64,000 nt of DNA. Source: a virus. Under the pieces are notes generated by a model that was not told where the DNA came from, did no database searches, and worked only from the letters and a program-made list of their open reading frames with translations. The stretch is taken from UHGV virus genome UHGV-0098755. One strand, written 5' to 3'. The position numbers and the translations under genes were made by a program. How positions within the stretch are numbered: position 1 is the stretch's first letter; the number at the start of each line of letters is the position of its first letter. Positions 1 to 64,000 of this stretch are shown in pieces.

Positions 1-311
<311 letters not shown>

Positions 312-352
312 TAAATATTATAAACTAATTAAAGCCCAGATTAGGAGAAATC

Positions 353-3493
<3,141 letters not shown>

Positions 3494-3521
3494 TATTAAA
3501 GCATATTAAAGAGGATTAAAA

Positions 3522-5501
3522 ATGACTTTATTATCTCCGGGCATTGAGCTCAAAGAAACTACGGTTCAAAGCACCGTGGTTAATAACTCTACTGGTACAG
3601 CAGCTTTGGCCGGTAAATTCCAGTGGGGTCCTGCTTTTCAGATTAAACAGGTTACAAATGAAGTAGATTTAGTTAATACTTTTGGTCAACCAACCGCTGA
3701 AACTGCTGACTATTTTATGTCTGCGATGAATTTCTTGCAGTACGGAAATGACTTACGAGTAGTTCGTGCTGTTGATAGAGATACCGCTAAAAACTCATCT
3801 CCGATTGCCGGTAATATTGAATACACAATTTCTACCCCAGGTAGTAACTACGCAGTTGGAGATAAAATCACGGTCAAATATGTTTCAGATGCTATTGAAA
3901 CTGAAGGTAAAATTACTGAAGTAGACACAGATGGAAAAATTAAGAAAATTAATATTCCTACTGCAAAAATTATCGCTAAAGCTAAAGAAGTCGGTGAATA
4001 TCCGGAATTAGGTCCTAGCTGGACTGCGGAAATTTCTTCATCTTCCTCTGGTTTAGCTGCAGTAATAACTCTTGGAAAAATTATTACTGATTCTGGTATT
4101 TTATTAGCTGAAATTGAAAATGCTGAAGCTGCTATGACAGAGGTTGACTTTCAAGCAAATCTCGAAAAATATGGAATTCCAGGAGTAGTAGCTCTTTATC
4201 CAGGCGAATTAGGCGATAAAATTGAAGTTGAAATCGTATCTAAAGCTGACTACGCAAAAGGGGCTTCTGCATTACTGCCAATTTATCCAGGCGGTGGTAC
4301 TCGTGCATCTACTGCTAAAGCTGTGTTTGGATATGGACCACAAACTGATTCACAGTACGCTATTATAGTTCGTCGCAATGATGCTATTGTTCAAAGTGTT
4401 GTTCTTTCAACTAAGCGTGGTGAAAAAGATATTTACGATAGTAACATCTATATCGATGACTTTTTCGCAAAAGGTGGTTCAGAATATATTTTTGCAACTG
4501 CACAAAACTGGCCAGAAGGCTTCTCTGGAATTTTAACTCTGTCTGGTGGATTATCATCAAATGCTGAAGTAACAGCAGGAGATTTGATGGAAGCTTGGGA
4601 CTTCTTTGCTGACCGTGAATCCGTTGATGTTCAACTGTTTATTGCGGGTTCTTGTGCCGGTGAATCTTTAGAAACAGCATCTACTGTCCAAAAACACGTC
4701 GTTTCAATTGGGGATGCTCGTCAGGATTGCTTAGTATTATGCTCACCACCGCGTGAAACTGTAGTTGGAATTCCTGTAACTCGTGCTGTCGATAACTTAG
4801 TCAATTGGAGAACTGCAACTGGTTCATACACTGATAATAACTTTAATATCAGTTCAACCTATGCAGCAATTGATGGTAACTACAAATATCAGTATGACAA
4901 ATATAATGATGTAAATCGTTGGGTTCCATTAGCAGCTGATATTGCTGGTTTATGCGCAAGAACTGATAACGTTTCTCAGACTTGGATGTCTCCAGCTGGT
5001 TATAATCGTGGCCAGATTCTTAACGTTATTAAACTTGCTATTGAAACTCGTCAGGCTCAGCGCGACCGTTTATACCAAGAAGCTATCAACCCGGTAACCG
5101 GTACAGGTGGTGATGGTTACGTATTGTATGGTGATAAAACAGCTACTTCTGTTCCTTCTCCATTTGATCGTATTAACGTTCGTCGTCTGTTTAATATGTT
5201 GAAAACGAATATCGGACGTAGTTCAAAATATCGTTTGTTCGAATTAAACAACGCGTTTACTCGTTCATCATTCCGCACAGAAACTGCCCAATACTTACAG
5301 GGAATTAAAGCTCTCGGTGGAATTTATGAATATCTTGTAGTTTGCGATACAACAAATAATACTCCATCAGTAATTGATAGAAATGAGTTTGTTGCAACAT
5401 TCTACATCCAACCGGCTCGTAGTATAAATTATATCCAACTTAATTTCGTCGCAACTGCTACTGGTGCAGATTTCGATGAGTTAACTGGTCTTGCAGGTTA
5501 A
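3522..5501 (+). CDS. 18: tail sheath protein gp18 (659 aa)
   Basis: 659 aa as in T4 gp18; late promoter TATAAATA 3486-3493 and GAGG RBS upstream. Confidence 0.9.
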   Translation: MTLLSPGIELKETTVQSTVVNNSTGTAALAGKFQWGPAFQIKQVTNEVDLVNTFGQPTAETADYFMSAMNFLQYGNDLRVVRAVDRDTAKNSSPIAGNIEYTISTPGSNYAVGDKITVKYVSDAIETEGKITEVDTDGKIKKINIPTAKIIAKAKEVGEYPELGPSWTAEISSSSSGLAAVITLGKIITDSGILLAEIENAEAAMTEVDFQANLEKYGIPGVVALYPGELGDKIEVEIVSKADYAKGASALLPIYPGGGTRASTAKAVFGYGPQTDSQYAIIVRRNDAIVQSVVLSTKRGEKDIYDSNIYIDDFFAKGGSEYIFATAQNWPEGFSGILTLSGGLSSNAEVTAGDLMEAWDFFADRESVDVQLFIAGSCAGESLETASTVQKHVVSIGDARQDCLVLCSPPRETVVGIPVTRAVDNLVNWRTATGSYTDNNFNISSTYAAIDGNYKYQYDKYNDVNRWVPLAADIAGLCARTDNVSQTWMSPAGYNRGQILNVIKLAIETRQAQRDRLYQEAINPVTGTGGDGYVLYGDKTATSVPSPFDRINVRRLFNMLKTNIGRSSKYRLFELNNAFTRSSFRTETAQYLQGIKALGGIYEYLVVCDTTNNTPSVIDRNEFVATFYIQPARSINYIQLNFVATATGADFDELTGLAG

Positions 5502-5507
5502 TTGATA

Positions 5508-5523
5508 AGGGGCTTCGGCCCCT
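5508..5523 (+). terminator. GC-rich hairpin with UUCG tetraloop after gene 18
   Basis: AGGGGC-TTCG-GCCCCT, 7 nt after the gene 18 stop. Confidence 0.5.
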
Positions 5524-5539
5524 ATTCTCGAGGAATCAA

Positions 5540-6157
5540 GTGATTATTTCTAAATTCATTAAAGTAAAAATTGTACCATCAAATTTTAAACACTATCAAT
5601 CAAAGGGATATAAATTAGCACCTCTTGGGGCAGTTAAACACGGTTTTAAGTATTATGAAATTGATGTTAAAGTTGAAGACATTAAAGGTAGTACCGCGTA
5701 TGTAAAATGTCGTTGCGATAAATGTGGAATTGAATATAACCAACGCATTGGAAGAAACACTGATATTTGTTGTGATTGTCGCCATAAAGATAAAATGCAT
5801 AATAATTCATATGGTTCCGCGAATAAAGGAAAAACAGTAGAATGTATGCATGGCGTAAATCATCCAAGATGGAACCCAAATAAATCTGAAATGCGTGAAT
5901 ATATTTCATCGGTATATAGAGAAACTCGTAAGCATAGGAAAATTTGGTCAAAATGGCCGAATGCTGATAAGATAGGGGTGTGTGGTACAGAAGGTGCTTA
6001 TCAACTCGATCATAAAGTATCTATCAAATATGGATTTGATAATTTAATTCCGCCGGAAATTATAGCAAGCATAAAAAATTTAGAAATAATCACTTGGGAA
6101 TCTAACCGAGAAAAGTCAAAAAGAAATAGCGTAGATCTTTGGGATTTACTAGAATGA
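5540..6157 (+). CDS. free-standing HNH-type endonuclease with N-terminal Cys cluster (205 aa, GTG start)
   Basis: C-terminal HNH-like motif (YQLDHKVSIKYG...NLEIITWESNREKSKRN), N-terminal CRCDKCG...CCDCRH; GTG at 5540 with GAGG 7 nt upstream; inserted between genes 18 and 19. Confidence 0.6.
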   Translation: MIISKFIKVKIVPSNFKHYQSKGYKLAPLGAVKHGFKYYEIDVKVEDIKGSTAYVKCRCDKCGIEYNQRIGRNTDICCDCRHKDKMHNNSYGSANKGKTVECMHGVNHPRWNPNKSEMREYISSVYRETRKHRKIWSKWPNADKIGVCGTEGAYQLDHKVSIKYGFDNLIPPEIIASIKNLEIITWESNREKSKRNSVDLWDLLE

Positions 6158-6164
6158 TTCTAAA

Positions 6165-6182
6165 GGCCTGTTTCGGCAGGCC
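6165..6182 (+). terminator. hairpin after the HNH gene (GGCCTG ... CAGGCC)
   Basis: 6-bp GC-rich stem, UUCG-type loop, 8 nt after the stop. Confidence 0.45.
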
Positions 6183-6183
6183 A

Positions 6184-6191
6184 TATAAATA
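6184..6191 (+). promoter_or_regulatory. late promoter box TATAAATA (distal) upstream of gene 19
   Basis: Exact TATAAATA just after the hairpin that follows the HNH gene. Confidence 0.5.
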
Positions 6192-6242
6192 CACTATATC
6201 CTTAATTCTTTAATTCTATATGCCCTAGGTTAAACATAGGGA

Positions 6243-6250
6243 TATAAATA
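6243..6250 (+). promoter_or_regulatory. late promoter box TATAAATA (proximal) upstream of gene 19
   Basis: Exact TATAAATA 15 nt before the gene 19 ATG. Confidence 0.55.
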
Positions 6251-6264
6251 CTACAGAGGCTAAT

Positions 6265-6756
6265 ATGTTTGTAGATGATGTAACACGAGCGTTTGAATCT
6301 GGTGATTTTGCTCGACCTAACTTATTCCAAGTAGAAATTTCTTATCTTGGACAAAATTTTACGTTTCAATGTAAAGCCACTGCTTTACCAGCTGGTATTG
6401 TAGAAAAAATTCCAGTCGGATTTATGAACCGTAAAATTAACGTAGCAGGCGATCGTACATTCGATGACTGGACTGTTACAGTAATGAACGATGAGGCACA
6501 TGATGCTCGCCAGAAGTTCGTTGATTGGCAAAGCATTGCTGCGGGACAAGGAAACGAAATTACTGGTGGAAAACCTGCAGAGTATAAAAAGAGCGCTATC
6601 GTTCGTCAATATGCTCGTGACGCTAAAACAGTAACAAAAGAAATTGAAATTAAAGGTCTGTGGCCTACTAACGTGGGTGAACTTCAATTAGATTGGGATT
6701 CAAACAATGAAATCCAAACCTTTGAAGTAACTCTCGCTCTCGATTATTGGGAATAA
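6265..6756 (+). CDS. 19: tail tube protein gp19 (163 aa)
   Basis: 163 aa as in T4 gp19; two TATAAATA late promoters upstream. Confidence 0.9.
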   Translation: MFVDDVTRAFESGDFARPNLFQVEISYLGQNFTFQCKATALPAGIVEKIPVGFMNRKINVAGDRTFDDWTVTVMNDEAHDARQKFVDWQSIAAGQGNEITGGKPAEYKKSAIVRQYARDAKTVTKEIEIKGLWPTNVGELQLDWDSNNEIQTFEVTLALDYWE

Positions 6757-6761
6757 AATGA

Positions 6762-6779
6762 ATGGGGAGAAATCCCCAT
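6762..6779 (+). terminator. hairpin with GAAA tetraloop after gene 19
   Basis: ATGGGGA-GAAA-TCCCCAT. Confidence 0.45.
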
Positions 6780-6788
6780 CCTGCTTAA

Positions 6789-8413
<1,625 letters not shown>

Positions 8414-8414
<1 letters not shown>

Positions 8415-8656
8415 TGGAAGGTTTAATTGAAGCTATTAAATCAAACGACCTCGTAGCCGCTCGTAAATTATTTGCTGAAGCCATGGCTGCAAGAACGATT
8501 GATTTAATTAAAGAAGAAAAAATCGCTATCGCTCGTAATTTCTTAATCGAAGGTGAAGAACCTGAAGACGAGGATGATGACGAAGATGGTGATGATAAAG
8601 ACGACAAAAAAGACAAAGACTCTGACGAAGATGACGAAGACGAGGATGATGAATAA
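8414..8656 (+). CDS. 67: prohead core protein gp67 (80 aa) with poly-acidic C-terminus
   Basis: 80 aa, extremely acidic C-terminal tail, position between 20 and 68. Confidence 0.8.
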
Positions 8657-9081
8657 TGCTTCTGATCCCTGAAACTCATGAATTAGTTCTCGAGAATGTC
8701 GAAGCACTTATTCCTGAAGCACAGGGTCGCTTTGACGAATTGTCTTCTGCTTTAAATAAAGACGATATAAATACAATTGTCGAGAATATGCTTGATGATG
8801 AAACTGATTTAGCGGTTGCATTAGCTTCTATTAATGAAAATATGCCGTTAAATGAATTCATCGTTAAACATGTTTCCGCCCGTGGTGAAATTACTCGCAC
8901 TAAAGATCGCAAAACCCGCGAACGAAATGCATTTCAAACCACTGGGCTGTCTAAAGCAAAACGTAGACAAATTGCCCGTAAAGCTACCAAAACGAAGATT
9001 GCCAATCCAGCAGGTCAATCTCGTGCTCAGCGTAAGCGTAAAAAAGCTCTTAAACGCCGTAAAGCATTAGGATTAAGCTAA
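8656..9081 (+). CDS. 68: prohead core protein gp68 (141 aa)
   Basis: 141 aa, basic C-terminus, synteny 67-68-21. Confidence 0.8.
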
Positions 9082-9719
9082 TGAATGAACCCCAATTACT
9101 AATTGAAACTTGGGGTCAACCTGGCGAAATTATTGATGGCGTGCCAATGCTTGAATCTCATGATGGAAAAGACTTAGGTTTAAAACCGGGTTTATACATC
9201 GAAGGAATATTCATGCAAGCGGAAGTTGTCAATAGAAATAAACGTCTTTATCCAAAACGTATATTAGAAAAAGCGGTAAAAGACTATATTAATGAGCAAG
9301 TTTTAACTAAACAAGCTCTCGGAGAATTAAATCATCCTCCACGCGCTAATGTTGACCCGATGCAAGCCGCTATCATTATAGAAGATATGTGGTGGAAAGG
9401 AAATGACGTATACGGACGAGCTCGTGTTATTGAAGGTGACCATGGTCCTGGAGATAAATTAGCAGCTAATATTCGTGCCGGATGGATTCCAGGAGTTTCT
9501 TCTCGTGGATTAGGTTCATTGACTGACACAAATAAAGGTTATCGTATCGTAAACGAAGGATTCAAATTAACTGTAGGTGTTGATGCGGTATGGGGTCCAA
9601 GTGCTCCAGATGCATGGGTAACTCCTAAGGAAATTACCGAATCACAGACGGCGGAAGCCGATACAAGTGCCGATGACGCCTATATGGCTCTCGCAGAGGC
9701 CATGAAAAAAGCGTTATAA
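9081..9719 (+). CDS. 21: prohead core protease gp21 (212 aa)
   Basis: 212 aa; position between 68 and 22. Confidence 0.85.
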   Translation: MNEPQLLIETWGQPGEIIDGVPMLESHDGKDLGLKPGLYIEGIFMQAEVVNRNKRLYPKRILEKAVKDYINEQVLTKQALGELNHPPRANVDPMQAAIIIEDMWWKGNDVYGRARVIEGDHGPGDKLAANIRAGWIPGVSSRGLGSLTDTNKGYRIVNEGFKLTVGVDAVWGPSAPDAWVTPKEITESQTAEADTSADDAYMALAEAMKKAL

Positions 9720-9749
9720 ATATTATTATCTAAACAACAGGACTACAAA

Positions 9750-10559
9750 ATGCTTAAAGAACAACTGATTGCTGAAGCGCAAAAAATTGATGCTTCCGTT
9801 GCTCTTGATAGTATTTTCGAATCAGTTAATATTTCTCCGGAAGCAAAAGAAACTTTCGGCACTGTATTCGAAGCTACCGTCAAGCAGCACGCCGTTAAAT
9901 TAGCTGAATCTCATATCGCTAAAATTGCTGAAAAAGCAGAAGAAGAAGTAGAAAAAAATAAAGAAGAAGCCGAAGAAAAAGCTGAGAAGAAAATCGCTGA
10001 GCAAGCTTCTAAATTCATCGACCATCTTGCGAAAGAATGGCTCGCTGAAAATAAATTAGCAGTTGATAAAGGCATCAAAGCCGAACTGTTTGAATCCATG
10101 CTTGGTGGATTAAAAGAGCTCTTTGTTGAACACAACGTTGTTGTTCCAGAAGAATCAGTTGATATTGTAGCTGAAATGGAAGAAGAGCTGCAAGAACATA
10201 AAGAAGAATCAGCTCGTCTGTTCGAAGAACTCAGCATGCGCGACGCATATATCAATTATGTGCAGCGTGAAGTGGCATTGAGCGAAAGTACTAAAGATCT
10301 GACTGAGTCTCAAAAAGAAAAAGTCTCTGCTCTGGTCGAAGGTATGGATTATTCAGATGAATTCTCAAGTAAATTGAGTGCCATCGTAGAAATGGTGAAG
10401 AAGTCTAATAAAGATGAAAGCACTATTACTGAGGGTATAAATACTCCTGATACTGAAGCAGCCGGACTGAATTTCGTCACTGAAGCTGTAGAAGATAAAG
10501 CTGCACCTGGTGCAGAAGATATTGTAAGTGTATATGCGAAAGTCGCATCTCGTTTCTAA
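9750..10559 (+). CDS. 22: prohead scaffolding core protein gp22 (269 aa)
   Basis: 269 aa, Glu/Lys-rich helical protein upstream of gene 23. Confidence 0.85.
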   Translation: MLKEQLIAEAQKIDASVALDSIFESVNISPEAKETFGTVFEATVKQHAVKLAESHIAKIAEKAEEEVEKNKEEAEEKAEKKIAEQASKFIDHLAKEWLAENKLAVDKGIKAELFESMLGGLKELFVEHNVVVPEESVDIVAEMEEELQEHKEESARLFEELSMRDAYINYVQREVALSESTKDLTESQKEKVSALVEGMDYSDEFSSKLSAIVEMVKKSNKDESTITEGINTPDTEAAGLNFVTEAVEDKAAPGAEDIVSVYAKVASRF

Positions 10560-10577
10560 TTTTAAAGGTTAACACAA

Positions 10578-12143
10578 ATGACTATCAAAACTAAAGCTGA
10601 ACTTTTGAACAAATGGAAGCCATTACTGGAAGGTGAAGGTTTACCGGAAATTGCTAATAGCAAACAAGCGATTATCGCTAAAATCTTTGAAAACCAGGAA
10701 AAAGATTTCCAGACAGCTCCGGAATATAAAGACGAAAAAATTGCTCAGGCATTCGGTTCTTTCTTAACAGAAGCTGAAATCGGTGGTGACCACGGTTACA
10801 ATGCTACCAACATCGCTGCAGGTCAGACTTCTGGCGCAGTAACTCAGATTGGCCCAGCTGTTATGGGTATGGTACGTCGTGCTATTCCTAACCTGATTGC
10901 TTTCGATATTTGCGGTGTTCAGCCGATGAACAGCCCGACTGGCCAGGTATTCGCACTGCGTGCAGTATACGGTAAAGACCCGGTCGCTTCTGGTGCTAAA
11001 GAAGCATTCCACCCAATGTATGGTCCAGATGCAATGTTCTCTGGTCAGGGTGCTGCTAAGAAATTCACAGCTCTGGCTGCTAGCACACAAACCGTTGTAG
11101 GTGATATCTATACTCACTTCTTCCAGGAAACTGGTACTGTGTATCTGCAAGCTTCCGCTGTAGTAACAATTAGTTCAAGCGCAACTGATGCAGATAAATT
11201 AGATGCTGAAATTAAGAAACAAATGGAAGCTGGTGCACTGGTAGAAATCGCTGAAGGTATGGCTACTTCTATCGCTGAACTCCAGGAAGGTTTCAACGGT
11301 TCTACCGATAACCCATGGAATGAAATGGGCTTCCGTATCGATAAACAAGTTATCGAAGCTAAATCTCGCCAGCTGAAAGCTGCTTACTCTATCGAATTAG
11401 CACAAGACCTCCGCGCTGTTCACGGTATGGATGCTGATGCTGAACTGTCTGGTATTCTGGCTACAGAAATTATGCTGGAAATCAACCGTGAAGTTGTTGA
11501 TTGGATTAACTACTCCGCTCAGGTTGGTAAATCTGGTATGACCCTGACTCCAGGTTCTAAAGCTGGTGTATTTGACTTCCAGGATCCGATTGATATTCGT
11601 GGTGCTCGCTGGGCGGGTGAATCCTTTAAAGCTCTGTTGTTCCAGATTGACAAAGAAGCAGTTGAAATTGCTCGTCAGACCGGTCGTGGTGAAGGTAACT
11701 TCATTATCGCTTCCCGTAACGTAGTTAACGTTCTGGCTTCAGTTGATACCGGCATTTCTTATGCTGCACAAGGTCTGGCTACCGGCTTTAACACTGATAC
11801 TACCAAGTCAGTATTTGCTGGTGTTCTGGGTGGTAAATACCGTGTATATATCGACCAGTATGCTAAACAGGATTATTTCACTGTAGGTTATAAAGGTCCG
11901 AACGAAATGGATGCTGGTATTTACTATGCTCCATATGTAGCTCTGACTCCGCTGCGTGGTTCCGATCCGAAGAACTTCCAACCAGTAATGGGATTCAAAA
12001 CTCGTTACGGTATCGGTATCAACCCATTTGCAGAATCCGCTGCTCAGGCTCCGGCTTCTCGCATTCAAAGCGGTATGCCTTCTATTCTGAATAGCCTTGG
12101 TAAAAACGCTTACTTTAGACGTGTATATGTTAAAGGTATCTAA
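10578..12143 (+). CDS. 23: major capsid protein gp23 (521 aa)
   Basis: N-terminus MTIKTKAELLNKWKPLLEGEGLPEIANSKQAIIAKIFENQEKDF... recognised as T4 gp23; 521 aa. Confidence 0.95.
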   Translation: MTIKTKAELLNKWKPLLEGEGLPEIANSKQAIIAKIFENQEKDFQTAPEYKDEKIAQAFGSFLTEAEIGGDHGYNATNIAAGQTSGAVTQIGPAVMGMVRRAIPNLIAFDICGVQPMNSPTGQVFALRAVYGKDPVASGAKEAFHPMYGPDAMFSGQGAAKKFTALAASTQTVVGDIYTHFFQETGTVYLQASAVVTISSSATDADKLDAEIKKQMEAGALVEIAEGMATSIAELQEGFNGSTDNPWNEMGFRIDKQVIEAKSRQLKAAYSIELAQDLRAVHGMDADAELSGILATEIMLEINREVVDWINYSAQVGKSGMTLTPGSKAGVFDFQDPIDIRGARWAGESFKALLFQIDKEAVEIARQTGRGEGNFIIASRNVVNVLASVDTGISYAAQGLATGFNTDTTKSVFAGVLGGKYRVYIDQYAKQDYFTVGYKGPNEMDAGIYYAPYVALTPLRGSDPKNFQPVMGFKTRYGIGINPFAESAAQAPASRIQSGMPSILNSLGKNAYFRRVYVKGI

Positions 12144-12157
12144 TCTTTGACGATTTA

Positions 12158-12177
12158 AGGGACCTTCGGGTCCCTTT
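12158..12177 (+). terminator. intrinsic-terminator-like hairpin (UUCG loop, T-run) after gene 23
   Basis: AAGGGACC-TTCG-GGTCCCTT followed by T-rich sequence. Confidence 0.65.
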
Positions 12178-12191
12178 AGTTGTTTTTATGG

Positions 12192-12199
12192 TATAAATA
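12192..12199 (+). promoter_or_regulatory. late promoter box TATAAATA upstream of gene 24
   Basis: Exact TATAAATA between the gene 23 terminator hairpin and the gene 24 ATG. Confidence 0.6.
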
Positions 12200-12226
12200 A
12201 ATCATATAAACCAAAAGGAAAGCGCA

Positions 12227-13510
12227 ATGGCTAAAATCAACGAACTTCTGCGCGAATCAACCACAACGAATAGCAACTCAATCGGTCGCCCAAATCTCGT
12301 TGCTTTGACTCGCGCTACCACTAAATTAATATATTCTGACATTGTAGCAACGCAAAGAACTAATCAACCTGTTGCTGCTTTTTATGGTATCAAATACCTT
12401 AACCCAGATAATGAATTTACATTTAAAACTGGTGCTACTTACGCTGGCGAAGCTGGATATGTAGACCGAGAACAAATCACAGAATTAACAGAAGAGTCTA
12501 AATTAACTCTCAATAAAGGCGATTTATTCAAATATAATAATATCGTTTATAAAGTATTAGAAGATACACCATTTGCTACCATTGAAGAAAGCGATTTAGA
12601 ATTAGCTCTTCAGATTGCAATCGTTCTTTTAAAGGTTCGTCTATTTTCTGATGCAGCGTCAACAAGCAAATTTGAAAGCTCTGATAGCGAAATTGCTGAT
12701 GCTAGATTCCAGATTAATAAATGGCAAACCGCAGTTAAATCTCGTAAACTTAAAACTGGTATCACAGTTGAATTAGCACAAGATTTAGAAGCAAACGGAT
12801 TCGATGCTCCTAATTTCTTGGAAGATTTGCTTGCAACTGAAATGGCAGATGAAATCAATAAAGATATTCTACAGTCTTTGATTACAGTGTCAAAACGCTA
12901 TAAAGTTACAGGAATTACTGATACTGGATTCATTGATTTGAGTTATGCATCTGCACCTGAAGCTGGTCGTTCATTATACCGAATGGTGTGTGAAATGGTT
13001 TCGCATATCCAAAAAGAATCAACTTATACAGCAACGTTCTGTGTTGCTTCAGCTCGTGCTGCTGCGATTCTTGCTGCATCAGGTTGGTTAAAACATAAAC
13101 CAGAAGATGACAAATATCTTTCACAAAATGCCTACGGGTTCTTAGCTAATGGTTTACCGCTTTATTGCGATACTAACAGCCCATTAGATTATGTAATCGT
13201 TGGCGTAGTAGAAAATATCGGTGAAAAAGAAATTGTCGGTTCAATTTTCTATGCTCCGTATACAGAAGGTCTTGACTTAGATGACCCTGAACATGTAGGT
13301 GCATTTAAAGTTGTAGTTGATCCAGAAAGTTTGCAGCCATCTATCGGTTTATTGGTTAGATATGCTTTATCTGCAAATCCTTACACTGTAGCAAAAGATG
13401 AAAAAGAAGCAAGAATAATTGATGGTGGAGACATGGATAAAATGGCGGGTCGTTCAGATTTGTCTGTTTTATTAGGTGTTAAGCTACCAAAAATTATTGT
13501 TGATGAATAA
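12227..13510 (+). CDS. 24: capsid vertex protein gp24 (427 aa)
   Basis: N-terminus MAKINELLRESTTTNSNSIGRPNLVALTRATTKL... recognised as T4 gp24; late promoter 12192-12199. Confidence 0.9.
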   Translation: MAKINELLRESTTTNSNSIGRPNLVALTRATTKLIYSDIVATQRTNQPVAAFYGIKYLNPDNEFTFKTGATYAGEAGYVDREQITELTEESKLTLNKGDLFKYNNIVYKVLEDTPFATIEESDLELALQIAIVLLKVRLFSDAASTSKFESSDSEIADARFQINKWQTAVKSRKLKTGITVELAQDLEANGFDAPNFLEDLLATEMADEINKDILQSLITVSKRYKVTGITDTGFIDLSYASAPEAGRSLYRMVCEMVSHIQKESTYTATFCVASARAAAILAASGWLKHKPEDDKYLSQNAYGFLANGLPLYCDTNSPLDYVIVGVVENIGEKEIVGSIFYAPYTEGLDLDDPEHVGAFKVVVDPESLQPSIGLLVRYALSANPYTVAKDEKEARIIDGGDMDKMAGRSDLSVLLGVKLPKIIVDE

Positions 13511-13513
13511 AAC

Positions 13514-13535
13514 AAAGGGACCTTTCGGTCCCTTT
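13514..13535. terminator. bidirectional terminator hairpin between convergent genes 24 and rnlB
   Basis: AAAGGGACC-TTTC-GGTCCCTTT flanked by A-run and T-run. Confidence 0.65.
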
Positions 13536-13539
13536 TTAT

Positions 13540-14538
13540 TTAACTTACCAATTCAATCCAAGCCGGACGAAGTACATCTTGTACCATTTTAACTAATTCC
13601 TTTTTAATCAAAGAAGGATTATCCGCTTGAGTTAGAGTAATACCTTCACGAGAAGTTTCTTCCAAAATATCTTGAACAGTTAGTCCCATCACCTTTCCAA
13701 AATCCTTCGGACCAATTTCGCCAATTTTAGAAATAACGTTATTTACTCGGTTCAGTGTAACGTAGCAAGCTAAAATTCCCAGCAATTTATTATCAGCTTC
13801 TGATAGCTCAACTTTAGCTTTAATAGGCTTATCGGACTTTTTCTTTTCACTGAATTTAGAATTCTTGCATTTAATTGCTACGCGATTTCCATTTGGAAGC
13901 CAAGAAGGATAGCATGGTTTAAGGACATATCCTTCGCAAACATTATCAGAAGGTAATTCAAGTTCCCATGAACGAGAGTTAGCTTGTTTATGGTCAACCT
14001 TAAACATAGAATTATAACGATGAGTTAAAATCTGGAATTCATTAGGAATCTTAATTAGTTCTTCAAATTTACCACGACCCAAAAGTGGAGCCATTTTAAA
14101 TTTAAATGTATTGCAGAATGATTCCATCATATAATCGTCGACATAAGTCACATCACCGCTTTCGGTAGTAACAATGATGTCAAATACATAAAAATCTTTA
14201 TCGCCATAATCGACATTCTTCTGAATGCCAGGTCCAGCGAATTCGCCAAAGACTTGATAAGATACCACTGCCGAAGTTTCCATAATATCTTGTACTGCTT
14301 TAATGGAATCAGCGTAATTCTTTAGAATAATTTCATACCCAAAGAAATCTTCAGCAGGAAGAATCGGTCCAGTACGTTTAGCACAAGTTGCTTTATCGCG
14401 CTCAATAATCAACGAGAAATTTGTACCATGAATCTTTTCACGAGCTACCCATTCGCCGCCAGTCAATCCCAAGCTGTAAAGTTTTTCAATAAATTTAGAG
14501 TTGTAATGATTTTCAAGACTGCTATACTTTTTAAACAT
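13540..14538 (-). CDS. rnlB: RNA ligase 2 (332 aa)
   Basis: Nucleotidyltransferase motif I KIHGTN near N-terminus; position after gene 24 on opposite strand. Confidence 0.8.
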
Positions 14539-14547
14539 AATTAATCC

Positions 14548-14826
14548 TCAAAATGTAATTTCTAACCAATCACCATCACGCTGATCACTATTGACTTTAA
14601 AGCTGAATCCTTCTTTTCTCAGCCAATCACCAATTTCTTCAGTAATCAATTTATCACGAGCAATACAATAATAATTAAAATGTGTTTTACCTTGTTCAGC
14701 TGCTTTATTAGCAAGTTCCGAAAAATCTTTAATAAAACACTCTAGCTTAAACTGTTTACTTTTGAATGCTTTTTCTCGCAATTGATTAGCAAAAGATTCA
14801 TTTTCATAAAGATCATACTGTTCCAT
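14548..14826 (-). CDS. hypothetical protein (92 aa), position of T4 24.2
   Basis: ATG start, ORF packed between rnlB and the next ORF. Confidence 0.5.
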   Translation of the reverse strand: MEQYDLYENESFANQLREKAFKSKQFKLECFIKDFSELANKAAEQGKTHFNYYCIARDKLITEEIGDWLRKEGFSFKVNSDQRDGDWLEITF

Positions 14827-15028
14827 TTTTCACCTTTTTATTGATATGTCTTTTTCTATAGACAACTTTTTCTCGAGTTTCAAATTTATTTTTAGCAGTC
14901 ATAGCTCGAGCCCATAATACAGCCACTTCTTTTGCCTGTAAGTTCAATTCACGAGCAATTTCAATGAATGACTTTCCAGACTCATGGAGTGTAAACACCA
15001 CAACCTCAGTTCTCATAATCAATCTCAT
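14813..15028 (-). CDS. hypothetical small basic protein (71 aa), possible HTH; position of T4 24.3
   Basis: ATG start; overlaps the downstream ORF by 14 nt. Confidence 0.45.
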   Translation of the reverse strand: MRLIMRTEVVVFTLHESGKSFIEIARELNLQAKEVAVLWARAMTAKNKFETREKVVYRKRHINKKVKNGTV

Positions 15029-15096
15029 GTTATCGAGTTGGTGCCATTATATACATCATTTTCTGATTGTGTTTTGTGTGCTTTCAAAATGAAGAA

Positions 15097-15112
15097 AGGG
15101 GCCGAAGCCCCT
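15097..15112 (-). terminator. hairpin (UUCG loop on - strand) after hoc
   Basis: AGGGGC-CGAA-GCCCCT on +, 5 nt beyond the hoc stop. Confidence 0.5.
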
Positions 15113-15117
15113 TATGA

Positions 15118-16248
15118 TTATGGATAGGTATAGATGATACCAGTTTCTAAAGCAGTTTTATGAATGATGTATCCATTACGCGATTCTTGGACATCAACTT
15201 CTGGATAGTCTTTCATCATCTTCTGAAGAGTGTAACGATGCAAGTAGTACTTACTATCTGGATCGTCAGTTTTCCAATCTTTACCTTCTTCGGTCATTTT
15301 TTGGATTTCATCCATAACCCACCAACCGCACCAGATGTAAGCTGAAGTACGATGCGGAAGAGGATGAACATAAGGCAATTCACCTTCTGGTTCCGGAGCA
15401 ACTTTATCAGTTACCTGAACTTGACCTGTTGCTGTAATAGTTTTGCTATCATAATCAGCAGCAGTAACAGTTGCAGTAACTTCAATAGTTTGACTTCCAA
15501 CAGATGAGGTATCAACTGTATATACATTAGTTGACCCTTCTACAGGAGAAGAATCTTTCTTCCATGAATAAGTAATTTGCGCTTCTTCTGGAGCATCAGT
15601 GACATTAGCAGTAAATGTAGCCGAAGCATCTTGTTGAACGTTAATAGAAGGAGGAGTCAATGTAACCTGTGGATTCATTGTCTTCTTATTAACCGTTAAT
15701 GATACTTCATTCGAAGTAACGCTTAGTGCATCATAATCTGTCGCGGTTACTTGAGCTACACATTTAATTCTTTTTACTCCACTTGTAGTTGGAGTATAGC
15801 TAAATGTAGAGTTAGTTTCTCCACCAACCTGTGAATCATCTACATACCACTGATACGTAGCAGATGCTCCATCAGGTTGAGAAGCTAAGGCAGCAGTAAA
15901 TTGAACTGGGGTTCCAATTACTCCAGCTGAAGGACTATCAGGAGTTACTGCCAACGTAGTTGACTGAGTTTTATTTTGAACTGTGATAGTTGTAGTAGCT
16001 TCGGCTGTTTCAGCTTCAGCTTCTGGAACTGTATTTGTTGCAACTACTTTAATAGTCTTTTGACCGGCAGGTCCTTTTAATACATAACTAAAAGTTGCTG
16101 ACGTTTCTTCCTGTTGAGCACCGTCTACAGTCCAAACATATGTAATAGGTCCATCTCCAGTTTGACCACTGGGCGTAGCAGTAAACTGCTCGGTTTCATC
16201 AATAACCCCCGTTGGTGTTTTAGGAGTTATATCAACTGTAAAAGTCAT
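15118..16248 (-). CDS. hoc: highly immunogenic outer capsid protein Hoc (376 aa), Ig-like repeats
   Basis: 376 aa, Thr/Ser/Val-rich repetitive beta-type sequence, synteny. Confidence 0.8.
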   Translation of the reverse strand: MTFTVDITPKTPTGVIDETEQFTATPSGQTGDGPITYVWTVDGAQQEETSATFSYVLKGPAGQKTIKVVATNTVPEAEAETAEATTTITVQNKTQSTTLAVTPDSPSAGVIGTPVQFTAALASQPDGASATYQWYVDDSQVGGETNSTFSYTPTTSGVKRIKCVAQVTATDYDALSVTSNEVSLTVNKKTMNPQVTLTPPSINVQQDASATFTANVTDAPEEAQITYSWKKDSSPVEGSTNVYTVDTSSVGSQTIEVTATVTAADYDSKTITATGQVQVTDKVAPEPEGELPYVHPLPHRTSAYIWCGWWVMDEIQKMTEEGKDWKTDDPDSKYYLHRYTLQKMMKDYPEVDVQESRNGYIIHKTALETGIIYTYP

Positions 16249-16257
16249 AAGTTATCC

Positions 16258-16938
16258 TTATTTTAATGTTACGAAAGAAGAATTGCGTGTTTCACGAATT
16301 AAAACTGATCCGTCACGGTTAATGTAGTAAATTAAGCTAAATAAAGTTTGGTGTGCTGACGCGTGTTCAAAACTAGTTGGGTGAGATTTCCAATCCGGAG
16401 TTTCAGCTATCCATTGATAAATCCACCAAGGAACAGTGCAGAATCCTGGATTTTTTCCAATCAGCTGAAGATTCGGACTAAAGTTTTCCGGAAGAGTAAA
16501 TACAGACGGCTTTTCAGATTCAATAATCTCAGCTACAGCTTGTTCAAATTTTTCTTCAACAAAAGGAGTATCTTCAATCAAAACATCGGTATTTTCGGGA
16601 ATTTTATCCGTTTCTACTACTTCAATTTTAATATCAGATTTAACCGGAGAATCAATCAGAAGTGCTGCTTCTGGATTGACTTCTTCATCGTCATATTTTA
16701 ACCCCTCTGCGGCATCAGCAGCATCAATTAAGTCTTTAATAGATAACCCATCAGTCTCTGGCATAGGTTCACTAGCGAGCTTCTGGAGGGCTTCTTCAAT
16801 ATCAGCAACGATATTATCAAAAGATTTATTCTTTTTGACCTTTATACCAAACTGTTCAGCGTATTCAGCTAATTTAGCTTTAGCTTCTTTGTTATCATCA
16901 AGAGCCTTCAGCTCTGCAATATAATCTTTATCTATCAT
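16258..16938 (-). CDS. inh: probable inhibitor of prohead protease Inh (226 aa)
   Basis: Position next to hoc; acidic protein; identification from synteny and length only. Confidence 0.55.
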   Translation of the reverse strand: MIDKDYIAELKALDDNKEAKAKLAEYAEQFGIKVKKNKSFDNIVADIEEALQKLASEPMPETDGLSIKDLIDAADAAEGLKYDDEEVNPEAALLIDSPVKSDIKIEVVETDKIPENTDVLIEDTPFVEEKFEQAVAEIIESEKPSVFTLPENFSPNLQLIGKNPGFCTVPWWIYQWIAETPDWKSHPTSFEHASAHQTLFSLIYYINRDGSVLIRETRNSSFVTLK

Positions 16939-16951
16939 AATATTTCCTCAG

Positions 16952-16959
16952 TATAAATA
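16952..16959 (+). promoter_or_regulatory. late promoter box TATAAATA upstream of uvsW
   Basis: Exact TATAAATA ~30 nt before the uvsW ATG. Confidence 0.55.
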
Positions 16960-16988
16960 TAGATATATTTATTACATGGTATTTAGAC

Positions 16989-18500
16989 ATGACTGACATT
17001 AAAGTACATTTTTATGATTTTAGTCACGTGAGAATTGATTGTGAAGAAAGTACATTTCATGAACTCCGTGATTTCTTTAGCTTTGAAGCTGATGGGTATC
17101 GTTTTAATCCGAAATACAAATATGGCCACTGGGATGGACGAATTCGTCTTTTAGATTATAATCGTCTTCTTCCATTCGGATTAGTCGGGCAAATTAAAAA
17201 GTTCTGTGATAACTTTGGCTATAAAGCCTGGATTGACCCACAAATTAACGAAAAAGAAGAATTATCAAGAAAAGATTTTGATGAATGGCTTTCTAAATTA
17301 GAAATCTATTCAGGAAATAAAAGAATTGAACCACACTGGTATCAAAAAGATGCAGTGTTCGAAGGATTAGTTAATCGTCGTAGAATTCTTAATCTTCCAA
17401 CATCCGCTGGTAAATCGTTAATTCAAGCTTTGCTTGCGCGATATTATTTGGAAAATTATGAAGGTAAAATTCTTATCATTGTTCCAACAACGGCTCTGAC
17501 AACTCAGATGGCTGATGACTTCGTTGACTATCGTTTATTCAGTCATGCAATGATAAAGAAAATTGGTGGCGGAGCATCAAAAGATGATAAATATAAAAAT
17601 GATGCACCAGTCGTTGTTGGTACATGGCAAACTGTAGTTAAACAACCGAAAGAATGGTTCTCACAGTTTGGAATGATGATGAATGATGAATGCCATCTTG
17701 CTACAGGAAAAAGTATTTCATCTATCATATCAGGATTAAATAACTGTATGTTTAAATTTGGTCTATCAGGTTCATTACGTGATGGCAAAGCCAATATCAT
17801 GCAGTATGTTGGAATGTTTGGTGAAATATTTAAGCCAGTAACGACTTCTAAATTAATGGAAGATGGACAAGTAACTGAGTTAAAAATTAATAGTATTTTT
17901 CTTCGTTATCCCGATGAGTTCACCACTAAATTAAAGGGAAAAACTTACCAAGAAGAAATAAAAATTATTACTGGGCTCAGTAAAAGAAATAAATGGATCG
18001 CTAAATTAGCTATTAAGCTTGCGCAAAAAGATGAAAACGCTTTTGTCATGTTTAAACATGTATCGCATGGTAAAGCTATTTTCGATTTAATTAAAAATGA
18101 ATACGATAAAGTTTATTACGTATCAGGGGAAGTTGATACCGAAACACGCAACGTAATGAAAACCTTAGCTGAAAACGGTAAAGGAATAATTATAGTAGCT
18201 AGTTATGGTGTATTTTCTACTGGTATTTCAGTTAAAAATCTGCATCATGTTGTTTTAGCGCACGGCGTTAAATCAAAAATCATTGTATTACAAACAATCG
18301 GTCGTGTATTACGTAAGCATGGTTCTAAGACAATAGCAACCGTCTGGGACCTCATAGATGACGCGGGCGTAGTTTCTAAATCAAAAACATCTTCTAAAAA
18401 ATACTCGCATTTAAACTATCTTTTAAAACATGGACTTGATCGTATTCAGCGTTATGCTGATGAGAAGTTTAATTATGTGATGAAAGAGGTTAAACTTTGA
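16989..18500 (+). CDS. uvsW: UvsW SF2 DNA helicase (503 aa)
   Basis: Walker A LPTSAGKS and DECH box; N-terminus matches remembered T4 UvsW; late promoter 16952-16959. Confidence 0.9.
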   Translation: MTDIKVHFYDFSHVRIDCEESTFHELRDFFSFEADGYRFNPKYKYGHWDGRIRLLDYNRLLPFGLVGQIKKFCDNFGYKAWIDPQINEKEELSRKDFDEWLSKLEIYSGNKRIEPHWYQKDAVFEGLVNRRRILNLPTSAGKSLIQALLARYYLENYEGKILIIVPTTALTTQMADDFVDYRLFSHAMIKKIGGGASKDDKYKNDAPVVVGTWQTVVKQPKEWFSQFGMMMNDECHLATGKSISSIISGLNNCMFKFGLSGSLRDGKANIMQYVGMFGEIFKPVTTSKLMEDGQVTELKINSIFLRYPDEFTTKLKGKTYQEEIKIITGLSKRNKWIAKLAIKLAQKDENAFVMFKHVSHGKAIFDLIKNEYDKVYYVSGEVDTETRNVMKTLAENGKGIIIVASYGVFSTGISVKNLHHVVLAHGVKSKIIVLQTIGRVLRKHGSKTIATVWDLIDDAGVVSKSKTSSKKYSHLNYLLKHGLDRIQRYADEKFNYVMKEVKL

Positions 18501-19189
18501 ATTATAAATTAATATACGATAATTTAATTAATAGAGCCCAGAATCGGGCTCGCCTTAATGGATACACTGAAACTCATCATATAATTCCTAGATGTATGGG
18601 CGGTACAGATGATAAGTGTAATTTGGTAGAACTAACAGCTGAAGAGCATTTTATAGCTCATAAACTTTTAGCTAAAATTCATCCAAACCATTACGGTATA
18701 ATTAAAGCCGTTATATGTATGGGGATGAATTCAAAGACTCATGAAAGACACGTTAATAAATCTTACGCCTGGGAACGTCGTAAAATGGCAGAACTTCAAT
18801 CAGGTGAAGGTAATCCATTTTACGGAAAACACCATACGGAAGAACATAAACAATATATGTCAAAACTCATGAAAAATCGTCCAATTACGTGGGGAAGTAA
18901 AATTAGTAAAACTAAAAGAATGAACCCAACAAAATGGACTGAAGAAGCTAAAAGATTGCATTCTATCAATCAATCAGGTAAAAATAATGGCATGTATGGA
19001 AGGAAACATTCCGCTAAATCTATTCAGAAAATTAAAGATAACATGCCAGATAATTCAGGAGCTAATAATCCAGCTGCTAAACCTATAGAAGTAAATGGTG
19101 TTAAGTATAAATGCATGAAAGATGCTTCTAAAGCTACTGGATTATCAATGTACAAACTAAGAATACTTAGAAAAACAGTTAATTTATAA
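18497..19189 (+). CDS. HNH homing-type endonuclease with NUMOD3-like repeats and C-terminal HTH (230 aa, TTG start)
   Basis: HNH motif ETHHIIPRCMGG...NLVELTAEEHFIAHK; repeated GxxNPFYGKHHTEEHK / GKNNGMYGRKHSAKS modules; TTG at 18497 overlaps uvsW TGA (TTGA) with AGAGG upstream; first in-frame ATG would remove the HNH motif. Confidence 0.6.
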   Translation: MNYKLIYDNLINRAQNRARLNGYTETHHIIPRCMGGTDDKCNLVELTAEEHFIAHKLLAKIHPNHYGIIKAVICMGMNSKTHERHVNKSYAWERRKMAELQSGEGNPFYGKHHTEEHKQYMSKLMKNRPITWGSKISKTKRMNPTKWTEEAKRLHSINQSGKNNGMYGRKHSAKSIQKIKDNMPDNSGANNPAAKPIEVNGVKYKCMKDASKATGLSMYKLRILRKTVNL

Positions 19190-19203
19190 GGGCTTCGGCC
19201 CTT
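19188..19203 (+). terminator. hairpin with UUCG loop immediately after the HNH-NUMOD gene
   Basis: AAGGGC-TTCG-GCCCTT overlapping the stop codon. Confidence 0.45.
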
Positions 19204-19214
19204 TGGAGAAAAAG

Positions 19215-19445
19215 ATGTTACTAAAATTTAAACAATTTCTTTATGAAGCTTCTATTGATGAATTTATGGGTAAAATTGCCTCTTGTCAAACATTAGAAGG
19301 TTTAGAAGAACTTGAAGCTTATTATAAGAAAAGAGTTAAAGAAACTGAATTAAAAGATACTGATGACATCTCAGTCAGAGATGCTTTGGCAGGAAAAAGA
19401 GCTGAATTAGAAGATTCAGACGATGAAGTAGAAGAAAGCTTTTAA
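19215..19445 (+). CDS. uvsW.1: UvsW.1-like small helical protein (76 aa)
   Basis: ORF-track start 19203 is TTG; ATG at 19215 with GGAG 6 nt upstream gives 76 aa, the size of T4 UvsW.1. Confidence 0.65.
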   Translation: MLLKFKQFLYEASIDEFMGKIASCQTLEGLEELEAYYKKRVKETELKDTDDISVRDALAGKRAELEDSDDEVEESF

Positions 19446-19500
19446 ATTAAAAAAGGCCCAACCAAAAAGGAAGGGCCAAAACTATAGACTAAAGGTCACA

Positions 19501-19668
19501 CTATAGCAAAAGTTGTGTTTCATTTAATTGTTCTTCCGAACTTTCTGAAACTGGTAGTTCTTTAATGTAATTATAGCAAGGCCCAGGATGTACAGGACCT
19601 TTGTCTGTTTCAACAACCAATGCAGAATCGATTGGAGTTTTACAGACAACACAAATCTTATCTGACAT
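19501..19668 (-). CDS. small Cys-rich protein (55 aa), position of T4 uvsY.-2; not in ORF track (below 60 aa)
   Basis: ATG at 19668 preceded by perfect GAGGAG; MSDKICVVCKTPIDSALVVETDKGPVHPGPCYNY...; stop TAG at 19501-19503. Confidence 0.5.
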   Translation of the reverse strand: MSDKICVVCKTPIDSALVVETDKGPVHPGPCYNYIKELPVSESSEEQLNETQLLL

Positions 19669-19696
19669 GATTGTCTCCTCTGAATTATATATCTAT

Positions 19697-19921
19697 TTAT
19701 ACAACTCTCATATGCATATCAATGCCCATATCTTTAGAATAAAAATATTCATCAAGATATCCGGCAAATTTTCCTTTAATATAAAGGACATCTTCACCAC
19801 ACGGGTGATCGGCCAGGATACGAATATCCTGACGCTTAAGATTATACTTTTTCATTAAGAATTGAATTTCCGTTTCAAATTCTTCTTCATAATTAAAAGC
19901 ACCATCAATGCTATATCTCAT
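19697..19921 (-). CDS. hypothetical protein (74 aa), position of T4 uvsY.-1
   Basis: ATG start abutting uvsY stop. Confidence 0.55.
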   Translation of the reverse strand: MRYSIDGAFNYEEEFETEIQFLMKKYNLKRQDIRILADHPCGEDVLYIKGKFAGYLDEYFYSKDMGIDMHMRVV

Positions 19922-20334
19922 TATTTTCCAGCCTCAAATGCCCGCATGTCTTGAATATGCTTAATAGCAAATCCTCGTGATTTGATAGCATCAAGAGCTC
20001 CGCTACAGAAATCTAATAAAATTCCCCAATACTGTAACGAGGTATCAACCTTTAAAACATCCTTATCAGCTGATAGAACTGTCTTCATTTCTGATTTCTC
20101 GTAACGATCCATACTAAATTCATCACCATCTCCTCGTCCCGAGTAGTAGTCTAATCTAGCTTTAAGAGCAACTTTTTTCTGTGCGTCAATTCTAAGCATT
20201 TCCTTTTTAATACTTGAATGCTTATTAAGCCATTTACTATATAACATCACATTATTAGCTGCTTCATACTGTAATTTAGTCGAATCTATAAACACATCTT
20301 TCTTCAATTCTTCTTGAAGATCTTCTAATCTCAT
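19921..20334 (-). CDS. uvsY: recombination mediator UvsY (137 aa)
   Basis: 137 aa; sequence MRLEDLQEELKKDVFIDSTKLQYEAANNVMLYSKWLNK... recognised as UvsY. Confidence 0.85.
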   Translation of the reverse strand: MRLEDLQEELKKDVFIDSTKLQYEAANNVMLYSKWLNKHSSIKKEMLRIDAQKKVALKARLDYYSGRGDGDEFSMDRYEKSEMKTVLSADKDVLKVDTSLQYWGILLDFCSGALDAIKSRGFAIKHIQDMRAFEAGK

Positions 20335-20400
20335 ATTGTTCTCTATTCAATTGTTATTGGATGGACTTAGATTCATTATACCACGTTTTAACGTGAAGCA

Positions 20401-20799
20401 TTATACTCTATTACTGGAAGCCAGTTGCAGTTTTATCTGCTCAATATCATCGGGGTTATCGATGACCGAAAAGCGTATTTCTACTATCAGAGTATAATCA
20501 TCATAAACTGGTATTACATTAACTGATAATTTATCAATACGTGGCTCATAGTTTCTTACTGCGCTTTCGATATTGCGCTCAACTGTGTCAGCAGTAAGAG
20601 GAGTCATATTTTCAAAAAGCTGGTCGGACAAATCACATCCAAATTCAGGGTCAAACGGTCTTGAACCTTTTCTTGTTGTAATAATTCCCAAAAGACTGTT
20701 TTTAATTGACCTTAATCCAAGTGATCTGGAAACATCTTTGTTCCAATCCATTTTCATTTCCGGGTCAATATCAGAATAAAGCTTATTAATATTTGCCAT
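20401..20799 (-). CDS. 25: baseplate wedge protein gp25 (132 aa)
   Basis: 132 aa; synteny 25-26 divergent from 51. Confidence 0.85.
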   Translation of the reverse strand: MANINKLYSDIDPEMKMDWNKDVSRSLGLRSIKNSLLGIITTRKGSRPFDPEFGCDLSDQLFENMTPLTADTVERNIESAVRNYEPRIDKLSVNVIPVYDDYTLIVEIRFSVIDNPDDIEQIKLQLASSNRV

Positions 20800-21425
20800 T
20801 ATAGTAACTCAAAGAACTCTTTGAGGCCTCTTATTACGTGAGCATGGGTTTTTCCACACTCTGGACACTTAATTGGAACAGCCAAATAAACGGTAGGTTT
20901 TAAAAGCATATCTTTTATAGCTACAATATCTGACTCTGTGATGATAGAATATAAATCTTCTAGTTCCTTTTCATTTAAGTCTTCAACTGGAATGCTTTCC
21001 CCGTTAGCATGAATCGTTTCTATGCATGATACTATCATGTGGGCTATATTTTTATCATCAAAAATTTTAGGGTATCGGAATTTAATTTTAATGTCACCCA
21101 GTGTATACCAGAGGTCTTCTGGTGCATCTATTTGTGTATGTAATAGATTTATATGGGTTGGTATTTCAGTTCCACAGGTGCACTTCCAGGAGTTTTCGTG
21201 ATTAACTTCGCCGAGAGAATGTGCCCATAAATGAATCAACAATAGTTCTGATTCTTGGCGGTTTAAATCTTTTGCATTTGTGCAGTCTTTGATTAGCTTT
21301 TTAACAATTACTTCTACAGAACCATTATTTTTGGCAGTAATAAGTTCTAGATATTCTTTAAGCGTGAATGCGCGACAATTGATTATTTTAGAACCAACTC
21401 TCACATCAAATTTGTATTCATACAT
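20799..21425 (-). CDS. 26: baseplate hub protein gp26 (208 aa)
   Basis: 208 aa; synteny. Confidence 0.8.
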
Positions 21426-21446
21426 ATTTAGCTCCTTTATTTATCA

Positions 21447-21458
21447 TATTTATAAATA
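21447..21458. promoter_or_regulatory. overlapping divergent late promoter boxes (TATAAATA on both strands) between genes 26 and 51
   Basis: Sequence CATATTTATAAATAG reads TATAAATA on + (21451-21458) and on - (21454-21447). Confidence 0.55.
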
Positions 21459-21475
21459 GAATAAAAGGAGCATCT

Positions 21476-22225
21476 ATGGCAAACATTATTCGTTGTAAAT
21501 TACCAGATGGTGTTCATCGTTTTAAACCATTTACGGTAGAAGATTATCGAGATTTTTTGTTAGTTCGAAACGATATAGAACATCGGTCACCACAAGAACA
21601 AAAAGAAATAATTACTGATTTAATTGATGATTATTTTGGAGACTATCCGAAGACTTGGCAACCATTTATATTTTTGCAGGTATTTGTAGGGTCGATAGGT
21701 AAAACTAAAGTACCAGTCACATTCGTATGTCCAAAATGTAAAAAAGAAAAGACAGTTCCATTTGAAATATATCAAAAAGAATTAAAGGAACCTGTTTTTG
21801 ATGTAGCTAATGTTAAAATTAAATTAAAGTTTCCTTCTGAGTTTTATGAAAATAAAGCAAAGATGATTACTGAAAATATTCATTCTGTTCAAGTAGATGA
21901 AATATGGTATGATTGGAAGGAAATTAGCGAGTCCAGTCAAATAGAACTTGTTGACGCCATCGAGATAGAAACATTAGAAAAAATTCTCGATGCAATGAAT
22001 CCTATTAATTTAACTCTACATATGTCATGCTGTAATAAGTACATTAAAAAATACACTGATATAGTAGACGTGTTTAAGCTATTAGTTAACCCAGATGAGA
22101 TATTTACTTTTTATCAAATTAATCACACACTCGTAAAAAGTAATTATAGCTTAAATTCAATAATGAAAATGATTCCTGCTGAGCGCGGATTCGTATTAAA
22201 ACTGATTGAGAAGGATAAACAATAA
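21476..22225 (+). CDS. 51: baseplate hub assembly protein gp51 (249 aa)
   Basis: 249 aa; AGGAG RBS; late promoter 21451-21458. Confidence 0.8.
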
Positions 22226-23400
22226 TGAGTATGTTGCAACGCCCCGGATATCCAAATCTCAGCGTTAAATTATTTGATAGCTACGACGCTTGGAGTAATA
22301 ATAGATTTGTTGAATTAGCTGCTACTATTACCACATTAACTATGCGGGATTCTCTTTATGGCCGAAATGAAGGAATGCTGCAGTTTTATGATTCTAAAAA
22401 CATCCATACAAAAATGGATGGAAATGAAATAATTCAGATTTCTGTAGCTAATGCAAATGATATTAATAATGTTAAAACACGAATTTATGGATGTAAGCAT
22501 TTTTCCGTGTCAGTAGATTCAAAAGGTGATAACATCATTGCTATTGAATTGGGAACTATTCATTCTATAGAAAATCTTAAATTTGGTAGACCATTTTTCC
22601 CTGATGCAGGTGAATCTATAAAAGAAATGCTTGGTGTCATTTATCAGGATCGCACATTATTAACTCCAGCAATAAATGCTATAAATGCTTATGTTCCTGA
22701 TATTCCATGGACTAGCACATTTGAAAACTATTTGTCATATGTAAGAGAAGTTGGTCTAGCTGTAGGAAGCGACAAATTTGTATTTGTATGGCAAGACATC
22801 ATGGGAGTTAACATGATGGACTATGATATGATGATAAATCAAGAACCATATCCAATGATTGTCGGTGAGCCATCTTTAATAGGTCAATTCATCCAAGAAT
22901 TAAAATATCCATTAGCATATGATTTCGTTTGGTTGACTAAATCGAATCCTCACAAACGTGACCCAATGAAAAATGCTACTATCTATGCTCATTCATTTTT
23001 AGATTCTTCATTGCCAATGATTACTACAGGAAAGGGCGAAAACTCTATTGTAGTGTCAAGGTCAGGTGCTTATTCTGAAATGACTTATAGGAATGGATAT
23101 GAAGAAGCTATTCGTCTTCAAACTATGGCACAATATGACGGCTATGCTAAATGTTCTACTGTCGGTAATTTTAACTTGACTCCTGGTGTTAAAATTATTT
23201 TTAATGATAGTAAAAACCAATTTAAAACAGAATTTTACGTTGATGAAGTTATCCATGAATTATCCAATAATAATTCAGTAACTCATCTATATATGTTCAC
23301 TAATGCAACGAAACTGGAAACAATAGACCCAGTTAAGGTTAAAAATGAATTTAAATCTGATACTACCACTGAAGAAAGTAGTTCTTCCAATAAGCAATAA
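22225..23400 (+). CDS. 27: baseplate hub protein gp27 (391 aa)
   Basis: 391 aa; synteny. Confidence 0.85.
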
Positions 23401-23878
23401 AGAAGTTTCTATTCCTAAAATGGGTCTTAAACATTATAACATTTTAAAGGATGTTAAAGGTCCTGATGAAAATTTAAAACTTCTTATTGATTCTATTTGT
23501 CCGAATTTATCACCGGCAGAAGTTGATTTCGTTTCTATTCATTTATTGGAATTTAATGGAAAGATTAAATCTCGTAAAGAAATAGATGGCTATACTTATG
23601 ACATTAATGATGTCTATGTATGCCAAAGATTAGAATTTCAATACCAAGGAAATACATTTTATTTTAGACCTCCTGGAAAATTTGAACAATTTTTAACGGT
23701 GAGCGATATGTTATCTAAATGCTTGCTTAAGGTCAATGATGAAGTTAAAGAAATTAATTTTCTTGAGATGCCAGCATTCGTTTTAAAATGGGCAAATGAT
23801 ATTTTTACAACTTTAGCAATTCCTGGCCCTAATGGTCCAATAACCGGAATTGGCAATATTATTGGATTATTTGAATGA
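23345..23878 (+). CDS. 28: baseplate hub distal subunit gp28 (177 aa)
   Basis: 177 aa; overlaps gene 27 3' end. Confidence 0.8.
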
Positions 23879-25647
23879 AAAAGCCACAAGAAATGCAAAC
23901 GATGCGTAGAAAAGTTATTTCAGATAATAAACCAACACAGGAAGCGGCTAAATCCGCTTCTAACACTTTATCTGGACTTAACGATATATCTACGAAATTG
24001 GATGATGCTCAAGCTGCTTCTGAATTAATTGCTCAAACTGTCGAAGAAAAATCGAATGAAATAATTGGAGCAATTGACAATGTAGAAAGCGCAGTGAGTG
24101 ATACTACTGCTGGTTCTGAGTTAATTGCTGAAACTGTCGAAATTGGCAATAATATCAATAAAGAAATAGGCGAATCACTCGGAAGCAAATTAGATAAATT
24201 AACGAGTTTATTAGAACAAAAAATTCAGACAGCTGGAATTCAACAGACTGGGACTAGTTTAGCCACAGTTGAAAGCGCTATTCCTGTTAAAGTCGTTGAG
24301 GATGATACTGCTGAATCTGTGGGTCCTTTATTACCGGCTCCCGAAGCAGTTAATAATGATCCTGACGCTGATTTTTTCCCTACCCCTCAGCCAGTTGAAC
24401 CTAAACAAGAATCGCCAGAAGAAAAACAGAAAAAAGACGCATTTAACTTAAAATTATCTCAAGCTTTAGATAAATTAACAAAGACTGTTGATTTCGGATT
24501 TAAGAAATCTATTTCAATTACTGATAAAATATCAAGCATGTTATTTAAGTATACCGTCAGTGCTGCTATTGAAGCCGCTAAAATGACTGCAATGATATTG
24601 GCTGTTGTTGTTGGAATAGATCTGCTGATGGTTCATTTCAAATATTGGTCAGATAAATTTTCGCAGGCTTGGGATTTGTTTAGTTCAAACTTTACTAAAT
24701 TCTCTAGCGAAACTGGAACATGGGGTCCTTTATTACAGAGCATCTTTAGTTCTATTGATGAAATTAAAAAATTCTGGGAAGAGGGAGATTGGGGCGGTTT
24801 GACGGTAGCTATTGTAGAAGGGCTTGGAAAGGTTCTTTATAATTTAGGAGAACTTATTCAGCTTGGAATGGCTAAATTATCTGCTGCAATTCTTCGAGTC
24901 ATTCCTGGTATGAAGGATACTGCTGATGAAGTAGAAGGAAGAGCACTAGAAAATTTCCAAAATTCTACTGGAGCATCTCTCAATAAAGAAGACCAGGAAA
25001 AAGTTGCAAATTATCAAGATAAACGAATGAACGGAGACCTTGGTCCGATAGCAAAAGGATTAGATAAAATTGCTAATTGGAAAACTCGTGCATCTAACTG
25101 GATTCGTGGCGTTGATAATAAAGAAGCACTAACTACCGACGAAGAACGCGCAGCAGAAGAAGAAAAATTAAAGCAACTTTCACCAGAAGAAAGAAAAAAT
25201 GCTTTAATGAAGGCTAATGAAGCCCGGGCCGCGATGATTCGTTTTGAAAAATATGCTGATTCAGCTGATATGAGTAAAGACTCAACGGTTAAATCAGTTG
25301 AAGCTGCCTATGAAGACCTTAAAAAACGGATGGATGATCCGGATTTAAATAATTCACCGGCAGTTAAAAAAGAACTTGCTGCTAGATTTTCTAAAATTGA
25401 TGCTACTTATCAAGAGCTCAAGAAAAATCAGCCTAATGCCAAACCTGAAACTTCTGCTAAATCGCCAGAAGCAAAACAAGTCCAGGTAATAGAAAAGAAC
25501 AAAGCACAGCAAGCTCCTGTTCAACAAGCATCTCCTTCGATCAATAATACTAATAATGTTATTAAGAAAAATACTGTCGTTCATAATATGACACCCGTAA
25601 CGAGCACGACTGCTCCTGGTGTATTTGATGCGACTGGAGTTAATTAA
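23875..25647 (+). CDS. 29: baseplate hub / tail length determinator gp29 (590 aa)
   Basis: 590 aa; helical low-complexity regions and internal TM-like segment. Confidence 0.85.
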   Translation: MKKPQEMQTMRRKVISDNKPTQEAAKSASNTLSGLNDISTKLDDAQAASELIAQTVEEKSNEIIGAIDNVESAVSDTTAGSELIAETVEIGNNINKEIGESLGSKLDKLTSLLEQKIQTAGIQQTGTSLATVESAIPVKVVEDDTAESVGPLLPAPEAVNNDPDADFFPTPQPVEPKQESPEEKQKKDAFNLKLSQALDKLTKTVDFGFKKSISITDKISSMLFKYTVSAAIEAAKMTAMILAVVVGIDLLMVHFKYWSDKFSQAWDLFSSNFTKFSSETGTWGPLLQSIFSSIDEIKKFWEEGDWGGLTVAIVEGLGKVLYNLGELIQLGMAKLSAAILRVIPGMKDTADEVEGRALENFQNSTGASLNKEDQEKVANYQDKRMNGDLGPIAKGLDKIANWKTRASNWIRGVDNKEALTTDEERAAEEEKLKQLSPEERKNALMKANEARAAMIRFEKYADSADMSKDSTVKSVEAAYEDLKKRMDDPDLNNSPAVKKELAARFSKIDATYQELKKNQPNAKPETSAKSPEAKQVQVIEKNKAQQAPVQQASPSINNTNNVIKKNTVVHNMTPVTSTTAPGVFDATGVN

Positions 25648-25655
25648 GGAATAAT

Positions 25656-26750
25656 ATGGCAATTGTTAAAGAAATAACTACTGATTTAATTAAAAAGTCC
25701 GGTGAGAAAATTTCAGCCGGACAGAGCACTAAATCAGAAGTAGTAACTAAAACATACACTGCCCAGTTTCCAACTGGGCGTGCTAGTGGTAATGACACTA
25801 CAGGGGACTTCCAGGTAACAGATCTATATAAGAATGGATTATTATTTACTGCATACAATATGTCATCTAGGGATTCTGGAAGTCTTAGATCGATGAGATC
25901 TAACTACTCTTCTTCATCTTCGAGTATTTTAAGTACAGCTAGAAACACTATTAGTAGTACAGTATCAAAACTATCAAATGGATTAATATCAAATAATAAT
26001 TCAGGAACAATAAGTAAAGCTCCTGTCGCAAACATTCTTTTACCGAGATCTAAATCTGATGTTGATACATCAACACATAGATTTAATGATGTTCAAGAAA
26101 GCCTTATCAGTAGAGGCGGAGGTACTGCTACTGGTGTGCTAAGTAATATTGCTTCAACCGCAGTATTTGGGGCACTGGAAAGTATAACACAAGGTATAAT
26201 GGCTGATAATAATGAACAGATTTATACGACAGCCAGAAGTATGTACGGTGGCGCTGAAAATAGAACTAAAGTGTTTACATGGGATTTGACTCCACGTTCA
26301 ACAGAAGATTTAATGGCTATTATTAATATCTATCAATATTTTAACTATTTTTCTTATGGTGAAACGGGTAAATCTCAATACGCTGCTGAAATAAAGGGGT
26401 ATTTAGATGATTGGTATCGTTCTACGTTAATTGAACCTTTATCTCCGGAAGACGCAGCTAAAAATAAAACACTATTTGAGAAAATGACAGCAAGTTTAAC
26501 GAACGTTCTTGTAGTTTCAAACCCGACAATTTGGATGGTGAAAAACTTTGGTGCAACATCTAAGTTTGATGGAAAAACGGAAATATTTGGTCCATGCCAA
26601 ATACAGAGCATTAGATTTGATAAAACACCTAATGGTAACTTTAACGGATTAGCTATTGCTCCAAACCTCCCTAGTACATTTACTCTCGAGATTACTATGA
26701 GAGAAATTATCACGTTAAACCGTGCTTCTTTATATGCGGGGACTTTTTAA
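25656..26750 (+). CDS. 48: baseplate tail tube cap gp48 (364 aa)
   Basis: 364 aa; synteny. Confidence 0.85.
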   Translation: MAIVKEITTDLIKKSGEKISAGQSTKSEVVTKTYTAQFPTGRASGNDTTGDFQVTDLYKNGLLFTAYNMSSRDSGSLRSMRSNYSSSSSSILSTARNTISSTVSKLSNGLISNNNSGTISKAPVANILLPRSKSDVDTSTHRFNDVQESLISRGGGTATGVLSNIASTAVFGALESITQGIMADNNEQIYTTARSMYGGAENRTKVFTWDLTPRSTEDLMAIINIYQYFNYFSYGETGKSQYAAEIKGYLDDWYRSTLIEPLSPEDAAKNKTLFEKMTASLTNVLVVSNPTIWMVKNFGATSKFDGKTEIFGPCQIQSIRFDKTPNGNFNGLAIAPNLPSTFTLEITMREIITLNRASLYAGTF

Positions 26751-27715
26751 TGTATTCTTTAGAGGAATTTAATAATCAAGCAATAAACGCAGATTTCCAA
26801 CGTAATAATATGTTTAGCTGCGTTTTTGCAACAACTCCATCAACTAAAAGCTCTTCGTTGATAAGTTCAATTAGCAACTTTTCTTATAATAACTTGGGCC
26901 TAAATTCAAATTGGTTAGGATTAACTCAAGGTGATATTAATCAGGGAATTACCACGCTAATTACAGCTGGCACACAAAAACTGATAAGAAAATCAGGGGT
27001 TAGTAAATATCTTATTGGTGCCATGAGTCAACGTACAGTTCAAAGTTTATTAGGCACATTTACAGTTGGTACATATTTAATTGACTTCTTTAACATGGCA
27101 TATAATTCATCTGGATTGATGATATATTCTGTAAAAATGCCAGAGAATAGATTATCCTATGAAACTGACTGGAACTATAATTCTCCTAATATTCGTATAA
27201 CTGGAAGAGAATTAGACCCTTTGGTTATTTCATTTAGAATGGATTCAGAAGCTTGTAACTATCGTGCAATGCAAGACTGGGTTAACTCTGTTCAAGACCC
27301 AGTAACTGGACTGCGTGCTTTGCCGCAAGATGTCGAGGCAGATATTCAGGTTAATCTTCATTCTCGCAATGGATTGCCTCATACTGCGGTGATGTTCACC
27401 GGATGCATTCCAATATCAGTGAGCGCTCCTGAGCTATCATATGATGGAGATAACCAAATAACTACATTTGATGTTACTTTTGCGTATAGAGTCATGCAGG
27501 CTGGAGCAGTTGATAGACAAGCTGCGCTTGAGTGGCTTGAATCTGCTGCTATAAATGGCATTCAAAGCGTTCTCGGAAATAGTGGAGGTGTTACTGGACT
27601 ATCTAATTCGCTTTCACGACTTAGTAGATTAGGAGGAACTGCTGGAAGCATTTCAAACATTAATACTATGACAGGAATTGTCAATTCGCAAAGTAAAATA
27701 TTAGGAGCAATATAA
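26750..27715 (+). CDS. 54: baseplate tail tube initiator gp54 (321 aa)
   Basis: 321 aa; synteny. Confidence 0.85.
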   Translation: MYSLEEFNNQAINADFQRNNMFSCVFATTPSTKSSSLISSISNFSYNNLGLNSNWLGLTQGDINQGITTLITAGTQKLIRKSGVSKYLIGAMSQRTVQSLLGTFTVGTYLIDFFNMAYNSSGLMIYSVKMPENRLSYETDWNYNSPNIRITGRELDPLVISFRMDSEACNYRAMQDWVNSVQDPVTGLRALPQDVEADIQVNLHSRNGLPHTAVMFTGCIPISVSAPELSYDGDNQITTFDVTFAYRVMQAGAVDRQAALEWLESAAINGIQSVLGNSGGVTGLSNSLSRLSRLGGTAGSISNINTMTGIVNSQSKILGAI

Positions 27716-27717
27716 CA

Positions 27718-27739
27718 ATGGGGACCTTTCGGTCCCCAT
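27718..27739. terminator. bidirectional terminator hairpin between convergent gene 54 and the 96-aa ORF
   Basis: ATGGGGACC-TTTC-GGTCCCCAT followed by T-rich run. Confidence 0.65.
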
Positions 27740-27743
27740 ATTT

Positions 27744-28034
27744 TTATTTGCGGAATGAAATGAAAGCAGAAACTGAAGCAACTAAACTGTCTTCAATATA
27801 AACTTCAATTTTTACCGGAGCTTCTGACTCAAATTTACCTGTTACTACACCCTGAAAAATACTTTCAGTCTGTTCTGGCTTTGAAAAATTTTCAGAAGGA
27901 AAAATTCCAAACTTTTTATCTGTTCCGAAAATTTTGATAAATTCATCATAAACTGCTTCATTAAAAGCGTTATCAGCAGGAATAACGCCTTCAACTACAA
28001 GTTCTTGACCTAAAAAGCGTAAAGAAGATTTCAT
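27744..28034 (-). CDS. hypothetical early protein (96 aa)
   Basis: ATG at 28034 with GAGGA 8 nt upstream; preceded by an early-promoter-like element shared with alc. Confidence 0.5.
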   Translation of the reverse strand: MKSSLRFLGQELVVEGVIPADNAFNEAVYDEFIKIFGTDKKFGIFPSENFSKPEQTESIFQGVVTGKFESEAPVKIEVYIEDSLVASVSAFISFRK

Positions 28035-28041
28035 TTTGTGT

Positions 28042-28095
28042 TCCTCATGTTATGTCAGTAAGTCTACTATAACACAACACGAGGGACTTGTAAAC
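28042..28095 (-). promoter_or_regulatory. early-type promoter plus conserved leader (repeat copy 1), drives the 96-aa ORF
   Basis: - strand GTTTAC-N17/18-TATAGT then leader with GAGGA; 54-bp block 53/54 identical to 43083-43136. Confidence 0.5.
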
Positions 28096-30152
28096 TACAT
28101 TTTGAACTTTTTAGACATTCCGTTAATGTTAACCAAAGAAGCTAAGATTTGAGAAACTTCGTTTTCCTCTTCTTTTGATTCTTCTACAAGGAATTGATTA
28201 AATCCAGCCATTGGACGAACTTCACCAGTTTCCATTAAATGGTCTCCATCATATACTGATTCTTCTAATTGTTCAGAAGGAGGAACGATTGTACCTTCGA
28301 TTAGATACTTGTTATAAGCAGTTTCTTTCATAAAGTACGTACTTACTTTATTAATCTTCAGTAAAATTCCACGCGGTAAAATAACTTCAGCTTCTGATGG
28401 AAATCCTGTTAAATGACCTGGAACGATAACTTTGATTCGCTCAGCTCCTTTAATTACCATACCCACGCTAGTTTCAGCATTTTCATTAGCGTATGTAGAA
28501 TGACTACCCATATGCATCAAATCTTCTGCATCAACAGAACCTTCTCCTTCACCAGAAAATACTGCGCCGGAATCATCTAGAGCCATATAGTTTTTACCAT
28601 GCTCGCCGAAGATATTTGGTTTAAGCGATGTAGATACGAAGTTCTTGAAATAGAACATTTTGTTTTCAATGTTATGACGCAAAGTTTTAAAGGTAACTTC
28701 TTGTCCACGGTAAAGTGTAGTTCCTGGAGGAAGAACTGAACCTTTAGCGAATGCAGAATCCAACGTCTCGATGTGCTTAATAGCTCGTTCCATATATTCT
28801 TCACGGGTAGAATCAGGTTTACCCAAAAGGAATGAGTTCATTTCAACATATGAATCTGCACAATAATCTTCAATTACATCAGATTCAGCTTGAGTTAATC
28901 CTTTTGGAGTTACTTCAATACTTGCATATTCATATGCCTGGGTAGCAGATTCATTAATCAATTTATAAATGCCATTCATTACAAATTGAATAATAGCTGT
29001 CTTTTCATCTGGCGTAGCTTTAGAACCTTTAACCAAATCATTGATAATTTTCTTAATAACATCAAAGCTGTTAGAAATATTAATATCAGCAAGATCGCTT
29101 AAAATTTTATCAGTTTTATAATCAAAGAATTCTTTATTCTTTAAATATTCTTGAGAACCTTGATATGTTATATCGTTCTGCAACTTGATGGATGGATCAC
29201 GTAAACGTGCATGGGCTAATGCAATATGATTTCGGAAACTTTCTAGTTCATAATCGTTAGATTTAAAACGAGAAGCACTCCTCATACCACCGATAGCTCC
29301 TTTGCTGAAGTTTGAACCAATCTGAATAACGCCAGAGTTCATTGGTCCTTCTGCTTTATATACCGGAACTTTAGATTCAAACTCTTGATATTTCTTAGCA
29401 GCGAAGCTATCACCCTGAAGTGAAGCATCAACAGTAGAATATTGAGCTTGTGCTGCTAATCGACGACTAATTTTAGTTTTCTGAATAACAGCTTGGTCCG
29501 TGCGCTTATCATTTTCTAAAGCAATAGAAGCAGCAACAGCGACAGCTTTAGGAACAGCATTACCTGTTTTAACGTCTACATAAACATCACCAACCTTTGA
29601 TTCAACTTTTGTGAATAACTCAGTTGAAATAGGAGGTACACCTGGAATGTCTTCTAAATTGGCATTTTTACGGTAAACCATAATATATGCATACTTTTTA
29701 TCATAGTCCCAGATTTCCTTTAAAAGAACATATCGACCTGCTCCTTTAGTACGTACTAAACGGTCAGCAATAACTTGCATTTGACGAGCAGCGCCATTTG
29801 TTTTACTCTTTAGTACACGGAATAAGCACGCGTCAATTTTATACTGTTTCATTGTTTGAAGAGCAGTATCAAAAACAGCATTAATGACGCCAATTGGATT
29901 TCCACCCAAGTTTCTAAGCTTAACCAGTGATAATTTCTCATTAACACCTATCATTACGATATGCATCATTTTATCGCCCGGCTTAACGTTTTTATTCGTA
30001 TCACCGCCAGAGGTGTATGTACAAAATCTAAATCCAGGAAGCACGCTTTCTTCGCCGGCTTGAATAGCAAAAATTTGTGGTATTTTATGCTTAGGATTTA
30101 AGTTAACAACCGGCGCCGAAGCGCCGTCAAATAATTCTGTAATAAGTTCCAT
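28095..30152 (-). CDS. alt: Alt-type mono-ADP-ribosyltransferase (685 aa), downstream copy
   Basis: N-terminal MELITELFD... packaging/cleavage-type signal; C-terminal R-S-E ART motifs (LYRGQ, FVSTSL, EAEVILPRG). Confidence 0.75.
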   Translation of the reverse strand: MELITELFDGASAPVVNLNPKHKIPQIFAIQAGEESVLPGFRFCTYTSGGDTNKNVKPGDKMMHIVMIGVNEKLSLVKLRNLGGNPIGVINAVFDTALQTMKQYKIDACLFRVLKSKTNGAARQMQVIADRLVRTKGAGRYVLLKEIWDYDKKYAYIMVYRKNANLEDIPGVPPISTELFTKVESKVGDVYVDVKTGNAVPKAVAVAASIALENDKRTDQAVIQKTKISRRLAAQAQYSTVDASLQGDSFAAKKYQEFESKVPVYKAEGPMNSGVIQIGSNFSKGAIGGMRSASRFKSNDYELESFRNHIALAHARLRDPSIKLQNDITYQGSQEYLKNKEFFDYKTDKILSDLADINISNSFDVIKKIINDLVKGSKATPDEKTAIIQFVMNGIYKLINESATQAYEYASIEVTPKGLTQAESDVIEDYCADSYVEMNSFLLGKPDSTREEYMERAIKHIETLDSAFAKGSVLPPGTTLYRGQEVTFKTLRHNIENKMFYFKNFVSTSLKPNIFGEHGKNYMALDDSGAVFSGEGEGSVDAEDLMHMGSHSTYANENAETSVGMVIKGAERIKVIVPGHLTGFPSEAEVILPRGILLKINKVSTYFMKETAYNKYLIEGTIVPPSEQLEESVYDGDHLMETGEVRPMAGFNQFLVEESKEEENEVSQILASLVNINGMSKKFKM

Positions 30153-30155
30153 GAT

Positions 30156-32246
30156 TTATCCTTGAACGAACTTGTAAGGCATGTTTGCAATATCTATGCA
30201 AGACGCAATAATTCCAAGAGATGATTCTACTTTCTGTTTAACATTTGATGAAACAAATGATGCAAAGTCAACTCTATCTTCTATATCACCTGTCATTGTA
30301 ACCAATTCACCAGTTTCCATCAGATGGTCACCGTCATAAATTACCGATTCGGTGAGTTCTTCCGTAGTCATAACTTCAGCTTGAATGAGTTTTGTATTAT
30401 TAGATGTTGTTCCGTCATTATTAGAAGCATCAGTTATTTTATTAACTTTGACCATCAATCCGCGTGGTAGAATTACTTCAGCTTCTGTTGCTATTCCAAG
30501 ACTTCCTGGATATACAACATTAACTTTATGAGCTCCATCAATTGCCCATCCTATTTGAACTTTAACGTATTCAGGATTTTCTTTATACGCTCTTATTTCG
30601 TTTGGATTAATAGTTATTCCTTCTTCATTTTTATCAACTGTTAATTCATTACGAGCTTCTGGTTCTAAAAGACCGATACCAGCATGTGTAATTCCAAAAC
30701 GTCCAAAAATGATAGGAGTTAAAGAAGTAGATACAAAATTTCTGAAATAGAACACTTTATTTTTAACTAGTGCTTCGTATATAGGAGCAGTCATGCTTTG
30801 AGCACGATAAACTGTAATGCCTTCTGGTATACGGTCACCATTTTCAAAAGCTGAATCTAAATTATTTATAGCAGATTCAATTTCTTTTTCACTCATTACA
30901 TCATATCGTTCTGGATTGTAGCGGCCTAAAAGAAGATTATTGATGTCAGTATATCCTGATCCACAATACTCTCTAATGCCACGCTTTTGTGATGGAGTAT
31001 ATTTAGAACCATCACGGGCAATAGTAATATCAATCATTGGACCTGCACCAATTCCAGAAAAACTATAAATCATTCGTTTGAGGAATTTAGTTTTTGCTGC
31101 GTTCCAGGAATTTTTAGTTATTTCTTCCCAGACTTCATCTGGCTGCCCTTTACGAGTTTTATTATGTTTATCAAGCCAATTATCTTTATATTCTTCAAAG
31201 AATTTATTAACAGCTGCTGCGTATTTCTCTAAACATTTTATTGAAGTAGTTGGTTCATTTTTAATCGCATTAAGAATTACATCTTTAATTTTTTCAGAAA
31301 CTTCATTAACCTCACTTTTTGAAAAGAATTTATAATCATAGTGAAGTTCATCTGCAGTTCCTTCGGCAATGATTTTTGCTGCCTTAGTTTTAGAAGCTAT
31401 TGAATTAATTCCAAGTTTCATTTCTTCCGCTTCGGGAATTAAAGGAGCGGTAGCAGGTTTATTGAAATTAGCTGCGGTAGATTCATACTTCTGGAATAAT
31501 TCACTTTCAAATCTAGAAGATTCTAATGATTGACTTTGTGCAATTGCTCTACGGGAAATTTTAACTTTAACGATTACAGCTTGGTCAGAACGTTTATCAT
31601 TTTCTTGCGCAATAGATGCAGCAATTGCCTCATTTTTAGTTACTTGAGCTCCAGTATCTTTATTGATATAAACATCACCAACCTTCGATTCAACTTTAGT
31701 AAAGAGCTCGGTACTAATTTCCGGAACTCCTGGAATGTCTTCTAGTGATACGTTTTTGCGATGTATAAGAATATATGCATACTTTTTATCATAATCCCAG
31801 AGTTCCTTAAGAAGGACGTATCTGCCGCCTGAACGACTACGGATAAGTCTATCAGCAATAACTTGAATTTGTCGAGCTTGACCAGCAGTTTTAGACTTAA
31901 GAATACGAAGCATGCAGGCATCAATTTTATACTGACGCATTGTTTGCATTGCAACAGTAAAAACTGAATTGATGTAATTAATTGGGCTTGGACCGAGACC
32001 TTTTAATTTAGCAATTGAACCTTTAGCAGTTAATGTAAAAGGAACAATATGCATCATTTTATCGCCCATCTTTAAATCACGGTTAGTATCACCTCCAGAT
32101 GTATAGGTACATAAACGAAAACCTGGTTGTTCAATTGCGTCATCAACATGAACTGAAAAAATTTGCGGTATTTTCTTCTTTGGATTTAAGTTTGTAATCG
32201 GAAGAGTAGTATCTTCGTCAAATAATTCTGTAATAAGTTCCATCAT
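30156..32246 (-). CDS. Alt-type mono-ADP-ribosyltransferase paralog (696 aa from first ATG, 695 from second), upstream copy
   Basis: Similar first ~230 aa to the 685-aa copy, divergent middle, conserved R-S-E motifs (VYRAQ, FVSTSL, EAEVILPRG); late promoter on - strand at 32267-32274. Confidence 0.75.
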   Translation of the reverse strand: MMELITELFDEDTTLPITNLNPKKKIPQIFSVHVDDAIEQPGFRLCTYTSGGDTNRDLKMGDKMMHIVPFTLTAKGSIAKLKGLGPSPINYINSVFTVAMQTMRQYKIDACMLRILKSKTAGQARQIQVIADRLIRSRSGGRYVLLKELWDYDKKYAYILIHRKNVSLEDIPGVPEISTELFTKVESKVGDVYINKDTGAQVTKNEAIAASIAQENDKRSDQAVIVKVKISRRAIAQSQSLESSRFESELFQKYESTAANFNKPATAPLIPEAEEMKLGINSIASKTKAAKIIAEGTADELHYDYKFFSKSEVNEVSEKIKDVILNAIKNEPTTSIKCLEKYAAAVNKFFEEYKDNWLDKHNKTRKGQPDEVWEEITKNSWNAAKTKFLKRMIYSFSGIGAGPMIDITIARDGSKYTPSQKRGIREYCGSGYTDINNLLLGRYNPERYDVMSEKEIESAINNLDSAFENGDRIPEGITVYRAQSMTAPIYEALVKNKVFYFRNFVSTSLTPIIFGRFGITHAGIGLLEPEARNELTVDKNEEGITINPNEIRAYKENPEYVKVQIGWAIDGAHKVNVVYPGSLGIATEAEVILPRGLMVKVNKITDASNNDGTTSNNTKLIQAEVMTTEELTESVIYDGDHLMETGELVTMTGDIEDRVDFASFVSSNVKQKVESSLGIIASCIDIANMPYKFVQG

Positions 32247-32266
32247 AGCCTCTCTAGTGTTTATTC

Positions 32267-32274
32267 TATTTATA
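32267..32274 (-). promoter_or_regulatory. late promoter box TATAAATA (- strand) upstream of the tandem alt genes
   Basis: Reverse complement of + TATTTATA, ~21 nt before the alt-paralog ATG. Confidence 0.55.
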
Positions 32275-32279
32275 AAATT

Positions 32280-32297
32280 AAAGGCCCGAAGGCCTTT
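32280..32297 (-). terminator. hairpin (UUCG loop on - strand) between the 62-aa ORF and the alt late promoter
   Basis: AAAGGCC-CGAA-GGCCTTT overlapping the 62-aa ORF stop. Confidence 0.45.
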
Positions 32298-32484
32298 AAT
32301 AATCTATAGGTAAGAGAGTACGATATATTTCAAACTTTGGACCTTTTTCATAAGCATCAAATGTTTCTGTAAATTTATTATAAGCGTATGCATCTACAAA
32401 TTCGAGAATGACTTGTGATACAGAAGTAGAAACATCTCCACCTTCTTTTTGAGCCACGACAATTGTTTCTAAGTAAGCTTTCAT
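32296..32484 (-). CDS. hypothetical protein (62 aa), translationally coupled to gene 30
   Basis: ATG overlaps gene 30 TGA stop (ATGA). Confidence 0.45.
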   Translation of the reverse strand: MKAYLETIVVAQKEGGDVSTSVSQVILEFVDAYAYNKFTETFDAYEKGPKFEIYRTLLPIDY

Positions 32485-33941
32485 AGACCAGTTACCTCAT
32501 GAAAATCGCCAAATACATCTTCGAACGTATTAGCTTTAGTTTTATCTTCACGTAAACGAATCGCAATCGGAAGAAATAATTTAACGTAATCAGTGCGGCC
32601 ATCAGATTTTAACCAACCATTGCATTCGCACTCTAGAATTTTTCCAATATAATAATTTTGGTTTTCCATAATGCGAGTACGGTCAAGTTCATGCGATTTT
32701 ACACCGGCTTTATCTTTTAAGCCTGAACCAGCATTTACTTTAATTTTTCCACACTCTGATTCAAGAATAAATCCACCTGCTTTAGTAGGGTCTTTACGGT
32801 GAGGATAAATTCCTACAATTTTTAAATCAACATCAATTACTTCTTTAAATTTATAGAGATTTTTTGAACGAGCATTTTCCCATAATCCATCGATATTTTT
32901 GAGAATAATACCTTCAAGACCTTGGTCAATATACTTTTTATAAATTACCTTAGCTTCATCTAGGTTATTTACTACCTGGTTTTCAATTAAAATTACTTTA
33001 TCATATCCTGATGTCATTTGTTCTAGTTTAGAAAAACGCACATCATATTTTAAACGAAACGCCGGAAGACCATATATTTCTACCAATGGGACATAATCCC
33101 AGACCTGAAACTTCATGCATTGAGCTTCTTTTTCTGAAATAGTTCCCTTTAAAGATTTATTAGCGATTCCATTAGAAGTAGTACGTGATTCAGCTACTTC
33201 GGCGAATTCTTTGGCTTTACTGATTTCAGGAGCACCAAAAAGAAAATCTAAGCCTTCTGGTTCCTTTTTAACTTGCTCATGGTATACCAATTCGCCATCA
33301 ATTAACACACCTTCTGGATGAATCTGGCGAGCTTCAGCAGTCATTTTGATTAATTCTTCCTTAAGAAGATCTAATCCTAGATATTCATTACCAGCTCGTG
33401 ATAAAAGACGAACATCATCTAATTCATCACCTCTAACTTCAGCAAAACACCGAGCTCCATCTGCTTTTAACTGCGCAAAGGCTGGAAACTTGATATTCTT
33501 ATTAATGCCTTTTTCATCATAAGAACTTGCCAGCATTTGAGGTTGTTCAGGAATTAAACCTGGCCAAACTTTATTTGCAATAGATACTGAAGCACCGCAT
33601 TCAAGGTCTCGCATCATAACTCGACGCAAAACTTCAACATCATCCTTTTTACCATCGGTGATATATCCAATTAATTCCTCAATTGCCGCATTTCCAGTCA
33701 ATTTCCGAGTAGCTAACGTGAATTCAATGAAGTCAAGCATATCGGTAAGAGTCAACATTCCAAAACTCTGGGTAGCAATACCAGGTTTAGGCCATTTCTT
33801 GATATAATACTGTAACCCACGAGAATAAGTCAGACGATATACCCGTTTAAGCAATTCATTATCTTTATTCTTTTCAAGAATTGCTTGCTTCTGCTTAGTT
33901 GATCCAATAGATGCTATTTCATTCAGAATTTTAAGAATCAT
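32481..33941 (-). CDS. 30: ATP-dependent DNA ligase gp30 (486 aa)
   Basis: KADGAR adenylation motif; sequence consistent with T4 DNA ligase. Confidence 0.9.
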   Translation of the reverse strand: MILKILNEIASIGSTKQKQAILEKNKDNELLKRVYRLTYSRGLQYYIKKWPKPGIATQSFGMLTLTDMLDFIEFTLATRKLTGNAAIEELIGYITDGKKDDVEVLRRVMMRDLECGASVSIANKVWPGLIPEQPQMLASSYDEKGINKNIKFPAFAQLKADGARCFAEVRGDELDDVRLLSRAGNEYLGLDLLKEELIKMTAEARQIHPEGVLIDGELVYHEQVKKEPEGLDFLFGAPEISKAKEFAEVAESRTTSNGIANKSLKGTISEKEAQCMKFQVWDYVPLVEIYGLPAFRLKYDVRFSKLEQMTSGYDKVILIENQVVNNLDEAKVIYKKYIDQGLEGIILKNIDGLWENARSKNLYKFKEVIDVDLKIVGIYPHRKDPTKAGGFILESECGKIKVNAGSGLKDKAGVKSHELDRTRIMENQNYYIGKILECECNGWLKSDGRTDYVKLFLPIAIRLREDKTKANTFEDVFGDFHEVTGL

Positions 33942-34207
33942 TGCTCATCCTTCAAGGTTTGGTTTACAGCTCTATTATAAATCAATTCATCATTAAGCTC
34001 AGGCAAAGACTTATGATATGTGGTTCTAACTTTATTTCCTTGCATCCAGTGCTTGATATAAATGAAACCTTGCTCTACACATTTTTTAAAAATTCGTTCG
34101 TCTTTTTGAGCTCGGAATTCTGGATTGCATCTAAAAAATTGATTTACGTGACCGTAATCACGTGTAGTATTACCTTCATTTTCATAAATAGTGTGAACAA
34201 CAAACAT
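33938..34207 (-). CDS. hypothetical protein (89 aa), position of T4 30.1
   Basis: ATG start; overlaps gene 30 start region. Confidence 0.5.
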   Translation of the reverse strand: MFVVHTIYENEGNTTRDYGHVNQFFRCNPEFRAQKDERIFKKCVEQGFIYIKHWMQGNKVRTTYHKSLPELNDELIYNRAVNQTLKDEQ

Positions 34208-35046
34208 TAGAATGCTCCTTGGAAAATATTATCACCACAAGTAGGTCTATTATACAAATACTCTATACCGCCGGGTTTAATATAGTTCCATGTCTGAAAC
34301 GGATGCGTCTGATATGGATGATATAGATGATTATAAGGATTAAATCCAGGAGTTCTCCAGGTAGTGTTCCAAGGAAAAGAATCGTTTTTAATCATCTTTT
34401 CAATTACATCTTTTATAGCTTTTTCACTATCAAAACTTTCTTTATTTTCCTTTGGTGAAAAAAGCTTATTCTCTACATCGTTCCATGTATAAACTCGCTG
34501 AGCAGTTTTTGGAATACTGTCACGTTCCCCTCGAGCCATCCAATAAACAGGAACACTTAATATTTCACTCGCGTGATCGCAGTGGTGAGCGAGATCGTCA
34601 ATATAACAAATTACGTTATATTTCTCTTTTGCCTTTTTGAACAACTCTTCTTTTGAAGAATCATGGCCACACATCAGTACTTCTGAGAAGGCACCAGGAA
34701 AAAGAGCATTCAAATTAAATTGACGATTCAGCAGAGCGTCAATAGAATCACCCAGTGCTGTAACAGCTACAAAATTATAATCTTCTTTTAATTTGTTAAT
34801 TACACACAGAGCATCTTTATATGGAGACAAGTAACGAATAAAATCCGAACGATTGTATTTTTCAATTAACTTGACGCCAAGTTCTTCATCACAATTAAAA
34901 AGTTTACCAGGAGAAATAAATTTTTCATCTTGGATCATTTTTAAAATATGTTCCAACGGAAGATTATATTTCTGAGCAAAATAAGGAAGGCCTGATTGCC
35001 AGCTTAAGCATACTCCATCAATATCAGTTAAAATAGTAGGCTTCAT
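34207..35046 (-). CDS. HAD-like phosphatase-family protein (279 aa), position of T4 30.2
   Basis: N-terminal ILTDIDGV (DxDG motif I of HAD hydrolases). Confidence 0.55.
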   Translation of the reverse strand: MKPTILTDIDGVCLSWQSGLPYFAQKYNLPLEHILKMIQDEKFISPGKLFNCDEELGVKLIEKYNRSDFIRYLSPYKDALCVINKLKEDYNFVAVTALGDSIDALLNRQFNLNALFPGAFSEVLMCGHDSSKEELFKKAKEKYNVICYIDDLAHHCDHASEILSVPVYWMARGERDSIPKTAQRVYTWNDVENKLFSPKENKESFDSEKAIKDVIEKMIKNDSFPWNTTWRTPGFNPYNHLYHPYQTHPFQTWNYIKPGGIEYLYNRPTCGDNIFQGAF

Positions 35047-35501
35047 AGAGAGTCTCTTAATAGGTTTAACACATCAATAAATTCAGCTTCGGTTAGTATT
35101 GTATCATCTTTTGTTAGACCACTAGCCATGCTGTGCTTCAAAACTTTTCCTTTCGAGGCTTGTAATGCATCACGAAAACCCTTGTTTTGAATCGCTGCTT
35201 CAAAATATGCATTTGTGTATAATTCTTTCCACGCCGGAGAGTATCTTGAAAACGGAACTCCAAGCCAGAAGAGGGTCCCACGGTCCTGAGCTCTAGCATA
35301 AGACCTTCCAGCTTGTTGAGCGGCAAGCCCGGATAACCCAAATATACGACGTTGTTGTTCAACATTTTTCACCTTGCATCCTTGGAGGAATCCTTCAAGA
35401 CCTCCAAATTGAATACCATCCATAACGAAAGGCCATTGGGCGAAATTGCTTAATGCACATGATGGCCATCTAAAATTGCTTCTTATCTCTAGCTCAGACA
35501 T
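35043..35501 (-). CDS. NADAR / YbiA-like (DUF1768-type) protein (152 aa from ATG; ORF-track TTG start at 35507)
   Basis: LSNFAQWPFVMDGIQFGGLEGFLQGCKV and GLSGLAAQQAGR resemble E. coli YbiA FSNFAAWPIKVDGKTWPTSEHYFQAQKF / SSPMVAARMGR as recalled. Confidence 0.55.
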   Translation of the reverse strand: MSELEIRSNFRWPSCALSNFAQWPFVMDGIQFGGLEGFLQGCKVKNVEQQRRIFGLSGLAAQQAGRSYARAQDRGTLFWLGVPFSRYSPAWKELYTNAYFEAAIQNKGFRDALQASKGKVLKHSMASGLTKDDTILTEAEFIDVLNLLRDSL

Positions 35502-35700
35502 TTTCAATACTTATAATTTCAACATCAGCCCAATGACCATAGCAAGGAAGACGAAATTCAACTGGCCAGTTAGGGTCCTTTTCTAATATAATAGACTTAA
35601 CTTGCGGTTCTTCGTGTTCATCAGTATACGGACCTTTATACGTTACTTTATATGTGACCTTAATGTACTGAATTCCAAAAATCTTATTAATTATATTCAT
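35494..35700 (-). CDS. hypothetical protein (68 aa), position of T4 30.4
   Basis: ATG start; tight packing. Confidence 0.45.
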   Translation of the reverse strand: MNIINKIFGIQYIKVTYKVTYKGPYTDEHEEPQVKSIILEKDPNWPVEFRLPCYGHWADVEIISIENV

Positions 35701-35894
35701 ACTAATTCCTTTAATCCATAGATAGGAGATAATTCATCACCCATACGAAGGTCTTCATTTCCATCTACCCAAGAAACAATATAAGCCTCTTTTATTTGAA
35801 TACCACTCCATTTAAATGGAGGTAGAACCTTAGAAATTAATCCAGGTATACCAACTCCCTTTAATTCAACAGTTTGACCTAAAAAGAATTTCAT
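35697..35894 (-). CDS. hypothetical protein (65 aa), position of T4 30.5
   Basis: ATG start; ATGA-type overlap with upstream ORF. Confidence 0.45.
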   Translation of the reverse strand: MKFFLGQTVELKGVGIPGLISKVLPPFKWSGIQIKEAYIVSWVDGNEDLRMGDELSPIYGLKELV

Positions 35895-36181
35895 TAAAAC
35901 CTCATCTGAAACCCGTGTGATTTAACATTACCGCCGCCAATATCAGAAATGTTAATTTCACGCGCAATTGAAGGGTCAATATCAATTTCACGATTGAGTT
36001 TAGTGATAGCTAGGGTATCACGGCCATTTACAGTACGGAACTCTAAAGGGCAGACTACATTAACGTAGTTTTTAATCGATTCACTGGTAGGCTGCAAATG
36101 AGCAGGAAGGTCTTTAGGTGCCTTTGAGAAAACCACTTCACAGAAATTTTTGCGGGTATCAAAATAAGTAGTCATAAACAT
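35894..36181 (-). CDS. hypothetical protein (95 aa with GTG start; 93 aa from ATG at 36175), position of T4 30.6
   Basis: GAGGA 9 nt upstream of GTG at 36181. Confidence 0.45.
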   Translation of the reverse strand: MFMTTYFDTRKNFCEVVFSKAPKDLPAHLQPTSESIKNYVNVVCPLEFRTVNGRDTLAITKLNREIDIDPSIAREINISDIGGGNVKSHGFQMRF

Positions 36182-36199
36182 AATATTTTCCTCAATAGG

Positions 36200-36215
36200 G
36201 GGCCGAAGCCCCTCA
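36200..36215 (-). terminator. hairpin (UUCG loop on - strand) in the small-ORF cluster upstream of gene 30
   Basis: GGGGGC-CGAA-GCCCCT on +. Confidence 0.4.
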
Positions 36216-36222
36216 TTTTATT

Positions 36223-36588
36223 TTAAATATCAAATTCGTTAAGAACTACATCAAAGATTGCTTCAAGATGCTCAGGTTTAGCTCTATTACTCAGAATATG
36301 ACGAATCCAAGTTTTAACCAGAAGCTTACGATTAACGCCATTCCAGCAAGGATGAGTCCCTAAATCGCGTTGACGAAAATCATCATCTAATGCGATTTTA
36401 AAAGAAGAACCTTCTTTCGTGATTGAAACCGTGATGCCATTTTCAAATCGCATATAAACGTAGTTAGGAGTCATATACTGTTCAATTTCGCATACTGATC
36501 CATTTTGATGTTTCCAAAGGCAGATAGTATCAATAGAACCTGCAATACCATTAGAAACATATTTACGTTCAAAGTTGATGTAGTTCAT
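36223..36588 (-). CDS. hypothetical protein (121 aa), position of T4 30.7
   Basis: ORF-track start 36600 is TTG; ATG at 36588 with GGAG 6 nt upstream. Confidence 0.5.
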   Translation of the reverse strand: MNYINFERKYVSNGIAGSIDTICLWKHQNGSVCEIEQYMTPNYVYMRFENGITVSITKEGSSFKIALDDDFRQRDLGTHPCWNGVNRKLLVKTWIRHILSNRAKPEHLEAIFDVVLNEFDI

Positions 36589-36624
36589 TTTATTCTCCAA
36601 GGTGTTTAATTGCGGTACAGGTAT

Positions 36625-36653
36625 ATAATATCATATCCTGTACCAAAGTAAAC
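36625..36653 (-). promoter_or_regulatory. putative early promoter GTTTAC-N17-TATTAT, overlapping an 8-bp-stem inverted repeat (36614-36644)
   Basis: - strand -35 GTTTAC (36653-36648) and -10 TATTAT (36630-36625); inverted repeat GGTACAGG / CCTGTACC. Confidence 0.35.
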
Positions 36654-36655
36654 AA

Positions 36656-36988
36656 TTATTTTACTACTTTCCAATGCTGCATGTCAAGTTTACCAACTTT
36701 TTTCATCTTCTCAATTAAGCGTTCGGCACGTTGGCGAGCTGTAACATAATGCCATTCGCCTAATTCATTTTGTTCAATTTTTCCAACGATTACTGTATTC
36801 AATTCATAAATCCAACCAGTAAAGAAATTATGAACTTGGATTGCAAAGGTGAAATCTGTTCCCATACCTTCTGTTGTTTCTACTTCAATAATATCACCTT
36901 CAACTGCCATTAAGAACCACATAGTTTCATCATATTTACCATTGAAGCATTTAGTTTTAACTGTAGCGTTCAGATTAATCGTTTTCAT
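36656..36988 (-). CDS. hypothetical protein (110 aa), position of T4 30.8
   Basis: ATG start. Confidence 0.5.
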   Translation of the reverse strand: MKTINLNATVKTKCFNGKYDETMWFLMAVEGDIIEVETTEGMGTDFTFAIQVHNFFTGWIYELNTVIVGKIEQNELGEWHYVTARQRAERLIEKMKKVGKLDMQHWKVVK

Positions 36989-37074
36989 TTTATTCTCCTT
37001 TGTTGGTGTAAGATAATACTATCACAAAGGAACCATACTGTAAACAACTTTATGCAATCTTTGGAAAATAAAAA

Positions 37075-37094
37075 AGGACTCCCGAAGGAGTCCT
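37075..37094 (-). terminator. 8-bp-stem hairpin (UUCG loop on - strand) after the small basic ORF
   Basis: AGGACTCC-CGAA-GGAGTCCT on +, preceded by A-run (U-run on - strand). Confidence 0.5.
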
Positions 37095-37098
37095 CAAC

Positions 37099-37317
37099 TT
37101 ATGCTTTCTGCTTACCAAAACGAGAAGCATCATCTCGAAGAACCGCACGTGCTCGGCGCATGATCTTCTCAACAGTTTGATTGATACGAGAGTTCGACCC
37201 ACGCTTGTAGCCAGCGCGTTTAGAATCACCAACTTTCTTTTCAACTGCTTTCTTTGCTTTAGCTTGTTTTGCCATTATAAATTCTCTTTTAAATGAAAAT
37301 GCAGGACTTATTGGCAT
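37099..37317 (-). CDS. small highly basic protein (72 aa; alternative ATG at 37275 gives 58 aa), position of T4 30.9
   Basis: Lys/Arg-rich; the internal ATG at 37275 has the better AAGAG-type RBS. Confidence 0.45.
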   Translation of the reverse strand: MPISPAFSFKREFIMAKQAKAKKAVEKKVGDSKRAGYKRGSNSRINQTVEKIMRRARAVLRDDASRFGKQKA

Positions 37318-37394
37318 TGCCTGCGCAAGCCCTCAAGGGGAACATAGGTTTTGAATATTTACCGACAGGATAACCATAAACCTCGTCAACATAA

Positions 37395-37643
37395 TTACTT
37401 CAGTGTTACCACAAAGTGACGAACTGCTTTTCGTGCAGCAGAAGCCAGAGGCTTAGCATATTTAAGTTCATCTTTTTCCTGAAGCTCAGCAGCTAATGCA
37501 GTTTGAGCAGGATTCAGATGTTTGAAATAACGCAGGATTTCAAGAGCTTCGGCTTCAACATCAATAGATGCGCCATAGTTTTCGTGCCCATTATTCCATG
37601 CGTTTCGTTGCAGTTCAAGAGCGTGTTGTAATTGTTTAATCAT
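37395..37643 (-). CDS. rIII: rIII lysis-inhibition accessory protein (82 aa)
   Basis: 82 aa; position between the 30.x cluster and gene 31. Confidence 0.7.
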   Translation of the reverse strand: MIKQLQHALELQRNAWNNGHENYGASIDVEAEALEILRYFKHLNPAQTALAAELQEKDELKYAKPLASAARKAVRHFVVTLK

Positions 37644-37790
37644 TTAAAAATTCTCGTTAGAGATTAAAACTCGGTAGTCACGTTCTTCTGAATTTCATCT
37701 TCTTTCGACAGATCTCTCAGTTGTAGACTACCACATAGAATTGTTCGGTTAACTTATTATTCCGACACCCAATTCATATTATTATTTATA

Positions 37791-38126
37791 TCACTTATAA
37801 AGACACGGAATAGCTTTATAGTGACAGGTAACAAATTTTTGTTTAATTTCTTTTGGCTGCTTAAGACCCAGAGCTACAAAAGGATGTGGAACGTTTCGAA
37901 TTTGACCAACTGGAAGAGAAGTCAAATCACCAACTTCGCAGAAACCTTCAGGAACATCAGGACCAACAGAGTGAATTACACACAGTTCAGGAACTTCACC
38001 TTGAACACGTTTACCGATAATAAGTCCTGATTCTGTAACTTCTTCATCACCGGCTTGTGCAGGTTCAGAAACTAAAATAACATATTCACCGACAGCACGA
38101 ATTGGTAGCTGTTGTACTTCAGACAT
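37791..38126 (-). CDS. 31: co-chaperonin gp31 (GroES analogue, 111 aa)
   Basis: 111 aa; synteny rIII-31-cd. Confidence 0.8.
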
Positions 38127-38183
38127 CGTTTTTCCTTTTTTGTTAACAGATAAATTAATAATAACAAATAATTCTTAAAGCAT

Positions 38184-38492
38184 TTATTTACCAATAAATT
38201 GGAGCAAATGCTTAACTTTCATACCATTAACAGAAATCAATTTGTCAATAGAAAAACCTCGCCAAGCGCCAAGTTCAACATCAAATACTGGAATCATATC
38301 CGTAGATTCTTTCCGAGTAGATTCAGTCAATTTACCAGTTTGCATGGTTGGCATAAAGTCTGCATCACGAGTACCTTTCATAGTACGAATAGTACCATCA
38401 GACTTTTCAAAAACTACGTTTGAAACACCCATGGACAATTTAGTTTTCAAAATTTCACGAATTGCTACTTTCTGTTCAGTTGTCAATTTCAT
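38184..38492 (-). CDS. hypothetical protein (102 aa), position of T4 31.1
   Basis: ATG start. Confidence 0.5.
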   Translation of the reverse strand: MKLTTEQKVAIREILKTKLSMGVSNVVFEKSDGTIRTMKGTRDADFMPTMQTGKLTESTRKESTDMIPVFDVELGAWRGFSIDKLISVNGMKVKHLLQFIGK

Positions 38493-38729
38493 TTATTTAC
38501 CTATTACAGTTTTAATATGGGTTGTTCCACGTTCTTTAAGAGTGGAAAGCAATTTTTGGCATTTTTCTAAATCAGATTTCCAACTATACGGTCTATCAAT
38601 ACAAACCCATTCTGACTTATAATACTGCTTCCATTTAGAGAAAAAATATTTCTTATACTCTACAGCAAATGAAATGTTCTCGTTAGAATAAGAACTAATT
38701 GCTGTGAGTTGTACCAAACGAAATTTCAT
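38493..38729 (-). CDS. hypothetical protein (78 aa), position of T4 31.2
   Basis: ATG start. Confidence 0.45.
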   Translation of the reverse strand: MKFRLVQLTAISSYSNENISFAVEYKKYFFSKWKQYYKSEWVCIDRPYSWKSDLEKCQKLLSTLKERGTTHIKTVIGK

Positions 38730-39310
38730 TATTCACCACAGAATTCGTTGATATTTTCCCAGTTTAACTTATTCAAGTTTTTCTTAGGAACATTAAACAC
38801 TTCAATACCTGCATTTCGCAGAATATCATCCCAGCCAGGTTTATTTTTATCGTATGTTTCGCAATAAACTAGCTTTTTAATACCAGATTGAGCTATCGCT
38901 TTTGCGCAATCCGGACATGGAGAAAGTGTTACATACATAGTAGCACCTTCAATTGAAGAACCGTTTCGTGCAGCAAACAAAATTGCATTTAGTTCAGCAT
39001 GAATTTCATTTTTAGACGACCATTCAGAGTGAGCGCTACGATGTTCTTTCGCCAAGACAAAACGATCAGTTGAACCAAATGATACGCATTCAGGCTTATG
39101 ACCTTGAATGATAGTATGTTTAGGCTTATTCAACAACCAACCTTGCTCAGCAGCATAATCACAACAGTTCACACCCCCTGCGGGTGAACCATTATATCCG
39201 GTAGAAATAATACGTCCATTCTTTTCAATTACTGCTCCTACCTTCCAGGAGCAACATTTTGATTCCTGCGATACTAAATATGCAATTTGAAGTACTGTAC
39301 TCGCTTTCAT
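38729..39310 (-). CDS. cd: dCMP deaminase (193 aa)
   Basis: Zinc-deaminase motifs HAE...PCPDC; 193 aa. Confidence 0.85.
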   Translation of the reverse strand: MKASTVLQIAYLVSQESKCCSWKVGAVIEKNGRIISTGYNGSPAGGVNCCDYAAEQGWLLNKPKHTIIQGHKPECVSFGSTDRFVLAKEHRSAHSEWSSKNEIHAELNAILFAARNGSSIEGATMYVTLSPCPDCAKAIAQSGIKKLVYCETYDKNKPGWDDILRNAGIEVFNVPKKNLNKLNWENINEFCGE

Positions 39311-39645
39311 TTCATAATCACCAGATAAGCAGATTTAGTAGTTTCAACACGATAAATTTCGTGACGAAGTTTAGTTATACTTTTAATAACAGAACTAATT
39401 ATATTCTGCCCATCTTTAAAGCGGTTTTTCTTATCAATAAAAACTGCGCCAGTCATCTTTTTGTGAAGCTCAACTGGATACTTCGTCACAATAATAGCAT
39501 CATACACAGAAGGATGAATACTATTCACCAGAGTGTCATTCATTAAAGTTATTCTAATGAACTGTGCTGTTTCAGAGTCAAGCGCTCTATGATCGCCAGT
39601 ATCATTTTCAAGACAATTATCAATTATATCAGTTAAATTCATCAT
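39307..39645 (-). CDS. hypothetical protein (112 aa), cd-pseT interval
   Basis: ATG start. Confidence 0.45.
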   Translation of the reverse strand: MMNLTDIIDNCLENDTGDHRALDSETAQFIRITLMNDTLVNSIHPSVYDAIIVTKYPVELHKKMTGAVFIDKKNRFKDGQNIISSVIKSITKLRHEIYRVETTKSAYLVIMK

Positions 39646-39878
39646 AGTACGCCATACACCCTTTGTGCTTCAACTAATCCATCAAAATCCAATTTGAGAT
39701 GTGTTATTTGATCACCATCATCTGGATTCACAATTACTAATACTGAACGAGGAGTTTCGGTAATAACACGAACCGATGTTTCAGGAAATCGTTCAGAAAC
39801 CTTATTTACCAATTCCTGTGCAAATAGTTTAACTTTTTCTTGGAATTCTTTAACAGTAATCGGTTTTTCACTTAGCAT
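39642..39878 (-). CDS. hypothetical protein (78 aa), cd-pseT interval
   Basis: ATG start. Confidence 0.45.
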   Translation of the reverse strand: MLSEKPITVKEFQEKVKLFAQELVNKVSERFPETSVRVITETPRSVLVIVNPDDGDQITHLKLDFDGLVEAQRVYGVL

Positions 39879-40399
39879 GTTGATCCCAGCTCCTTACTTT
39901 CAACGTTTTTAACTAATTTGACAGAAACTAATTCAGCATCTTGAGTAATCATTACCGGACCTTCTTCATACTCTTCAAGATATTCTAGAGCTTTCTTTTT
40001 AGCTTCTTCCTTCGTATCAGTTTGAGCATAGATATAAAACATACAACCAGTAATACCTACTACTTTCCACTTAATTTCTTTATCAGTTTTAATTTCAAAT
40101 TTACTTACAGAATCATCTTTTTGAACTTCTTCGAAAAAAGAATATTCTAGCATATAAGCAATTGAAAACAACGGGCTAACTTTATAGGATTCACCCATTA
40201 CATCAACAGCTTTATACCAACAATCATCAATTTCGCGTTTAATGCTAATAACATTTTTCGCAGGATCTATTTTTACTTTAAATGAATTTTCCCCAATAAA
40301 CTGGGCAATTCGTTTATTAGCCCCGCAAGTTTCATTAAAAATATCTTTATATCCAGCTTTAAAGCGATAAACCTTATCTTCTTCAAACCATTCGCTCAT
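39872..40399 (-). CDS. hypothetical protein (175 aa), cd-pseT interval
   Basis: ATG start. Confidence 0.5.
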   Translation of the reverse strand: MSEWFEEDKVYRFKAGYKDIFNETCGANKRIAQFIGENSFKVKIDPAKNVISIKREIDDCWYKAVDVMGESYKVSPLFSIAYMLEYSFFEEVQKDDSVSKFEIKTDKEIKWKVVGITGCMFYIYAQTDTKEEAKKKALEYLEEYEEGPVMITQDAELVSVKLVKNVESKELGSTC

Positions 40400-40461
40400 T
40401 TCAATTTCCTCATTTGTTTTGGTAGAGCTATAATATCACAACTCTACCGTAAAGTAAACTG

Positions 40462-40737
40462 TTAAATTGCTTTGAATTCTGATGTCTGCGATTCAAAACG
40501 AATATCGCCTTTGATAACTAACTCAGCATCAAGACCGAATACGACAATGATATGCGCAGAACTTGGATACAGCGTAATGGCAATAGAATCCACCTGGTCT
40601 GGAAGCAAAGTGTTCAATACATGAGTCACTTGAGCATGAATTCGAAGCTCAGCTGCGTTATCAAGTTTTTCAAACATATTATTAGCGATAATTTGGCTAA
40701 ACACTACTTCTACGATTTTAGAGTAAGTCGGAAACAT
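40462..40737 (-). CDS. hypothetical protein (91 aa), cd-pseT interval
   Basis: ATG start. Confidence 0.45.
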   Translation of the reverse strand: MFPTYSKIVEVVFSQIIANNMFEKLDNAAELRIHAQVTHVLNTLLPDQVDSIAITLYPSSAHIIVVFGLDAELVIKGDIRFESQTSEFKAI

Positions 40738-40801
40738 ATTTACCTCACATAATTTTCTTCAAACCAATTAATAATATCCCAAGTTTCATGATGCCAAGCC
40801 A

Positions 40802-41707
<906 letters not shown>

Positions 41708-41935
41708 TTATTTTTTCTCAACTAATGATTGAATATAATCATGTAGGTCTTTAGATGCTTTACCCCACTTATTTTGATATTCATTTTTGAGATTAGCACG
41801 TGATTGAGCTAATAAAACATCATTAGTTGGAGGTAAAGATTCTAACCGCTGAATCTGGCGTCCATAAATCATTGCAGCCATCTCGGATTCATAAATCAAT
41901 CCTTTGAGATGTTCAAATTGATGCCATGAAATCAT
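41708..41935 (-). CDS. hypothetical protein (75 aa), pseT-alc interval
   Basis: ATG start. Confidence 0.45.
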   Translation of the reverse strand: MISWHQFEHLKGLIYESEMAAMIYGRQIQRLESLPPTNDVLLAQSRANLKNEYQNKWGKASKDLHDYIQSLVEKK

Positions 41936-42231
41936 TTACATTTATCCTCTTTTAGCTCTTGACGATAATAACATATCATAGTTTTCTGGTCATGTACATA
42001 TCGTTTTACATCATTAAGCCAAATACGAAATTCCTGGGAATCTTCAAATGGCATACCGACCCAAGCTTTACCATCGATAACTTTAACTTGCCAAGATAGT
42101 TTAGCTTCGTCATATGACTTTATTTGTACAGGCCAATTAGGATGAACTGTTTCTTTCTTTACTTCTAGAGGCTTTGTCGAACAACCAACTAGAAGACCAA
42201 TAGATAATATTACTGCTGATAGTTTAATCAT
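41932..42231 (-). CDS. predicted lipoprotein (99 aa)
   Basis: Signal peptide with lipobox LLVGC (MIKLSAVILSIGLLVGCSTK). Confidence 0.5.
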   Translation of the reverse strand: MIKLSAVILSIGLLVGCSTKPLEVKKETVHPNWPVQIKSYDEAKLSWQVKVIDGKAWVGMPFEDSQEFRIWLNDVKRYVHDQKTMICYYRQELKEDKCK

Positions 42232-42581
42232 TTAGAAAGGTCCTGGATGTCTTCTGCGAACTTGTTGAAGGAGTTGTTGATTTGTTTTTCAACCAATCCT
42301 GGCTTATGAGCCACCACATCCGCCTTCTTTGCGTCTTTGCGCAGTTTTTCATTTTCACGCTCAATAGCAGCAATTGCCTCACGATTTTTATTATTCATCG
42401 CATCAATATAATTATACTGAATTCGCAAATTATTTAATGCTAAGGCGTTTTCATTGGCCGTTTTTGTAATTTCTACAACAGACGTTTCTAATCTTTCAAT
42501 TTTATTTTTTAAAATTAAAGAAGTTCCGCCTAATGCAATTACAATTAATAGCAAACCTGTTGTCGTATTACTTAATTGCAT
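42228..42581 (-). CDS. predicted membrane-anchored coiled-coil protein (117 aa)
   Basis: N-terminal hydrophobic segment GLLLIVIALGGTSLIL followed by helical charged region. Confidence 0.45.
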   Translation of the reverse strand: MQLSNTTTGLLLIVIALGGTSLILKNKIERLETSVVEITKTANENALALNNLRIQYNYIDAMNNKNREAIAAIERENEKLRKDAKKADVVAHKPGLVEKQINNSFNKFAEDIQDLSK

Positions 42582-43075
42582 AAAGTTTTAATAACCTCTA
42601 TAATATCGTCTTGAGAAAGACCGTTAATTAAAATATGATGTTCCGCCGGAGATTTAGAAATTTTAAAGCATGCCGCAACATCTTCTGCCATATCCGATGC
42701 ACTACGATTTGGATTACTAATTCCAAGGCGGTGTTTTCCCGTCAAAGGATTAACGATGATATAGCATTTGCAGCTATTGATATGAACATTAGGTTGAGTC
42801 TGATTAATGAACACTTCACAATCATACTTAGCGAGTTGATTTTCTAAAAAGACTTTCATCTCTTCAACCGCATCAGGAAGCATATCACGGGCTTGCTCAA
42901 GACGACGATTTCGATATTCTTTAATGGTCGTTTTCCGCTTGACTTGCTTAGCTAAATCTTTCTTAAGATCGGTGATATATCCAACTCGACGATTTCCTTT
43001 GAATACAGAAATCCCATCTGTAGTATCACCGTATGCTTCAACGACCATTTCAGTAGTAATAAGTTGTAAATCCAT
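42572..43075 (-). CDS. alc: Alc transcription termination/unfolding protein (167 aa from second ATG; first ATG at 43078)
   Basis: 167 aa as T4 Alc; GAGGA 7 nt upstream of second ATG; early-promoter/leader repeat upstream. Confidence 0.7.
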   Translation of the reverse strand: MDLQLITTEMVVEAYGDTTDGISVFKGNRRVGYITDLKKDLAKQVKRKTTIKEYRNRRLEQARDMLPDAVEEMKVFLENQLAKYDCEVFINQTQPNVHINSCKCYIIVNPLTGKHRLGISNPNRSASDMAEDVAACFKISKSPAEHHILINGLSQDDIIEVIKTLCN

Positions 43076-43082
43076 CATAAAG

Positions 43083-43136
43083 TCCTCATGTTATGTCAGT
43101 AAGACTACTATAACACAACACGAGGGACTTGTAAAC
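43083..43136 (-). promoter_or_regulatory. early-type promoter plus conserved leader (repeat copy 2), drives alc
   Basis: Same GTTTAC...TATAGT...GAGGA block immediately after the rnlA stop and before the alc ATG. Confidence 0.5.
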
Positions 43137-43139
43137 AGC

Positions 43140-44727
<1,588 letters not shown>

Positions 44728-44734
44728 AATAAAA

Positions 44735-44750
44735 TGGGCCTTGCGGCCCA
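44735..44750 (-). terminator. hairpin between nrdB stop and denA start (terminator or RBS-modulating structure)
   Basis: TGGGCC-TTGC-GGCCCA; separates AAGGAG from the denA ATG. Confidence 0.45.
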
Positions 44751-44754
44751 CTCC

Positions 44755-45924
44755 TTAAAAGTATTTTTTAAAACTCATCATAACTTTATCATCAACATCA
44801 TTATCAATCTGTGCAACAAGGTAAGATGACAGTTCTACTTCTTGTGGCGCGGATTGAACATTATCAGAATTAAGATATTCACGAATCCAAGGATATGGGT
44901 GTTTAACCGGAGCATCGGTAATTGGGCATGGAAGACCACACTGTTTCATACGAGATACAGTTAAGTAATCAATAAAGCTCCACATGCTATTTGTATTTAA
45001 TCCAGGAACATCGCCATCTTTAAATAAATGAACTGCCCAGTCTTTTTCTTGACGGTTAACTTCCATGAAAATATCAACTGCTTCTTGTTCACACTCTTGA
45101 GCAATTTTAACCCATTCATCACCATCAGTACCGGATTGAAGTTGACGAATAATATATTGAGTGCCTTTAAGGTGAAGCTGTTCATCACGAGCAATGAACT
45201 TCATAATCTTGGCATTACCTTCCATGATTTCCATGTTCTTATGGAAGTTAAAGGTACATGCGAAAGATACATAAAAACGAATAGCTTCCAATGCGTTGAT
45301 TACATGAAGGCAAAGATAAAGAGATTTCATTAATGCTCGTTTAGTACATTCAACAACTTTGCCTAACTCTTCTTTACGAAATCCTTCTGATAAAATTCCT
45401 TCATAATCTTCAACCGCATTCTGATATTCACGAGTCTTAACTAGAACATCATCATAATAACGACCAATAGATTCAGCACGTTTCATGATAGCTTTATCTA
45501 ATACAATCTCATCAAATACCTTTGACGGATCAGTATAAAGATTTCGCATGATATGAGTATATGAACGACTGTGAATAGTTTCACTAAAAGTCCATGTAGC
45601 AACCCATGTATCAAGACTTGGGTCTGAAATTAATGACATAAGTACAGCAGAAGGCGCACGACCCTGAATGCTATCCAAAAGTGATTGATACTTCAGATTA
45701 TTAGTAAAAATATCCTGCTGATATTGAGGAAGCTTATTAAATTGTGCAGCATCCATCATCAAGTTTACTTCTTCAGGACGCCAGAAAAATGACAACTGCT
45801 TTTCGGTTAAATCTTCAAAAACTTTATGACGTTGAATATCATAACGCGCAATACCAAGACCTGAACCAAAAAACATAGGTTCTTTTAAAACATCAACTGG
45901 ATTTGTATTAAAAACTGTAGACAT
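44755..45924 (-). CDS. nrdB: ribonucleotide reductase small subunit NrdB (389 aa), uninterrupted
   Basis: Di-iron ligand motifs (ARDEQLH); one continuous ORF, so no intron. Confidence 0.9.
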   Translation of the reverse strand: MSTVFNTNPVDVLKEPMFFGSGLGIARYDIQRHKVFEDLTEKQLSFFWRPEEVNLMMDAAQFNKLPQYQQDIFTNNLKYQSLLDSIQGRAPSAVLMSLISDPSLDTWVATWTFSETIHSRSYTHIMRNLYTDPSKVFDEIVLDKAIMKRAESIGRYYDDVLVKTREYQNAVEDYEGILSEGFRKEELGKVVECTKRALMKSLYLCLHVINALEAIRFYVSFACTFNFHKNMEIMEGNAKIMKFIARDEQLHLKGTQYIIRQLQSGTDGDEWVKIAQECEQEAVDIFMEVNRQEKDWAVHLFKDGDVPGLNTNSMWSFIDYLTVSRMKQCGLPCPITDAPVKHPYPWIREYLNSDNVQSAPQEVELSSYLVAQIDNDVDDKVMMSFKKYF

Positions 45925-45958
45925 ATTATTCTCGCTTATTATAGGTTTAAATATTTAA

Positions 45959-46762
45959 TCACATATTATGTATAAGCACTTCAGTCTGAAATGATGCACC
46001 TTTCTTTTGCTTCCTATACATGGTTTCAAAATATTCAATTTTGAAATTATTAGAAAGGGCCCAATCTTTTAAAATATAATTATTAATATCGTCTGATAGA
46101 TTATTAGTGATAATAAATTTAGACTTTGACCGTTTAATTTTATCTAATAATTCTAATTCATCCTTTTCTTCCCATCCTGAATATTTAAATTTAGTAGAAA
46201 GATAAGGCGGGTCAATGAATAAATTTTTGTTTTCAAAATCTAAATCTCTGAATGATTTATTACTAAATGTAAATCGGTGTTGTCTATTTTTAAATTCAGA
46301 AAATTTATCCTGCTGAGACTTATTAAAAGAAGTTCTAGAATACTTGGCTCTATTGGCGAAAGCCGCGTTATAGTTCCCATTACTAGAAAATCGGATTAAT
46401 GAACTGAATGAAAATAAATGTAGAACATAAAGATATAGTCCGTTTTTGGTTTTATCGTATTCTTTTGACAGATTATAAAAAGGTGCTGAATCTTTGTCAT
46501 TCAAATTGAAGTCTTCAATAATTTGAACTATATCATTAATTGAAGATGATTTCATCTTTTTATACATGTCTATAAGAGGAGTATTAATATCATTACATAT
46601 AACATTTCTTTGACAATTCATAGAAAATCCAAGACCGCCACAAAAAGCATCCAAAACGGGCTTATCATCAAAGCGGTTTGAAAATTGTCTAATAAATGGC
46701 ATATACTTATGCTTTGCACCTGGATATGTTATGGCAGGTAGGTCTTTCATATTATTTCTCAT
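45959..46762 (-). CDS. Dam-like N6-adenine DNA methyltransferase (267 aa; alternative start 46750)
   Basis: AdoMet motif I FCGGLG then catalytic motif IV DPPY (alpha-class order); overall similar to but divergent from T4 Dam as recalled. Confidence 0.7.
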   Translation of the reverse strand: MRNNMKDLPAITYPGAKHKYMPFIRQFSNRFDDKPVLDAFCGGLGFSMNCQRNVICNDINTPLIDMYKKMKSSSINDIVQIIEDFNLNDKDSAPFYNLSKEYDKTKNGLYLYVLHLFSFSSLIRFSSNGNYNAAFANRAKYSRTSFNKSQQDKFSEFKNRQHRFTFSNKSFRDLDFENKNLFIDPPYLSTKFKYSGWEEKDELELLDKIKRSKSKFIITNNLSDDINNYILKDWALSNNFKIEYFETMYRKQKKGASFQTEVLIHNM

Positions 46763-46794
46763 TTGTTAGTGACTCGTCCATGAGTCATATTATA

Positions 46795-49059
46795 TCATAA
46801 TTTACAGGATGAACAATCTTCAGCTTTTGGAGTTTCTATTTCATAATCATCAGTACCAGAACCATCACGGGTATTATGATAATAGAAATTTTTTCCGCCA
46901 AAATACCAGAAATACAAAAGGTCATCAATCATTATTGACATTGGAACCTTTCCTTTTGGAAAAATCTGCGGGTCATAGTATGTATTCGCTGAAGCTGATT
47001 GACATACCCATTTCAGCATAATAGCTACCTGCGTAAGATAAGGTTTATTACCTTTCTTAGCTAATTTCCACGTATAATCATAGAGGTCTATGTTATGTTC
47101 AATATTGGGCACGACTTGATTAAAGGAACCCTCTTTTGATTCTTTAACAGAGACTGGTCCACGTGGAGGCTCGATACCGTTTGTACTGTTAGAAACTTGG
47201 GAAGATGACTCACACGGCATAAGTGCTGATAATGTGCTATTACGGATGCCAAAGAGCTTAAGGTCTTCCCGCAGCGCCGACCAGTCACAAACGTATTTTG
47301 GAGCTGCGATTTGGTCAATCTTTTTATTGTACCAGTCGATAGGTAATTCGCCTCGAGACCAACGAGTGTCTGAATAATATTCGCAAGGTCCTTTTTCTTT
47401 GGCGAGCTTAATGGATGCTTTAATGAGTCCATACTGTAATCTCTCAAATAGTTCATGTGTTAAATCGTTAGCATCTTCATAAGAAGCAAAGTTACTTGCC
47501 AGCCAAGCTGCATAGTTGGTAACACCTACACCGAGGTTACGACGCTTTTTAGCTTTTTCTGCTTCAGGAACTGGATATCCTTGGTAATCCAAAAGATTAT
47601 CAAGAGCACGAACTTGAACTTCTGCCAATTCATTAATTTTATCTTGGTCTTGCCAATCGAAGTTATCCAACACAAATGCAGATAACGTACACAATCCAAT
47701 TTCAGCATCAGGGCTATTCACATCATTTGTTGGAATAGCAATTTCACAACACAAGTTACTTTGACGAATAGGTGCCTTTTCACGAATAAACGGAGTATAG
47801 TTATTCGTATTATCAATGAACTGTACATAAATCCTCGCTGTTCCTGAGCGTTCAGTCATGAGCAATTCAAACAGTTCACGGGCTTTAATACGCTTTTTAC
47901 GAATATTAGGGTCTTTTTCTGCGGCTTCGTATAATTCACGGAAACGGTCTTGGTCTTTAAAATAAGAATAATAAAGTTCGCCACCCATTTCATGCGGACT
48001 GAACAAAGTAATGTAGTCGTTCTTTCCAAAACGTTCCATCATCAAATCATTCAGCTGAACGCCATAATCCATATGACGGATACGGTTTTCTTCTACGCCT
48101 TTGTTATTTTTCAAAACGAGAAGATTTTCAACTTCCAAATGCCAAATAGGATAATAAGCAGTAGCAGCGCCGCCACGAATTCCGCCTTGTGAGCATGATT
48201 TAACGGCAGTCTGAAAATGTTTCCAAAAAGGAATAACACCAGTATGGCGTACTTCACCTGTGCCAATCTTAGAACCTTCGGCACGAATCATACCAACGTT
48301 AATGCCGATTCCAGCTCGTTTAGAAATATACTCAACAATTGAAGCGGAAGCCTTATTGATAGACTTCAGCGAATCACCTGCTTCAATAACAACACACGAG
48401 CTAAATTGCCGAGTCGGAGTACGACATCCAGCCATAATAGGAGTTGGCAGTGAAATCTGTCGAGTAGATACTGCTTCATAAAAACGAATAACATGTTTTA
48501 ATCTATCAACAGGTTCATCTTGATGCAATGCCATTCCAATAGTCATAAATGCAAACTGTGGAGTTTCATAAATTTGACCAGTGGTTTTATCTTTAACGAG
48601 ATATTTTTCTTTTAATTGCATCGCCCCGGAATAAGTAAATTCCATATCCCGCTCATGCTTAATTTTTGATTCTAAAAATGTAATTTCTTCTGCTGAATAT
48701 TTTGACAGCAGTTCAGGGTCGTATTTACCTTCATTTACGCAGTAAGAAATATGGTCAATAAATGAACGCGGTTCATACTGTCCGTAAACATGCTTACGAA
48801 GAGCAAACATTAAACAGCGTGCAGCTACGTATTGATAATCAGGCTCTTCAACTGAAATAGAATTCGCAGCAGCCTTAATGACAATAGTCTGAATGTCATC
48901 AGTTGTCATTCCATCACGGAGATATGATTTAATATTTTCATATAATTCATAAGGATCTACAGATGTTCCTTCGGCTGCCCAAGATAAAACTTTAATAATT
49001 TTTTGCGGGTCAAAGCTCTGAGAAACACCACTACTTTTGATAACATTAATTAATTGCAT
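46795..49059 (-). CDS. nrdA: ribonucleotide reductase large subunit NrdA (754 aa)
   Basis: 754 aa; active-site region NLCCEI; C-terminal Cys pair. Confidence 0.9.
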   Translation of the reverse strand: MQLINVIKSSGVSQSFDPQKIIKVLSWAAEGTSVDPYELYENIKSYLRDGMTTDDIQTIVIKAAANSISVEEPDYQYVAARCLMFALRKHVYGQYEPRSFIDHISYCVNEGKYDPELLSKYSAEEITFLESKIKHERDMEFTYSGAMQLKEKYLVKDKTTGQIYETPQFAFMTIGMALHQDEPVDRLKHVIRFYEAVSTRQISLPTPIMAGCRTPTRQFSSCVVIEAGDSLKSINKASASIVEYISKRAGIGINVGMIRAEGSKIGTGEVRHTGVIPFWKHFQTAVKSCSQGGIRGGAATAYYPIWHLEVENLLVLKNNKGVEENRIRHMDYGVQLNDLMMERFGKNDYITLFSPHEMGGELYYSYFKDQDRFRELYEAAEKDPNIRKKRIKARELFELLMTERSGTARIYVQFIDNTNNYTPFIREKAPIRQSNLCCEIAIPTNDVNSPDAEIGLCTLSAFVLDNFDWQDQDKINELAEVQVRALDNLLDYQGYPVPEAEKAKKRRNLGVGVTNYAAWLASNFASYEDANDLTHELFERLQYGLIKASIKLAKEKGPCEYYSDTRWSRGELPIDWYNKKIDQIAAPKYVCDWSALREDLKLFGIRNSTLSALMPCESSSQVSNSTNGIEPPRGPVSVKESKEGSFNQVVPNIEHNIDLYDYTWKLAKKGNKPYLTQVAIMLKWVCQSASANTYYDPQIFPKGKVPMSIMIDDLLYFWYFGGKNFYYHNTRDGSGTDDYEIETPKAEDCSSCKL

Positions 49060-49376
49060 AAGTCCTCAACTTGAAAATCGTCTTTAAACAATCGGTTAAC
49101 TATATGAGCTATTATATCACCATGACACGGCTTTGGTTTACATGTGCATCCTAGCCTCATTCCACGTAAAGGCTCTAAATGTGCTTTAGTTATTTCTCCG
49201 GATTTAATTCGACGTATAAAATCTTTTTTGAATAATTCAATGGCAGCCTCCCGGCTGCCAGCATCTTTACCGACGTAATTTCCCCAAAATGTACCGCGGT
49301 GAATATTAACATCAAAGTCGGATTTGTATTTATTCACTACCCGGCATAGACGGCCCACGCTGGAATAATTCGTCAT
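49050..49376 (-). CDS. hypothetical Cys/His-motif protein (108 aa), position of T4 nrdA.1
   Basis: Motif [17 protein letters not shown]; overlaps nrdA start. Confidence 0.5.
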
Positions 49377-49593
49377 ATTGTTTTTCCGTTAAAACAGTAA
49401 TATCGTAGTAACAGTCAGAAGAAGTTTTAACTGTGGAAATTTTATTATCAAAATACTCACGAGTCATTTTATGAGTATAGTATTTTTTACCATAAATGGT
49501 AATAGGCTGTTCTGGTCCTGGAACTTCTAACTCGCTTGGGTTAGGAAGTGTAAAAAGAACAACGCCAGAAGTATCTTTAAATCGTAAAATCAT
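49330..49593 (-). CDS. hypothetical protein (87 aa), position of T4 nrdA.2
   Basis: ATG start; overlaps neighbours. Confidence 0.45.
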
Positions 49594-49901
49594 ATTGCCA
49601 TTTTCCCTTTAATTGCTGGATGCGATTCATAATTTTCAAGGATAAAATCTTTCGGTTTCATGTATTCAGTTAACCAGTAAAGCTGTGTTTCGGTGTCACA
49701 ATTTCCAAACTCTATAGGCCAATCAATTTTAAGTTCACATAGTTCTTTAGGCTCACGACGTAAAATTTCTTTACATTGCTCAGTATGATTCATATAGATG
49801 TGAGTATTACCACCAGAAAATATCAAATCTCCTGGGATAAGATTACACATCTTAGCTACAATATGAACTAACGAAGCATATGATGCAATATTAAATGGAA
49901 G
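49590..49901 (-). CDS. td: thymidylate synthase, exon 2 (103 aa plus stop)
   Basis: Begins [19 protein letters not shown]... (conserved TS C-terminal region); 3' splice site after ...GAACATAATG; the ORF-track M at 49904 is the last 3 nt of the intron. Confidence 0.85.
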
Positions 49902-50917
49902 CATTATGTTCAGATAAGGTCGTTAATCTTATCCCGGAATTATATCCAGCTGCATGTCACCATGCAGAGCAGACTATATCTCCAACTTGCTAAAGCAAGT
50001 TGTCTATCGTTTCGAGTCACTTGACCCTACTCCCTAAAGGGATAGTCGTTAGGCATTTATGTAGAACCAATTCCACTTATCAGATTTTACACGGTAAGTA
50101 ACTAATCCGGATGAAATTTCAAAATATCTAGCTGCATCAGCTGCACATTCAAAAATAATCCCATCACATGAAATCTTTTTAATATTATTAGGCTTTTTAC
50201 CTTTCATCTTTTCTGATATTTTAGATTTAGTTTTGTCTGAATGCTTATGATTAAAGAATGAATTATTTTCACCTGAACGATTTCTGCATTTACTACAAGT
50301 ATAAGCAGAAGCTTGTATGCGAACACCGCATTCACAAAACTTATGGGTTTCTGGATTCCAACGCCCGTTTTTACTTCCGGGTTTACCGTAAAGAGCTTTC
50401 CGACCATCAGCGCCAAGCTTAAGCATCTTAGCTTTAACAGTTTCAGAACGTTTCTTAATAATTTCTTCTTTTAATGGATGCACAGAATATGTATCACCAA
50501 ACGTTGCATCAGCAATATTGTATCCATTAATTTTAGAATTAAGCTCTTTAATCCAAAAATTTTCTCGTTCAATAATCAAATCTTTCTCATATGGAATTTC
50601 TTCCAAAATAGAGCATTCAAACACATTACCGTGTTTGTTAAAAGACCTTTGAAGTTTTATAGAAGAATGGCATCCTTTTTCTAAGTCTTTAAAATGCCTC
50701 TTCCATCTCTTTTCAAAATCTTTAGCACTTCCTACATATACTTTATTGTTTAAAGTATTTTTAATCTGATAAATTCCACTTTTCATAAATACCTCTTTAA
50801 ATATAGAAGTATTTATTAAAGGGCAGTCCTACAATTTAGCACGGGATTGTCTACTAGAGAGGTTCCCCGTTTAGATAGATTACAAGTATAAGTCACCTTA
50901 TACTCAGGCCTCAATTA
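49902..50917 (-). mobile_element. group I self-splicing intron in td (1016 nt) carrying the I-TevI ORF
   Basis: 5' end reads TAATTGAGGCCTGAGTATAAGGTGACTTATACTTGTAATCTATCTAAACGGGGAACC... directly after exon 1 ...TTGGGT; 3' end ...CTGAACATAATG; length 1016 nt equals the T4 td intron as recalled. Confidence 0.85.
50049..50786 (-). CDS. GIY-YIG homing endonuclease I-TevI (245 aa)
   Basis: N-terminal GIYQIKNTLNNKVYVGSAKDFEKRWKRH (GIY-YIG); 245 aa; inside the td intron. Confidence 0.9.
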   Translation of the reverse strand: MKSGIYQIKNTLNNKVYVGSAKDFEKRWKRHFKDLEKGCHSSIKLQRSFNKHGNVFECSILEEIPYEKDLIIERENFWIKELNSKINGYNIADATFGDTYSVHPLKEEIIKKRSETVKAKMLKLGADGRKALYGKPGSKNGRWNPETHKFCECGVRIQASAYTCSKCRNRSGENNSFFNHKHSDKTKSKISEKMKGKKPNNIKKISCDGIIFECAADAARYFEISSGLVTYRVKSDKWNWFYINA

Positions 50918-51466
50918 ACCCAAGAAAACATCTACTGATCGTTGATACCATTGTAAATCAAGATAACCATTACGCACATTAAACTGATAGAACATATGAC
51001 AGGGCGGTAATGCCATTTGATTGATTTCAGCTGGATTCCATGCTGAAACGATTTGACGTCGATCAGTTGGTAATTTTTTAATACGATCAATAGTTTCAAC
51101 TAATTGATCCACACCACCGAAATCACGCCATTGTTTACCGTATATAGGACCAAGTTCACCACTATGATATCCTAGGTCTTTAGCCTGGTTTTCATAGTTA
51201 TCGTCCCAAATAGTTTTACCTTGAATAAGACTACCATGAGTGCGAAGACGTAAATCATTAACATTGGTAGAACCGGAAATAAACCATAGAAGCTCAGCAA
51301 TGCAAGCTTTCCAGGCGAGCTTTTTGGTTGTTACCGCAGGAAAACCTTTGGTTAAATCCCAACGCAATTTAGTACCGAACAAAGCAATTGTTCCTGTGCC
51401 TGTTCGGTCATCGGTTTCGTAGCCATTTTCAAAAATGTCTTTAATTAAATCTTGGTATTGTTTCAT
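50918..51466 (-). CDS. td: thymidylate synthase, exon 1 (183 codons)
   Basis: TS active-site motif PPCH (ALPPCHMFYQF); exon ends ...VDVFLG immediately before intron TAATTGAGG. Confidence 0.85.
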
Positions 51467-51510
51467 TTAGTACCTTATATAAATTATAATACATTTTATG
51501 AAGCTAATAA

Positions 51511-51870
51511 TTAATACGGTTTAGCATCAAATTTTCTCTCAATTTCAGGCGCGAAATATAATTCTTTACCGCGTTTGGAAAAACGACCAATAATATGATA
51601 ATTATTCTCATCAAACGTGATATTACCAATATCCATAGCTTTCAACCAAATATCGATATTTCTATCCAGCTTTATGTCAAAATTCCAATACGGAGAACTA
51701 TTACCGAAAATACTGCAAGCGGATTCAGTGAAACAACTGCTATAAATCTTGTCTTTAGGAACTACTAATTGATAGACGCCTTTAATAAACTGAGGACCCT
51801 GCCACTTTGGCTGTTTTGCGTCTTCTTCTAATAGAATAGGGTAATAATTAAAATTCATATTTTCCGCCAC
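51511..51870 (-). CDS. hypothetical protein (119 aa with GTG start; 115 aa from ATG at 51858) between frd and td
   Basis: Open frame starting 7-19 nt after frd stop; no recognisable motif. Confidence 0.45.
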   Translation of the reverse strand: MAENMNFNYYPILLEEDAKQPKWQGPQFIKGVYQLVVPKDKIYSSCFTESACSIFGNSSPYWNFDIKLDRNIDIWLKAMDIGNITFDENNYHIIGRFSKRGKELYFAPEIERKFDAKPY

Positions 51871-51877
51871 GCGTTAT

Positions 51878-52704
<827 letters not shown>

Positions 52705-52715
52705 ATTATCTCCTA

Positions 52716-53048
52716 TTAAAAAGGATCAGGAACATATCCACTAGCTTTAATCATTTTGATTAACGTTAGCAGTCCTTTATTAACTGCTTGTGAGATTTCA
52801 TTAAAAACTTCATCACTAAAAAGTTCTAACACACCCTTCTGAACTTTTAATTTACACCCAACAATTTCGTCATCACCTATAGTAAATTCGTTTCCGCCAA
52901 TTCCACCGAAAAACTTAATTACACCAGTTAACTGTTTTCCACGAGAATATGGGTCATGTGATAAAGTAATATGAGTCACCCCAGGTACAGTTTTAAATTG
53001 GCAGCGGATGTTTACTTGGGCAATTCCAGTTACATGAATGTCAGACAT
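52716..53048 (-). CDS. hypothetical protein (110 aa), frd-32 interval
   Basis: ATG start. Confidence 0.45.
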   Translation of the reverse strand: MSDIHVTGIAQVNIRCQFKTVPGVTHITLSHDPYSRGKQLTGVIKFFGGIGGNEFTIGDDEIVGCKLKVQKGVLELFSDEVFNEISQAVNKGLLTLIKMIKASGYVPDPF

Positions 53049-53058
53049 AATATTTTCC

Positions 53059-53301
53059 TCAAACAGACTTTTTCACAATTTTCCAATCGGCTTTAAACTG
53101 CTCGACGTCAGAATGATAAATCCAGAATCCTGCGCTTTCTCCATCCTCATAAAGAGGGCATCCATCGCATTCATCTTCCCATCCCATATCACGTAAAAGA
53201 TGTTCAGCTTTTTCAACGAGTTCAGAATCTTTACCAATGATATTAAAATACCATTTACCTCTAACTTCTGAATCTTTGATGCTCTGGCGTTGTAATCTCA
53301 T
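53059..53301 (-). CDS. hypothetical protein (80 aa), frd-32 interval
   Basis: ATG start. Confidence 0.45.
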   Translation of the reverse strand: MRLQRQSIKDSEVRGKWYFNIIGKDSELVEKAEHLLRDMGWEDECDGCPLYEDGESAGFWIYHSDVEQFKADWKIVKKSV

Positions 53302-53355
53302 TTTATTCTCCTTAATTGATAGGGTAATAGTATCACACTACTACCCTTCTGTAAA

Positions 53356-53736
53356 CTACTTTTTGAAAGTTTTTCGCAAAAGTTCAATGATTTCATCTAC
53401 ATTGTTTTCGTCAACAATGCAGTGAATTTTTGTTACGCCAGAAATCTTGTCTTCGACTTCATCTTCTTCAGAAGTCGGTTCTTTATACTCACGAAAACAA
53501 TGAAATTCATCTTCACAAATTTCTAAAAGTCTATCTTTGAGGTAAAAATGTTTTCCATTTGCGCATTCAATGTGTTTTACTGCTTTATATCCATTAGCGA
53601 CGGAAACTTCTTTAACTTCAAACCATCCGCCATTATCTCGAATAGCTTTAACTATTGATGAATTAGAACGTGGGCTATAATTAATAAATGTATCAATAAG
53701 TCTTGGAACAAGTTCATACTTTCTACCAGTATACAT
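53356..53736 (-). CDS. hypothetical Cys/His-containing protein (126 aa)
   Basis: ATG start; no recognised domain. Confidence 0.45.
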   Translation of the reverse strand: MYTGRKYELVPRLIDTFINYSPRSNSSIVKAIRDNGGWFEVKEVSVANGYKAVKHIECANGKHFYLKDRLLEICEDEFHCFREYKEPTSEEDEVEDKISGVTKIHCIVDENNVDEIIELLRKTFKK

Positions 53737-53780
53737 TGTGTTTTCCTCATTTTAACGGGGCTGTAATAGCCCCTTGATAA

Positions 53781-54011
53781 TTATTGTTCAATCAGTCCCA
53801 TATAAAATTCTGCATCTTCAGAATCCATGCCATCACAATATTCATTAGCCATAAAGCGGGTGAGGTCTTCAAGAGGACCTTCAATGACAATAGAAAAATT
53901 GCAATAATTGGGATCATCATGAATACTTGTGATACTGAGTTCAGGATAACGATTACGAATAATTTCTTCAATATATTCAAAATCAACGATGTCAATATCA
54001 ACTTTAGCCAT
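53781..54011 (-). CDS. hypothetical acidic protein (76 aa)
   Basis: ATG start; no recognised domain. Confidence 0.4.
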
Positions 54012-54115
54012 ATTGTTTTCCTCTTTAATCGTCAGCAGTATTGCCGATAGTTGTATAGTACCATAAAGCTTTATGCTTGTAAACCGTTTTGTGAAAAAAT
54101 TTTTGAAATAAAAAA

Positions 54116-54134
54116 GGGGACCTCTAGGGTCCCC
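54116..54134 (-). terminator. intrinsic terminator after gene 32
   Basis: GGGGACC ... GGTCCCC stem; on - strand followed by UUUUUUAUUU. Confidence 0.65.
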
Positions 54135-54156
54135 AATTAATTAGTAATATAATCTA

Positions 54157-55065
54157 TTAAAGGTCATTCAAAAGGTCATCCAGGTCCGTGTCATCAGCAC
54201 TAGATGAACTGCCAGAGCTTGAGCTCATAAAATCATCTTCAGTTTTTGTTTTGAAGTCATCAACATTGAATGCATCCAAATCATCAGCAACTTTATCAGC
54301 TTTCTTAGCGGCAGTTGCTGCGGCACCACCCATAGCAGCAGTTCCCATAACTTGACTGAACTTAGTGCTCAGTTCTTCAAACGATTTGAATTTATCTTTA
54401 GAAGTCATTTCAGAAAGGTCAACCATTTGTTCGAACAGTTCTTTCTGGAAAGATTCATCATCAATGTTTGGAATCGCAGATTGATTCAGGAATTTAGATT
54501 CGTCGTAGTTACTAAAACCAGAAACTTGTTTAACTTTCAGTACAAAGTTAGCACCTTCCCACGGACAAGTTACATCAACCGGAGTTTCGCCCATTTCAAC
54601 ATCAACTGCAATCATTGCATTGATTTTATCCCAGATTTTCTTACCGAAACGGTATTTAAATACTTTACCTTCATTTTCTGGAGCAGCTGGGTCTTTTACT
54701 ACAAGAATGTTAGCCCAGTAAGAAGTTTTACGTTTAACAAGACCGTACTCTTTATTGTCAGTGTTATACAAATCATTTTTACTGATGTACTGACATACTG
54801 GGCAAGAATCGTAATCACCGTGGGTAGATGAACAGTTTTCAATATACCATTTACCATTTTTCTTAAAACCGTGATTTACAAGAATTGCGAATGGTGCTTG
54901 TTCATCATTTTTAGACGGAAGAAAACGAATTACTGCTTGACCGTTACCCGCATTGTCGAGTTTCAGTTTCCACTCGCCTTTATCTTCAGAAGAAAAACCA
55001 CCTTTATTTCCAGCCAGTTTAGCCATTTGTGCAGCGAGTTCAGCAGTAGATTTACGTTTAAACAT
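54157..55065 (-). CDS. 32: single-stranded DNA-binding protein gp32 (302 aa)
   Basis: N-terminus [17 protein letters not shown]...; zinc-binding [15 protein letters not shown]; acidic Ser-rich C-terminus. Confidence 0.95.
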
Positions 55066-55135
55066 TTTTATTTCCTTTTTAATTTAATTAACAGTTGGTG
55101 CTATGACGATGTATGACCTCATAGCTGGTCAGTGA
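55066..55135 (-). promoter_or_regulatory. gene 32 mRNA leader / autoregulatory translational operator (structured region plus A/U-rich tract)
   Basis: - strand reads ...GUGAGGUCAUACAUCGUCAUAGCACCAACUGUUAAUUAAAUUAAAAAGGAAAUAAAAAUG, matching the remembered T4 gene 32 operator. Confidence 0.6.
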
Positions 55136-55148
55136 GATAATTATAATC

Positions 55149-55156
55149 TATTTATA
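55149..55156 (-). promoter_or_regulatory. late promoter box TATAAATA (- strand) upstream of gene 32
   Basis: Reverse complement of + TATTTATA, just downstream of the gene 59 stop. Confidence 0.5.
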
Positions 55157-55164
55157 ATAAGCAA

Positions 55165-55818
55165 TTAATACTTACAAGATTTCACAGTTTCAATGAAAAC
55201 ATTTTTAGCTTTCTGTGAATCAATATTTAAAATTTTTCTATAAGCCTTTAACTTTATAGAATAATTATTCCAGACTAAATTATCAGTCTGTTCATCATGT
55301 TTATCAATTATATTTAAAAACGAATCAAGCAAGATAAACGTCTCAAACGAAATTATATTCGATTGTAGAAGTTTAAAAATATAACTTGATTGAACTTTTG
55401 GATTATATTCAAAGATTTCTTTAAAAGCAGAAACTTCAACTTTTTTACTAAAATAATAAATGTTGCGAATATCTTCTTCAAACTTAAATTTAATTTGCTT
55501 TAAGCGTCCGATATATTCACGATAAAACACAAGTGCATCAGCGTCAGAGATGTCACCAATCCAAGCATCTTGGTTAGCAACAAGATTGCTTATAAAGATT
55601 AAAGCAAGTTCCTTTAATTTATATTTTTCTGATAACTTCTGGAAAAAATACTTATCCCTTCGCTTTTGATAAGCGGCATCAGACACCCGCATGCACCAAT
55701 TATACTTAATTACATCATACTTTCCATTCATATGTTGTTTTATCATTAAGTATAATTTATAAACTGATTTACCATCAATGTATCTTTCACCACCAGCAGG
55801 CATGCGGAGTTTAATCAT
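55165..55818 (-). CDS. 59: helicase loader gp59 (217 aa)
   Basis: 217 aa; position immediately upstream of gene 32. Confidence 0.8.
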   Translation of the reverse strand: MIKLRMPAGGERYIDGKSVYKLYLMIKQHMNGKYDVIKYNWCMRVSDAAYQKRRDKYFFQKLSEKYKLKELALIFISNLVANQDAWIGDISDADALVFYREYIGRLKQIKFKFEEDIRNIYYFSKKVEVSAFKEIFEYNPKVQSSYIFKLLQSNIISFETFILLDSFLNIIDKHDEQTDNLVWNNYSIKLKAYRKILNIDSQKAKNVFIETVKSCKY

Positions 55819-56153
55819 AGCAGAAAATCTAATGTATTAGTTTTTTCACAACGAACAACAGAAGGACGTAAAAGATTTTCGTCGATAGCTTCTGACTGAA
55901 TTTTTTCAATTATACCCGAAGGAATAAATTTAGCAAATTGAGTTTCAGGAATAGAATTTTCTTCCAAGAATGCTGTCGTAGCTTCAAGATAACTCATTCC
56001 AAACTCTTCTACCATTTTTTCAATAATAAATCCGTTTTCTTGACGATCAAGAAGCTTTGCAATTTCATCCTTTTCTTTCTTAATTGAAAGTTCTTTTTCT
56101 GAAAGACCGGTCTCATCGACCGGACGAATATCATTTAGAGAAAACTGTGTCAT
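55815..56153 (-). CDS. 33: late transcription co-activator gp33 (112 aa)
   Basis: ATG at 56153 gives MTQFSLNDIRPVDETGLSEKE..., 112 aa as T4 gp33; ORF track extends 3 codons further. Confidence 0.75.
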   Translation of the reverse strand: MTQFSLNDIRPVDETGLSEKELSIKKEKDEIAKLLDRQENGFIIEKMVEEFGMSYLEATTAFLEENSIPETQFAKFIPSGIIEKIQSEAIDENLLRPSVVRCEKTNTLDFLL

Positions 56154-56400
56154 AAAGTTCAACTACCTCTTCAGTTTCAGCTTCAAACACATCACGGTTA
56201 TCTTTATGATACAAAGCTAATAGACGATTAAACATCTTACCATCAACGCCAAGTTCATCTTTGGCACGAATTCGAATATCTTTAATCAGTTCATTATAAC
56301 CGGAAATTTTCAGTTTATGATCAGATGCTTCTTTAATAAATTTAGCCAAGTCTTCGCCATGGATAGCTTCATCAAATTCAACCATTTCTTTTTTAGCCAT
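56131..56400 (-). CDS. dsbA: double-stranded DNA-binding protein DsbA (89 aa)
   Basis: 89 aa; position between rnh and 33, overlapping gene 33 start. Confidence 0.7.
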   Translation of the reverse strand: MAKKEMVEFDEAIHGEDLAKFIKEASDHKLKISGYNELIKDIRIRAKDELGVDGKMFNRLLALYHKDNRDVFEAETEEVVELYDTVFSK

Positions 56401-56408
56401 TATTCACC

Positions 56409-57326
56409 TCAAAATTCATTAATGCTATTAGTTAATTTAGAAAGACCCGCTTTTACAAAATATGAATAAATTTTGCCACGCGGTGGTAATTTATATGAAT
56501 TATAGTAATTCACAATGTTTGAAGCAATATTATCAGGAATATAATCAAAATCAATTAGAACTAAATTTTCTTTATAACGATTATATTCAGATTCTGTGAG
56601 AAGCACCTTAGCTTGCTCACGGTCATTAGCAATAGCTTCAACGATTGAAGTTTTCATTGAAGGAGTTCGTTCACCTTCAACTTTGGTAAACCAAAAGTCA
56701 GATCGTACTTTAACTGAAGCAACGTTATCCTTTTTGTCGCCTTTAAGGATTTTAGTCATGCAATCAATTTCAGCAGAACCGCTTTTAATTTTAACCCATT
56801 TCTTGTGCATCGGTGACCATTGCTTAACATTTGGATATTTGTGAAGTTGAGTAAAGTCACCATCCGATGAAATGATTAAAATCTTGTGTCCTTCTAAAGA
56901 GAACTTTTTAACAAGAACAGCAATGTGGTCATCTGCTTCATACTTATCAATATCCATAACAATGTATGGCATATAAGCTTTCAATTCATCTATAACTTTA
57001 TGGCTGGATTCAAAATAACCTTCCCAGTCCCAAGTAGATTCTTCTCGTGCTTTTCCACGGTTTTTCTTATAATAATAAGCGAAATCACGACGCCAGTATC
57101 CAGATTTCGCGTTATCAATACACAGTACAATTTTAGTGTATCCAAGCGTTTTTGCTTTTTTGACATTAAACTTAATTGAGTTCAATATCAAATGACGAAC
57201 CATTGATAAATTAATTTTTTCTTTATCTGGGAAGTTTACCAAAGCGGTTGAAAGCGCAATTTGACTAAAGTCAATTAAGCAGATTCCTTCTTTGTAATCT
57301 TCATCCAACATCATTTCTAAATCCAT
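56409..57326 (-). CDS. rnh: RNase H / 5'-3' exonuclease (305 aa)
   Basis: ATG at 57326 gives MDLEMMLDEDYKEGICLIDF..., 305 aa as T4 RNase H; ORF track extends 5 codons upstream. Confidence 0.85.
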   Translation of the reverse strand: MDLEMMLDEDYKEGICLIDFSQIALSTALVNFPDKEKINLSMVRHLILNSIKFNVKKAKTLGYTKIVLCIDNAKSGYWRRDFAYYYKKNRGKAREESTWDWEGYFESSHKVIDELKAYMPYIVMDIDKYEADDHIAVLVKKFSLEGHKILIISSDGDFTQLHKYPNVKQWSPMHKKWVKIKSGSAEIDCMTKILKGDKKDNVASVKVRSDFWFTKVEGERTPSMKTSIVEAIANDREQAKVLLTESEYNRYKENLVLIDFDYIPDNIASNIVNYYNSYKLPPRGKIYSYFVKAGLSKLTNSINEF

Positions 57327-57388
57327 ATGAACCTCGTTCAATTAGTGAGATTTCTATTATATACCATCCAAATCTTAAAGTAAACAAG

Positions 57389-57396
57389 TATAAATA
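57389..57396 (+). promoter_or_regulatory. late promoter box TATAAATA upstream of gene 34
   Basis: Exact TATAAATA ~35 nt before the gene 34 ATG. Confidence 0.6.
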
Positions 57397-57430
57397 CTTA
57401 TTATTGAAAACACAATAGGAGCCCGGGAGA

Positions 57431-60400
57431 ATGGCCGAGATTAAAAGAAAGTTCAGAGCAGAAGATGGTCTGGACGCAGGTGGCGATAAAATAATCAACG
57501 TAGCTTTAGCTGATCGTACCGTAGGAACTGACGGTGTTAACGTTGATTACTTAATTCAAGAAAACACAGTTCAACAATATGATCCAACTCGTGGATATTT
57601 AAAAGATTTTGTAATCATTTATGATAACCGCTTTTGGGCTGCTATAAATGATATTCCAAAACCAGCAGGAGCTTTTAATAGCGGACGCTGGAGAGCATTA
57701 CGTACCGATGCAAACTGGATTACGGTTTCATCTGGTTCATATCAATTAAAATCTGGTGAAGCAATTTCGGTTAACACTGCAGCTGGAAATGACATTACGT
57801 TTACTTTACCGTCTTCTCCAATTGATGGTGATACTATCATTCTCCAAGATATTGGAGGAAAACCTGGAGTTAACCAAGTTTTAATTGTAGCTCCAGTGCA
57901 AAGTATTGTAAACTTTAGAGGTGAACAGGTACGTTCAGTACTAATGACTCATCCAAAGTCACAGCTAGTTTTAATTTTTAGTAATCGTCTGTGGCAAATG
58001 TATGTTGCTGATTATAGTAGAGAAGCTATAGTTGTAACACCAGCGAATACTTATCAAGCGCAATCCAACGATTTTATCGTACGTAGATTTACTTCTGCTG
58101 CACCAATTAATGTTAAACTTCCAAGATTTGCTAATCATGGCGATATTATTAATTTCGTCGATTTAGATAAACTAAATCCGCTTTATCATACAATTGTTAC
58201 TACATACGATGAAACGACTTCAATACAAGAAGTTGGAACTCATTCCATTGAAGGCCGTACAACGATTGACGGTTTCTTGATGTTTGATGATAATGAGAAA
58301 TTGTGGAGATTGTTTGACGGGGATAGTAAAGCGCGTTTACGCATTATAACGACTAATTCTAATATTCGTCCAAATGAAGAAGTTATGGTATTTGGTGCGA
58401 ATAACGGAACAACTCAGACAATTGAACTTCAGCTTCCAACTAATATTTCCGTTGGTGATACTGTTAAAATTTCCATGAATTACATGAGAAAAGGACAAAC
58501 AGTTAAAATCAAAGCTGCAGGTGAAGATAAAATTGCTTCTTCAGTTCAATTGCTGCAATTCCCAAAACGTTCAGAGTATCCGCCTGAAACTAAATGGGTG
58601 ACTGTTCAAGAATTGGTTTTTAACGGCGAAACTAATTATGTTCCAGTTTTACAGCTTGCTTATATAGAAGATTCTGATGGAAAATACTGGGTTGTACAAC
58701 AAAACGTTCCAACTGTAGAAAGAGTTGATTCTTTAAATGATTCTACTAGAGCAAGATTAGGCGTAATTGCTTTAGCTACACAAGCTCAAGCTAATGTCGA
58801 TTTAGAAAATTCTCCACAAAAAGAATTAGCAATTACTCCAGAAACATTAGCTAACCGTACTGCTACAGAAACTCGCAGAGGTATTGCAAGAATAGCAACT
58901 ACTGCTCAAGTGAATCAGAACACCACATTCTCTTTTGCTGATGATATTATCATCACTCCTAAAAAGCTGAATGAAAGAACTGCTACAGAAACTCGTAGAG
59001 GTGTTGCTGAAATTGCTACGCAGCAAGAAACTAATGCAGGTACTGATGATACTACAATCATTACTCCTAAAAAGCTTCAAGCTCGTCAAGGTTCTGAATC
59101 ATTATCTGGTATTGTAACTTTTGTATCTACTGCAGGTGCTACTCCAGCTTCTAGCCGTGAATTAAATGGTACGAATGTTTATAATAAAAACACTAATAAT
59201 TTAGTCGTTTCGCCTAAAGCTTTGGATCAGTATAAAGCTACTCCAACACAGCAAGGTGCAGTAATTTTAGCAGTTGAAAGTGAAGTAATTGCTGGACAAA
59301 GTCAGCAAGGATGGGCAAATGCTGTTGTAACGCCAGAAACGTTACATAAAAAGACATCAACTGATGGAAGAATTGGTTTAATTGAAATTGCTACGCAAAG
59401 TGAAGTTAATACAGGAACTGATTATACTCGTGCAGTCACTCCTAAAACTTTAAATGACCGTAAAGCAACTGAAAGTTTAAGTGGTATAGCTGAAATTGCT
59501 ACGCAAGTTGAATTCGACGCAGGCGTCGACGATACTCGTATCTCTACACCATTAAAAATTAAAACCAGATTTAATAGTACTGATCGTACTTCTGTTGTTG
59601 CTCTATCTGGATTAGTTGAATCAGGAACTCTCTGGGACCATTATACCCTTAATATTCTTGAAGCAAATGAGACACAGCGTGGTACACTTCGTGTAGCTAC
59701 ACAAGTTGAAGCTGCTGCAGGAACATTAGATAATGTTTTAATAACTCCTAAAAAGCTTTTAGGTACTAAATCTACCGAATCGCAGGAAGGTGTTATTAAA
59801 GTTGCAACTCAGTCTGAAACTGTGGCTGGAACGTCAGCAAATACTGCTGTATCTCCAAAAAATTTAAAATGGATTGTGCAGAGTGAACCTACTTGGGCAG
59901 CAACTACTGCGATAAGAGGCTTTGTTAAAACTTCATCTGGTTCAATTACATTCGTTGGTAATGACACAGTTGGTTCTACACAGGACTTAGAGCTATACGA
60001 GAAAAATAGCTATGCAGTATCACCGTATGAATTAAACCGTGTATTAGCAAATTATTTGCCGTTAAAAGCAAAAGCTGCTGATACAAATTTATTGGATGGT
60101 CTAGATTCATCTCAGTTCATTCGTAGGGATATTGCACAGACGGTTAATGGTTCACTAACCTTAACCCAACAAATGAATCTGAGTGCCCCTCTTGTATCAT
60201 CTAGTACTGCTACGTTTGGTGGATCAGTTTCGGCAAATAGTACATTAACTATTTCTAATACTGGAACGGCAACTCGTCTGATTTTTGAGAAAGGACCTCA
60301 GACTGGAACTAACCCAGCGCAGACGATGGCTATCAAAGTTTGGGGAAATCAGTTTGGTGGAGGATCAGATACAGCACGTTCTACTGTATTTGAAGTTGGT

Positions 60401-61300
60401 GATGAAACATCTTATCACTTTTATTCTCAACGTAATAAAGACGGGAATATAGCGTTTAGCATTAATGGTACTGTAATGCCAATAAATATTAATGCTTCCG
60501 GTTTGATGAATGTGAATGGCGTTGCAACATTCGGTCGTTCAGTTACTGCTAATGGCGAATTCACCAGTAAATCAGCAAATGCCTTTAGAGCAATAAATGG
60601 TAATTATGGATTCTTTATCAGGAATGATGGCGGTAGCACATATTTTATGCTCACTGCATCTGGTGATCAGACTGGCGGATTTAATGGATTACGTCCTTTA
60701 GCTATTAACAATGCATCTGGTCAAGTAACGATTGGTGAAGGCTTAATCGTTGCCAAAGGTGTTACTATAAACTCAGGTGGCTTAACTGTTAACTCGAGAA
60801 TTCGTTCTCAGGGTAATAAAACATCTGATTTATATACCCGTGCGCCAACATCTGATACAGTAGGATTCTGGTCAATCGATATTAATGATTCAGCTACTTA
60901 TAACCAATTCCCGGGTTATTTTAAAATGGTTGAAAAAACTAATGAAGTGACTGGGCTTCCATACTTAGAACGTGGCGAAGAAGTTAAATCTCCTGGTACA
61001 CTGACTCAGTTTGGTAACACACTTGATTCGCTTTACCAAGATTGGATTACTTATCCAACAACTCCAGAAGCACGTACAACCCGTTGGACACGTACATGGC
61101 AGAAAACCAAAAACTCTTGGTCGAGTTTTGTTCAGGTATTTGATGGAGGTAACCCTCCTCAACCATCTGATATCGGTGCTTTACCATCTGATAATGCTAC
61201 AATGGGGAATCTTACTATTCGTGATTTCTTACGAATTGGTAATGTTCGCATTGTTCCTGACCCAGTGAATAAATCTGTTAAATTTGAATGGGTTGAATAA
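57431..61300 (+). CDS. 34: long tail fibre proximal subunit gp34 (1289 aa)
   Basis: 1289 aa; N-terminus MAEIKRKFRAEDGLDAGGDKIINVALADRTVGTDG...; late promoter 57389-57396; internal repeats. Confidence 0.9.
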   Translation: MAEIKRKFRAEDGLDAGGDKIINVALADRTVGTDGVNVDYLIQENTVQQYDPTRGYLKDFVIIYDNRFWAAINDIPKPAGAFNSGRWRALRTDANWITVSSGSYQLKSGEAISVNTAAGNDITFTLPSSPIDGDTIILQDIGGKPGVNQVLIVAPVQSIVNFRGEQVRSVLMTHPKSQLVLIFSNRLWQMYVADYSREAIVVTPANTYQAQSNDFIVRRFTSAAPINVKLPRFANHGDIINFVDLDKLNPLYHTIVTTYDETTSIQEVGTHSIEGRTTIDGFLMFDDNEKLWRLFDGDSKARLRIITTNSNIRPNEEVMVFGANNGTTQTIELQLPTNISVGDTVKISMNYMRKGQTVKIKAAGEDKIASSVQLLQFPKRSEYPPETKWVTVQELVFNGETNYVPVLQLAYIEDSDGKYWVVQQNVPTVERVDSLNDSTRARLGVIALATQAQANVDLENSPQKELAITPETLANRTATETRRGIARIATTAQVNQNTTFSFADDIIITPKKLNERTATETRRGVAEIATQQETNAGTDDTTIITPKKLQARQGSESLSGIVTFVSTAGATPASSRELNGTNVYNKNTNNLVVSPKALDQYKATPTQQGAVILAVESEVIAGQSQQGWANAVVTPETLHKKTSTDGRIGLIEIATQSEVNTGTDYTRAVTPKTLNDRKATESLSGIAEIATQVEFDAGVDDTRISTPLKIKTRFNSTDRTSVVALSGLVESGTLWDHYTLNILEANETQRGTLRVATQVEAAAGTLDNVLITPKKLLGTKSTESQEGVIKVATQSETVAGTSANTAVSPKNLKWIVQSEPTWAATTAIRGFVKTSSGSITFVGNDTVGSTQDLELYEKNSYAVSPYELNRVLANYLPLKAKAADTNLLDGLDSSQFIRRDIAQTVNGSLTLTQQMNLSAPLVSSSTATFGGSVSANSTLTISNTGTATRLIFEKGPQTGTNPAQTMAIKVWGNQFGGGSDTARSTVFEVGDETSYHFYSQRNKDGNIAFSINGTVMPININASGLMNVNGVATFGRSVTANGEFTSKSANAFRAINGNYGFFIRNDGGSTYFMLTASGDQTGGFNGLRPLAINNASGQVTIGEGLIVAKGVTINSGGLTVNSRIRSQGNKTSDLYTRAPTSDTVGFWSIDINDSATYNQFPGYFKMVEKTNEVTGLPYLERGEEVKSPGTLTQFGNTLDSLYQDWITYPTTPEARTTRWTRTWQKTKNSWSSFVQVFDGGNPPQPSDIGALPSDNATMGNLTIRDFLRIGNVRIVPDPVNKSVKFEWVE

Positions 61301-61308
61301 GAGGTATT

Positions 61309-62424
61309 ATGGAAAAATTTATGGCAGAGTTTGGACAAGGATATGTCCAAACGCCATTTTTATCGGAAAGTAATTCAGTAAGATACAAAATAAGTATAGC
61401 GGGTTCTTGCCCGCTTTCTACAGCAGGACCATACGTTAAATTTCAGGATAATCCTGTAGGAAGTCAAACATTTAGCGCAGGCCTTCATTTAAGAGTTTTT
61501 GACCCTTCCACCGGAGCATTAGTTGATAGTAAGTCATATGCTTTTTCGACTTCAAATGATACTACATCTGCCGCTTTTGTTAGCTTCATGAATTCTTTGA
61601 CAAATAATAGAATTGTTGCTATATTAACTAACGGAAAGGTTAATTTTCCTCCTGAAGTAGTATCTTGGTTAAGAACCGCAGGAACGTCTGCTTTTCCATC
61701 TGACTCTATATTGTCAAGATTTGACGTATCATATGCTGCTTTTTATACTTCTTCTAAAAGAGCTATTGCATTAGAGCATGTTAAATTAAGTAATAGAAAA
61801 AGCACAGACGACTATCAAACTATTTTAGATGTTGTATTTGACAGTTTAGAGGACGTTGGAGCCACAGGATTTCCTAAAAGAACATACGAAAGCGTTGAGC
61901 AATTCATGTCGGCGGTTGGCGGAACTAATAACGAAATTGCACGTTTACCAACTTCATCCGCGATAAGTAAACTCTCTGATTATAATTTAGTTCCTGGTGA
62001 TGTTCTTTATCTTAAAGCTCAGTTATATGCTGATGCGGATTTACTTGCGCTTGGAACCACAAATATATCCATCCGTTTTTATAATGCATCTAATGGATAT
62101 ATTTCTTCAACACAAGCTGAGTTCACCGGACAAGCTGGGTCTTGGGAATTAAAGGAAGATTATGTAGTTGTTCCAGAAAACGCTGTCGGATTTACGATAT
62201 ATGCACAAAGAACAGCACAAGCTGGTCAAGGTGGCATGAGAAATTTAAGCTTTTCTGAAGTGTCAAGAAATGGCGGAATTTCAAAACCTGCTGAATTTGG
62301 CGTCAATGGTATTCGAGTTAATTATGTCTGTGAATCTGCTTCACCTCCAGATATAATGGTACTTCCTACACAAGCATCGTCTAAAACTGGTAAAGTGTTT
62401 GGACAAGAATTTAGAGAAGTTTAA
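61309..62424 (+). CDS. 35: long tail fibre hinge protein gp35 (371 aa)
   Basis: 371 aa; synteny 34-35-36-37. Confidence 0.8.
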   Translation: MEKFMAEFGQGYVQTPFLSESNSVRYKISIAGSCPLSTAGPYVKFQDNPVGSQTFSAGLHLRVFDPSTGALVDSKSYAFSTSNDTTSAAFVSFMNSLTNNRIVAILTNGKVNFPPEVVSWLRTAGTSAFPSDSILSRFDVSYAAFYTSSKRAIALEHVKLSNRKSTDDYQTILDVVFDSLEDVGATGFPKRTYESVEQFMSAVGGTNNEIARLPTSSAISKLSDYNLVPGDVLYLKAQLYADADLLALGTTNISIRFYNASNGYISSTQAEFTGQAGSWELKEDYVVVPENAVGFTIYAQRTAQAGQGGMRNLSFSEVSRNGGISKPAEFGVNGIRVNYVCESASPPDIMVLPTQASSKTGKVFGQEFREV

Positions 62425-62428
62425 ATTG

Positions 62429-62448
62429 AGGGAGCCTTCGGGTTCCCT
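62429..62448 (+). terminator. hairpin (UUCG loop, T-run) after gene 35
   Basis: AGGGAGCC-TTCG-GGTTCCCT followed by TTTTTCTTT. Confidence 0.6.
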
Positions 62449-62455
62449 TTTTCTT

Positions 62456-62463
62456 TATAAATA
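62456..62463 (+). promoter_or_regulatory. late promoter box TATAAATA upstream of gene 36
   Basis: Exact TATAAATA after the gene 35 terminator hairpin. Confidence 0.6.
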
Positions 62464-62486
62464 CTATTAAAATAAAGGGGCATACA

Positions 62487-63149
62487 ATGGCTGATTTAAA
62501 AGTAGGTTCAACAACCGGAGGCTCTGTCATTTGGCATCAAGGAAATTTTCCATTGAATCCAGCCGGTGACGATGTACTCTATAAATCATTTAAAATATAT
62601 TCAGAATACAATAAACCACAAGCTGTTGATAACGATTTTGTTTCTAAAGCTAATGGTGGTACTTACGCCGCGACTGTTCGATTTAATGGAGGCGTACATG
62701 TTCCTACTATAGGTAGTAGTCAACAGTGCGGCGTTTATCCAGGTAATGGTGATAATGCTACTTTTGCTGTAACAAATATCGATATTGTTTCGTGGAATGG
62801 TATTGGTTTTAAATCATCACAAGGTTCAGCAGACCGAACTGTTGTAATTAATGCACGTAATGGTGATATTAGTACAAAAGGCATTGTGATAGCAGTAGGT
62901 CAAGTAAAAAGTAACGCAGCTGCTCCTATAGAAGCTCGTGATCTTACTAGAAAGGACTACGTCGATGGAGCAATAAATACTGTTACGGCAAATGCGAACT
63001 CTAGAGTGTTACGATCTGGCGACACTATGACAGGTAACTTAACTGCGCCAAACTTTTTCTCACAGAATCCCGCATCTCAACCTTCACATGTTCCACGATT
63101 TGACCAAATCGTAATTAAGGATTCTGTTCAAGATTTCGGCTATTATTAA
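62487..63149 (+). CDS. 36: long tail fibre distal connector gp36 (220 aa)
   Basis: 220 aa; late promoter 62456-62463; synteny. Confidence 0.8.
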   Translation: MADLKVGSTTGGSVIWHQGNFPLNPAGDDVLYKSFKIYSEYNKPQAVDNDFVSKANGGTYAATVRFNGGVHVPTIGSSQQCGVYPGNGDNATFAVTNIDIVSWNGIGFKSSQGSADRTVVINARNGDISTKGIVIAVGQVKSNAAAPIEARDLTRKDYVDGAINTVTANANSRVLRSGDTMTGNLTAPNFFSQNPASQPSHVPRFDQIVIKDSVQDFGYY

Positions 63150-63157
63150 GAGGACTT

Positions 63158-64000
63158 ATGGCTACTTTAAAACAAATACAATTTAAAAGAAGCAAAACCG
63201 CAGGTGCACGTCCTGCTGCTTCAGTATTAGCCGAAGGTGAATTGGCTATAAACTTAAAAGATAGAACACTTTTTACTAAAGATGATTCAGGAAATATCAT
63301 TGATTTAAGTATTTCCGCTGGCGGTAATATCAGTGGAAATATCACTCAAACTGGTGATTATTTACAAAATGGAACATATAATCTTAATGGAAACCAGTTT
63401 GTTTATGCTGGTAAATATATTGAATTCCTGCCTAAAACCGCGGGTAATGGTGCTTGGGCAAACCAACATAAAAATAAAGCTCCTATCTTTACCGATTTGA
63501 GTTCAACTACTTCTACTTCAGAATACCATCCGCTAATTAAACAACGCTATAAAGATGGAACTTTTTCTGTTGGTACGTTAGTAAATGAAGGAAGTTTTAA
63601 AATTCAATATATCAATGAATCTGGTGATTCAAAATATTGGACTTTTAATCGAAACGGTAGTTTTATTGTAGATAATGGCAATATTGAAGCTCGTGCTGGT
63701 AATATTTCGGCTTCAGGTAATATTAACTCGGCAACTGGATTTGTTTCTGCTCCACAGATTAATACAAAAACCATAGTTTTTGATACAAAAGCCTTTGGGC
63801 AATACGATTCACAGTCATTAGTTCAATATGTTTATCCTGGAACCGGTGAAACAAACGGAATCAATTACCTTCGTAAAGTTCGAGCTAAATCAGGCGGAAC
63901 CATTTACCATGAAATCGCTTCTGCGCAGACCGGTAAGAATGATGAAATTTCTTGGTGGACCGGAAATACACTTACTACTAAATTAATGGGTCTTCGTAAT
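63158..64000 (+). CDS. 37: long tail fibre distal subunit gp37, N-terminal 281 codons (3' end outside window)
   Basis: N-terminus MATLKQIQFKRSK.AG.RPAASVLAEGELAINLKDRT.FTKDDSGNIIDL matches remembered gp37 N-terminus; open to window end. Confidence 0.85.
   Translation, partial: MATLKQIQFKRSKTAGARPAASVLAEGELAINLKDRTLFTKDDSGNIIDLSISAGGNISGNITQTGDYLQNGTYNLNGNQFVYAGKYIEFLPKTAGNGAWANQHKNKAPIFTDLSSTTSTSEYHPLIKQRYKDGTFSVGTLVNEGSFKIQYINESGDSKYWTFNRNGSFIVDNGNIEARAGNISASGNINSATGFVSAPQINTKTIVFDTKAFGQYDSQSLVQYVYPGTGETNGINYLRKVRAKSGGTIYHEIASAQTGKNDEISWWTGNTLTTKLMGLRN

Follow-up and report, generated by a model that had tools for sequence, protein, structure and literature searches.

A probable Mob-type homing endonuclease gene inserted within the 3' coding end of uvsW in T-even phages

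The sequence analyzed here is a 64,000-nucleotide stretch of the virus genome UHGV-0098755 (hereinafter, the window). One of its loci encodes, in this order, the UvsW helicase, a predicted HNH endonuclease, and the small protein UvsW.1 (Table 1). A reading of uvsW and uvsW.1 as two halves of one gene split by a mobile element is not supported: all 75 UvsW.1 homologs found are stand-alone proteins of 52-96 amino acids with no helicase domain, and empty sites of the T4 type already hold both ORFs. The single 587-amino acid uvsW of NC_000866 stems from a recognized error in the sequencing (PMC1524935), and the true two-ORF junction is visible at other empty sites.

Table 1. Features of the uvsW - endonuclease - uvsW.1 locus (window coordinates)
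Feature	Position	Strand	Evidence and remarks
T4-type late promoter box TATAAATA	16952..16959	+	30 nt 5' of the uvsW ATG; putative function, from the T4 late-promoter consensus
uvsW helicase, host gene of the insertion, 503 aa	16989..18500	+	Pfam UvsW_N (3.9e-43), ResIII, Helicase_C
Insert-linked divergent uvsW 3' tract, ~145 nt	18355..18500	+	71-75% identity to insert-free Tequatroviruses
Predicted RNA hairpin	18458..18504	+	11-bp arms 18464-18474 / 18488-18498 plus 4 outer pairs; -9.2 kcal/mol, z -3.67, 0/200 shuffles as stable
Recoded uvsW tail ATGAAAGAGGTTAAACTTTGA (M K E V K L *)	18480..18500	+	replaces native M K T V N L *; holds AGAGG 18485-18489 and the TTG
Inserted segment, 689 nt	18486..19174	+	missing from empty-site alleles; T4 type ...ATGAAA/ACAGTTAATTTATAA... 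(slash, insertion point); ends ambiguous within the A-run
Endonuclease ORF, 230 aa, TTG start	18497..19189	+	ORF listing, Pfam, phrog_655, T4 MobE alignment
MobE-like HNH nuclease domain, residues 1-75	18497..18721	+	H27/H28, N42, H51, H55 conserved
uvsW TGA stop	18498-18500	+	overlaps the endonuclease start
NUMOD3 repeat 1, residues 94-122, SGEGNPFYGKHHTEEHKQYMSKLM	18776..18862	+	Pfam
NUMOD3 repeat 2, residues ~157-183, SGKNNGMYGRKHSAKSIQKIKDNM	18965..19045	+	Pfam; I-TevI 1i3j alignment over residues 157-216
Putative C-terminal I-TevI-like helix-turn-helix subdomain, residues 193-227	19073..19177	+	
Native uvsW tail AAAACAGTTAATTTATAA (K T V N L *)	19172..19189	+	same as in empty-site alleles; here supplies the five final codons and the stop of the endonuclease ORF
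Hairpin GGGCTTCGGCCC, UUCG loop, in the spacer 5' of uvsW.1	19190..19201	+	in filled and empty sites alike
uvsW.1, 76 aa, downstream neighbor	19215..19445	+	Pfam UvsW-1 (1.5e-30)

A Pfam search with the 230-residue protein identifies two stretches of NUMOD3 (PF07460) above the Pfam threshold (51.8 bits against a cut-off of 20.4; 7.7e-14). The HNH profile PF01844 is detected below its gathering cut-off (16.8 against 21.4 bits, E 0.0079), and so is the I-TevI DNA-binding domain (14.7 bits, with a cut-off of 27). The Mob subfamily diverges from the Pfam seed. Other comparisons bear on the nuclease domain: the protein matches phrog_655, “homing endonuclease” (1.6e-61, residues 1-217), and is 52% identical to T4 MobE across residues 1-106 (E 5e-33) in an alignment that begins at the MobE Met1. 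The characteristic HNH spacing, with the conserved histidine (general base), asparagine and metal-ligand histidine, is present and aligns with the same motif of MobE; an alignment of 70 homologs shows no variation at Y3, H28, P31, G36, N42, L46, H51, H55 and L58, and next to none at H27. At the level of sequence comparison, the phrog_655 match, the similarity to MobE and the conserved residues remove the doubt left by the sub-threshold Pfam score. An AlphaFold model (pLDDT 87 overall and about 96 for residues 1-70) predicts two beta-strands (25-28 and 43-46) and a helix (48-61) around the HNH residues; this predicted order of elements is the beta-beta-alpha arrangement expected of HNH nucleases.

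The TTG codon (18497-18499) lies within the tetranucleotide TTGA, in a frame different from that of uvsW, so that the start of the endonuclease overlaps the uvsW stop (...ATGAAAGAGGTTAAACTTTGAATTAT...). Because an in-frame TAA (18491-18493) stands two codons upstream, no earlier start is available; the next ATG, at codon 34, is located downstream of His27/His28. A Shine-Dalgarno sequence, AGAGG, precedes the TTG by 7 nt. Comparative evidence now supports initiation at the TTG: this codon aligns with Met1 of T4 MobE (MNYQKIY versus MNYKLIY), Y3 is among the invariant residues, and the start position is the same in seven other lineages. The first-pass annotation had proposed a 230-amino acid ORF that overlaps the uvsW stop, can be translated in full from the TTG alone, follows AGAGG at a distance of 7 nt, and encodes an HNH motif, two NUMOD3 repeats and a C-terminal helix-turn-helix. 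The ORF listing and the sequence bear out the gene model, and, at the sequence level, the architecture holds in the light of Pfam, the 70-homolog alignment, T4 MobE and the 1i3j structure, with the helix-turn-helix as a putative element.

The same annotation described the endonuclease gene as wedged between uvsW and uvsW.1 and absent from this junction in T4. Both the gene order and the absence from T4 stand, but a simple insertion into the intergenic spacer does not, because the insert lies 15 nt inside the coding end of uvsW. The uninterrupted sites of T4, L007 and L008 read ...ATGAAAACAGTTAATTTATAAGGGC... (in the Tequatrovirus sites L007 and L008, ...TACGTAATGAAAACAGTTAATTTATAAGGGCTTCGGCCCTTTGGAGAAAAAGATG); the filled site of the window reads ...TATGTGATGAAAGAGGTTAAACTTTGAATTAT... 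before the ORF and ...CTTAGAAAAACAGTTAATTTATAAGGGCTTCGGCCC... after it. Insert-free records align with the window only from position 19172 onward, so that the inserted segment comprises 689 nt and includes a substitute for the end of uvsW. In this recoded tail, the replacement of threonine by glutamate (ACA to GAG) gives rise to the GAGG within the Shine-Dalgarno sequence of the endonuclease. The displaced native tail persists at the other end of the insert, where it is translated as the C-terminus of the endonuclease. This double-tail design is seen in two other lineages. The PSD2002-type endonuclease ends with LMKQVDL*, which matches VMKQVDL*, the C-terminus of UvsW in L011, a relative with an empty site, and in L033 (MT446411), the two tail copies are almost identical, with ATTAAACAGGTGGAAAT on either side, so that recoding does not appear to be obligatory. 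The endonucleases of the remaining lineages stop 4-6 residues sooner; at the L019 junction, which was compared in detail, the insert is located at the uvsW stop codon itself.

A megablast search with the segment 17900-19700 retrieves 749 related phage records, 49 of which (about 6%) span the insert; the endonuclease ORF is covered in full in these 49, at 96.5-99.6% identity, and the carriers include T6, EC121, HY03, PST, ACG-C40 and UFV-AREG1. The insert is missing from about 93% of the related records, including T4, and the uvsW/uvsW.1 junctions of T4, L007 and L008 are clean empty sites. Carriers already annotate a 693-nt CDS that starts from the same TTG, under names such as “homing endonuclease”, “mobD/MobE”, “mobile endonuclease E” and “group I intron endonuclease”. 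Thus, the gene is already annotated in databases, in T6-like genomes, without functional characterization. A literature search found no paper that describes this specific gene, and a 2010 review of T4 mobile elements lists segE as the sole entry at this locus (Edgell et al. 2010, PMC2988022).

The insert is linked to a divergent stretch of its host gene. The last 145 nt or so of the window uvsW differ strongly from those of insert-free Tequatroviruses (Table 1), compared with 95-98% identity over the preceding 454 nt; the right side of the insert, by contrast, is undiverged, with uvsW.1 98-100% identical between insert-bearing and insert-free Tequatroviruses. A megablast search with 18340-18496 identifies 53 records, namely the 49 insert-bearing ones (at least 98.1% identity) and LH2 and OES_C-1/2/3 (about 92%). 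Two of these four, LH2 and OES_C-2, were fetched; both lack the insert and have a mosaic sequence that is of the insert type from 18355 to approximately 18407 and of the T4 type thereafter. In the search for a donor of the tract, no fetched locus other than the insert-bearing relatives and the mosaics was closer than 75%. Linkage of the tract to the insert, together with the undiverged right side, is the pattern to be expected if a homing cassette had been copied along with a co-converted flank.

The motif TATAAATA upstream of uvsW is the only exact plus-strand match from that position through the end of uvsW.1 and, as such, the likely source of a joint uvsW - endonuclease - uvsW.1 transcript. 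An internal promoter for the endonuclease was considered and rejected: no exact TATAAATA occurs between the uvsW start and uvsW.1, and sigma-70-like matches are at background (11, against 12.4 in shuffled sequences). These observations point to the endonuclease gene being, probably, a promoter-less passenger of the late uvsW transcript. As an internal terminator of the kind found in mobE and segF, a GC hairpin at 18534-18551 was also considered; a plus-strand T-run is missing, and the hairpin is flagged on the minus strand only.

The predicted RNA hairpin at the junction would occlude the GG of the Shine-Dalgarno sequence together with the TT of the start codon. Because the left arm is formed by uvsW codons, a ribosome terminating on uvsW would open the structure. 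This structure is not seen in single folds of the other seven lineages, and RNAalifold on five sequences yields -3.76 kcal/mol with no compensatory pairs. The hairpin was therefore rejected as a conserved RNA element and retained as a possibility specific to the Tequatrovirus lineage. Coupling of endonuclease translation to that of uvsW, with low output, would be consistent with the missing late promoter of its own and with the predicted hairpin.

Orthologs with 55-70% identity occupy the same uvsW|HNH|uvsW.1 site in seven further lineages (those of the L019, L032, L022 (PSD2002), L033, L034, L035 and L025 (Morganella phage Rgz1) types). In all eight lineages, including that of the window, the start codon overlaps the uvsW stop in an NTGA arrangement (TTG in four lineages, GTG in one, ATG in three). 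A purine-rich Shine-Dalgarno motif (GAGG or AGGTGG, about -12 to -7) accompanies the start in all four TTG lineages and in none of the four with ATG or GTG, which suggests that a strong Shine-Dalgarno sequence may compensate for a weak start codon, the lineages being few and not independent. The divergence of the endonuclease roughly parallels that of UvsW (UvsW/endonuclease identities of 77/70, 71/58 and 64/56%). Between the window and T6, there are 20 synonymous and 5 non-synonymous differences (dN/dS 0.055), and dN/dS between Tequatrovirus subclades is 0.04-0.06. Among the copies examined directly, the ORF is full-length in the window, T6, EC121, PST, G8, ZN18 and UFV-AREG1, and that of BF15 is frameshifted and shortened to 195 amino acids. 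Judging from these substitution patterns, the endonuclease gene is almost certainly under selection.

Taken together, these observations are best compatible with the product being a free-standing homing endonuclease of the T4 Mob type, in which a MobE-like HNH domain is joined to an I-TevI-like tail of two NUMOD3 repeats and a putative helix-turn-helix, encoded by a cassette of about 0.8 kb that is set 15 nt into the coding end of uvsW; we consider this assignment likely to be correct, and the enzyme is probably active. Under the proposed scenario, a cassette of this size, consisting of a foreign 145-nt uvsW 3' end with the recoded tail followed by the endonuclease ORF, would have entered Tequatrovirus genomes. 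Lacking a promoter, it would be transcribed late, together with uvsW and uvsW.1. Ribosomes that end at the overlapping uvsW TGA would start at the TTG with the help of the GAGG contributed by the recoded codon; in the window lineage, the hairpin would restrict initiation, and uvsW translation alone would open it. Low and late output would be the result. In a mixed infection, insert-free relatives would be nicked or cut by the enzyme at the intact 3' end of their uvsW, and repair templated by insert-bearing genomes would copy the gene and the linked tract. The carrier genome itself would escape attack, its site being interrupted by the insertion and the left copy altered by recoding.

Three other explanations appear less likely than a Mob-type homing endonuclease. 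The protein could be a resident, domesticated nuclease that is kept because it benefits the phage, either as a means to exclude or out-compete relatives in co-infection or as a source of nicks for UvsW-linked, recombination-dependent replication. Occupation of an identical site in eight lineages from several genera, divergence in step with UvsW, strong purifying selection, and tight packing, the gene sharing start/stop overlaps with both of its neighbors in several lineages, are all compatible with such a role. However, the phages can do without the gene, given that it is absent from most related phages, T4 among them; a linked foreign tract and mosaic alleles are what homing and gene conversion leave behind; the BF15 copy is frameshifted; and a competitive benefit would in any case be compatible with homing. 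Domestication thus seems unlikely. That the gene is instead a decaying, inactive and unexpressed hitch-hiker might be suspected from the weak TTG start, the lack of a promoter of its own, the sub-threshold Pfam HNH score and the truncated copy in BF15. The dN/dS of about 0.05, the full-length ORFs in seven directly examined copies and the alignment over the full query in 49 of 49 insert-bearing records are hard to reconcile with decay, as are the invariance of Y3, H28, N42, H51 and H55 and the retention of the start position in eight lineages; such a remnant is quite improbable.

The remaining possibilities concern the gene model and its origin. Given that TTG is rare as a start codon, translation might begin elsewhere, e.g., at the codon 34 ATG, which would yield a nuclease-dead DNA-binding protein. 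The conservation of residues 1-33, including Y3, the similarity to MobE from its Met1 onward, and the ATG or GTG found at the same codon in four lineages all argue against this. An intron-encoded endonuclease is suggested by a partial match to TIGR01453, “group I intron endonuclease”, and by the GenBank records that bear this name. The TIGR01453 score is 30 bits against a cut-off of 56.05 and covers the DNA-binding part only (residues 109-216), no Rfam family is matched at E<=1 across 17800-19800, and there is no room for an intron given that the ORF directly overlaps the uvsW stop. An intron context was accordingly rejected on the empty Rfam search, and an alternative start or an intron origin is scarcely credible.

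The homing scenario can be extended to the target, in a speculative and rather doubtful way. The insert-free mosaics keep only the most divergent patch, 18355-18407, in the insert-type form, and short conversion tracts resulting from a distant break have been reported for SegG and MobE. The enzyme might cut some 90-145 bp 5' of the insertion, inside uvsW, within this patch; LH2 and OES_C-1/2/3 might then be resistant alleles generated by short conversion tracts. Under the same proposal, uvsW would be contested from both ends by two unrelated endonucleases, segE at the 5' end and the HNH gene at the 3' end, and the C-terminal change from threonine to glutamate in UvsW would have been shaped by the parasite's requirement for ribosome binding.

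These findings leave the general picture of homing endonucleases as it was and place one more site, the uvsW 3' end, on the map of endonuclease insertions in T-even phages. The anatomy of the insertion explains why many T6-like records show uvsW as “split” or mislabeled (uvsW-A/uvsW-B, mobD, “group I intron endonuclease”). It also illustrates how a selfish gene can reside inside the coding end of its host gene without harm: it brings a substitute tail along and puts the native one to a second use. The eight lineages, with a fixed NTGA overlap and varied start codons and Shine-Dalgarno sequences, form a natural series for the tuning of selfish nuclease expression via translational coupling.

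Several known systems share parts of this design. A possible parallel, I-HmuI, encoded in an intron of Bacillus phage SPO1, combines an HNH nuclease with modular NUMOD-type DNA-binding elements and nicks one strand. I-HmuI was not among the sequence or structure hits, and the structure comparison gave no match to it or to another full-length HNH homing enzyme; the endonuclease at the uvsW site, unlike I-HmuI, is free-standing. The DNA-binding domain of I-TevI, the td intron endonuclease (PDB 1i3j/1t2t), aligns through 1i3j with the C-terminal part of the protein (Table 1); the catalytic domain of I-TevI is, however, of the GIY-YIG type, and its gene resides in an intron. I-TevI itself is encoded elsewhere in the window (50049-50786). 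T4 SegE, the gene for which lies between inh and uvsW, targets the same host gene and is likewise linked to a divergent tract at the adjacent end, the first 130 nt or so of uvsW being 73% identical between segE-bearing and segE-free phages, but it belongs to a different nuclease family, GIY-YIG, and is encoded at the opposite end of uvsW. The window lacks segE, and all four combinations of presence and absence of segE and the HNH gene occur.

MobE of phage Aeh1 is encoded, like the present protein, by an HNH Mob-type gene within a host coding region, and is regulated by a hairpin that sequesters its ribosome-binding site (Gibb & Edgell 2009, as cited in PMC2988022); here, such a hairpin is predicted, for the Tequatrovirus version only. 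In Aeh1, nrdA is split, whereas uvsW stays whole, its last five codons being removed and replaced. A further parallel is T4 MobE, encoded between nrdA and nrdB. It differs in size (141 amino acids, without the NUMOD3 and helix-turn-helix tail), in locus and target (nrdB), and in its AUG start as opposed to UUG; furthermore, nicking and preferential inheritance have been demonstrated for MobE, whereas the protein at the uvsW site is known from its sequence. Target nicking and preferential inheritance are described for both MobA and MobE, the mobE AUG overlaps the nrdA stop (UAAUGA), and promoter-less cassettes are common among free-standing endonuclease genes (PMC2988022). The start/stop overlap, the suspected coupling and, in the case of Aeh1, the hairpin over the ribosome-binding site are mobE features described in the same review that match those observed or predicted here. 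T4 MobE and the present protein share a related nuclease domain with the same MNY... start, and both are encoded by free-standing, promoter-less cassettes (probably so at the uvsW site) with a start codon that overlaps the upstream stop.

The GIY-YIG homing endonuclease gene segE, which resides between inh and uvsW in T4, T6, EC121, PST and LH2, is absent from the inh/uvsW spacer and the uvsW 5' end of the window (16939-17120). Over the first ~130 nt of uvsW, the window shows only 73% identity to these segE-bearing phages but 95-100% identity to phages without segE at this position (G8, ZN18, OES_C-2 and the insert-free Tequatrovirus loci L007 and L008). This divergent stretch is a second endonuclease-linked tract, located at the opposite end of uvsW from the HNH insert. 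All four combinations of presence and absence of segE and the HNH gene are found.

At the 3' end of uvsW, two insert-free phages, Escherichia phage LH2 (OQ378934) and OES_C-2 (PQ642263), are mosaics in which ~50 nt (corresponding to window 18355-18407) are of the type seen in endonuclease-bearing phages, followed by a tail of the type found at empty sites, as in T4. These mosaics could be recombinants or, alternatively, resistant alleles produced by conversion starting from a distant cut. In Escherichia phage BF15 (MW822007, 358-945), the copy of the endonuclease is annotated as a 195 aa protein. The alignment of this gene falls 4 nt short of the query length which, together with the annotated length, implies a frameshift, reflecting either gene decay or a sequencing error. 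In MT446411, from a lineage with an orthologous endonuclease, a near-perfect direct repeat of the uvsW tail (17-20 nt, ATTAAACAGGTGGAAAT) is present on both sides of the gene; the two uvsW-tail copies around the endonuclease in the window agree at only ~12 of 21 bases.

The T4 reference record NC_000866 (L004, 4183-4211) contains TTAATAAGCTTCGG in place of the TTATAAGGGCTTCGG present at other empty sites. This difference, located at the GC hairpin, coincides with the fusion of uvsW and uvsW.1 as a single 587-aa ORF in the same record. It is still carried into annotations, e.g., "uvsW-A/uvsW-B".

Elsewhere in the window, the split td gene together with I-TevI (49590-51466) represents the classical td group I intron. 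This I-TevI is a weak NUMOD3/HTH paralogue of the HNH endonuclease (30% identity, E 3e-7).

Coordinates of features in the window and in MT446411
Feature	Location	Strand	Remarks
inh	16258-16938	minus	followed directly by late promoter and uvsW
TATAAATT	18503-18510		just inside endonuclease ORF; 7/8 match to late-promoter box
GC-rich hairpin GAGCCC-AGAATC-GGGCTC	18534-18551		36 nt into endonuclease ORF
td exon ORF	50915-51466	minus	
td exon ORF	49590-49904	minus	
I-TevI, 245 aa	50049-50786	minus	between the td exon ORFs
Orthologous endonuclease gene	MT446411 2001-2696		flanked by uvsW-tail direct repeat

If used, the late-promoter-like octamer within the endonuclease ORF could drive only the downstream sequence (uvsW.1), not the endonuclease itself. 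The nearby hairpin has a terminator-like score on the minus strand only, and carries no T-run on the coding strand; a role as an internal terminator is without support here. In its position, this hairpin is similar to the internal terminators described for mobE and segF.

Follow-up and report, generated by a model that had tools for sequence, protein, structure and literature searches.

Tandem alt and alt.-2 genes of a Tequatrovirus genome encode two predicted ADP-ribosyltransferases

Why would a T-even phage carry two full-length alt genes side by side, and would the product of the second gene act in the same way as that of the first? The window, by which we mean the whole 64,000-nt stretch of viral DNA analyzed here (UHGV-0098755), contains such a pair on its minus strand. 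We put the probability at roughly 85% that this locus is the Tequatrovirus alt/alt.-2 pair and that both products would be late, packaged and injected arginine ADP-ribosyltransferases. The pair and its downstream neighbor are laid out as follows.

30156..32243, minus strand: alt, 695 aa from the MELITE ATG, an RB32-type Alt ADP-ribosyltransferase
28095..30152, minus strand: alt.-2, encoding a 685-aa Alt paralog
32249..32254, minus strand: Shine-Dalgarno GAGAGG of alt, followed by tandem ATGATG, read from the sequence
30159..30163, minus strand: Shine-Dalgarno AAGGA of alt.-2, 6 nt 5′ of the alt.-2 ATG
27744..28034, minus strand: alt.-3, 96 aa, DUF5498 (PF17602, E = 5e-64; phrog_1739; synteny with T4 and RB32)
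27718..27739, no strand assigned: bidirectional terminator hairpin between gene 54 (plus) and alt.-3 (minus), from the terminator scan and annotated likewise in OL960580

These coordinates agree with a preliminary description of the locus as two tandem minus-strand ORFs of 685 and 695/696 aa lying 3 nt apart. Read from its first ATG, alt spans 30156..32246 and encodes 696 aa, while the MELITE ATG, at 32243, is the annotated alt start in T4 and RB32; GAGAGG is spaced 2 nt from the first of these codons and 5 nt from the second. The junction between the genes reads TAA-atc-ATG, with a gap of 3 nt, and is identical in PEC04 and T4. Because the alt stop codon (TAA, 30156-30158) sits between AAGGA and the alt.-2 ATG, the arrangement favors translational coupling or re-initiation. 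The gene order is 48-54-alt.-3-alt.-2-alt-alt.1-30, with DNA ligase (gene 30) and alt.1 on one side of the pair and alt.-3 and the baseplate genes 54 and 48 on the other; the alt.-3 product is not an ADP-ribosyltransferase. This order matches RB32, in which both genes are annotated as alt and alt.-2, as well as RB3, T2 and several hundred further genomes of Tequatrovirus.

The pair is already known and ordinary, and represents the common state of the genus. Across the 4.8-kb region, 542 phage records match at up to 97.2% nucleotide identity, of which 339 contain at least 80% of it, and approximately 403 records encode an ortholog at least 80% identical to the 685-aa protein, commonly annotated as "Alt-like RNA polymerase ADP-ribosyltransferase (x2)". 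About 80% of sequenced T-even relatives carry both genes, T2, RB3 and RB32 among them, which essentially removes the special interest first attached to finding two copies, since these are ordinary annotated orthologs. The window phage has no identical record in the collection, the best match being 97.2% identical here and about 96% over 24 kb. With the pair annotated in hundreds of records, our analysis confirms that it is ordinary and marks T4 as the exception. The T4-type deletion is common to 91 records, and alt.-2 is lost in 91 of approximately 484 related records, T4 included, so the gene can be dispensed with under laboratory conditions or in certain hosts at least. In the literature searched, the paralogs appear as genomic mentions only (Nolan 2006 and a 2026 phage-cocktail paper).

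Both proteins are predicted from their sequences to be Alt-family R-S-E ADP-ribosyltransferases with intact catalytic residues. PF03496 (ADPrib_exo_Tox) matches both (alt E = 2e-37), and the Alt-like family phrog_802 spans residues 1-694 of Alt (2.8e-273) and 1-685 of Alt.-2 (2.9e-255); NCBIfam returned no match for either protein. The E-x-E pair is the arginine-specific variant of the R-S-E ADP-ribosylating motif. In Alt the signature reads TVYRAQ / FVSTSL / EAEVILPRG (R480, S505-T-S507, E587-A-E589), and in Alt.-2 it reads TLYRGQ / FVSTSL / EAEVILPRG (R482, S507-T-S509, E587-A-E589).

30804-30806, minus strand: alt catalytic codon R480
30723-30731, minus strand: alt catalytic codons S505-T-S507
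30477-30485, minus strand: alt catalytic codons E587-A-E589
28707-28709, minus strand: alt.-2 catalytic codon R482
28626-28634, minus strand: alt.-2 catalytic codons S507-T-S509
28386-28394, minus strand: alt.-2 catalytic codons E587-A-E589

The full R / S-T-S / E-x-E signature claimed for both proteins is therefore present in the alignment, and R482, S507, S509, E587 and E589 are invariant in 20 family members that are 42-95% identical. The glutamate at position 589 of both window proteins aligns to E577 of T4 Alt, and the E577A variant of the T4 enzyme is inactive (PMC11404850). When Alt was aligned to CdtA/iota, the alignment covered the YR and ExE motifs, which also align to CPILE-a. A phmmer search of PDB sequences with Alt.-2 alone gave no match and a family profile was needed; the profile matched the C3-like structure 4xsg at E = 3.4e-08 with YR and (Q/E)xE aligned.

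Both proteins also carry motifs at which the gp21 protease would remove the termini.

32226-32228, minus strand: E6 codon of alt, gp21 motif ITE-6
30348-30350, minus strand: E632 codon of alt, gp21 motif LTE-632
30135-30137, minus strand: E6 codon of alt.-2, gp21 motif ITE-6
28260-28262, minus strand: E631 codon of alt.-2, gp21 motif LEE-631

T4 Alt is cut by gp21 at ITE-6 and LTE-619 (PMC5694885). E6 and E631 are invariant across the 20 family members, and since the C-terminal site of Alt.-2 reads LEE and not LTE, cleavage there is a prediction. In the AF2 model, which has moderate confidence (mean pLDDT 73.7, lower in the ART domain at residues 510-560), disorder sets in from residue 629, where the C-terminal propeptide would begin. 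Together these data point to a common plan: an N-terminal propeptide of 6 residues ending in ITE, a conserved alpha/beta domain (about 230 aa), an all-helical middle that varies (about 170 aa), an ART domain of the C3/VIP2/Vis type with R, S-T-S and E-x-E, and a C-terminal tail starting at L-x-E.

Overall, Alt and Alt.-2 are 42% identical. Their N-terminal thirds had been described as near-identical, which holds for the leader, where the first 9 residues (MELITELFD) and only these are the same, but not for the N-terminal 238 aa, which are 67.5% identical. Alignment did bear out the divergence placed after this third, as the middle (approximately residues 239-414) is about 12% identical, which is unalignable, and the ART domains are about 35% identical. 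Recent gene conversion between the 5′ thirds of the paralogs was considered and rejected, with nucleotide identity at 68% and the longest exact runs at 27, 24 and 21 nt. Given the unalignable middle and the divergent segment from S-T-S to E-x-E, it is plausible that Alt and Alt.-2 have different target sets.

Expression of the pair depends on signals that we located 5′ of alt, within alt and 3′ of alt.-2.

32277..32300, minus strand: hairpin with a 10-bp stem and a UUCG tetraloop (ATTAAAGGCC-TTCG-GGCCTTTAAT), read directly
32267..32274, minus strand: T4-type late promoter box TATAAATA, 20 nt 5′ of the first alt ATG
30863..30870, minus strand: second TATAAATA, within alt (codons A-I-N-N), 711 nt 5′ of alt.-2
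28066..28094, minus strand: T4-early-type promoter (TTTACA-17-TATAGT with TG), directly 3′ of the alt.-2 stop

The late box had been noted just 5′ of alt, and we find it there; OL960580 annotates it as a late promoter. The octamer by itself is weak evidence, because the window holds 19 copies against 8.6 expected. The whole block of hairpin, TATAAATA, Shine-Dalgarno and ATGATG is kept in five phages, T4, RB32, PEC04 and ZJUN4 among them. Both transcription and translation of alt occur late in T4 (PMC9697503). The UUCG hairpin overlaps the alt.1 stop codon, is identical in T4, RB32, ZJUN4 and PEC04, and is annotated as a rho-independent terminator in OL960580; it resembles a terminator or RNA-end structure marking the close of the gene 30/alt.1 unit upstream. 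The promoter/terminator scan missed it since its T-run overlaps the extended stem. At the other end, the site at 28066..28094 is the best sigma-70-like match of the region (10/12 positions), is kept in T4 and is annotated as an early promoter in OL960580. This promoter drives alt.-3 and bounds the late alt/alt.-2 unit downstream. Apart from it, the promoter scan found sigma-70-like sites at the chance rate (20 vs 19.4 expected).

Between alt and alt.-2, the scan and the cross-phage comparison found no promoter or terminator of comparable conservation. The internal TATAAATA is an exact octamer on the correct strand, is shared by RB32 and PEC04, and is annotated in OL960580, by pattern only, so alt.-2 might be transcribed mainly from it rather than from the promoter 5′ of alt. 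We consider this unlikely. The octamer is absent from T4 and also from ZJUN4, in which alt.-2 is intact, and we set it aside as a dedicated alt.-2 promoter and main explanation; it lies in coding sequence, where chance can produce it, the expectation being about 8.6 copies in 64 kb. Most likely the match is a by-product of the codons at this site. Minor late promoter activity within alt is conceivable, and transcription from there is compatible with read-through from the upstream promoter, the two not being exclusive.

Returning to a single late unit, we infer late co-expression and packaging of Alt.-2 by analogy with T4 Alt, with a distinct specificity plausible from its divergent regions. 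On this model alt and alt.-2 would be transcribed late as one message by gp55-RNA polymerase, and both proteins would enter the prohead core and lose their two termini to the gp21 protease. They would then stay in the head, be injected along with the DNA and, as E-x-E enzymes, attach single ADP-ribose groups to arginines of host proteins as soon as infection begins. The known targets of T4 Alt are Arg265 of the RNA polymerase alpha subunit and many other proteins. Each T4 head packages about 40 copies of Alt, which are injected with the DNA (PMC9026906).

One could instead propose that Alt.-2 is made late but is neither packaged nor injected, acting in the producing cell or only as a component of the prohead core. 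A role as a core protein has been ascribed to Alt besides its enzymatic one (PMC11404850), the T4 enzymes ModA and ModB, phage ARTs that fall with Alt in the Alt/VIP2 clade, are not packaged (PMC5512222), and the literature we searched for Alt.-2 yielded neither virion proteomics nor an activity assay nor mapped transcripts. We nevertheless regard this proposal as very improbable, as Alt.-2 retains the exact MELITELFD leader with its ITE-6 site, the N-terminal domain shared with Alt, and the C-terminal L-x-E site followed by an invariant YDGD..E.GE tail. These features are absent from ModA and ModB and fit only a prohead-targeted protein processed by gp21.

The least probable alternative of all is that alt.-2, perhaps still open, is a redundant duplicate en route to loss that adds nothing beyond alt: in T4 and 90 further records what is left is a frameshifted remnant with 1.7 kb deleted, and T4 grows well without the gene, but about 400 records keep an intact alt.-2 of exactly 685 aa, its catalytic and cleavage residues are invariant, dN/dS is 0.03-0.06 at dS up to 0.25, distant pairs show 88-96 synonymous against 13-20 non-synonymous differences, and the positional ortholog is retained in another genus (JS98). 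For alt, dN/dS is 0.045-0.07, and across the comparisons dS is 0.09-0.25, values that indicate strong purifying selection on both genes. We also rejected the idea that the window copy of alt.-2 is itself a decayed pseudogene, given this dN/dS and the absence of T4-type lesions; it is an uninterrupted 685-codon ORF that is colinear with RB32, PEC04 and ZJUN4.

If alt.-2 is a maintained, packaged enzyme, what would it add? We speculate, and hold this as a tentative suggestion that may well prove wrong, that Alt proteins are two-part injected-effector cassettes, in which a conserved N-terminal head-delivery module is joined to an exchangeable middle/ART half that chooses the target, with Alt.-2 having targets of its own. 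The N-terminal domains are 65-67.5% identical within a genome and 42-47% identical between positional orthologs in the window and JS98. Because paralogs resemble each other more within a genome than across genera, the module appears matched to its own phage. Large uncharacterized proteins of unrelated big phages also begin with folds resembling this domain, and these proteins have other annotated domains, Zeta-toxin and deaminase being examples. On this reading, the host targets of Alt.-2 might include a defense system. What we know of injected phage ADP-ribosyltransferases rests almost entirely on laboratory T4, a phage without the second enzyme of about four-fifths of its sequenced relatives. 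Should Alt.-2 prove to have separate targets, the T4 model would miss part of the action of T-even phages on their host during the first seconds of infection, and if the cassette arrangement is true, loss of alt.-2 from laboratory T4 would help to explain how it differs in phenotype from T2-like phages.

Among named systems, the closest are the alt.-2 genes of RB32, RB3, RB5, T2 and about 400 more Tequatrovirus genomes (e.g. YP_803136), which encode 685-aa proteins 98-99% identical to ours; their position, orientation and 3-nt gap after alt are the same, with no substantive difference. The window Alt is likewise 99% identical to RB32 Alt, as compared to 73% for T4 Alt (gpAlt, NP_049811, 682 aa). 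T4 Alt shares the locus, the promoter/hairpin block and the domain plan, and keeps the R/STS/ExE residues and both gp21 sites, although it reads E-M-E where the window Alt reads E-A-E. Identity between the two is 99.6% in the N-terminal 238 aa and 100% in the C-terminal tail, yet only 32% in the middle and 66% in the ART domain, suggesting that the window alt is an RB32-type allele that differs by a cassette swap. Alt.-2 shares only 41% identity with T4 Alt. The preliminary description left the T4 copy number open, and we can now settle it as one intact alt plus the decayed remnant of a second gene. The T4 ORFs alt.-1 and alt.-2 (61 and 67 aa) line up with codons 1 to about 113 in the window alt.-2 at 93-96% nucleotide identity, and phrog_23015 and phrog_15247 match Alt.-2 better than Alt. 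Relative to the window, T4 lacks one A (position 29993), which causes a 1-nt frameshift in the remnant, and lacks 28115-29813 (1,699 bp), a stretch lost by deletion between imperfect CTAAA(G/A)AGT repeats, so that the ART domain is gone.

In JS98 (Dhakavirus), a pair of neighboring full-length Alt genes (YP_001595323 and YP_001595322) occupies the same slot. Its downstream copy pairs with Alt.-2 (middle 44%, ART domain 57.5% identical) and its upstream copy with Alt (ART domain 60% identical). The JS98 leaders, MTEQLNEVFE and MMENLNEVFD, are unlike MELITELFD, and no TATAAATA occurs in the JS98 stretch examined. ModA and ModB of T4 are about 200 aa in length and expressed early, and to our knowledge they have neither the Alt N-terminal domain nor gp21 sites. 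More distantly, the C3, VIP2, iota/CdtA, Vis and Certhrax toxins (PF03496) share the ART fold and the R, S-T-S and E-x-E residues with the Alt proteins. Unlike these toxins, Alt proteins have a phage-specific N-terminal domain of about 240 aa, a helical middle and termini removed by a protease, and they are delivered from the phage head, whereas toxins of the C3/VIP2 type are secreted.

The two adjoining minus-strand reading frames of the preliminary description, 3 nt apart, are both present in the ORF list and in the junction sequence. We designate them alt and alt.-2 (proteins Alt and Alt.-2), and they lie among the following features, where TATAAATA is the T4-type late-promoter octamer:

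32296-32484: alt.1, 62 aa, matching Pfam PF24647 'Phage blade protein' (2.4e-29), stop codon inside the UUCG hairpin
32277-32300: hairpin with a 10-bp stem and UUCG loop, overlapping the alt.1 stop codon and followed directly by TATAAATA
32267-32274, minus strand: TATAAATA, 20 nt ahead of the first alt ATG
30156-32246, minus strand: alt, 696 or 695 aa depending on whether the first ATG or the second (MELITE, at 32243) is taken as the start
30863-30870, coding strand: second exact TATAAATA, inside alt, 711 nt upstream of alt.-2
28095-30152, minus strand: alt.-2, 685 aa
28066-28094: T4-early-type promoter TTTACA-17-TG-TATAGT, abutting the alt.-2 stop codon and opening a new unit for alt.-3
27744-28094: alt.-3 including its early promoter, 96 aa, DUF5498

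The junction reads TAA-atc-ATG, with alt.-2 starting 3 nt past the alt stop codon, which itself falls between the alt.-2 Shine-Dalgarno sequence (AAGGA) and the ATG 6 nt further on. A tandem ATGATG opens alt (32241-32246), as it does in T4. Of the two, the second ATG is the more probable start, given the Shine-Dalgarno spacing (2 nt versus 5 nt) and the database annotation. Among published T4 Alt numbering, the E577A mutant fits the first ATG and the processing sites ITE-6 and LTE-619 fit the second.

Alt and Alt.-2 align over their full length with 42% identity (BLASTP, E = 6e-160). The N-terminal third is shared, as was initially described, with 67.5% identity over 238 residues, but it is not near-identical, the only truly identical stretch being the first nine residues, MELITELFD. 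Residues ~239-414 are ~12% identical and effectively unalignable, while the ADP-ribosyltransferase (ART) domain and C-terminal tail are ~35% and ~42% identical. Every catalytic motif quoted earlier was found in both proteins: TVYRAQ (R480), FVSTSL (S505-S507) and EAEVILPRG (E587/E589) in Alt, and TLYRGQ (R482), FVSTSL (S507-S509) and EAEVILPRG (E587/E589) in Alt.-2. Residues R482, S507, S509, E587 and E589 are invariant in an alignment of 20 sequences with 42-95% identity to Alt.-2. The T4 Alt mutant E577A has no catalytic activity (PMC11404850); counted from the MELITE start, the mutated residue is the second Glu of E-M-E, and it aligns with E589 of both window proteins. Pfam PF03496 (ADPrib_exo_Tox) matches Alt and Alt.-2 (2e-37 and 1.9e-19), and phrog_802, "Alt-like RNA polymerase ADP-ribosyltransferase", matches both end to end. 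CdtA and iota toxin align to Alt at the YR and ExE motifs, and a 20-member family profile matches the C3-like ART 4xsg (3.4e-08) with YR and (Q/E)xE aligned. By these matches, both proteins are Alt-family ARTs.

The 4.8-kb region has matches in 542 phage records, with at least 80% of the region present in 339; RB3, RB5, RB6, RB7, RB9, RB10 and RB32 match best (97.1-97.2%). The RB32 record has the order 48, 54, alt.-3, alt.-2 (685 aa), alt (697 aa), alt.1, 30, and names both alt and alt.-2 "Alt-like RNA polymerase ADP-ribosyltransferase". The region matches and this gene order therefore identify the window as a Tequatrovirus (T-even) genome. No record in the phage collection is identical to the window, and a neighbouring 24-kb stretch is ~96% identical to its best matches.

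A late box had been proposed just upstream of the first copy, and TATAAATA does stand there, within a block of hairpin, TATAAATA, GAGAGG and ATGATG kept in T4, RB32, PEC04 and ZJUN4. The octamer by itself is weak promoter evidence, because the window holds 19 copies where chance alone predicts 8.6. Neither a conserved promoter nor a conserved terminator separates alt from alt.-2. The octamer inside alt may make a minor contribution to alt.-2 transcription; this copy occurs in RB32 and PEC04, but its absence from ZJUN4 and T4 argues against it as the main alt.-2 promoter. In JS98 (Dhakavirus), TATAAATA lies neither upstream of nor within the tandem alt pair (L003:1750-6500, the JS98 stretch); if the pair has a late promoter, it must either depart from the T4 consensus or be located elsewhere. 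Since the alt.-3 early promoter abuts the alt.-2 stop codon, an early gene lies directly downstream of a same-strand late unit. C-terminal extensions of T4 Alt.-3 allow phage escape from the CmdTAC defence system (PMC11618068).

T4 alt is a late gene (PMC9697503), and ~40 copies of Alt enter the prohead core (PMC9026906). Cleavage by the prohead protease gp21 at ITE-6 takes off the first six residues of Alt, and cleavage at LTE-619 the last 63 (PMC5694885). Alt enters the host along with the injected DNA, and its ADP-ribosylation substrates are RNA polymerase and other proteins of the host (PMC5512222). ITE-6 is kept in both window proteins and the aligned C-terminal site is LTE-632 in Alt and LEE-631 in Alt.-2, with E6 and E631 invariant in the family alignment. 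Disorder in the Alt.-2 structure model sets in exactly at residue 629. Past the C-terminal site is a family-invariant block, Y634 D635 G636 D637 … E641 x G643 E644 (Alt.-2 numbering). It holds a second L-x-E (LME), and the tails occupy 28095-28262 and 30156-30350. Since gp21 cuts away from T4 Alt the propeptide that this block opens, the block's invariance suggests that it has a function while still attached, for instance in binding the core or in holding the enzyme inactive inside the producer cell. Alt.-2 could also be made without being packaged, a reading opposed by retention of the leader, the N-domain and both protease motifs.

Low dN/dS among Tequatrovirus orthologs (0.03-0.06 for alt.-2, 0.045-0.07 for alt) indicates that both genes are maintained by selection, which, together with the invariant key residues and cross-genus conservation, argues against alt.-2 being a redundant copy in decay. 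Window Alt and T4 Alt are 99.6% identical in the N-terminal 238 aa and 100% in the C-terminal tail, whereas identity drops to 32% in the middle and 66% in the ART domain (window 30440-31520, residues ~240-600). Whole-gene alt dN/dS is 0.37 between window and T4 and ~0.05 between same-type alleles. By these comparisons with the T4 gene, window alt is mosaic, its effector half having been swapped as a cassette. In the window-JS98 comparison, sequences of the middle, ART and tail cluster according to gene position, whereas the N-terminal domains (window 29439-30152 and 31530-32243; L003:1910-6124) cluster by genome, with 67.5% (window) and 65% (JS98) identity within genomes and 42-47% between positional orthologs. 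This pattern suggests an old duplication, then ancient homogenisation or lineage-specific N-domain constraint. Recent conversion of the N-domains is disfavoured by a nucleotide identity there of only 68%.

We propose that the promoter upstream of alt would drive late transcription of both genes, with alt.-2 translated from its own Shine-Dalgarno sequence, probably coupled to alt, and that both proteins, as E-x-E enzymes arginine-specific mono-ADP-ribosyltransferases, would be packaged, trimmed and injected. The sequence features are directly shown, whereas the timing of expression, packaging, activity and targets of Alt.-2 are all inferred. Different target sets are plausible, since the helical middle and the long S-T-S to E-x-E segment are the most divergent parts. 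The preliminary observation of two tandem Alt-type enzymes was correct, and its interpretation holds as far as can be judged from sequence.

Whether T4 carries one such gene or two had been left open: NC_000866 has one intact alt (682 aa), then alt.-1 (61 aa) and alt.-2 (67 aa), annotated as an old duplication of the first part of alt. These two ORFs correspond to the first ~113 codons of the 685-aa gene, with 93-96% nucleotide identity to the window. Relative to window 28062-30160, the T4 stretch (L001:1061-1459) is missing a single A at window 29993, a frameshifting change, as well as 1,699 bp (28115-29813) deleted between imperfect 9-bp repeats, CTAAA(G/A)AGT (29805-29813 and 28106-28114). 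The T4 remnant is therefore a decayed full-length paralog rather than a partial duplication. Of 484 matching records in the phage collection, 91 fully cover an 80-nt probe spanning the T4 deletion junction; in the remainder, T2 included, the match breaks at the junction. An Alt.-2 ortholog of at least 80% identity is present in ~403 records (tblastn). Roughly 80% of sequenced relatives thus carry both genes, which places T4 in a minority. T4-length (682-aa) Alt alleles also occur beside an intact alt.-2, e.g. in G9062. Because the model phage T4 lost the gene, this widespread second Alt-type ART, predicted to be injected, seems to have escaped characterisation. The pair is not novel, being already annotated and published. 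In Nolan et al. [quoted passage not shown] JS98 likewise carries a tandem alt pair, in the same slot as the window.

Follow-up and report, generated by a model that had tools for sequence, protein, structure and literature searches.

A probable orthologue of the T4 anti-DarT factor AdfN in a run of overlapping genes of a T4-like phage

Results

A homologue of T4 gene 30.3 in a run of overlapping genes

The window analyzed here is a 64,000-nucleotide stretch of DNA and is a segment of a T4-like (Tequatrovirus) genome. The ORF list places an uninterrupted minus-strand open reading frame (ORF) at window positions 35043..35507. Its longest version starts with a TTG at 35507 and encodes 154 amino acids. 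Two codons downstream is an ATG (35499..35501), which is the start annotated in T4 and gives 152 amino acids. This ATG is the likelier start. A first-pass annotation of this DNA had reported an ORF of about 152 amino acids at 35043-35507. We found the ORF intact, and the only corrections were its strand, which had been left unstated, and its likely ATG start. We refer to the gene as adfN (T4 gene 30.3; 35043..35501, minus strand, TGA stop at 35043..35045), and its predicted product is a 152-amino-acid NADAR-fold DNA ADP-ribosylglycohydrolase. Inside it is a 75-amino-acid out-of-frame ORF in the ORF list, 30.3' (35138..35365, minus strand), which the T4 annotation gives as an internal translation within 30.3.

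The neighbors of adfN are homologues of T4 DNA ligase, 30.1, 30.2, 30.4 to 30.9, rIII, gp31, and dCMP deaminase, and their order is identical to that in T4. adfN sits between 30.4 and 30.2, upstream of DNA ligase gene 30, with the same gene order and overlaps as in T4. Gene 30.4 (35494..35700, minus strand, 68 amino acids) has its TGA stop inside codons 2 to 3 of adfN, an overlap of 8 nt (ATGTCTGA). The ATG of gene 30.2 (34207..35046, minus strand, 279 amino acids) overlaps the adfN stop (ATGA). Throughout the seven-gene run from 30.6 to ligase gene 30, start and stop codons overlap by 1 to 8 nt, which suggests that these genes are co-transcribed and translationally coupled.

A promoter and terminator scan of the window found sites at levels not above those in shuffled controls and gave no firm transcription-unit boundaries. 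Among the sites were a near-consensus sigma-70-like promoter (TTGACA-18-TAAAAT) at 36687..36658 on the minus strand and two terminator-like GC-rich hairpins with a T run. One hairpin is at 36198..36213, between 30.7 and 30.6, and is on the plus strand only. The other is at 37074..37095 on the minus strand, within the 37099..37317 ORF region. None of the three was above the shuffle expectation.

The window also encodes two Alt proteins. One is the orthologue of the T4 ADP-ribosyltransferase Alt (30156..32246, minus strand), with 71% identity to T4 Alt over its full length, near-identical ends, and a diverged middle. The other is a second full-length paralogue (28095..30152, minus strand) with 41% identity to T4 Alt. 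At its place T4 has only alt.-1/alt.-2, annotated as remnants of a duplicated copy, whereas the window phage has a full-length gene. The nearer Alt gene ends 2.8 kb from the adfN ORF, in agreement with the distance of about 3 kb noted in the first-pass annotation.

The window protein is nearly identical to T4 gp30.3

The window protein and T4 gp30.3 (NP_049816) are identical at 151 of 152 residues (99.3%). The sole difference is Met125 in the window protein, which is Ile125 in T4. This position lies two residues past His123. Close relatives often have Met there, and Ile is in the majority across the wider family. The adfN DNA is 100% identical to that of Escherichia phage N2, with 655 phage records matching, and AdfN-type proteins occur in 1511 records from many hosts. 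In the phage records listed, the gene still goes by "hypothetical protein," and a "GP30.3" family name appears only occasionally, so better annotation is one practical value of this analysis.

In an hmmscan against Pfam, the only match was PF08010 (Phage_30_3), with an E value of 2.3e-70 and a score of 235 bits (cutoff, 36), covering profile positions 1 to 138 of 138. This match, the identity to T4 gp30.3, and the 655 matching records put the ORF well outside what chance would produce. The PHROGs assignment was phrog_652, a family without an annotated function. An exhaustive HMMER search for the gp30.3 family yielded 1454 clusters at 50% identity. Some members have additional domains. P0023, P0025, P0026, P0037, and P0110, each about 290 amino acids, have a partial and a complete gp30.3-type domain in tandem, and such members may explain the 296-position profile of phrog_652. 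In others, the fusion partner is an LRR_5, GDSL lipase, LGT, ASCH, or alpha/beta-hydrolase domain.

Fold and profile-profile evidence place the protein in the NADAR superfamily

The likeness to YbiA/NADAR proteins had been proposed from two peptides, and both are present. They are LSNFAQWPFVMDGIQFGGLEGFLQGCKV, at residues 17 to 44 (35370..35453), and GLSGLAAQQAGR, at residues 55 to 66 (35304..35339). A BLASTP alignment with E. coli YbiA covered these peptides, with 33% identity over 57 residues (pairwise E value of 8e-6).

The first-pass annotation had also suggested a profile-HMM search for NADAR, and this gave a mixed outcome. In hmmscan, the Pfam NADAR model PF08719 did not match the window protein even at E values up to 1. 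An NCBIfam search returned nothing, a PADLOC search returned no defense-system match, and phmmer against PDB sequences found no NADAR and only one spurious weak match. The comparison of profiles did recover the family. We built a 60-member gp30.3 profile (A2) from the 1454 HMMER clusters, and hhalign matched it to YbiA with 94.8% probability (E value of 5e-8, 133 columns). An hmmsearch with the same profile against PDB sequences retrieved YbiA only (E value of 0.0022). Furthermore, 5 of 40 multi-domain members of the family also match PF08719, at 17.7 to 19.1 bits, which is below the curated cutoff of 35.1. The window protein has the NADAR alpha+beta fold, with core helices flanked by small beta-hairpins, and this fold is clearly YbiA-like. 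Superfamily membership therefore rests on the fold and the profile-profile evidence, because PF08719 and the phmmer search of PDB fail directly. The NADAR assignment was to be dropped if there was no NADAR match and the fold was unrelated to YbiA; the fold is YbiA-like, so it stands. The remote NADAR motif that a reader correctly recognized from the sequence by itself escapes the NADAR model of Pfam.

Catalytic residues and the C-terminal helix are intact

The E-x3-Q-x2-K motif is present in the window protein. Across 60 diverse family members, its catalytic Glu36 (codon 35394..35396, minus strand) is invariant, and Gln40 and the catalytic Lys43 (codon 35373..35375, minus strand) are each at least 90% conserved. 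Glu36 and Lys43 align with the Glu and Lys of this motif in YbiA, and E36A and K43A substitutions impair T4 AdfN (PMC11825919).

The acidic catalytic residue that NADARs of the YbiA and BC4488 families have in the last beta-strand is absent, and His123 (codon 35133..35135, minus strand) is there instead, in a predicted strand. It is also at least 90% conserved in the 60 members. At this last-strand position, the YbiA family has Glu, the DarT-linked BC4488/DarG1 family has Asp, and gp30.3 proteins have His (PMC11125620; for His, also PMC11825919). His123 is a hallmark of the gp30.3 subfamily, and it is still compatible with NADAR membership.

The ORF reaches residue 152 without a frameshift. 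Its predicted C-terminal alpha-helix (residues 138 to 152; 35046..35090, minus strand; pLDDT about 88 to 90) is intact, and the match to T4 is full length. C-terminal truncation impairs AdfN, and RB69 has lost this helix by a frameshift; its truncated protein is less active, and the phage is sensitive to DarTG1 (PMC11825919). In contrast to the RB69 allele, the window copy is predicted to be functional, and we infer that with Met125 it behaves like T4 AdfN.

Function of the T4 protein and the proposed role of the window copy

The role of gp30.3/AdfN in countering DarTG1 is already established in the literature. According to Schuller and colleagues, T4 gp30.3 hydrolyzes guanosine-ADP-ribose in vitro, but not thymidine-ADP-ribose (PMC11125620). 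In the Methods of that paper, the T4 gp30.3 construct is given as residues 1-208, compared with 152 amino acids in both the T4 RefSeq entry and the window ORF; tags or the use of another homologue may account for this discrepancy. Johannesman et al. traced the ability of T-even phages to resist DarTG1 to gene 30.3, for which they introduced the name adfN (PMC11825919). Deleting adfN from T4 and T2 abolished plaquing on DarTG1, plasmid-borne adfN rescued RB69, and purified AdfN removed ADP-ribose from DNA (PMC11825919). In a T4 transposon screen, 30.3 insertions were strongly depleted on DarTG1 (log2FC of -7.25, padj of 0) and were neutral in the RnlAB and DarTG2 comparisons (bioRxiv 10.1101/2025.11.20.689424). 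The first-pass suggestion that the protein counters DarT-like toxins agrees with this published work on the T4 orthologue.

The ORF is almost certainly the orthologue of T4 gene 30.3, now adfN (for anti-DarT factor NADAR), encoding an orphan phage-borne antitoxin that reverses guanine ADP-ribosylation on DNA. The basis for orthology shown here is the identity to T4 AdfN, synteny, the NADAR fold, and the intact catalytic residues and C-terminal helix. For enzyme activity, specificity for guanine-ADP-ribose, and the DarTG1 phenotype, we rely on published work with the T4 protein, which is 99.3% identical. In the proposed mechanism, the DarTG1 toxin-antitoxin defense of the host acts through its toxin DarT1, which attaches ADP-ribose to guanines of phage DNA and blocks replication. 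AdfN, a small single-domain protein made from the tightly packed run of genes from 30.6 to ligase gene 30, would cleave the guanine-ribose N-glycosidic link and lift the block. It would act as a phage-carried orphan antitoxin with no toxin partner.

T4 gp30.3 fails to rescue DarT1 toxicity in uninfected cells (PMC11125620). Also, T4 AdfN is fully effective only in T-even infection and helps non-T-even phages weakly (PMC11825919). Therefore, a model of one enzyme and one lesion is incomplete. The locus bears on why T4 AdfN needs T-even infection to work.

Genes 30.4 and 30.2 as candidate partners

Homologues of gp30.4 were found in 711 phage records. All are of T-even types, including RB69-like phages at 42 to 53% identity, and jackhmmer found no homologue of gp30.4 in 80 distant NADAR loci. 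On DarTG1, T4 30.4 insertions were significantly depleted (log2FC of -1.79, padj of 0.014) according to supplementary data of the transposon screen preprint, whose main text leaves this depletion undiscussed (bioRxiv 10.1101/2025.11.20.689424). This depletion, the overlap of the 30.4 stop with the adfN start, and the confinement of 30.4 to T-even-type phages carrying this AdfN clade make it a candidate for a T-even-specific factor that potentiates AdfN, although we give this only a small chance of being correct. The simplest explanation is that 30.4 insertions affect adfN expression through polarity or translational coupling.

We are confident that gp30.2, which is labeled hypothetical in T4, is a HAD-superfamily phosphatase. 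All four HAD catalytic motifs are conserved, and the protein resembles 5'(3')-deoxyribonucleotidases, with a disordered and variable C-terminal tail of about 60 residues. In P0032 and P0040, two metagenomic gp30.3-type NADARs, an NT5C deoxyribonucleotidase domain is fused to the NADAR domain, and the order of the two from N to C terminus matches that of the 30.3-30.2 genes. These fusions, the HAD fold, and the ATGA overlap fit the idea that gp30.2 is the missing T-even co-factor of AdfN. However, T4 30.2 insertions were neutral on DarTG1 (log2FC of -0.12, P = 0.61; bioRxiv 10.1101/2025.11.20.689424), and among 80 distant viral NADAR loci, only 11 had a HAD gene of that kind within 5 kb. In addition, phmmer with gp30.2 failed to retrieve any of these fusions, and when gp30.2 was compared with the NT5C fusion domain by hhalign, the probability was only 68.5%, a marginal similarity. 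We therefore rejected gp30.2 as the co-factor for the DarTG1 phenotype. A looser metabolic link between gp30.2 and NADAR is possible, and the NADAR-HAD fusions hint at a shared pathway.

Discussion

Other possible activities of AdfN

Besides acting on DNA, AdfN might degrade low-molecular-weight ADP-ribose-derived signals or by-products of RNA repair. This has been proposed for phage NADARs on contextual grounds (PMC9503650). It is also in line with the locus that encodes the P0032 NADAR-NT5C fusion (L003 1..8851, Logan ERR9710099), a bacterial cluster that includes DUF1810, an ADP-ribosyl glycohydrolase, a canonical NADAR, a Phage_30_3 fragment, the RNA ligase RtcB, PTP-NADK, and a low-molecular-weight phosphatase. 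This cluster indicates that the clade of gp30.3-type NADARs extends beyond phages and occurs in ADP-ribose/RNA-repair contexts. However, a substrate of this kind has not been reported for the gp30.3 clade, and removal of ADP-ribose from DNA fully accounts for the known phenotype (PMC11825919). Therefore, we consider an additional small-molecule activity unlikely.

The first-pass annotation had raised the idea that the protein tunes the phage's own ADP-ribosylation, and a related proposal is that it reverses protein ADP-ribosylation by Alt, ModA, or ModB. adfN is 2.8 kb from two Alt paralogues, and a comparative study noted early expression of NADAR genes together with ADP-ribosyltransferases in several T4-like phages (PMC9503650). 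However, all tested NADARs act on guanine-ADP-ribose, with no activity on protein substrates reported (PMC11825919, PMC11125620), and T4 30.3 insertions are neutral without DarTG1, so the tuning idea found no support. Moreover, the ligase gene and 30.1-30.2 lie between adfN and alt, so their proximity is merely the fixed T4 gene order. A role in the phage's own protein ADP-ribosylation is thus very improbable.

It is just as hard to credit that the main activity of the protein is that of a YbiA-type metabolite N-glycosidase, clearing damaged intermediates of the riboflavin pathway, rather than DNA repair or counter-defense, because the gp30.3 clade has His in place of the defining Glu of the YbiA family, and the T4 protein strips ADP-ribose from DNA and has a strong DarTG1-specific phenotype (PMC11825919; bioRxiv 10.1101/2025.11.20.689424).

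Comparison with known NADAR systems

E. coli YbiA (2b3w) is the founding member of the NADAR/DUF1768 family. In a structural alignment it shares only 18% identity with the window protein, and it carries Glu in place of the His of gp30.3. The YbiA gene is chromosomal and lies in an operon under LexA control, and YbiA does not protect against DarT1 (PMC11125620).

DarG1 proteins of DarT1-NADAR (DarTG1) systems, such as the G. lovleyi NADAR (8bat), have a partner toxin, whereas the window AdfN has none. Its gene neighbors are 30.4 and the HAD gene 30.2, with no adjacent DarT1 gene. NADARs linked to DarT1 carry an N-terminal extension, whereas the window AdfN is a bare 152-amino-acid domain, and DarG1 has Asp in the last strand where AdfN has His. 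T4 AdfN is unable to replace DarG1 in uninfected cells (PMC11825919).

AdfN(Bas32) and AdfN(Bas60), which are NADARs of T5-like and Vequintavirinae phages, are, like AdfN, phage-encoded orphans that neutralize DarTG1 (PMC11825919). However, both were acquired independently and fall into NADAR clades other than that of gp30.3, and neither needs a T-even factor (PMC11825919). T4 AdfN and the window protein have the same length, the same overlaps with 30.4 and 30.2, the same E36, K43, and H123, and an intact helix, and the substitution of Met125 for Ile125 that separates them is conservative.

Follow-up and report, generated by a model that had tools for sequence, protein, structure and literature searches.

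A predicted Dam-family adenine methyltransferase gene in the nrdA-nrdB spacer of T4-like phages

The adenine methyltransferases T4 Dam (M.EcoT4Dam; PDB 1q0s, 1yf3, 1yfj and 1yfl), EcoDam and DpnM are all GATC enzymes. The host-cell roles of EcoDam and DpnM (mismatch repair, replication timing and partnership with DpnII in restriction-modification) are inapplicable to a lytic phage, and the biological role of T4 Dam is poorly defined. In T4, the dam gene is flanked by the primase gene (61) and the dCTPase gene (56). It is not fixed in T-even phages, being found in only about a third of Tequatrovirus records; in its place, a small number of phages have a distinct Dam-type enzyme encoded elsewhere in the genome.

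The spacer between the ribonucleotide reductase genes nrdA and nrdB is a known hotspot, which holds mobE, a free-standing HNH homing-endonuclease gene, in T4 (PMC2790892). The middle promoter of nrdB sits inside mobE in T4 and was placed in the area following the nrdA stop in mobE-less phages, in which MobE nicks nrdB at nucleotides 122-126 (PMC2790892). T4-type mobE is rare (23 records) and the spacer is empty in most phages. Here we describe a methylase gene that occupies the same spacer. Like mobE, it is a one-gene accessory insert within the nrd transcription unit, with a patchy distribution, exchanged along with the flanking nrd sequence. In contrast to mobE, with which it shares no sequence similarity, it has no nuclease domain and no evident means of self-spread. 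The first-pass annotation of this DNA had stated that mobE fills the T4 interval while dam lies elsewhere, which agrees with the positions given above.

A Dam-family gene between nrdA and nrdB

The DNA analysed is a stretch of 64,000 nts from the virus genome UHGV-0098755, referred to as the window. Its gene order (pseT, alc, rnlA, denA, nrdB, nrdA and td with an I-TevI-type intron ORF) is that of a T4-like (Tequatrovirus) phage. Two metagenome contigs of about 168.8 kb (ENA ERZ917836 k127_35778 and ERZ27272398 k119_42428), one of which comes from a human gut sample, match the window with 100% identity from nrdA through rnlA. The nrdB-nrdA spacer spans exactly 45925-46794 and the sole ORF inside it is the methylase, on the minus strand (45959-46762, 267 aa). 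Spacers of 32-34 nts separate the gene from its nrd neighbours, and the G+C content of the cassette is 26-30%, compared with 34-42% for the nrd genes. The features of the locus are the following:

45959..46750, minus strand: predicted Dam-family (D12, alpha-class) N6-adenine DNA methyltransferase, 263 aa from the probable start; longest ORF to 46762 (267 aa)
46748..46764, minus strand: translation-initiation region of the methylase (AAATGAGAAATAATATG); an nrdB-type initiation region is duplicated at the locus and this is its left copy
45922..45938, minus strand: translation-initiation region of nrdB (TAAGCGAGAATAATATG); right copy of the same duplication, which brackets the cassette
46770..46787, minus strand: conserved 6-bp stem-loop directly past the nrdA stop and upstream of the cassette, marking the left edge of the insertion point
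46795..49059, minus strand: nrdA, ribonucleotide reductase large subunit, upstream flank
44755..45924, minus strand: nrdB, small subunit, without intron, downstream flank, with AAG at codon 42 as in phages that lack mobE

The second ATG, at 46750 (MKDL..., 263 aa), is the probable true start of the methylase: a correctly spaced Shine-Dalgarno sequence, GAG(A), precedes it, the GenBank annotators chose it, and three homologues, including the Klebsiella phage copy, have only a start of this type.

By family, fold and motifs, the product is predicted to be a full-length alpha-class D12/Dam-family N6-adenine DNA methyltransferase. Motif I (DAFCGGLGFS, for AdoMet, of the FxGxG type) lies about 140 residues N-terminal to motif IV (FIDPPYL) with the target-recognition region in between, which is the alpha-class order. 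FCGGLG (residues 36-41) and DPPY (residues 180-183, in the 263-aa numbering) fall in columns that are nearly invariant in 130 relatives, and the catalytic and cofactor positions F32, G34 and D171-P-P-Y174 (T4 numbering) are kept. Pfam PF02086 (D12 N6-adenine DNA methyltransferase) is matched over profile positions 1-251 of 253 with 85.1 bits (E = 8e-24, for a cut-off of 22) and is the only Pfam match, with neither an HNH nor a GIY-YIG domain. PHROG 56 is matched at E = 5e-37 and the top PADLOC model is “orphan methyltransferase”. An AlphaFold2 model built from a 72-sequence alignment reached a pLDDT of 92.2 and a pTM of 0.90 (a four-sequence alignment had given an unusable model, with a pLDDT of 40). 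In Foldseek, T4 Dam-DNA complexes came first (TM 0.84-0.91), followed by EcoDam (TM 0.72-0.80) and DpnM (TM 0.72-0.73), which assigns the protein to the Dam fold (a Rossmann-type catalytic domain and a helical DNA-binding domain with a beta-hairpin).

T4 Dam is also the nearest PDB relative by sequence (1yfj, 132 bits, E = 4e-37), with a better score than the best 50% representative outside the methylase's own cluster among 1.84 billion (a T4-Dam-like protein, 34% identity, 117 bits by phmmer). The two enzymes share their length class, the N-terminal Lys, the intercalating Phe-Ser pair, the hairpin Arg, DPPY and the status of orphan enzyme of a T-even phage. In contrast, they are only 34% identical over their full length (blastp, E = 1e-39), and the methylase is longer by six residues after the hairpin, a trait shared with EcoDam, and differs by Pro126 to Ala, Asn118 to Ser and Gly128 to Ala. 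EcoDam and DpnM belong to the same Pfam family, but their identity to the methylase is 16-18% (27-28 bits by phmmer).

The methylase is therefore a genuine yet outlying member of the Dam family, since it scores below the NCBI curated cut-off of 114.85 bits for TIGR00571 (the NCBIfam model “Dam family site-specific DNA-(adenine-N6)-methyltransferase”). The window protein reaches 93.1 bits and the type-B allele (that of phages vB_Eco_BGP, CF-SP2 and fDHCT2) 70.2 bits, whereas T4 Dam passes the cut-off two-fold (237.6 bits) and a comparison protein scored 153.9 bits. Standard “Dam family” HMM cut-offs thus miss the nrd-locus enzyme. The earlier description of the gene as an orphan Dam-like alpha-class methyltransferase, clearly divergent from T4 Dam, is upheld by the profile match, the aligned motifs and the level of identity. 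Its statement that no cognate nuclease is adjacent also holds: no restriction-type nuclease adjoins the gene, whose neighbours are nrdA, nrdB, denA and rnlA, as they are in non-carriers. The conserved T4 genes denA and I-TevI are likewise found in phages without the methylase. In every carrier, the methylase is flanked by nrdA and nrdB, unlike a Type II restriction-modification gene, which would adjoin that of its cognate endonuclease.

The lineage is small. When 1.84 billion cluster representatives were searched exhaustively with phmmer, the methylase's own 50% cluster alone was returned below E = 1e-30. A word-index protein search recovered four 90% clusters (76-100% identity), which altogether amount to about 36 distinct sequences among 15 billion proteins. 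Several of these come from named T4-like phage records or from contigs with a size of about 160-197 kb, and two NCBI entries labelled E. coli and Shigella are on contigs of about 167 kb. A scan of IMG/VR with the protein returned no relatives, and in a scan of JGI metagenomes with the methylase alignment the best 80 loci were all at most 33% identical, with no lineage members among the matches listed. In the GenBank phage collection, the nrd flanks were matched in 841 records and the insert in only 8. Using tblastn, nine carriers were found:

Tequatrovirus isolates T4_ev240, 236Ecol005PP, ECO07P2, vB_Eco_NR1 and EP02SG: about 98-99% protein identity
vB_Eco_BGP (Tequatrovirus): 80% protein identity
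Salmonella phage CF-SP2 (Gelderlandvirus): 79% protein identity
fDHCT2 (unclassified): 78% protein identity
Klebsiella phage PhiKpNIH-6 (Marfavirus): 77% protein identity

The methylase directly follows nrdA in all nine and is in turn followed by nrdB in the eight with a visible downstream side; in PhiKpNIH-6, the gene runs off the start of the record. All located members of the lineage are on T4-like phage DNA at this same nrd site, in three named genera and one unclassified phage. They make up a small lineage that is sister to T4 Dam and has so far been seen on T4-like phage DNA only. The gene is already annotated as “DNA adenine methylase” in several GenBank records and is otherwise an ordinary orphan phage methylase of a well-known kind. 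The only paper found on carriers, an LC-MS study of the Durham collection that includes NR1 and BGP, described modifications of cytosine alone and considers no Dam-like gene other than that of the canonical locus (PMC13390438).

Selection, recognition hairpin and target

The methylase gene is under strong purifying selection, with a dN/dS of 0.04-0.07 within allele types and 0.13-0.19 between them, and no frameshifts or truncated alleles were found in the approximately 36 distinct sequences. On balance, the gene probably encodes an active orphan AdoMet-dependent N6-adenine methylase that acts on phage DNA at GATC or GATC-like sites, serves an anti-restriction function and is an alternative to dam. 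In the mechanism that we propose, the enzyme would be produced from a one-gene cassette with its own copy of an nrdB-like ribosome-binding region. It would slide on the phage DNA in the manner of T4 Dam, read its target, most likely GATC or a similar site, with the beta-hairpin and the N-terminal lysine, and then flip out and methylate the adenine. The benefit would be to hide sites from m6A-blocked host nucleases, as with other phage orphan methylases (PMC12707154). Such a gene is a probable source of adenine methylation to be considered when typing phage DNA or predicting its sensitivity to m6A-dependent or m6A-blocked nucleases (DpnI-like and DpnII/MboI-like, respectively). Because the cytosines of T-even DNA are already hydroxymethylated and glycosylated, the extra protection provided by GATC methylation may be small.

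The target can be approached by comparison with EcoDam, in which K9 and Y138 read the first base pair, L122 and P134 contact the third, and R124 reads the G of the C:G pair; Y119 is the intercalating residue and N120 makes contact with the orphaned base (PMC4417163). In the alignment, the window methylase has Lys for K9, Phe for Y119 and Ser for N120 (both as in T4 Dam), Leu for L122 and Arg for R124. The segment after the hairpin is also similar in size to that of EcoDam. The equivalent of P134, a base-contacting Pro in both EcoDam and T4 Dam, is Ala. GATC or a close variant is the best guess, since all three solved homologues are GATC enzymes, but by this analogy the chance that it is the target would be little better than even. 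The target may differ from GATC because of the Ala at the base-contacting position and of rare hairpin substitutions in the methylase clade, N118 to S (2 of 130 relatives) and G128 to A (1 of 130).

A tentative alternative is hence that the enzyme is an active adenine methylase of altered or relaxed specificity, the two alleles being variants that protect against different host nucleases. The position of P134 is Ala or Ser in the clade, and Miner et al. reportedly described in 1989 that the T4 dam-h change P126S, which affects the same Pro, relaxes specificity. In the type-B allele, moreover, the Arg that reads the C:G pair is replaced by Lys, a residue found there in 3 of 130 relatives, and the hairpin differs from that of the window type (SMLKFSKDDKYIASF and SLIRFSSNGNYNAAF, respectively). 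The hairpin is invariant within an allele type (dN = 0), whereas between types its dN/dS is 0.29-0.63, compared with 0.13-0.19 gene-wide. The TIGR00571 scores below the Dam-family cut-off point in the same direction. However, Ala at the Pro position is unremarkable rather than diagnostic, as the 130 distant relatives have P (62), S (25), A (20) or T (12) there, that is A, S or T in 57 of them. The other GATC-reading positions are conserved, the three solved homologues are all GATC enzymes, and a hairpin dN/dS below 1 gives no evidence of positive selection. The DNA itself is depleted in GATC (78 sites observed versus 223 expected, a ratio of 0.35, the most depleted 4-mer palindrome), a count made in the window alone that says nothing specific about the methylase gene.

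Relation to the canonical dam gene

The first-pass annotation had proposed that the gene is a second methyltransferase. This is true of vB_Eco_BGP, which has two Dam-like places by tblastn, the second being a canonical dam between 61 and 56. In contrast, only one such place was found in each of the other seven among the eight complete carrier records, and five of the six Tequatrovirus carriers, including all those with a protein of about 98% identity, lack the canonical dam. The ninth record, that of PhiKpNIH-6, also shows two Dam-like places, which are probably one gene wrapped across the record ends. In 236Ecol005PP, the 56-61 interval was found without dam. The Durham-collection study similarly reported a Dam-like gene at the canonical locus in Geo, EL and BGP only, not in NR1 (PMC13390438). 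The nrd-locus gene of NR1 (LR990704.1) is 98.9% identical to that of the window. The nrd-locus methylase is thus probably the sole Dam-type enzyme of its carriers in the usual case, which is why the favoured reading makes it an alternative to the canonical dam rather than an addition.

It is unlikely that, in the genome studied here, the methylase is additional to a canonical T4-type Dam. The window, in which no further Dam-like sequence was detected, is equivalent to about 91-155 kb of T4; its own 56-61 locus is therefore out of view and dam could be present elsewhere in the genome, as the case of vB_Eco_BGP illustrates. However, the single Dam-like place of most Tequatrovirus carriers and the empty canonical locus of 236Ecol005PP argue against it, as does the frequency of dam itself: a T4-type Dam (at least 90% identity) is found in about 182 phage records, compared with about 500 that have Tequatrovirus-like nrd flanks, which indicates that both methylase genes are accessory. 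The distribution does not establish mutual exclusivity, since dam is missing from about 64% of comparable phages as well as from five of six carriers, a non-significant difference between non-independent samples.

The reverse possibility, raised in the first-pass annotation as its own counter-case, was that the gene is the only, relocated dam orthologue of the phage, or that its catalytic motifs are lost. One half of it stands, as the methylase is probably the sole Dam-type enzyme of most carriers. The motifs are intact, and the gene is a distinct paralogue or xenologue, not a relocated dam orthologue, because both genes coexist in vB_Eco_BGP and the identity to T4 Dam is 34%, compared with 46-57% for the Dam of the other T4-like phage groups listed. 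Its locus is nrdA/nrdB and not 56/58-61.

History and expression of the nrd-locus cassette

The arrangement nrdA-methylase-nrdB is common to Tequatrovirus, Gelderlandvirus, Marfavirus and the unclassified fDHCT2; the nearest relatives of the nrd flanks of CF-SP2 and fDHCT2 are Dhakavirus phages. Between genera, the nucleotide identity of the methylase is 79%, 79% and 75%, versus 81/79%, 81/81% and 71% for nrdA/nrdB. In the window, the cassette is bracketed by the two nrdB-type initiation regions listed above, and in CF-SP2 the bracketing repeats (TAACAAATGAG and TAATAAATGAG) are 828 nts apart. Alone, such a bracketing repeat is only suggestive of the history of the cassette, as repeats of this size are common in AT-rich DNA. 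The empty sites add to this picture. The Dhakavirus empty spacer (...GAGTCACTAACAAATGAGAATAACATG-nrdB) is the exact product expected from recombination between both repeats, and that of Tequatrovirus PP01 retains the sequence found to the right of the cassette (CTATTAACTAAGCGG...). Each of these two empty-site junctions can be derived from a filled site and looks like a deletion of the cassette. At least one of them must derive from a filled site, since the leader that would otherwise belong to the cassette itself is found in the Dhakavirus spacer.

Sequence comparisons also make recombinational exchange at the nrd locus evident. Compared with the window, vB_Eco_BGP is 98% identical as far as the nrdA stop, precisely where identity falls to 72%; it remains at 72-78% along the 5′ two-thirds of the methylase and then rises to 88-98%. 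In three metagenome contigs, the methylase is 99-100% identical, yet nrdB is 92% identical. Given the synteny shared across genera, a divergence similar to that of the flanks and the two derivable empty sites, a long-resident cassette that was repeatedly lost and exchanged by recombination is no less likely than one gained recently. The earlier suggestion that the gene was acquired at a known hotspot is therefore right as to the site, which is the position of mobE in T4, while a recent gain is doubtful because the divergence of the gene tracks that of its flanks.

These exchanges and deletions, together with the two hairpins, allow a more speculative proposal, to which we give little credence at present. 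The nrdA-nrdB spacer of T-even-type phages could be a polymorphic methylation-specificity locus with at least two alleles, whose different hairpins (Arg to Lys) read different target sequences, and which are swapped across genera by nrd recombination and lost by deletion between the duplicated ribosome-binding regions. If this were true, phage populations would sample different adenine-methylation patterns against different host nucleases.

It is very improbable that the gene is a low-function passenger, either being lost or retained for nrdB expression signals in its 3′ end and the following spacer, as is the 3′ end of mobE in T4. The 3′ third of the methylase is unusually conserved, with 88-96% nucleotide identity between genera against about 80% in the nrd flanks and a lower synonymous divergence (dS 0.47-0.64 versus 0.99-1.75), which could reflect recent exchange or nrdB signals. 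The position of the T4 nrdB promoter inside mobE (PMC2790892) provides a precedent for such signals, and the gene is lost or absent in most phages. However, no convincing MotA-box/-10 pair for nrdB was seen by eye inside the methylase, a promoter scan showed no enrichment (14 versus 8.7 +/- 3.0), and a TGCTT motif conserved in the 3′ end of the gene is followed by no correctly spaced -10. In addition, the low dN/dS extends across the whole protein, the catalytic motifs are all intact and truncated alleles are absent from the approximately 36 sequences.

The least credible explanation, an anti-homing device in which methylation would shield nrdB from the MobE nick that lets mobE replace the cassette in mixed infections, draws on the shared site, the nicking of nrdB in mobE-less phages (PMC2790892) and the mosaic 5′ part of nrdB among carriers, but such a MobE-immunity role was rejected since the closest GATC is about 270 nts from the nick site, the window nrdB is of the MobE-sensitive T2/PP01 type (identical to PP01, including AAG at codon 42), so that carriers look MobE-sensitive, and T4-type mobE is rare.

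As for expression, the methylase would most likely be co-transcribed with nrdA and nrdB, in the pre-replicative period and during replication, as a scan of 45700-47100 revealed no terminator-like structure. Directly past the nrdA stop, in the area of the nrdB middle promoter of mobE-less phages, carriers and non-carriers alike have a TATAAT followed by the conserved stem-loop, the Marfavirus copy of which shows two compensatory changes.

Sequences bracketing the methylase cassette

The Dam-family methylase gene lies between nrdA and nrdB, and the features of this interval are as follows.

46770-46794 (-): TATAAT and a 6-bp stem-loop (TGACTC-ATGGAC-GAGTCA), directly 3′ of the nrdA stop
46748-46764 (-) and 45922-45938 (-): duplicated nrdB-type ribosome-binding regions, one on each side of the cassette
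46064-46263 (-): 3′ third of the methylase gene, with raised between-genera identity
~45962-45982 (-): conserved GAAGTGCTTATACATAATATG, at the extreme end of the methylase ORF, downstream of 46064-46263

A corresponding pair of regions occurs in the comparison locus L012 (3995-4005 and 4823-4833), and the comparison of repeats and empty sites also draws on L016 (768-812). The empty site of Dhakavirus, which lacks the methylase, is the product expected from recombination between the two nrdB-type ribosome-binding regions, while the empty junction of Tequatrovirus PP01 differs from it.

After the nrdA stop, TATAAT is followed by the conserved stem-loop, which is found in methylase-bearing and methylase-less phages alike. 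In Marfavirus, it carries two compensatory changes that maintain the pairing (AGGCTC...GAGCCT). The middle transcript of nrdB may begin with this stem-loop.

Conservation of the methylase 3′ third

Between genera, the 3′ third of the methylase gene retains 88-96% nucleotide identity compared to ~80% in the flanking nrd genes, and its synonymous divergence is lower. This pattern may reflect either a recent exchange or an embedded signal.

Variable and divided nrd and td genes

In nrdB, a hypervariable patch (45274-45464, (-)) shows 35-69% nucleotide identity, compared to 95-100% around it, and includes a 3-codon length difference (389 vs 392 aa). It lies directly 5′ of the position of the nrdB group I intron of T4 and vB_Eco_BGP (~45258) and resembles a tract of homing-related co-conversion or immunity. 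The thymidylate synthase gene, td, is in two pieces (49590-51466, (-)) separated by a GIY-YIG/I-TevI-type ORF of 245 aa (50049-50786), the same arrangement as in the T4 td intron. A “putative mobile endonuclease” divides nrdA into two CDSs in Escherichia phage 236Ecol005PP (PP434423.1, 6097-9265), whereas nrdA is unbroken in the window.

GATC content and the neighbor of canonical dam

Across the window (1-64000), 78 GATC sites were observed for 223 expected under a second-order Markov model. This ratio of 0.35 is the lowest among 4-mer palindromes, followed by CTAG (0.57). In vB_Eco_BGP (OZ035849.1), a 186-aa ORF (6404-6964), termed “restriction enzyme-like” (PMC13390438), immediately precedes the canonical dam. 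It resembles DpnII (GATC) restriction endonucleases (PF04556) weakly, scoring 16.8 bits, below the cut-off of 23. In this T4-like phage, the ORF may be left over from a GATC R-M pair or may be one of the partners in such a pair.
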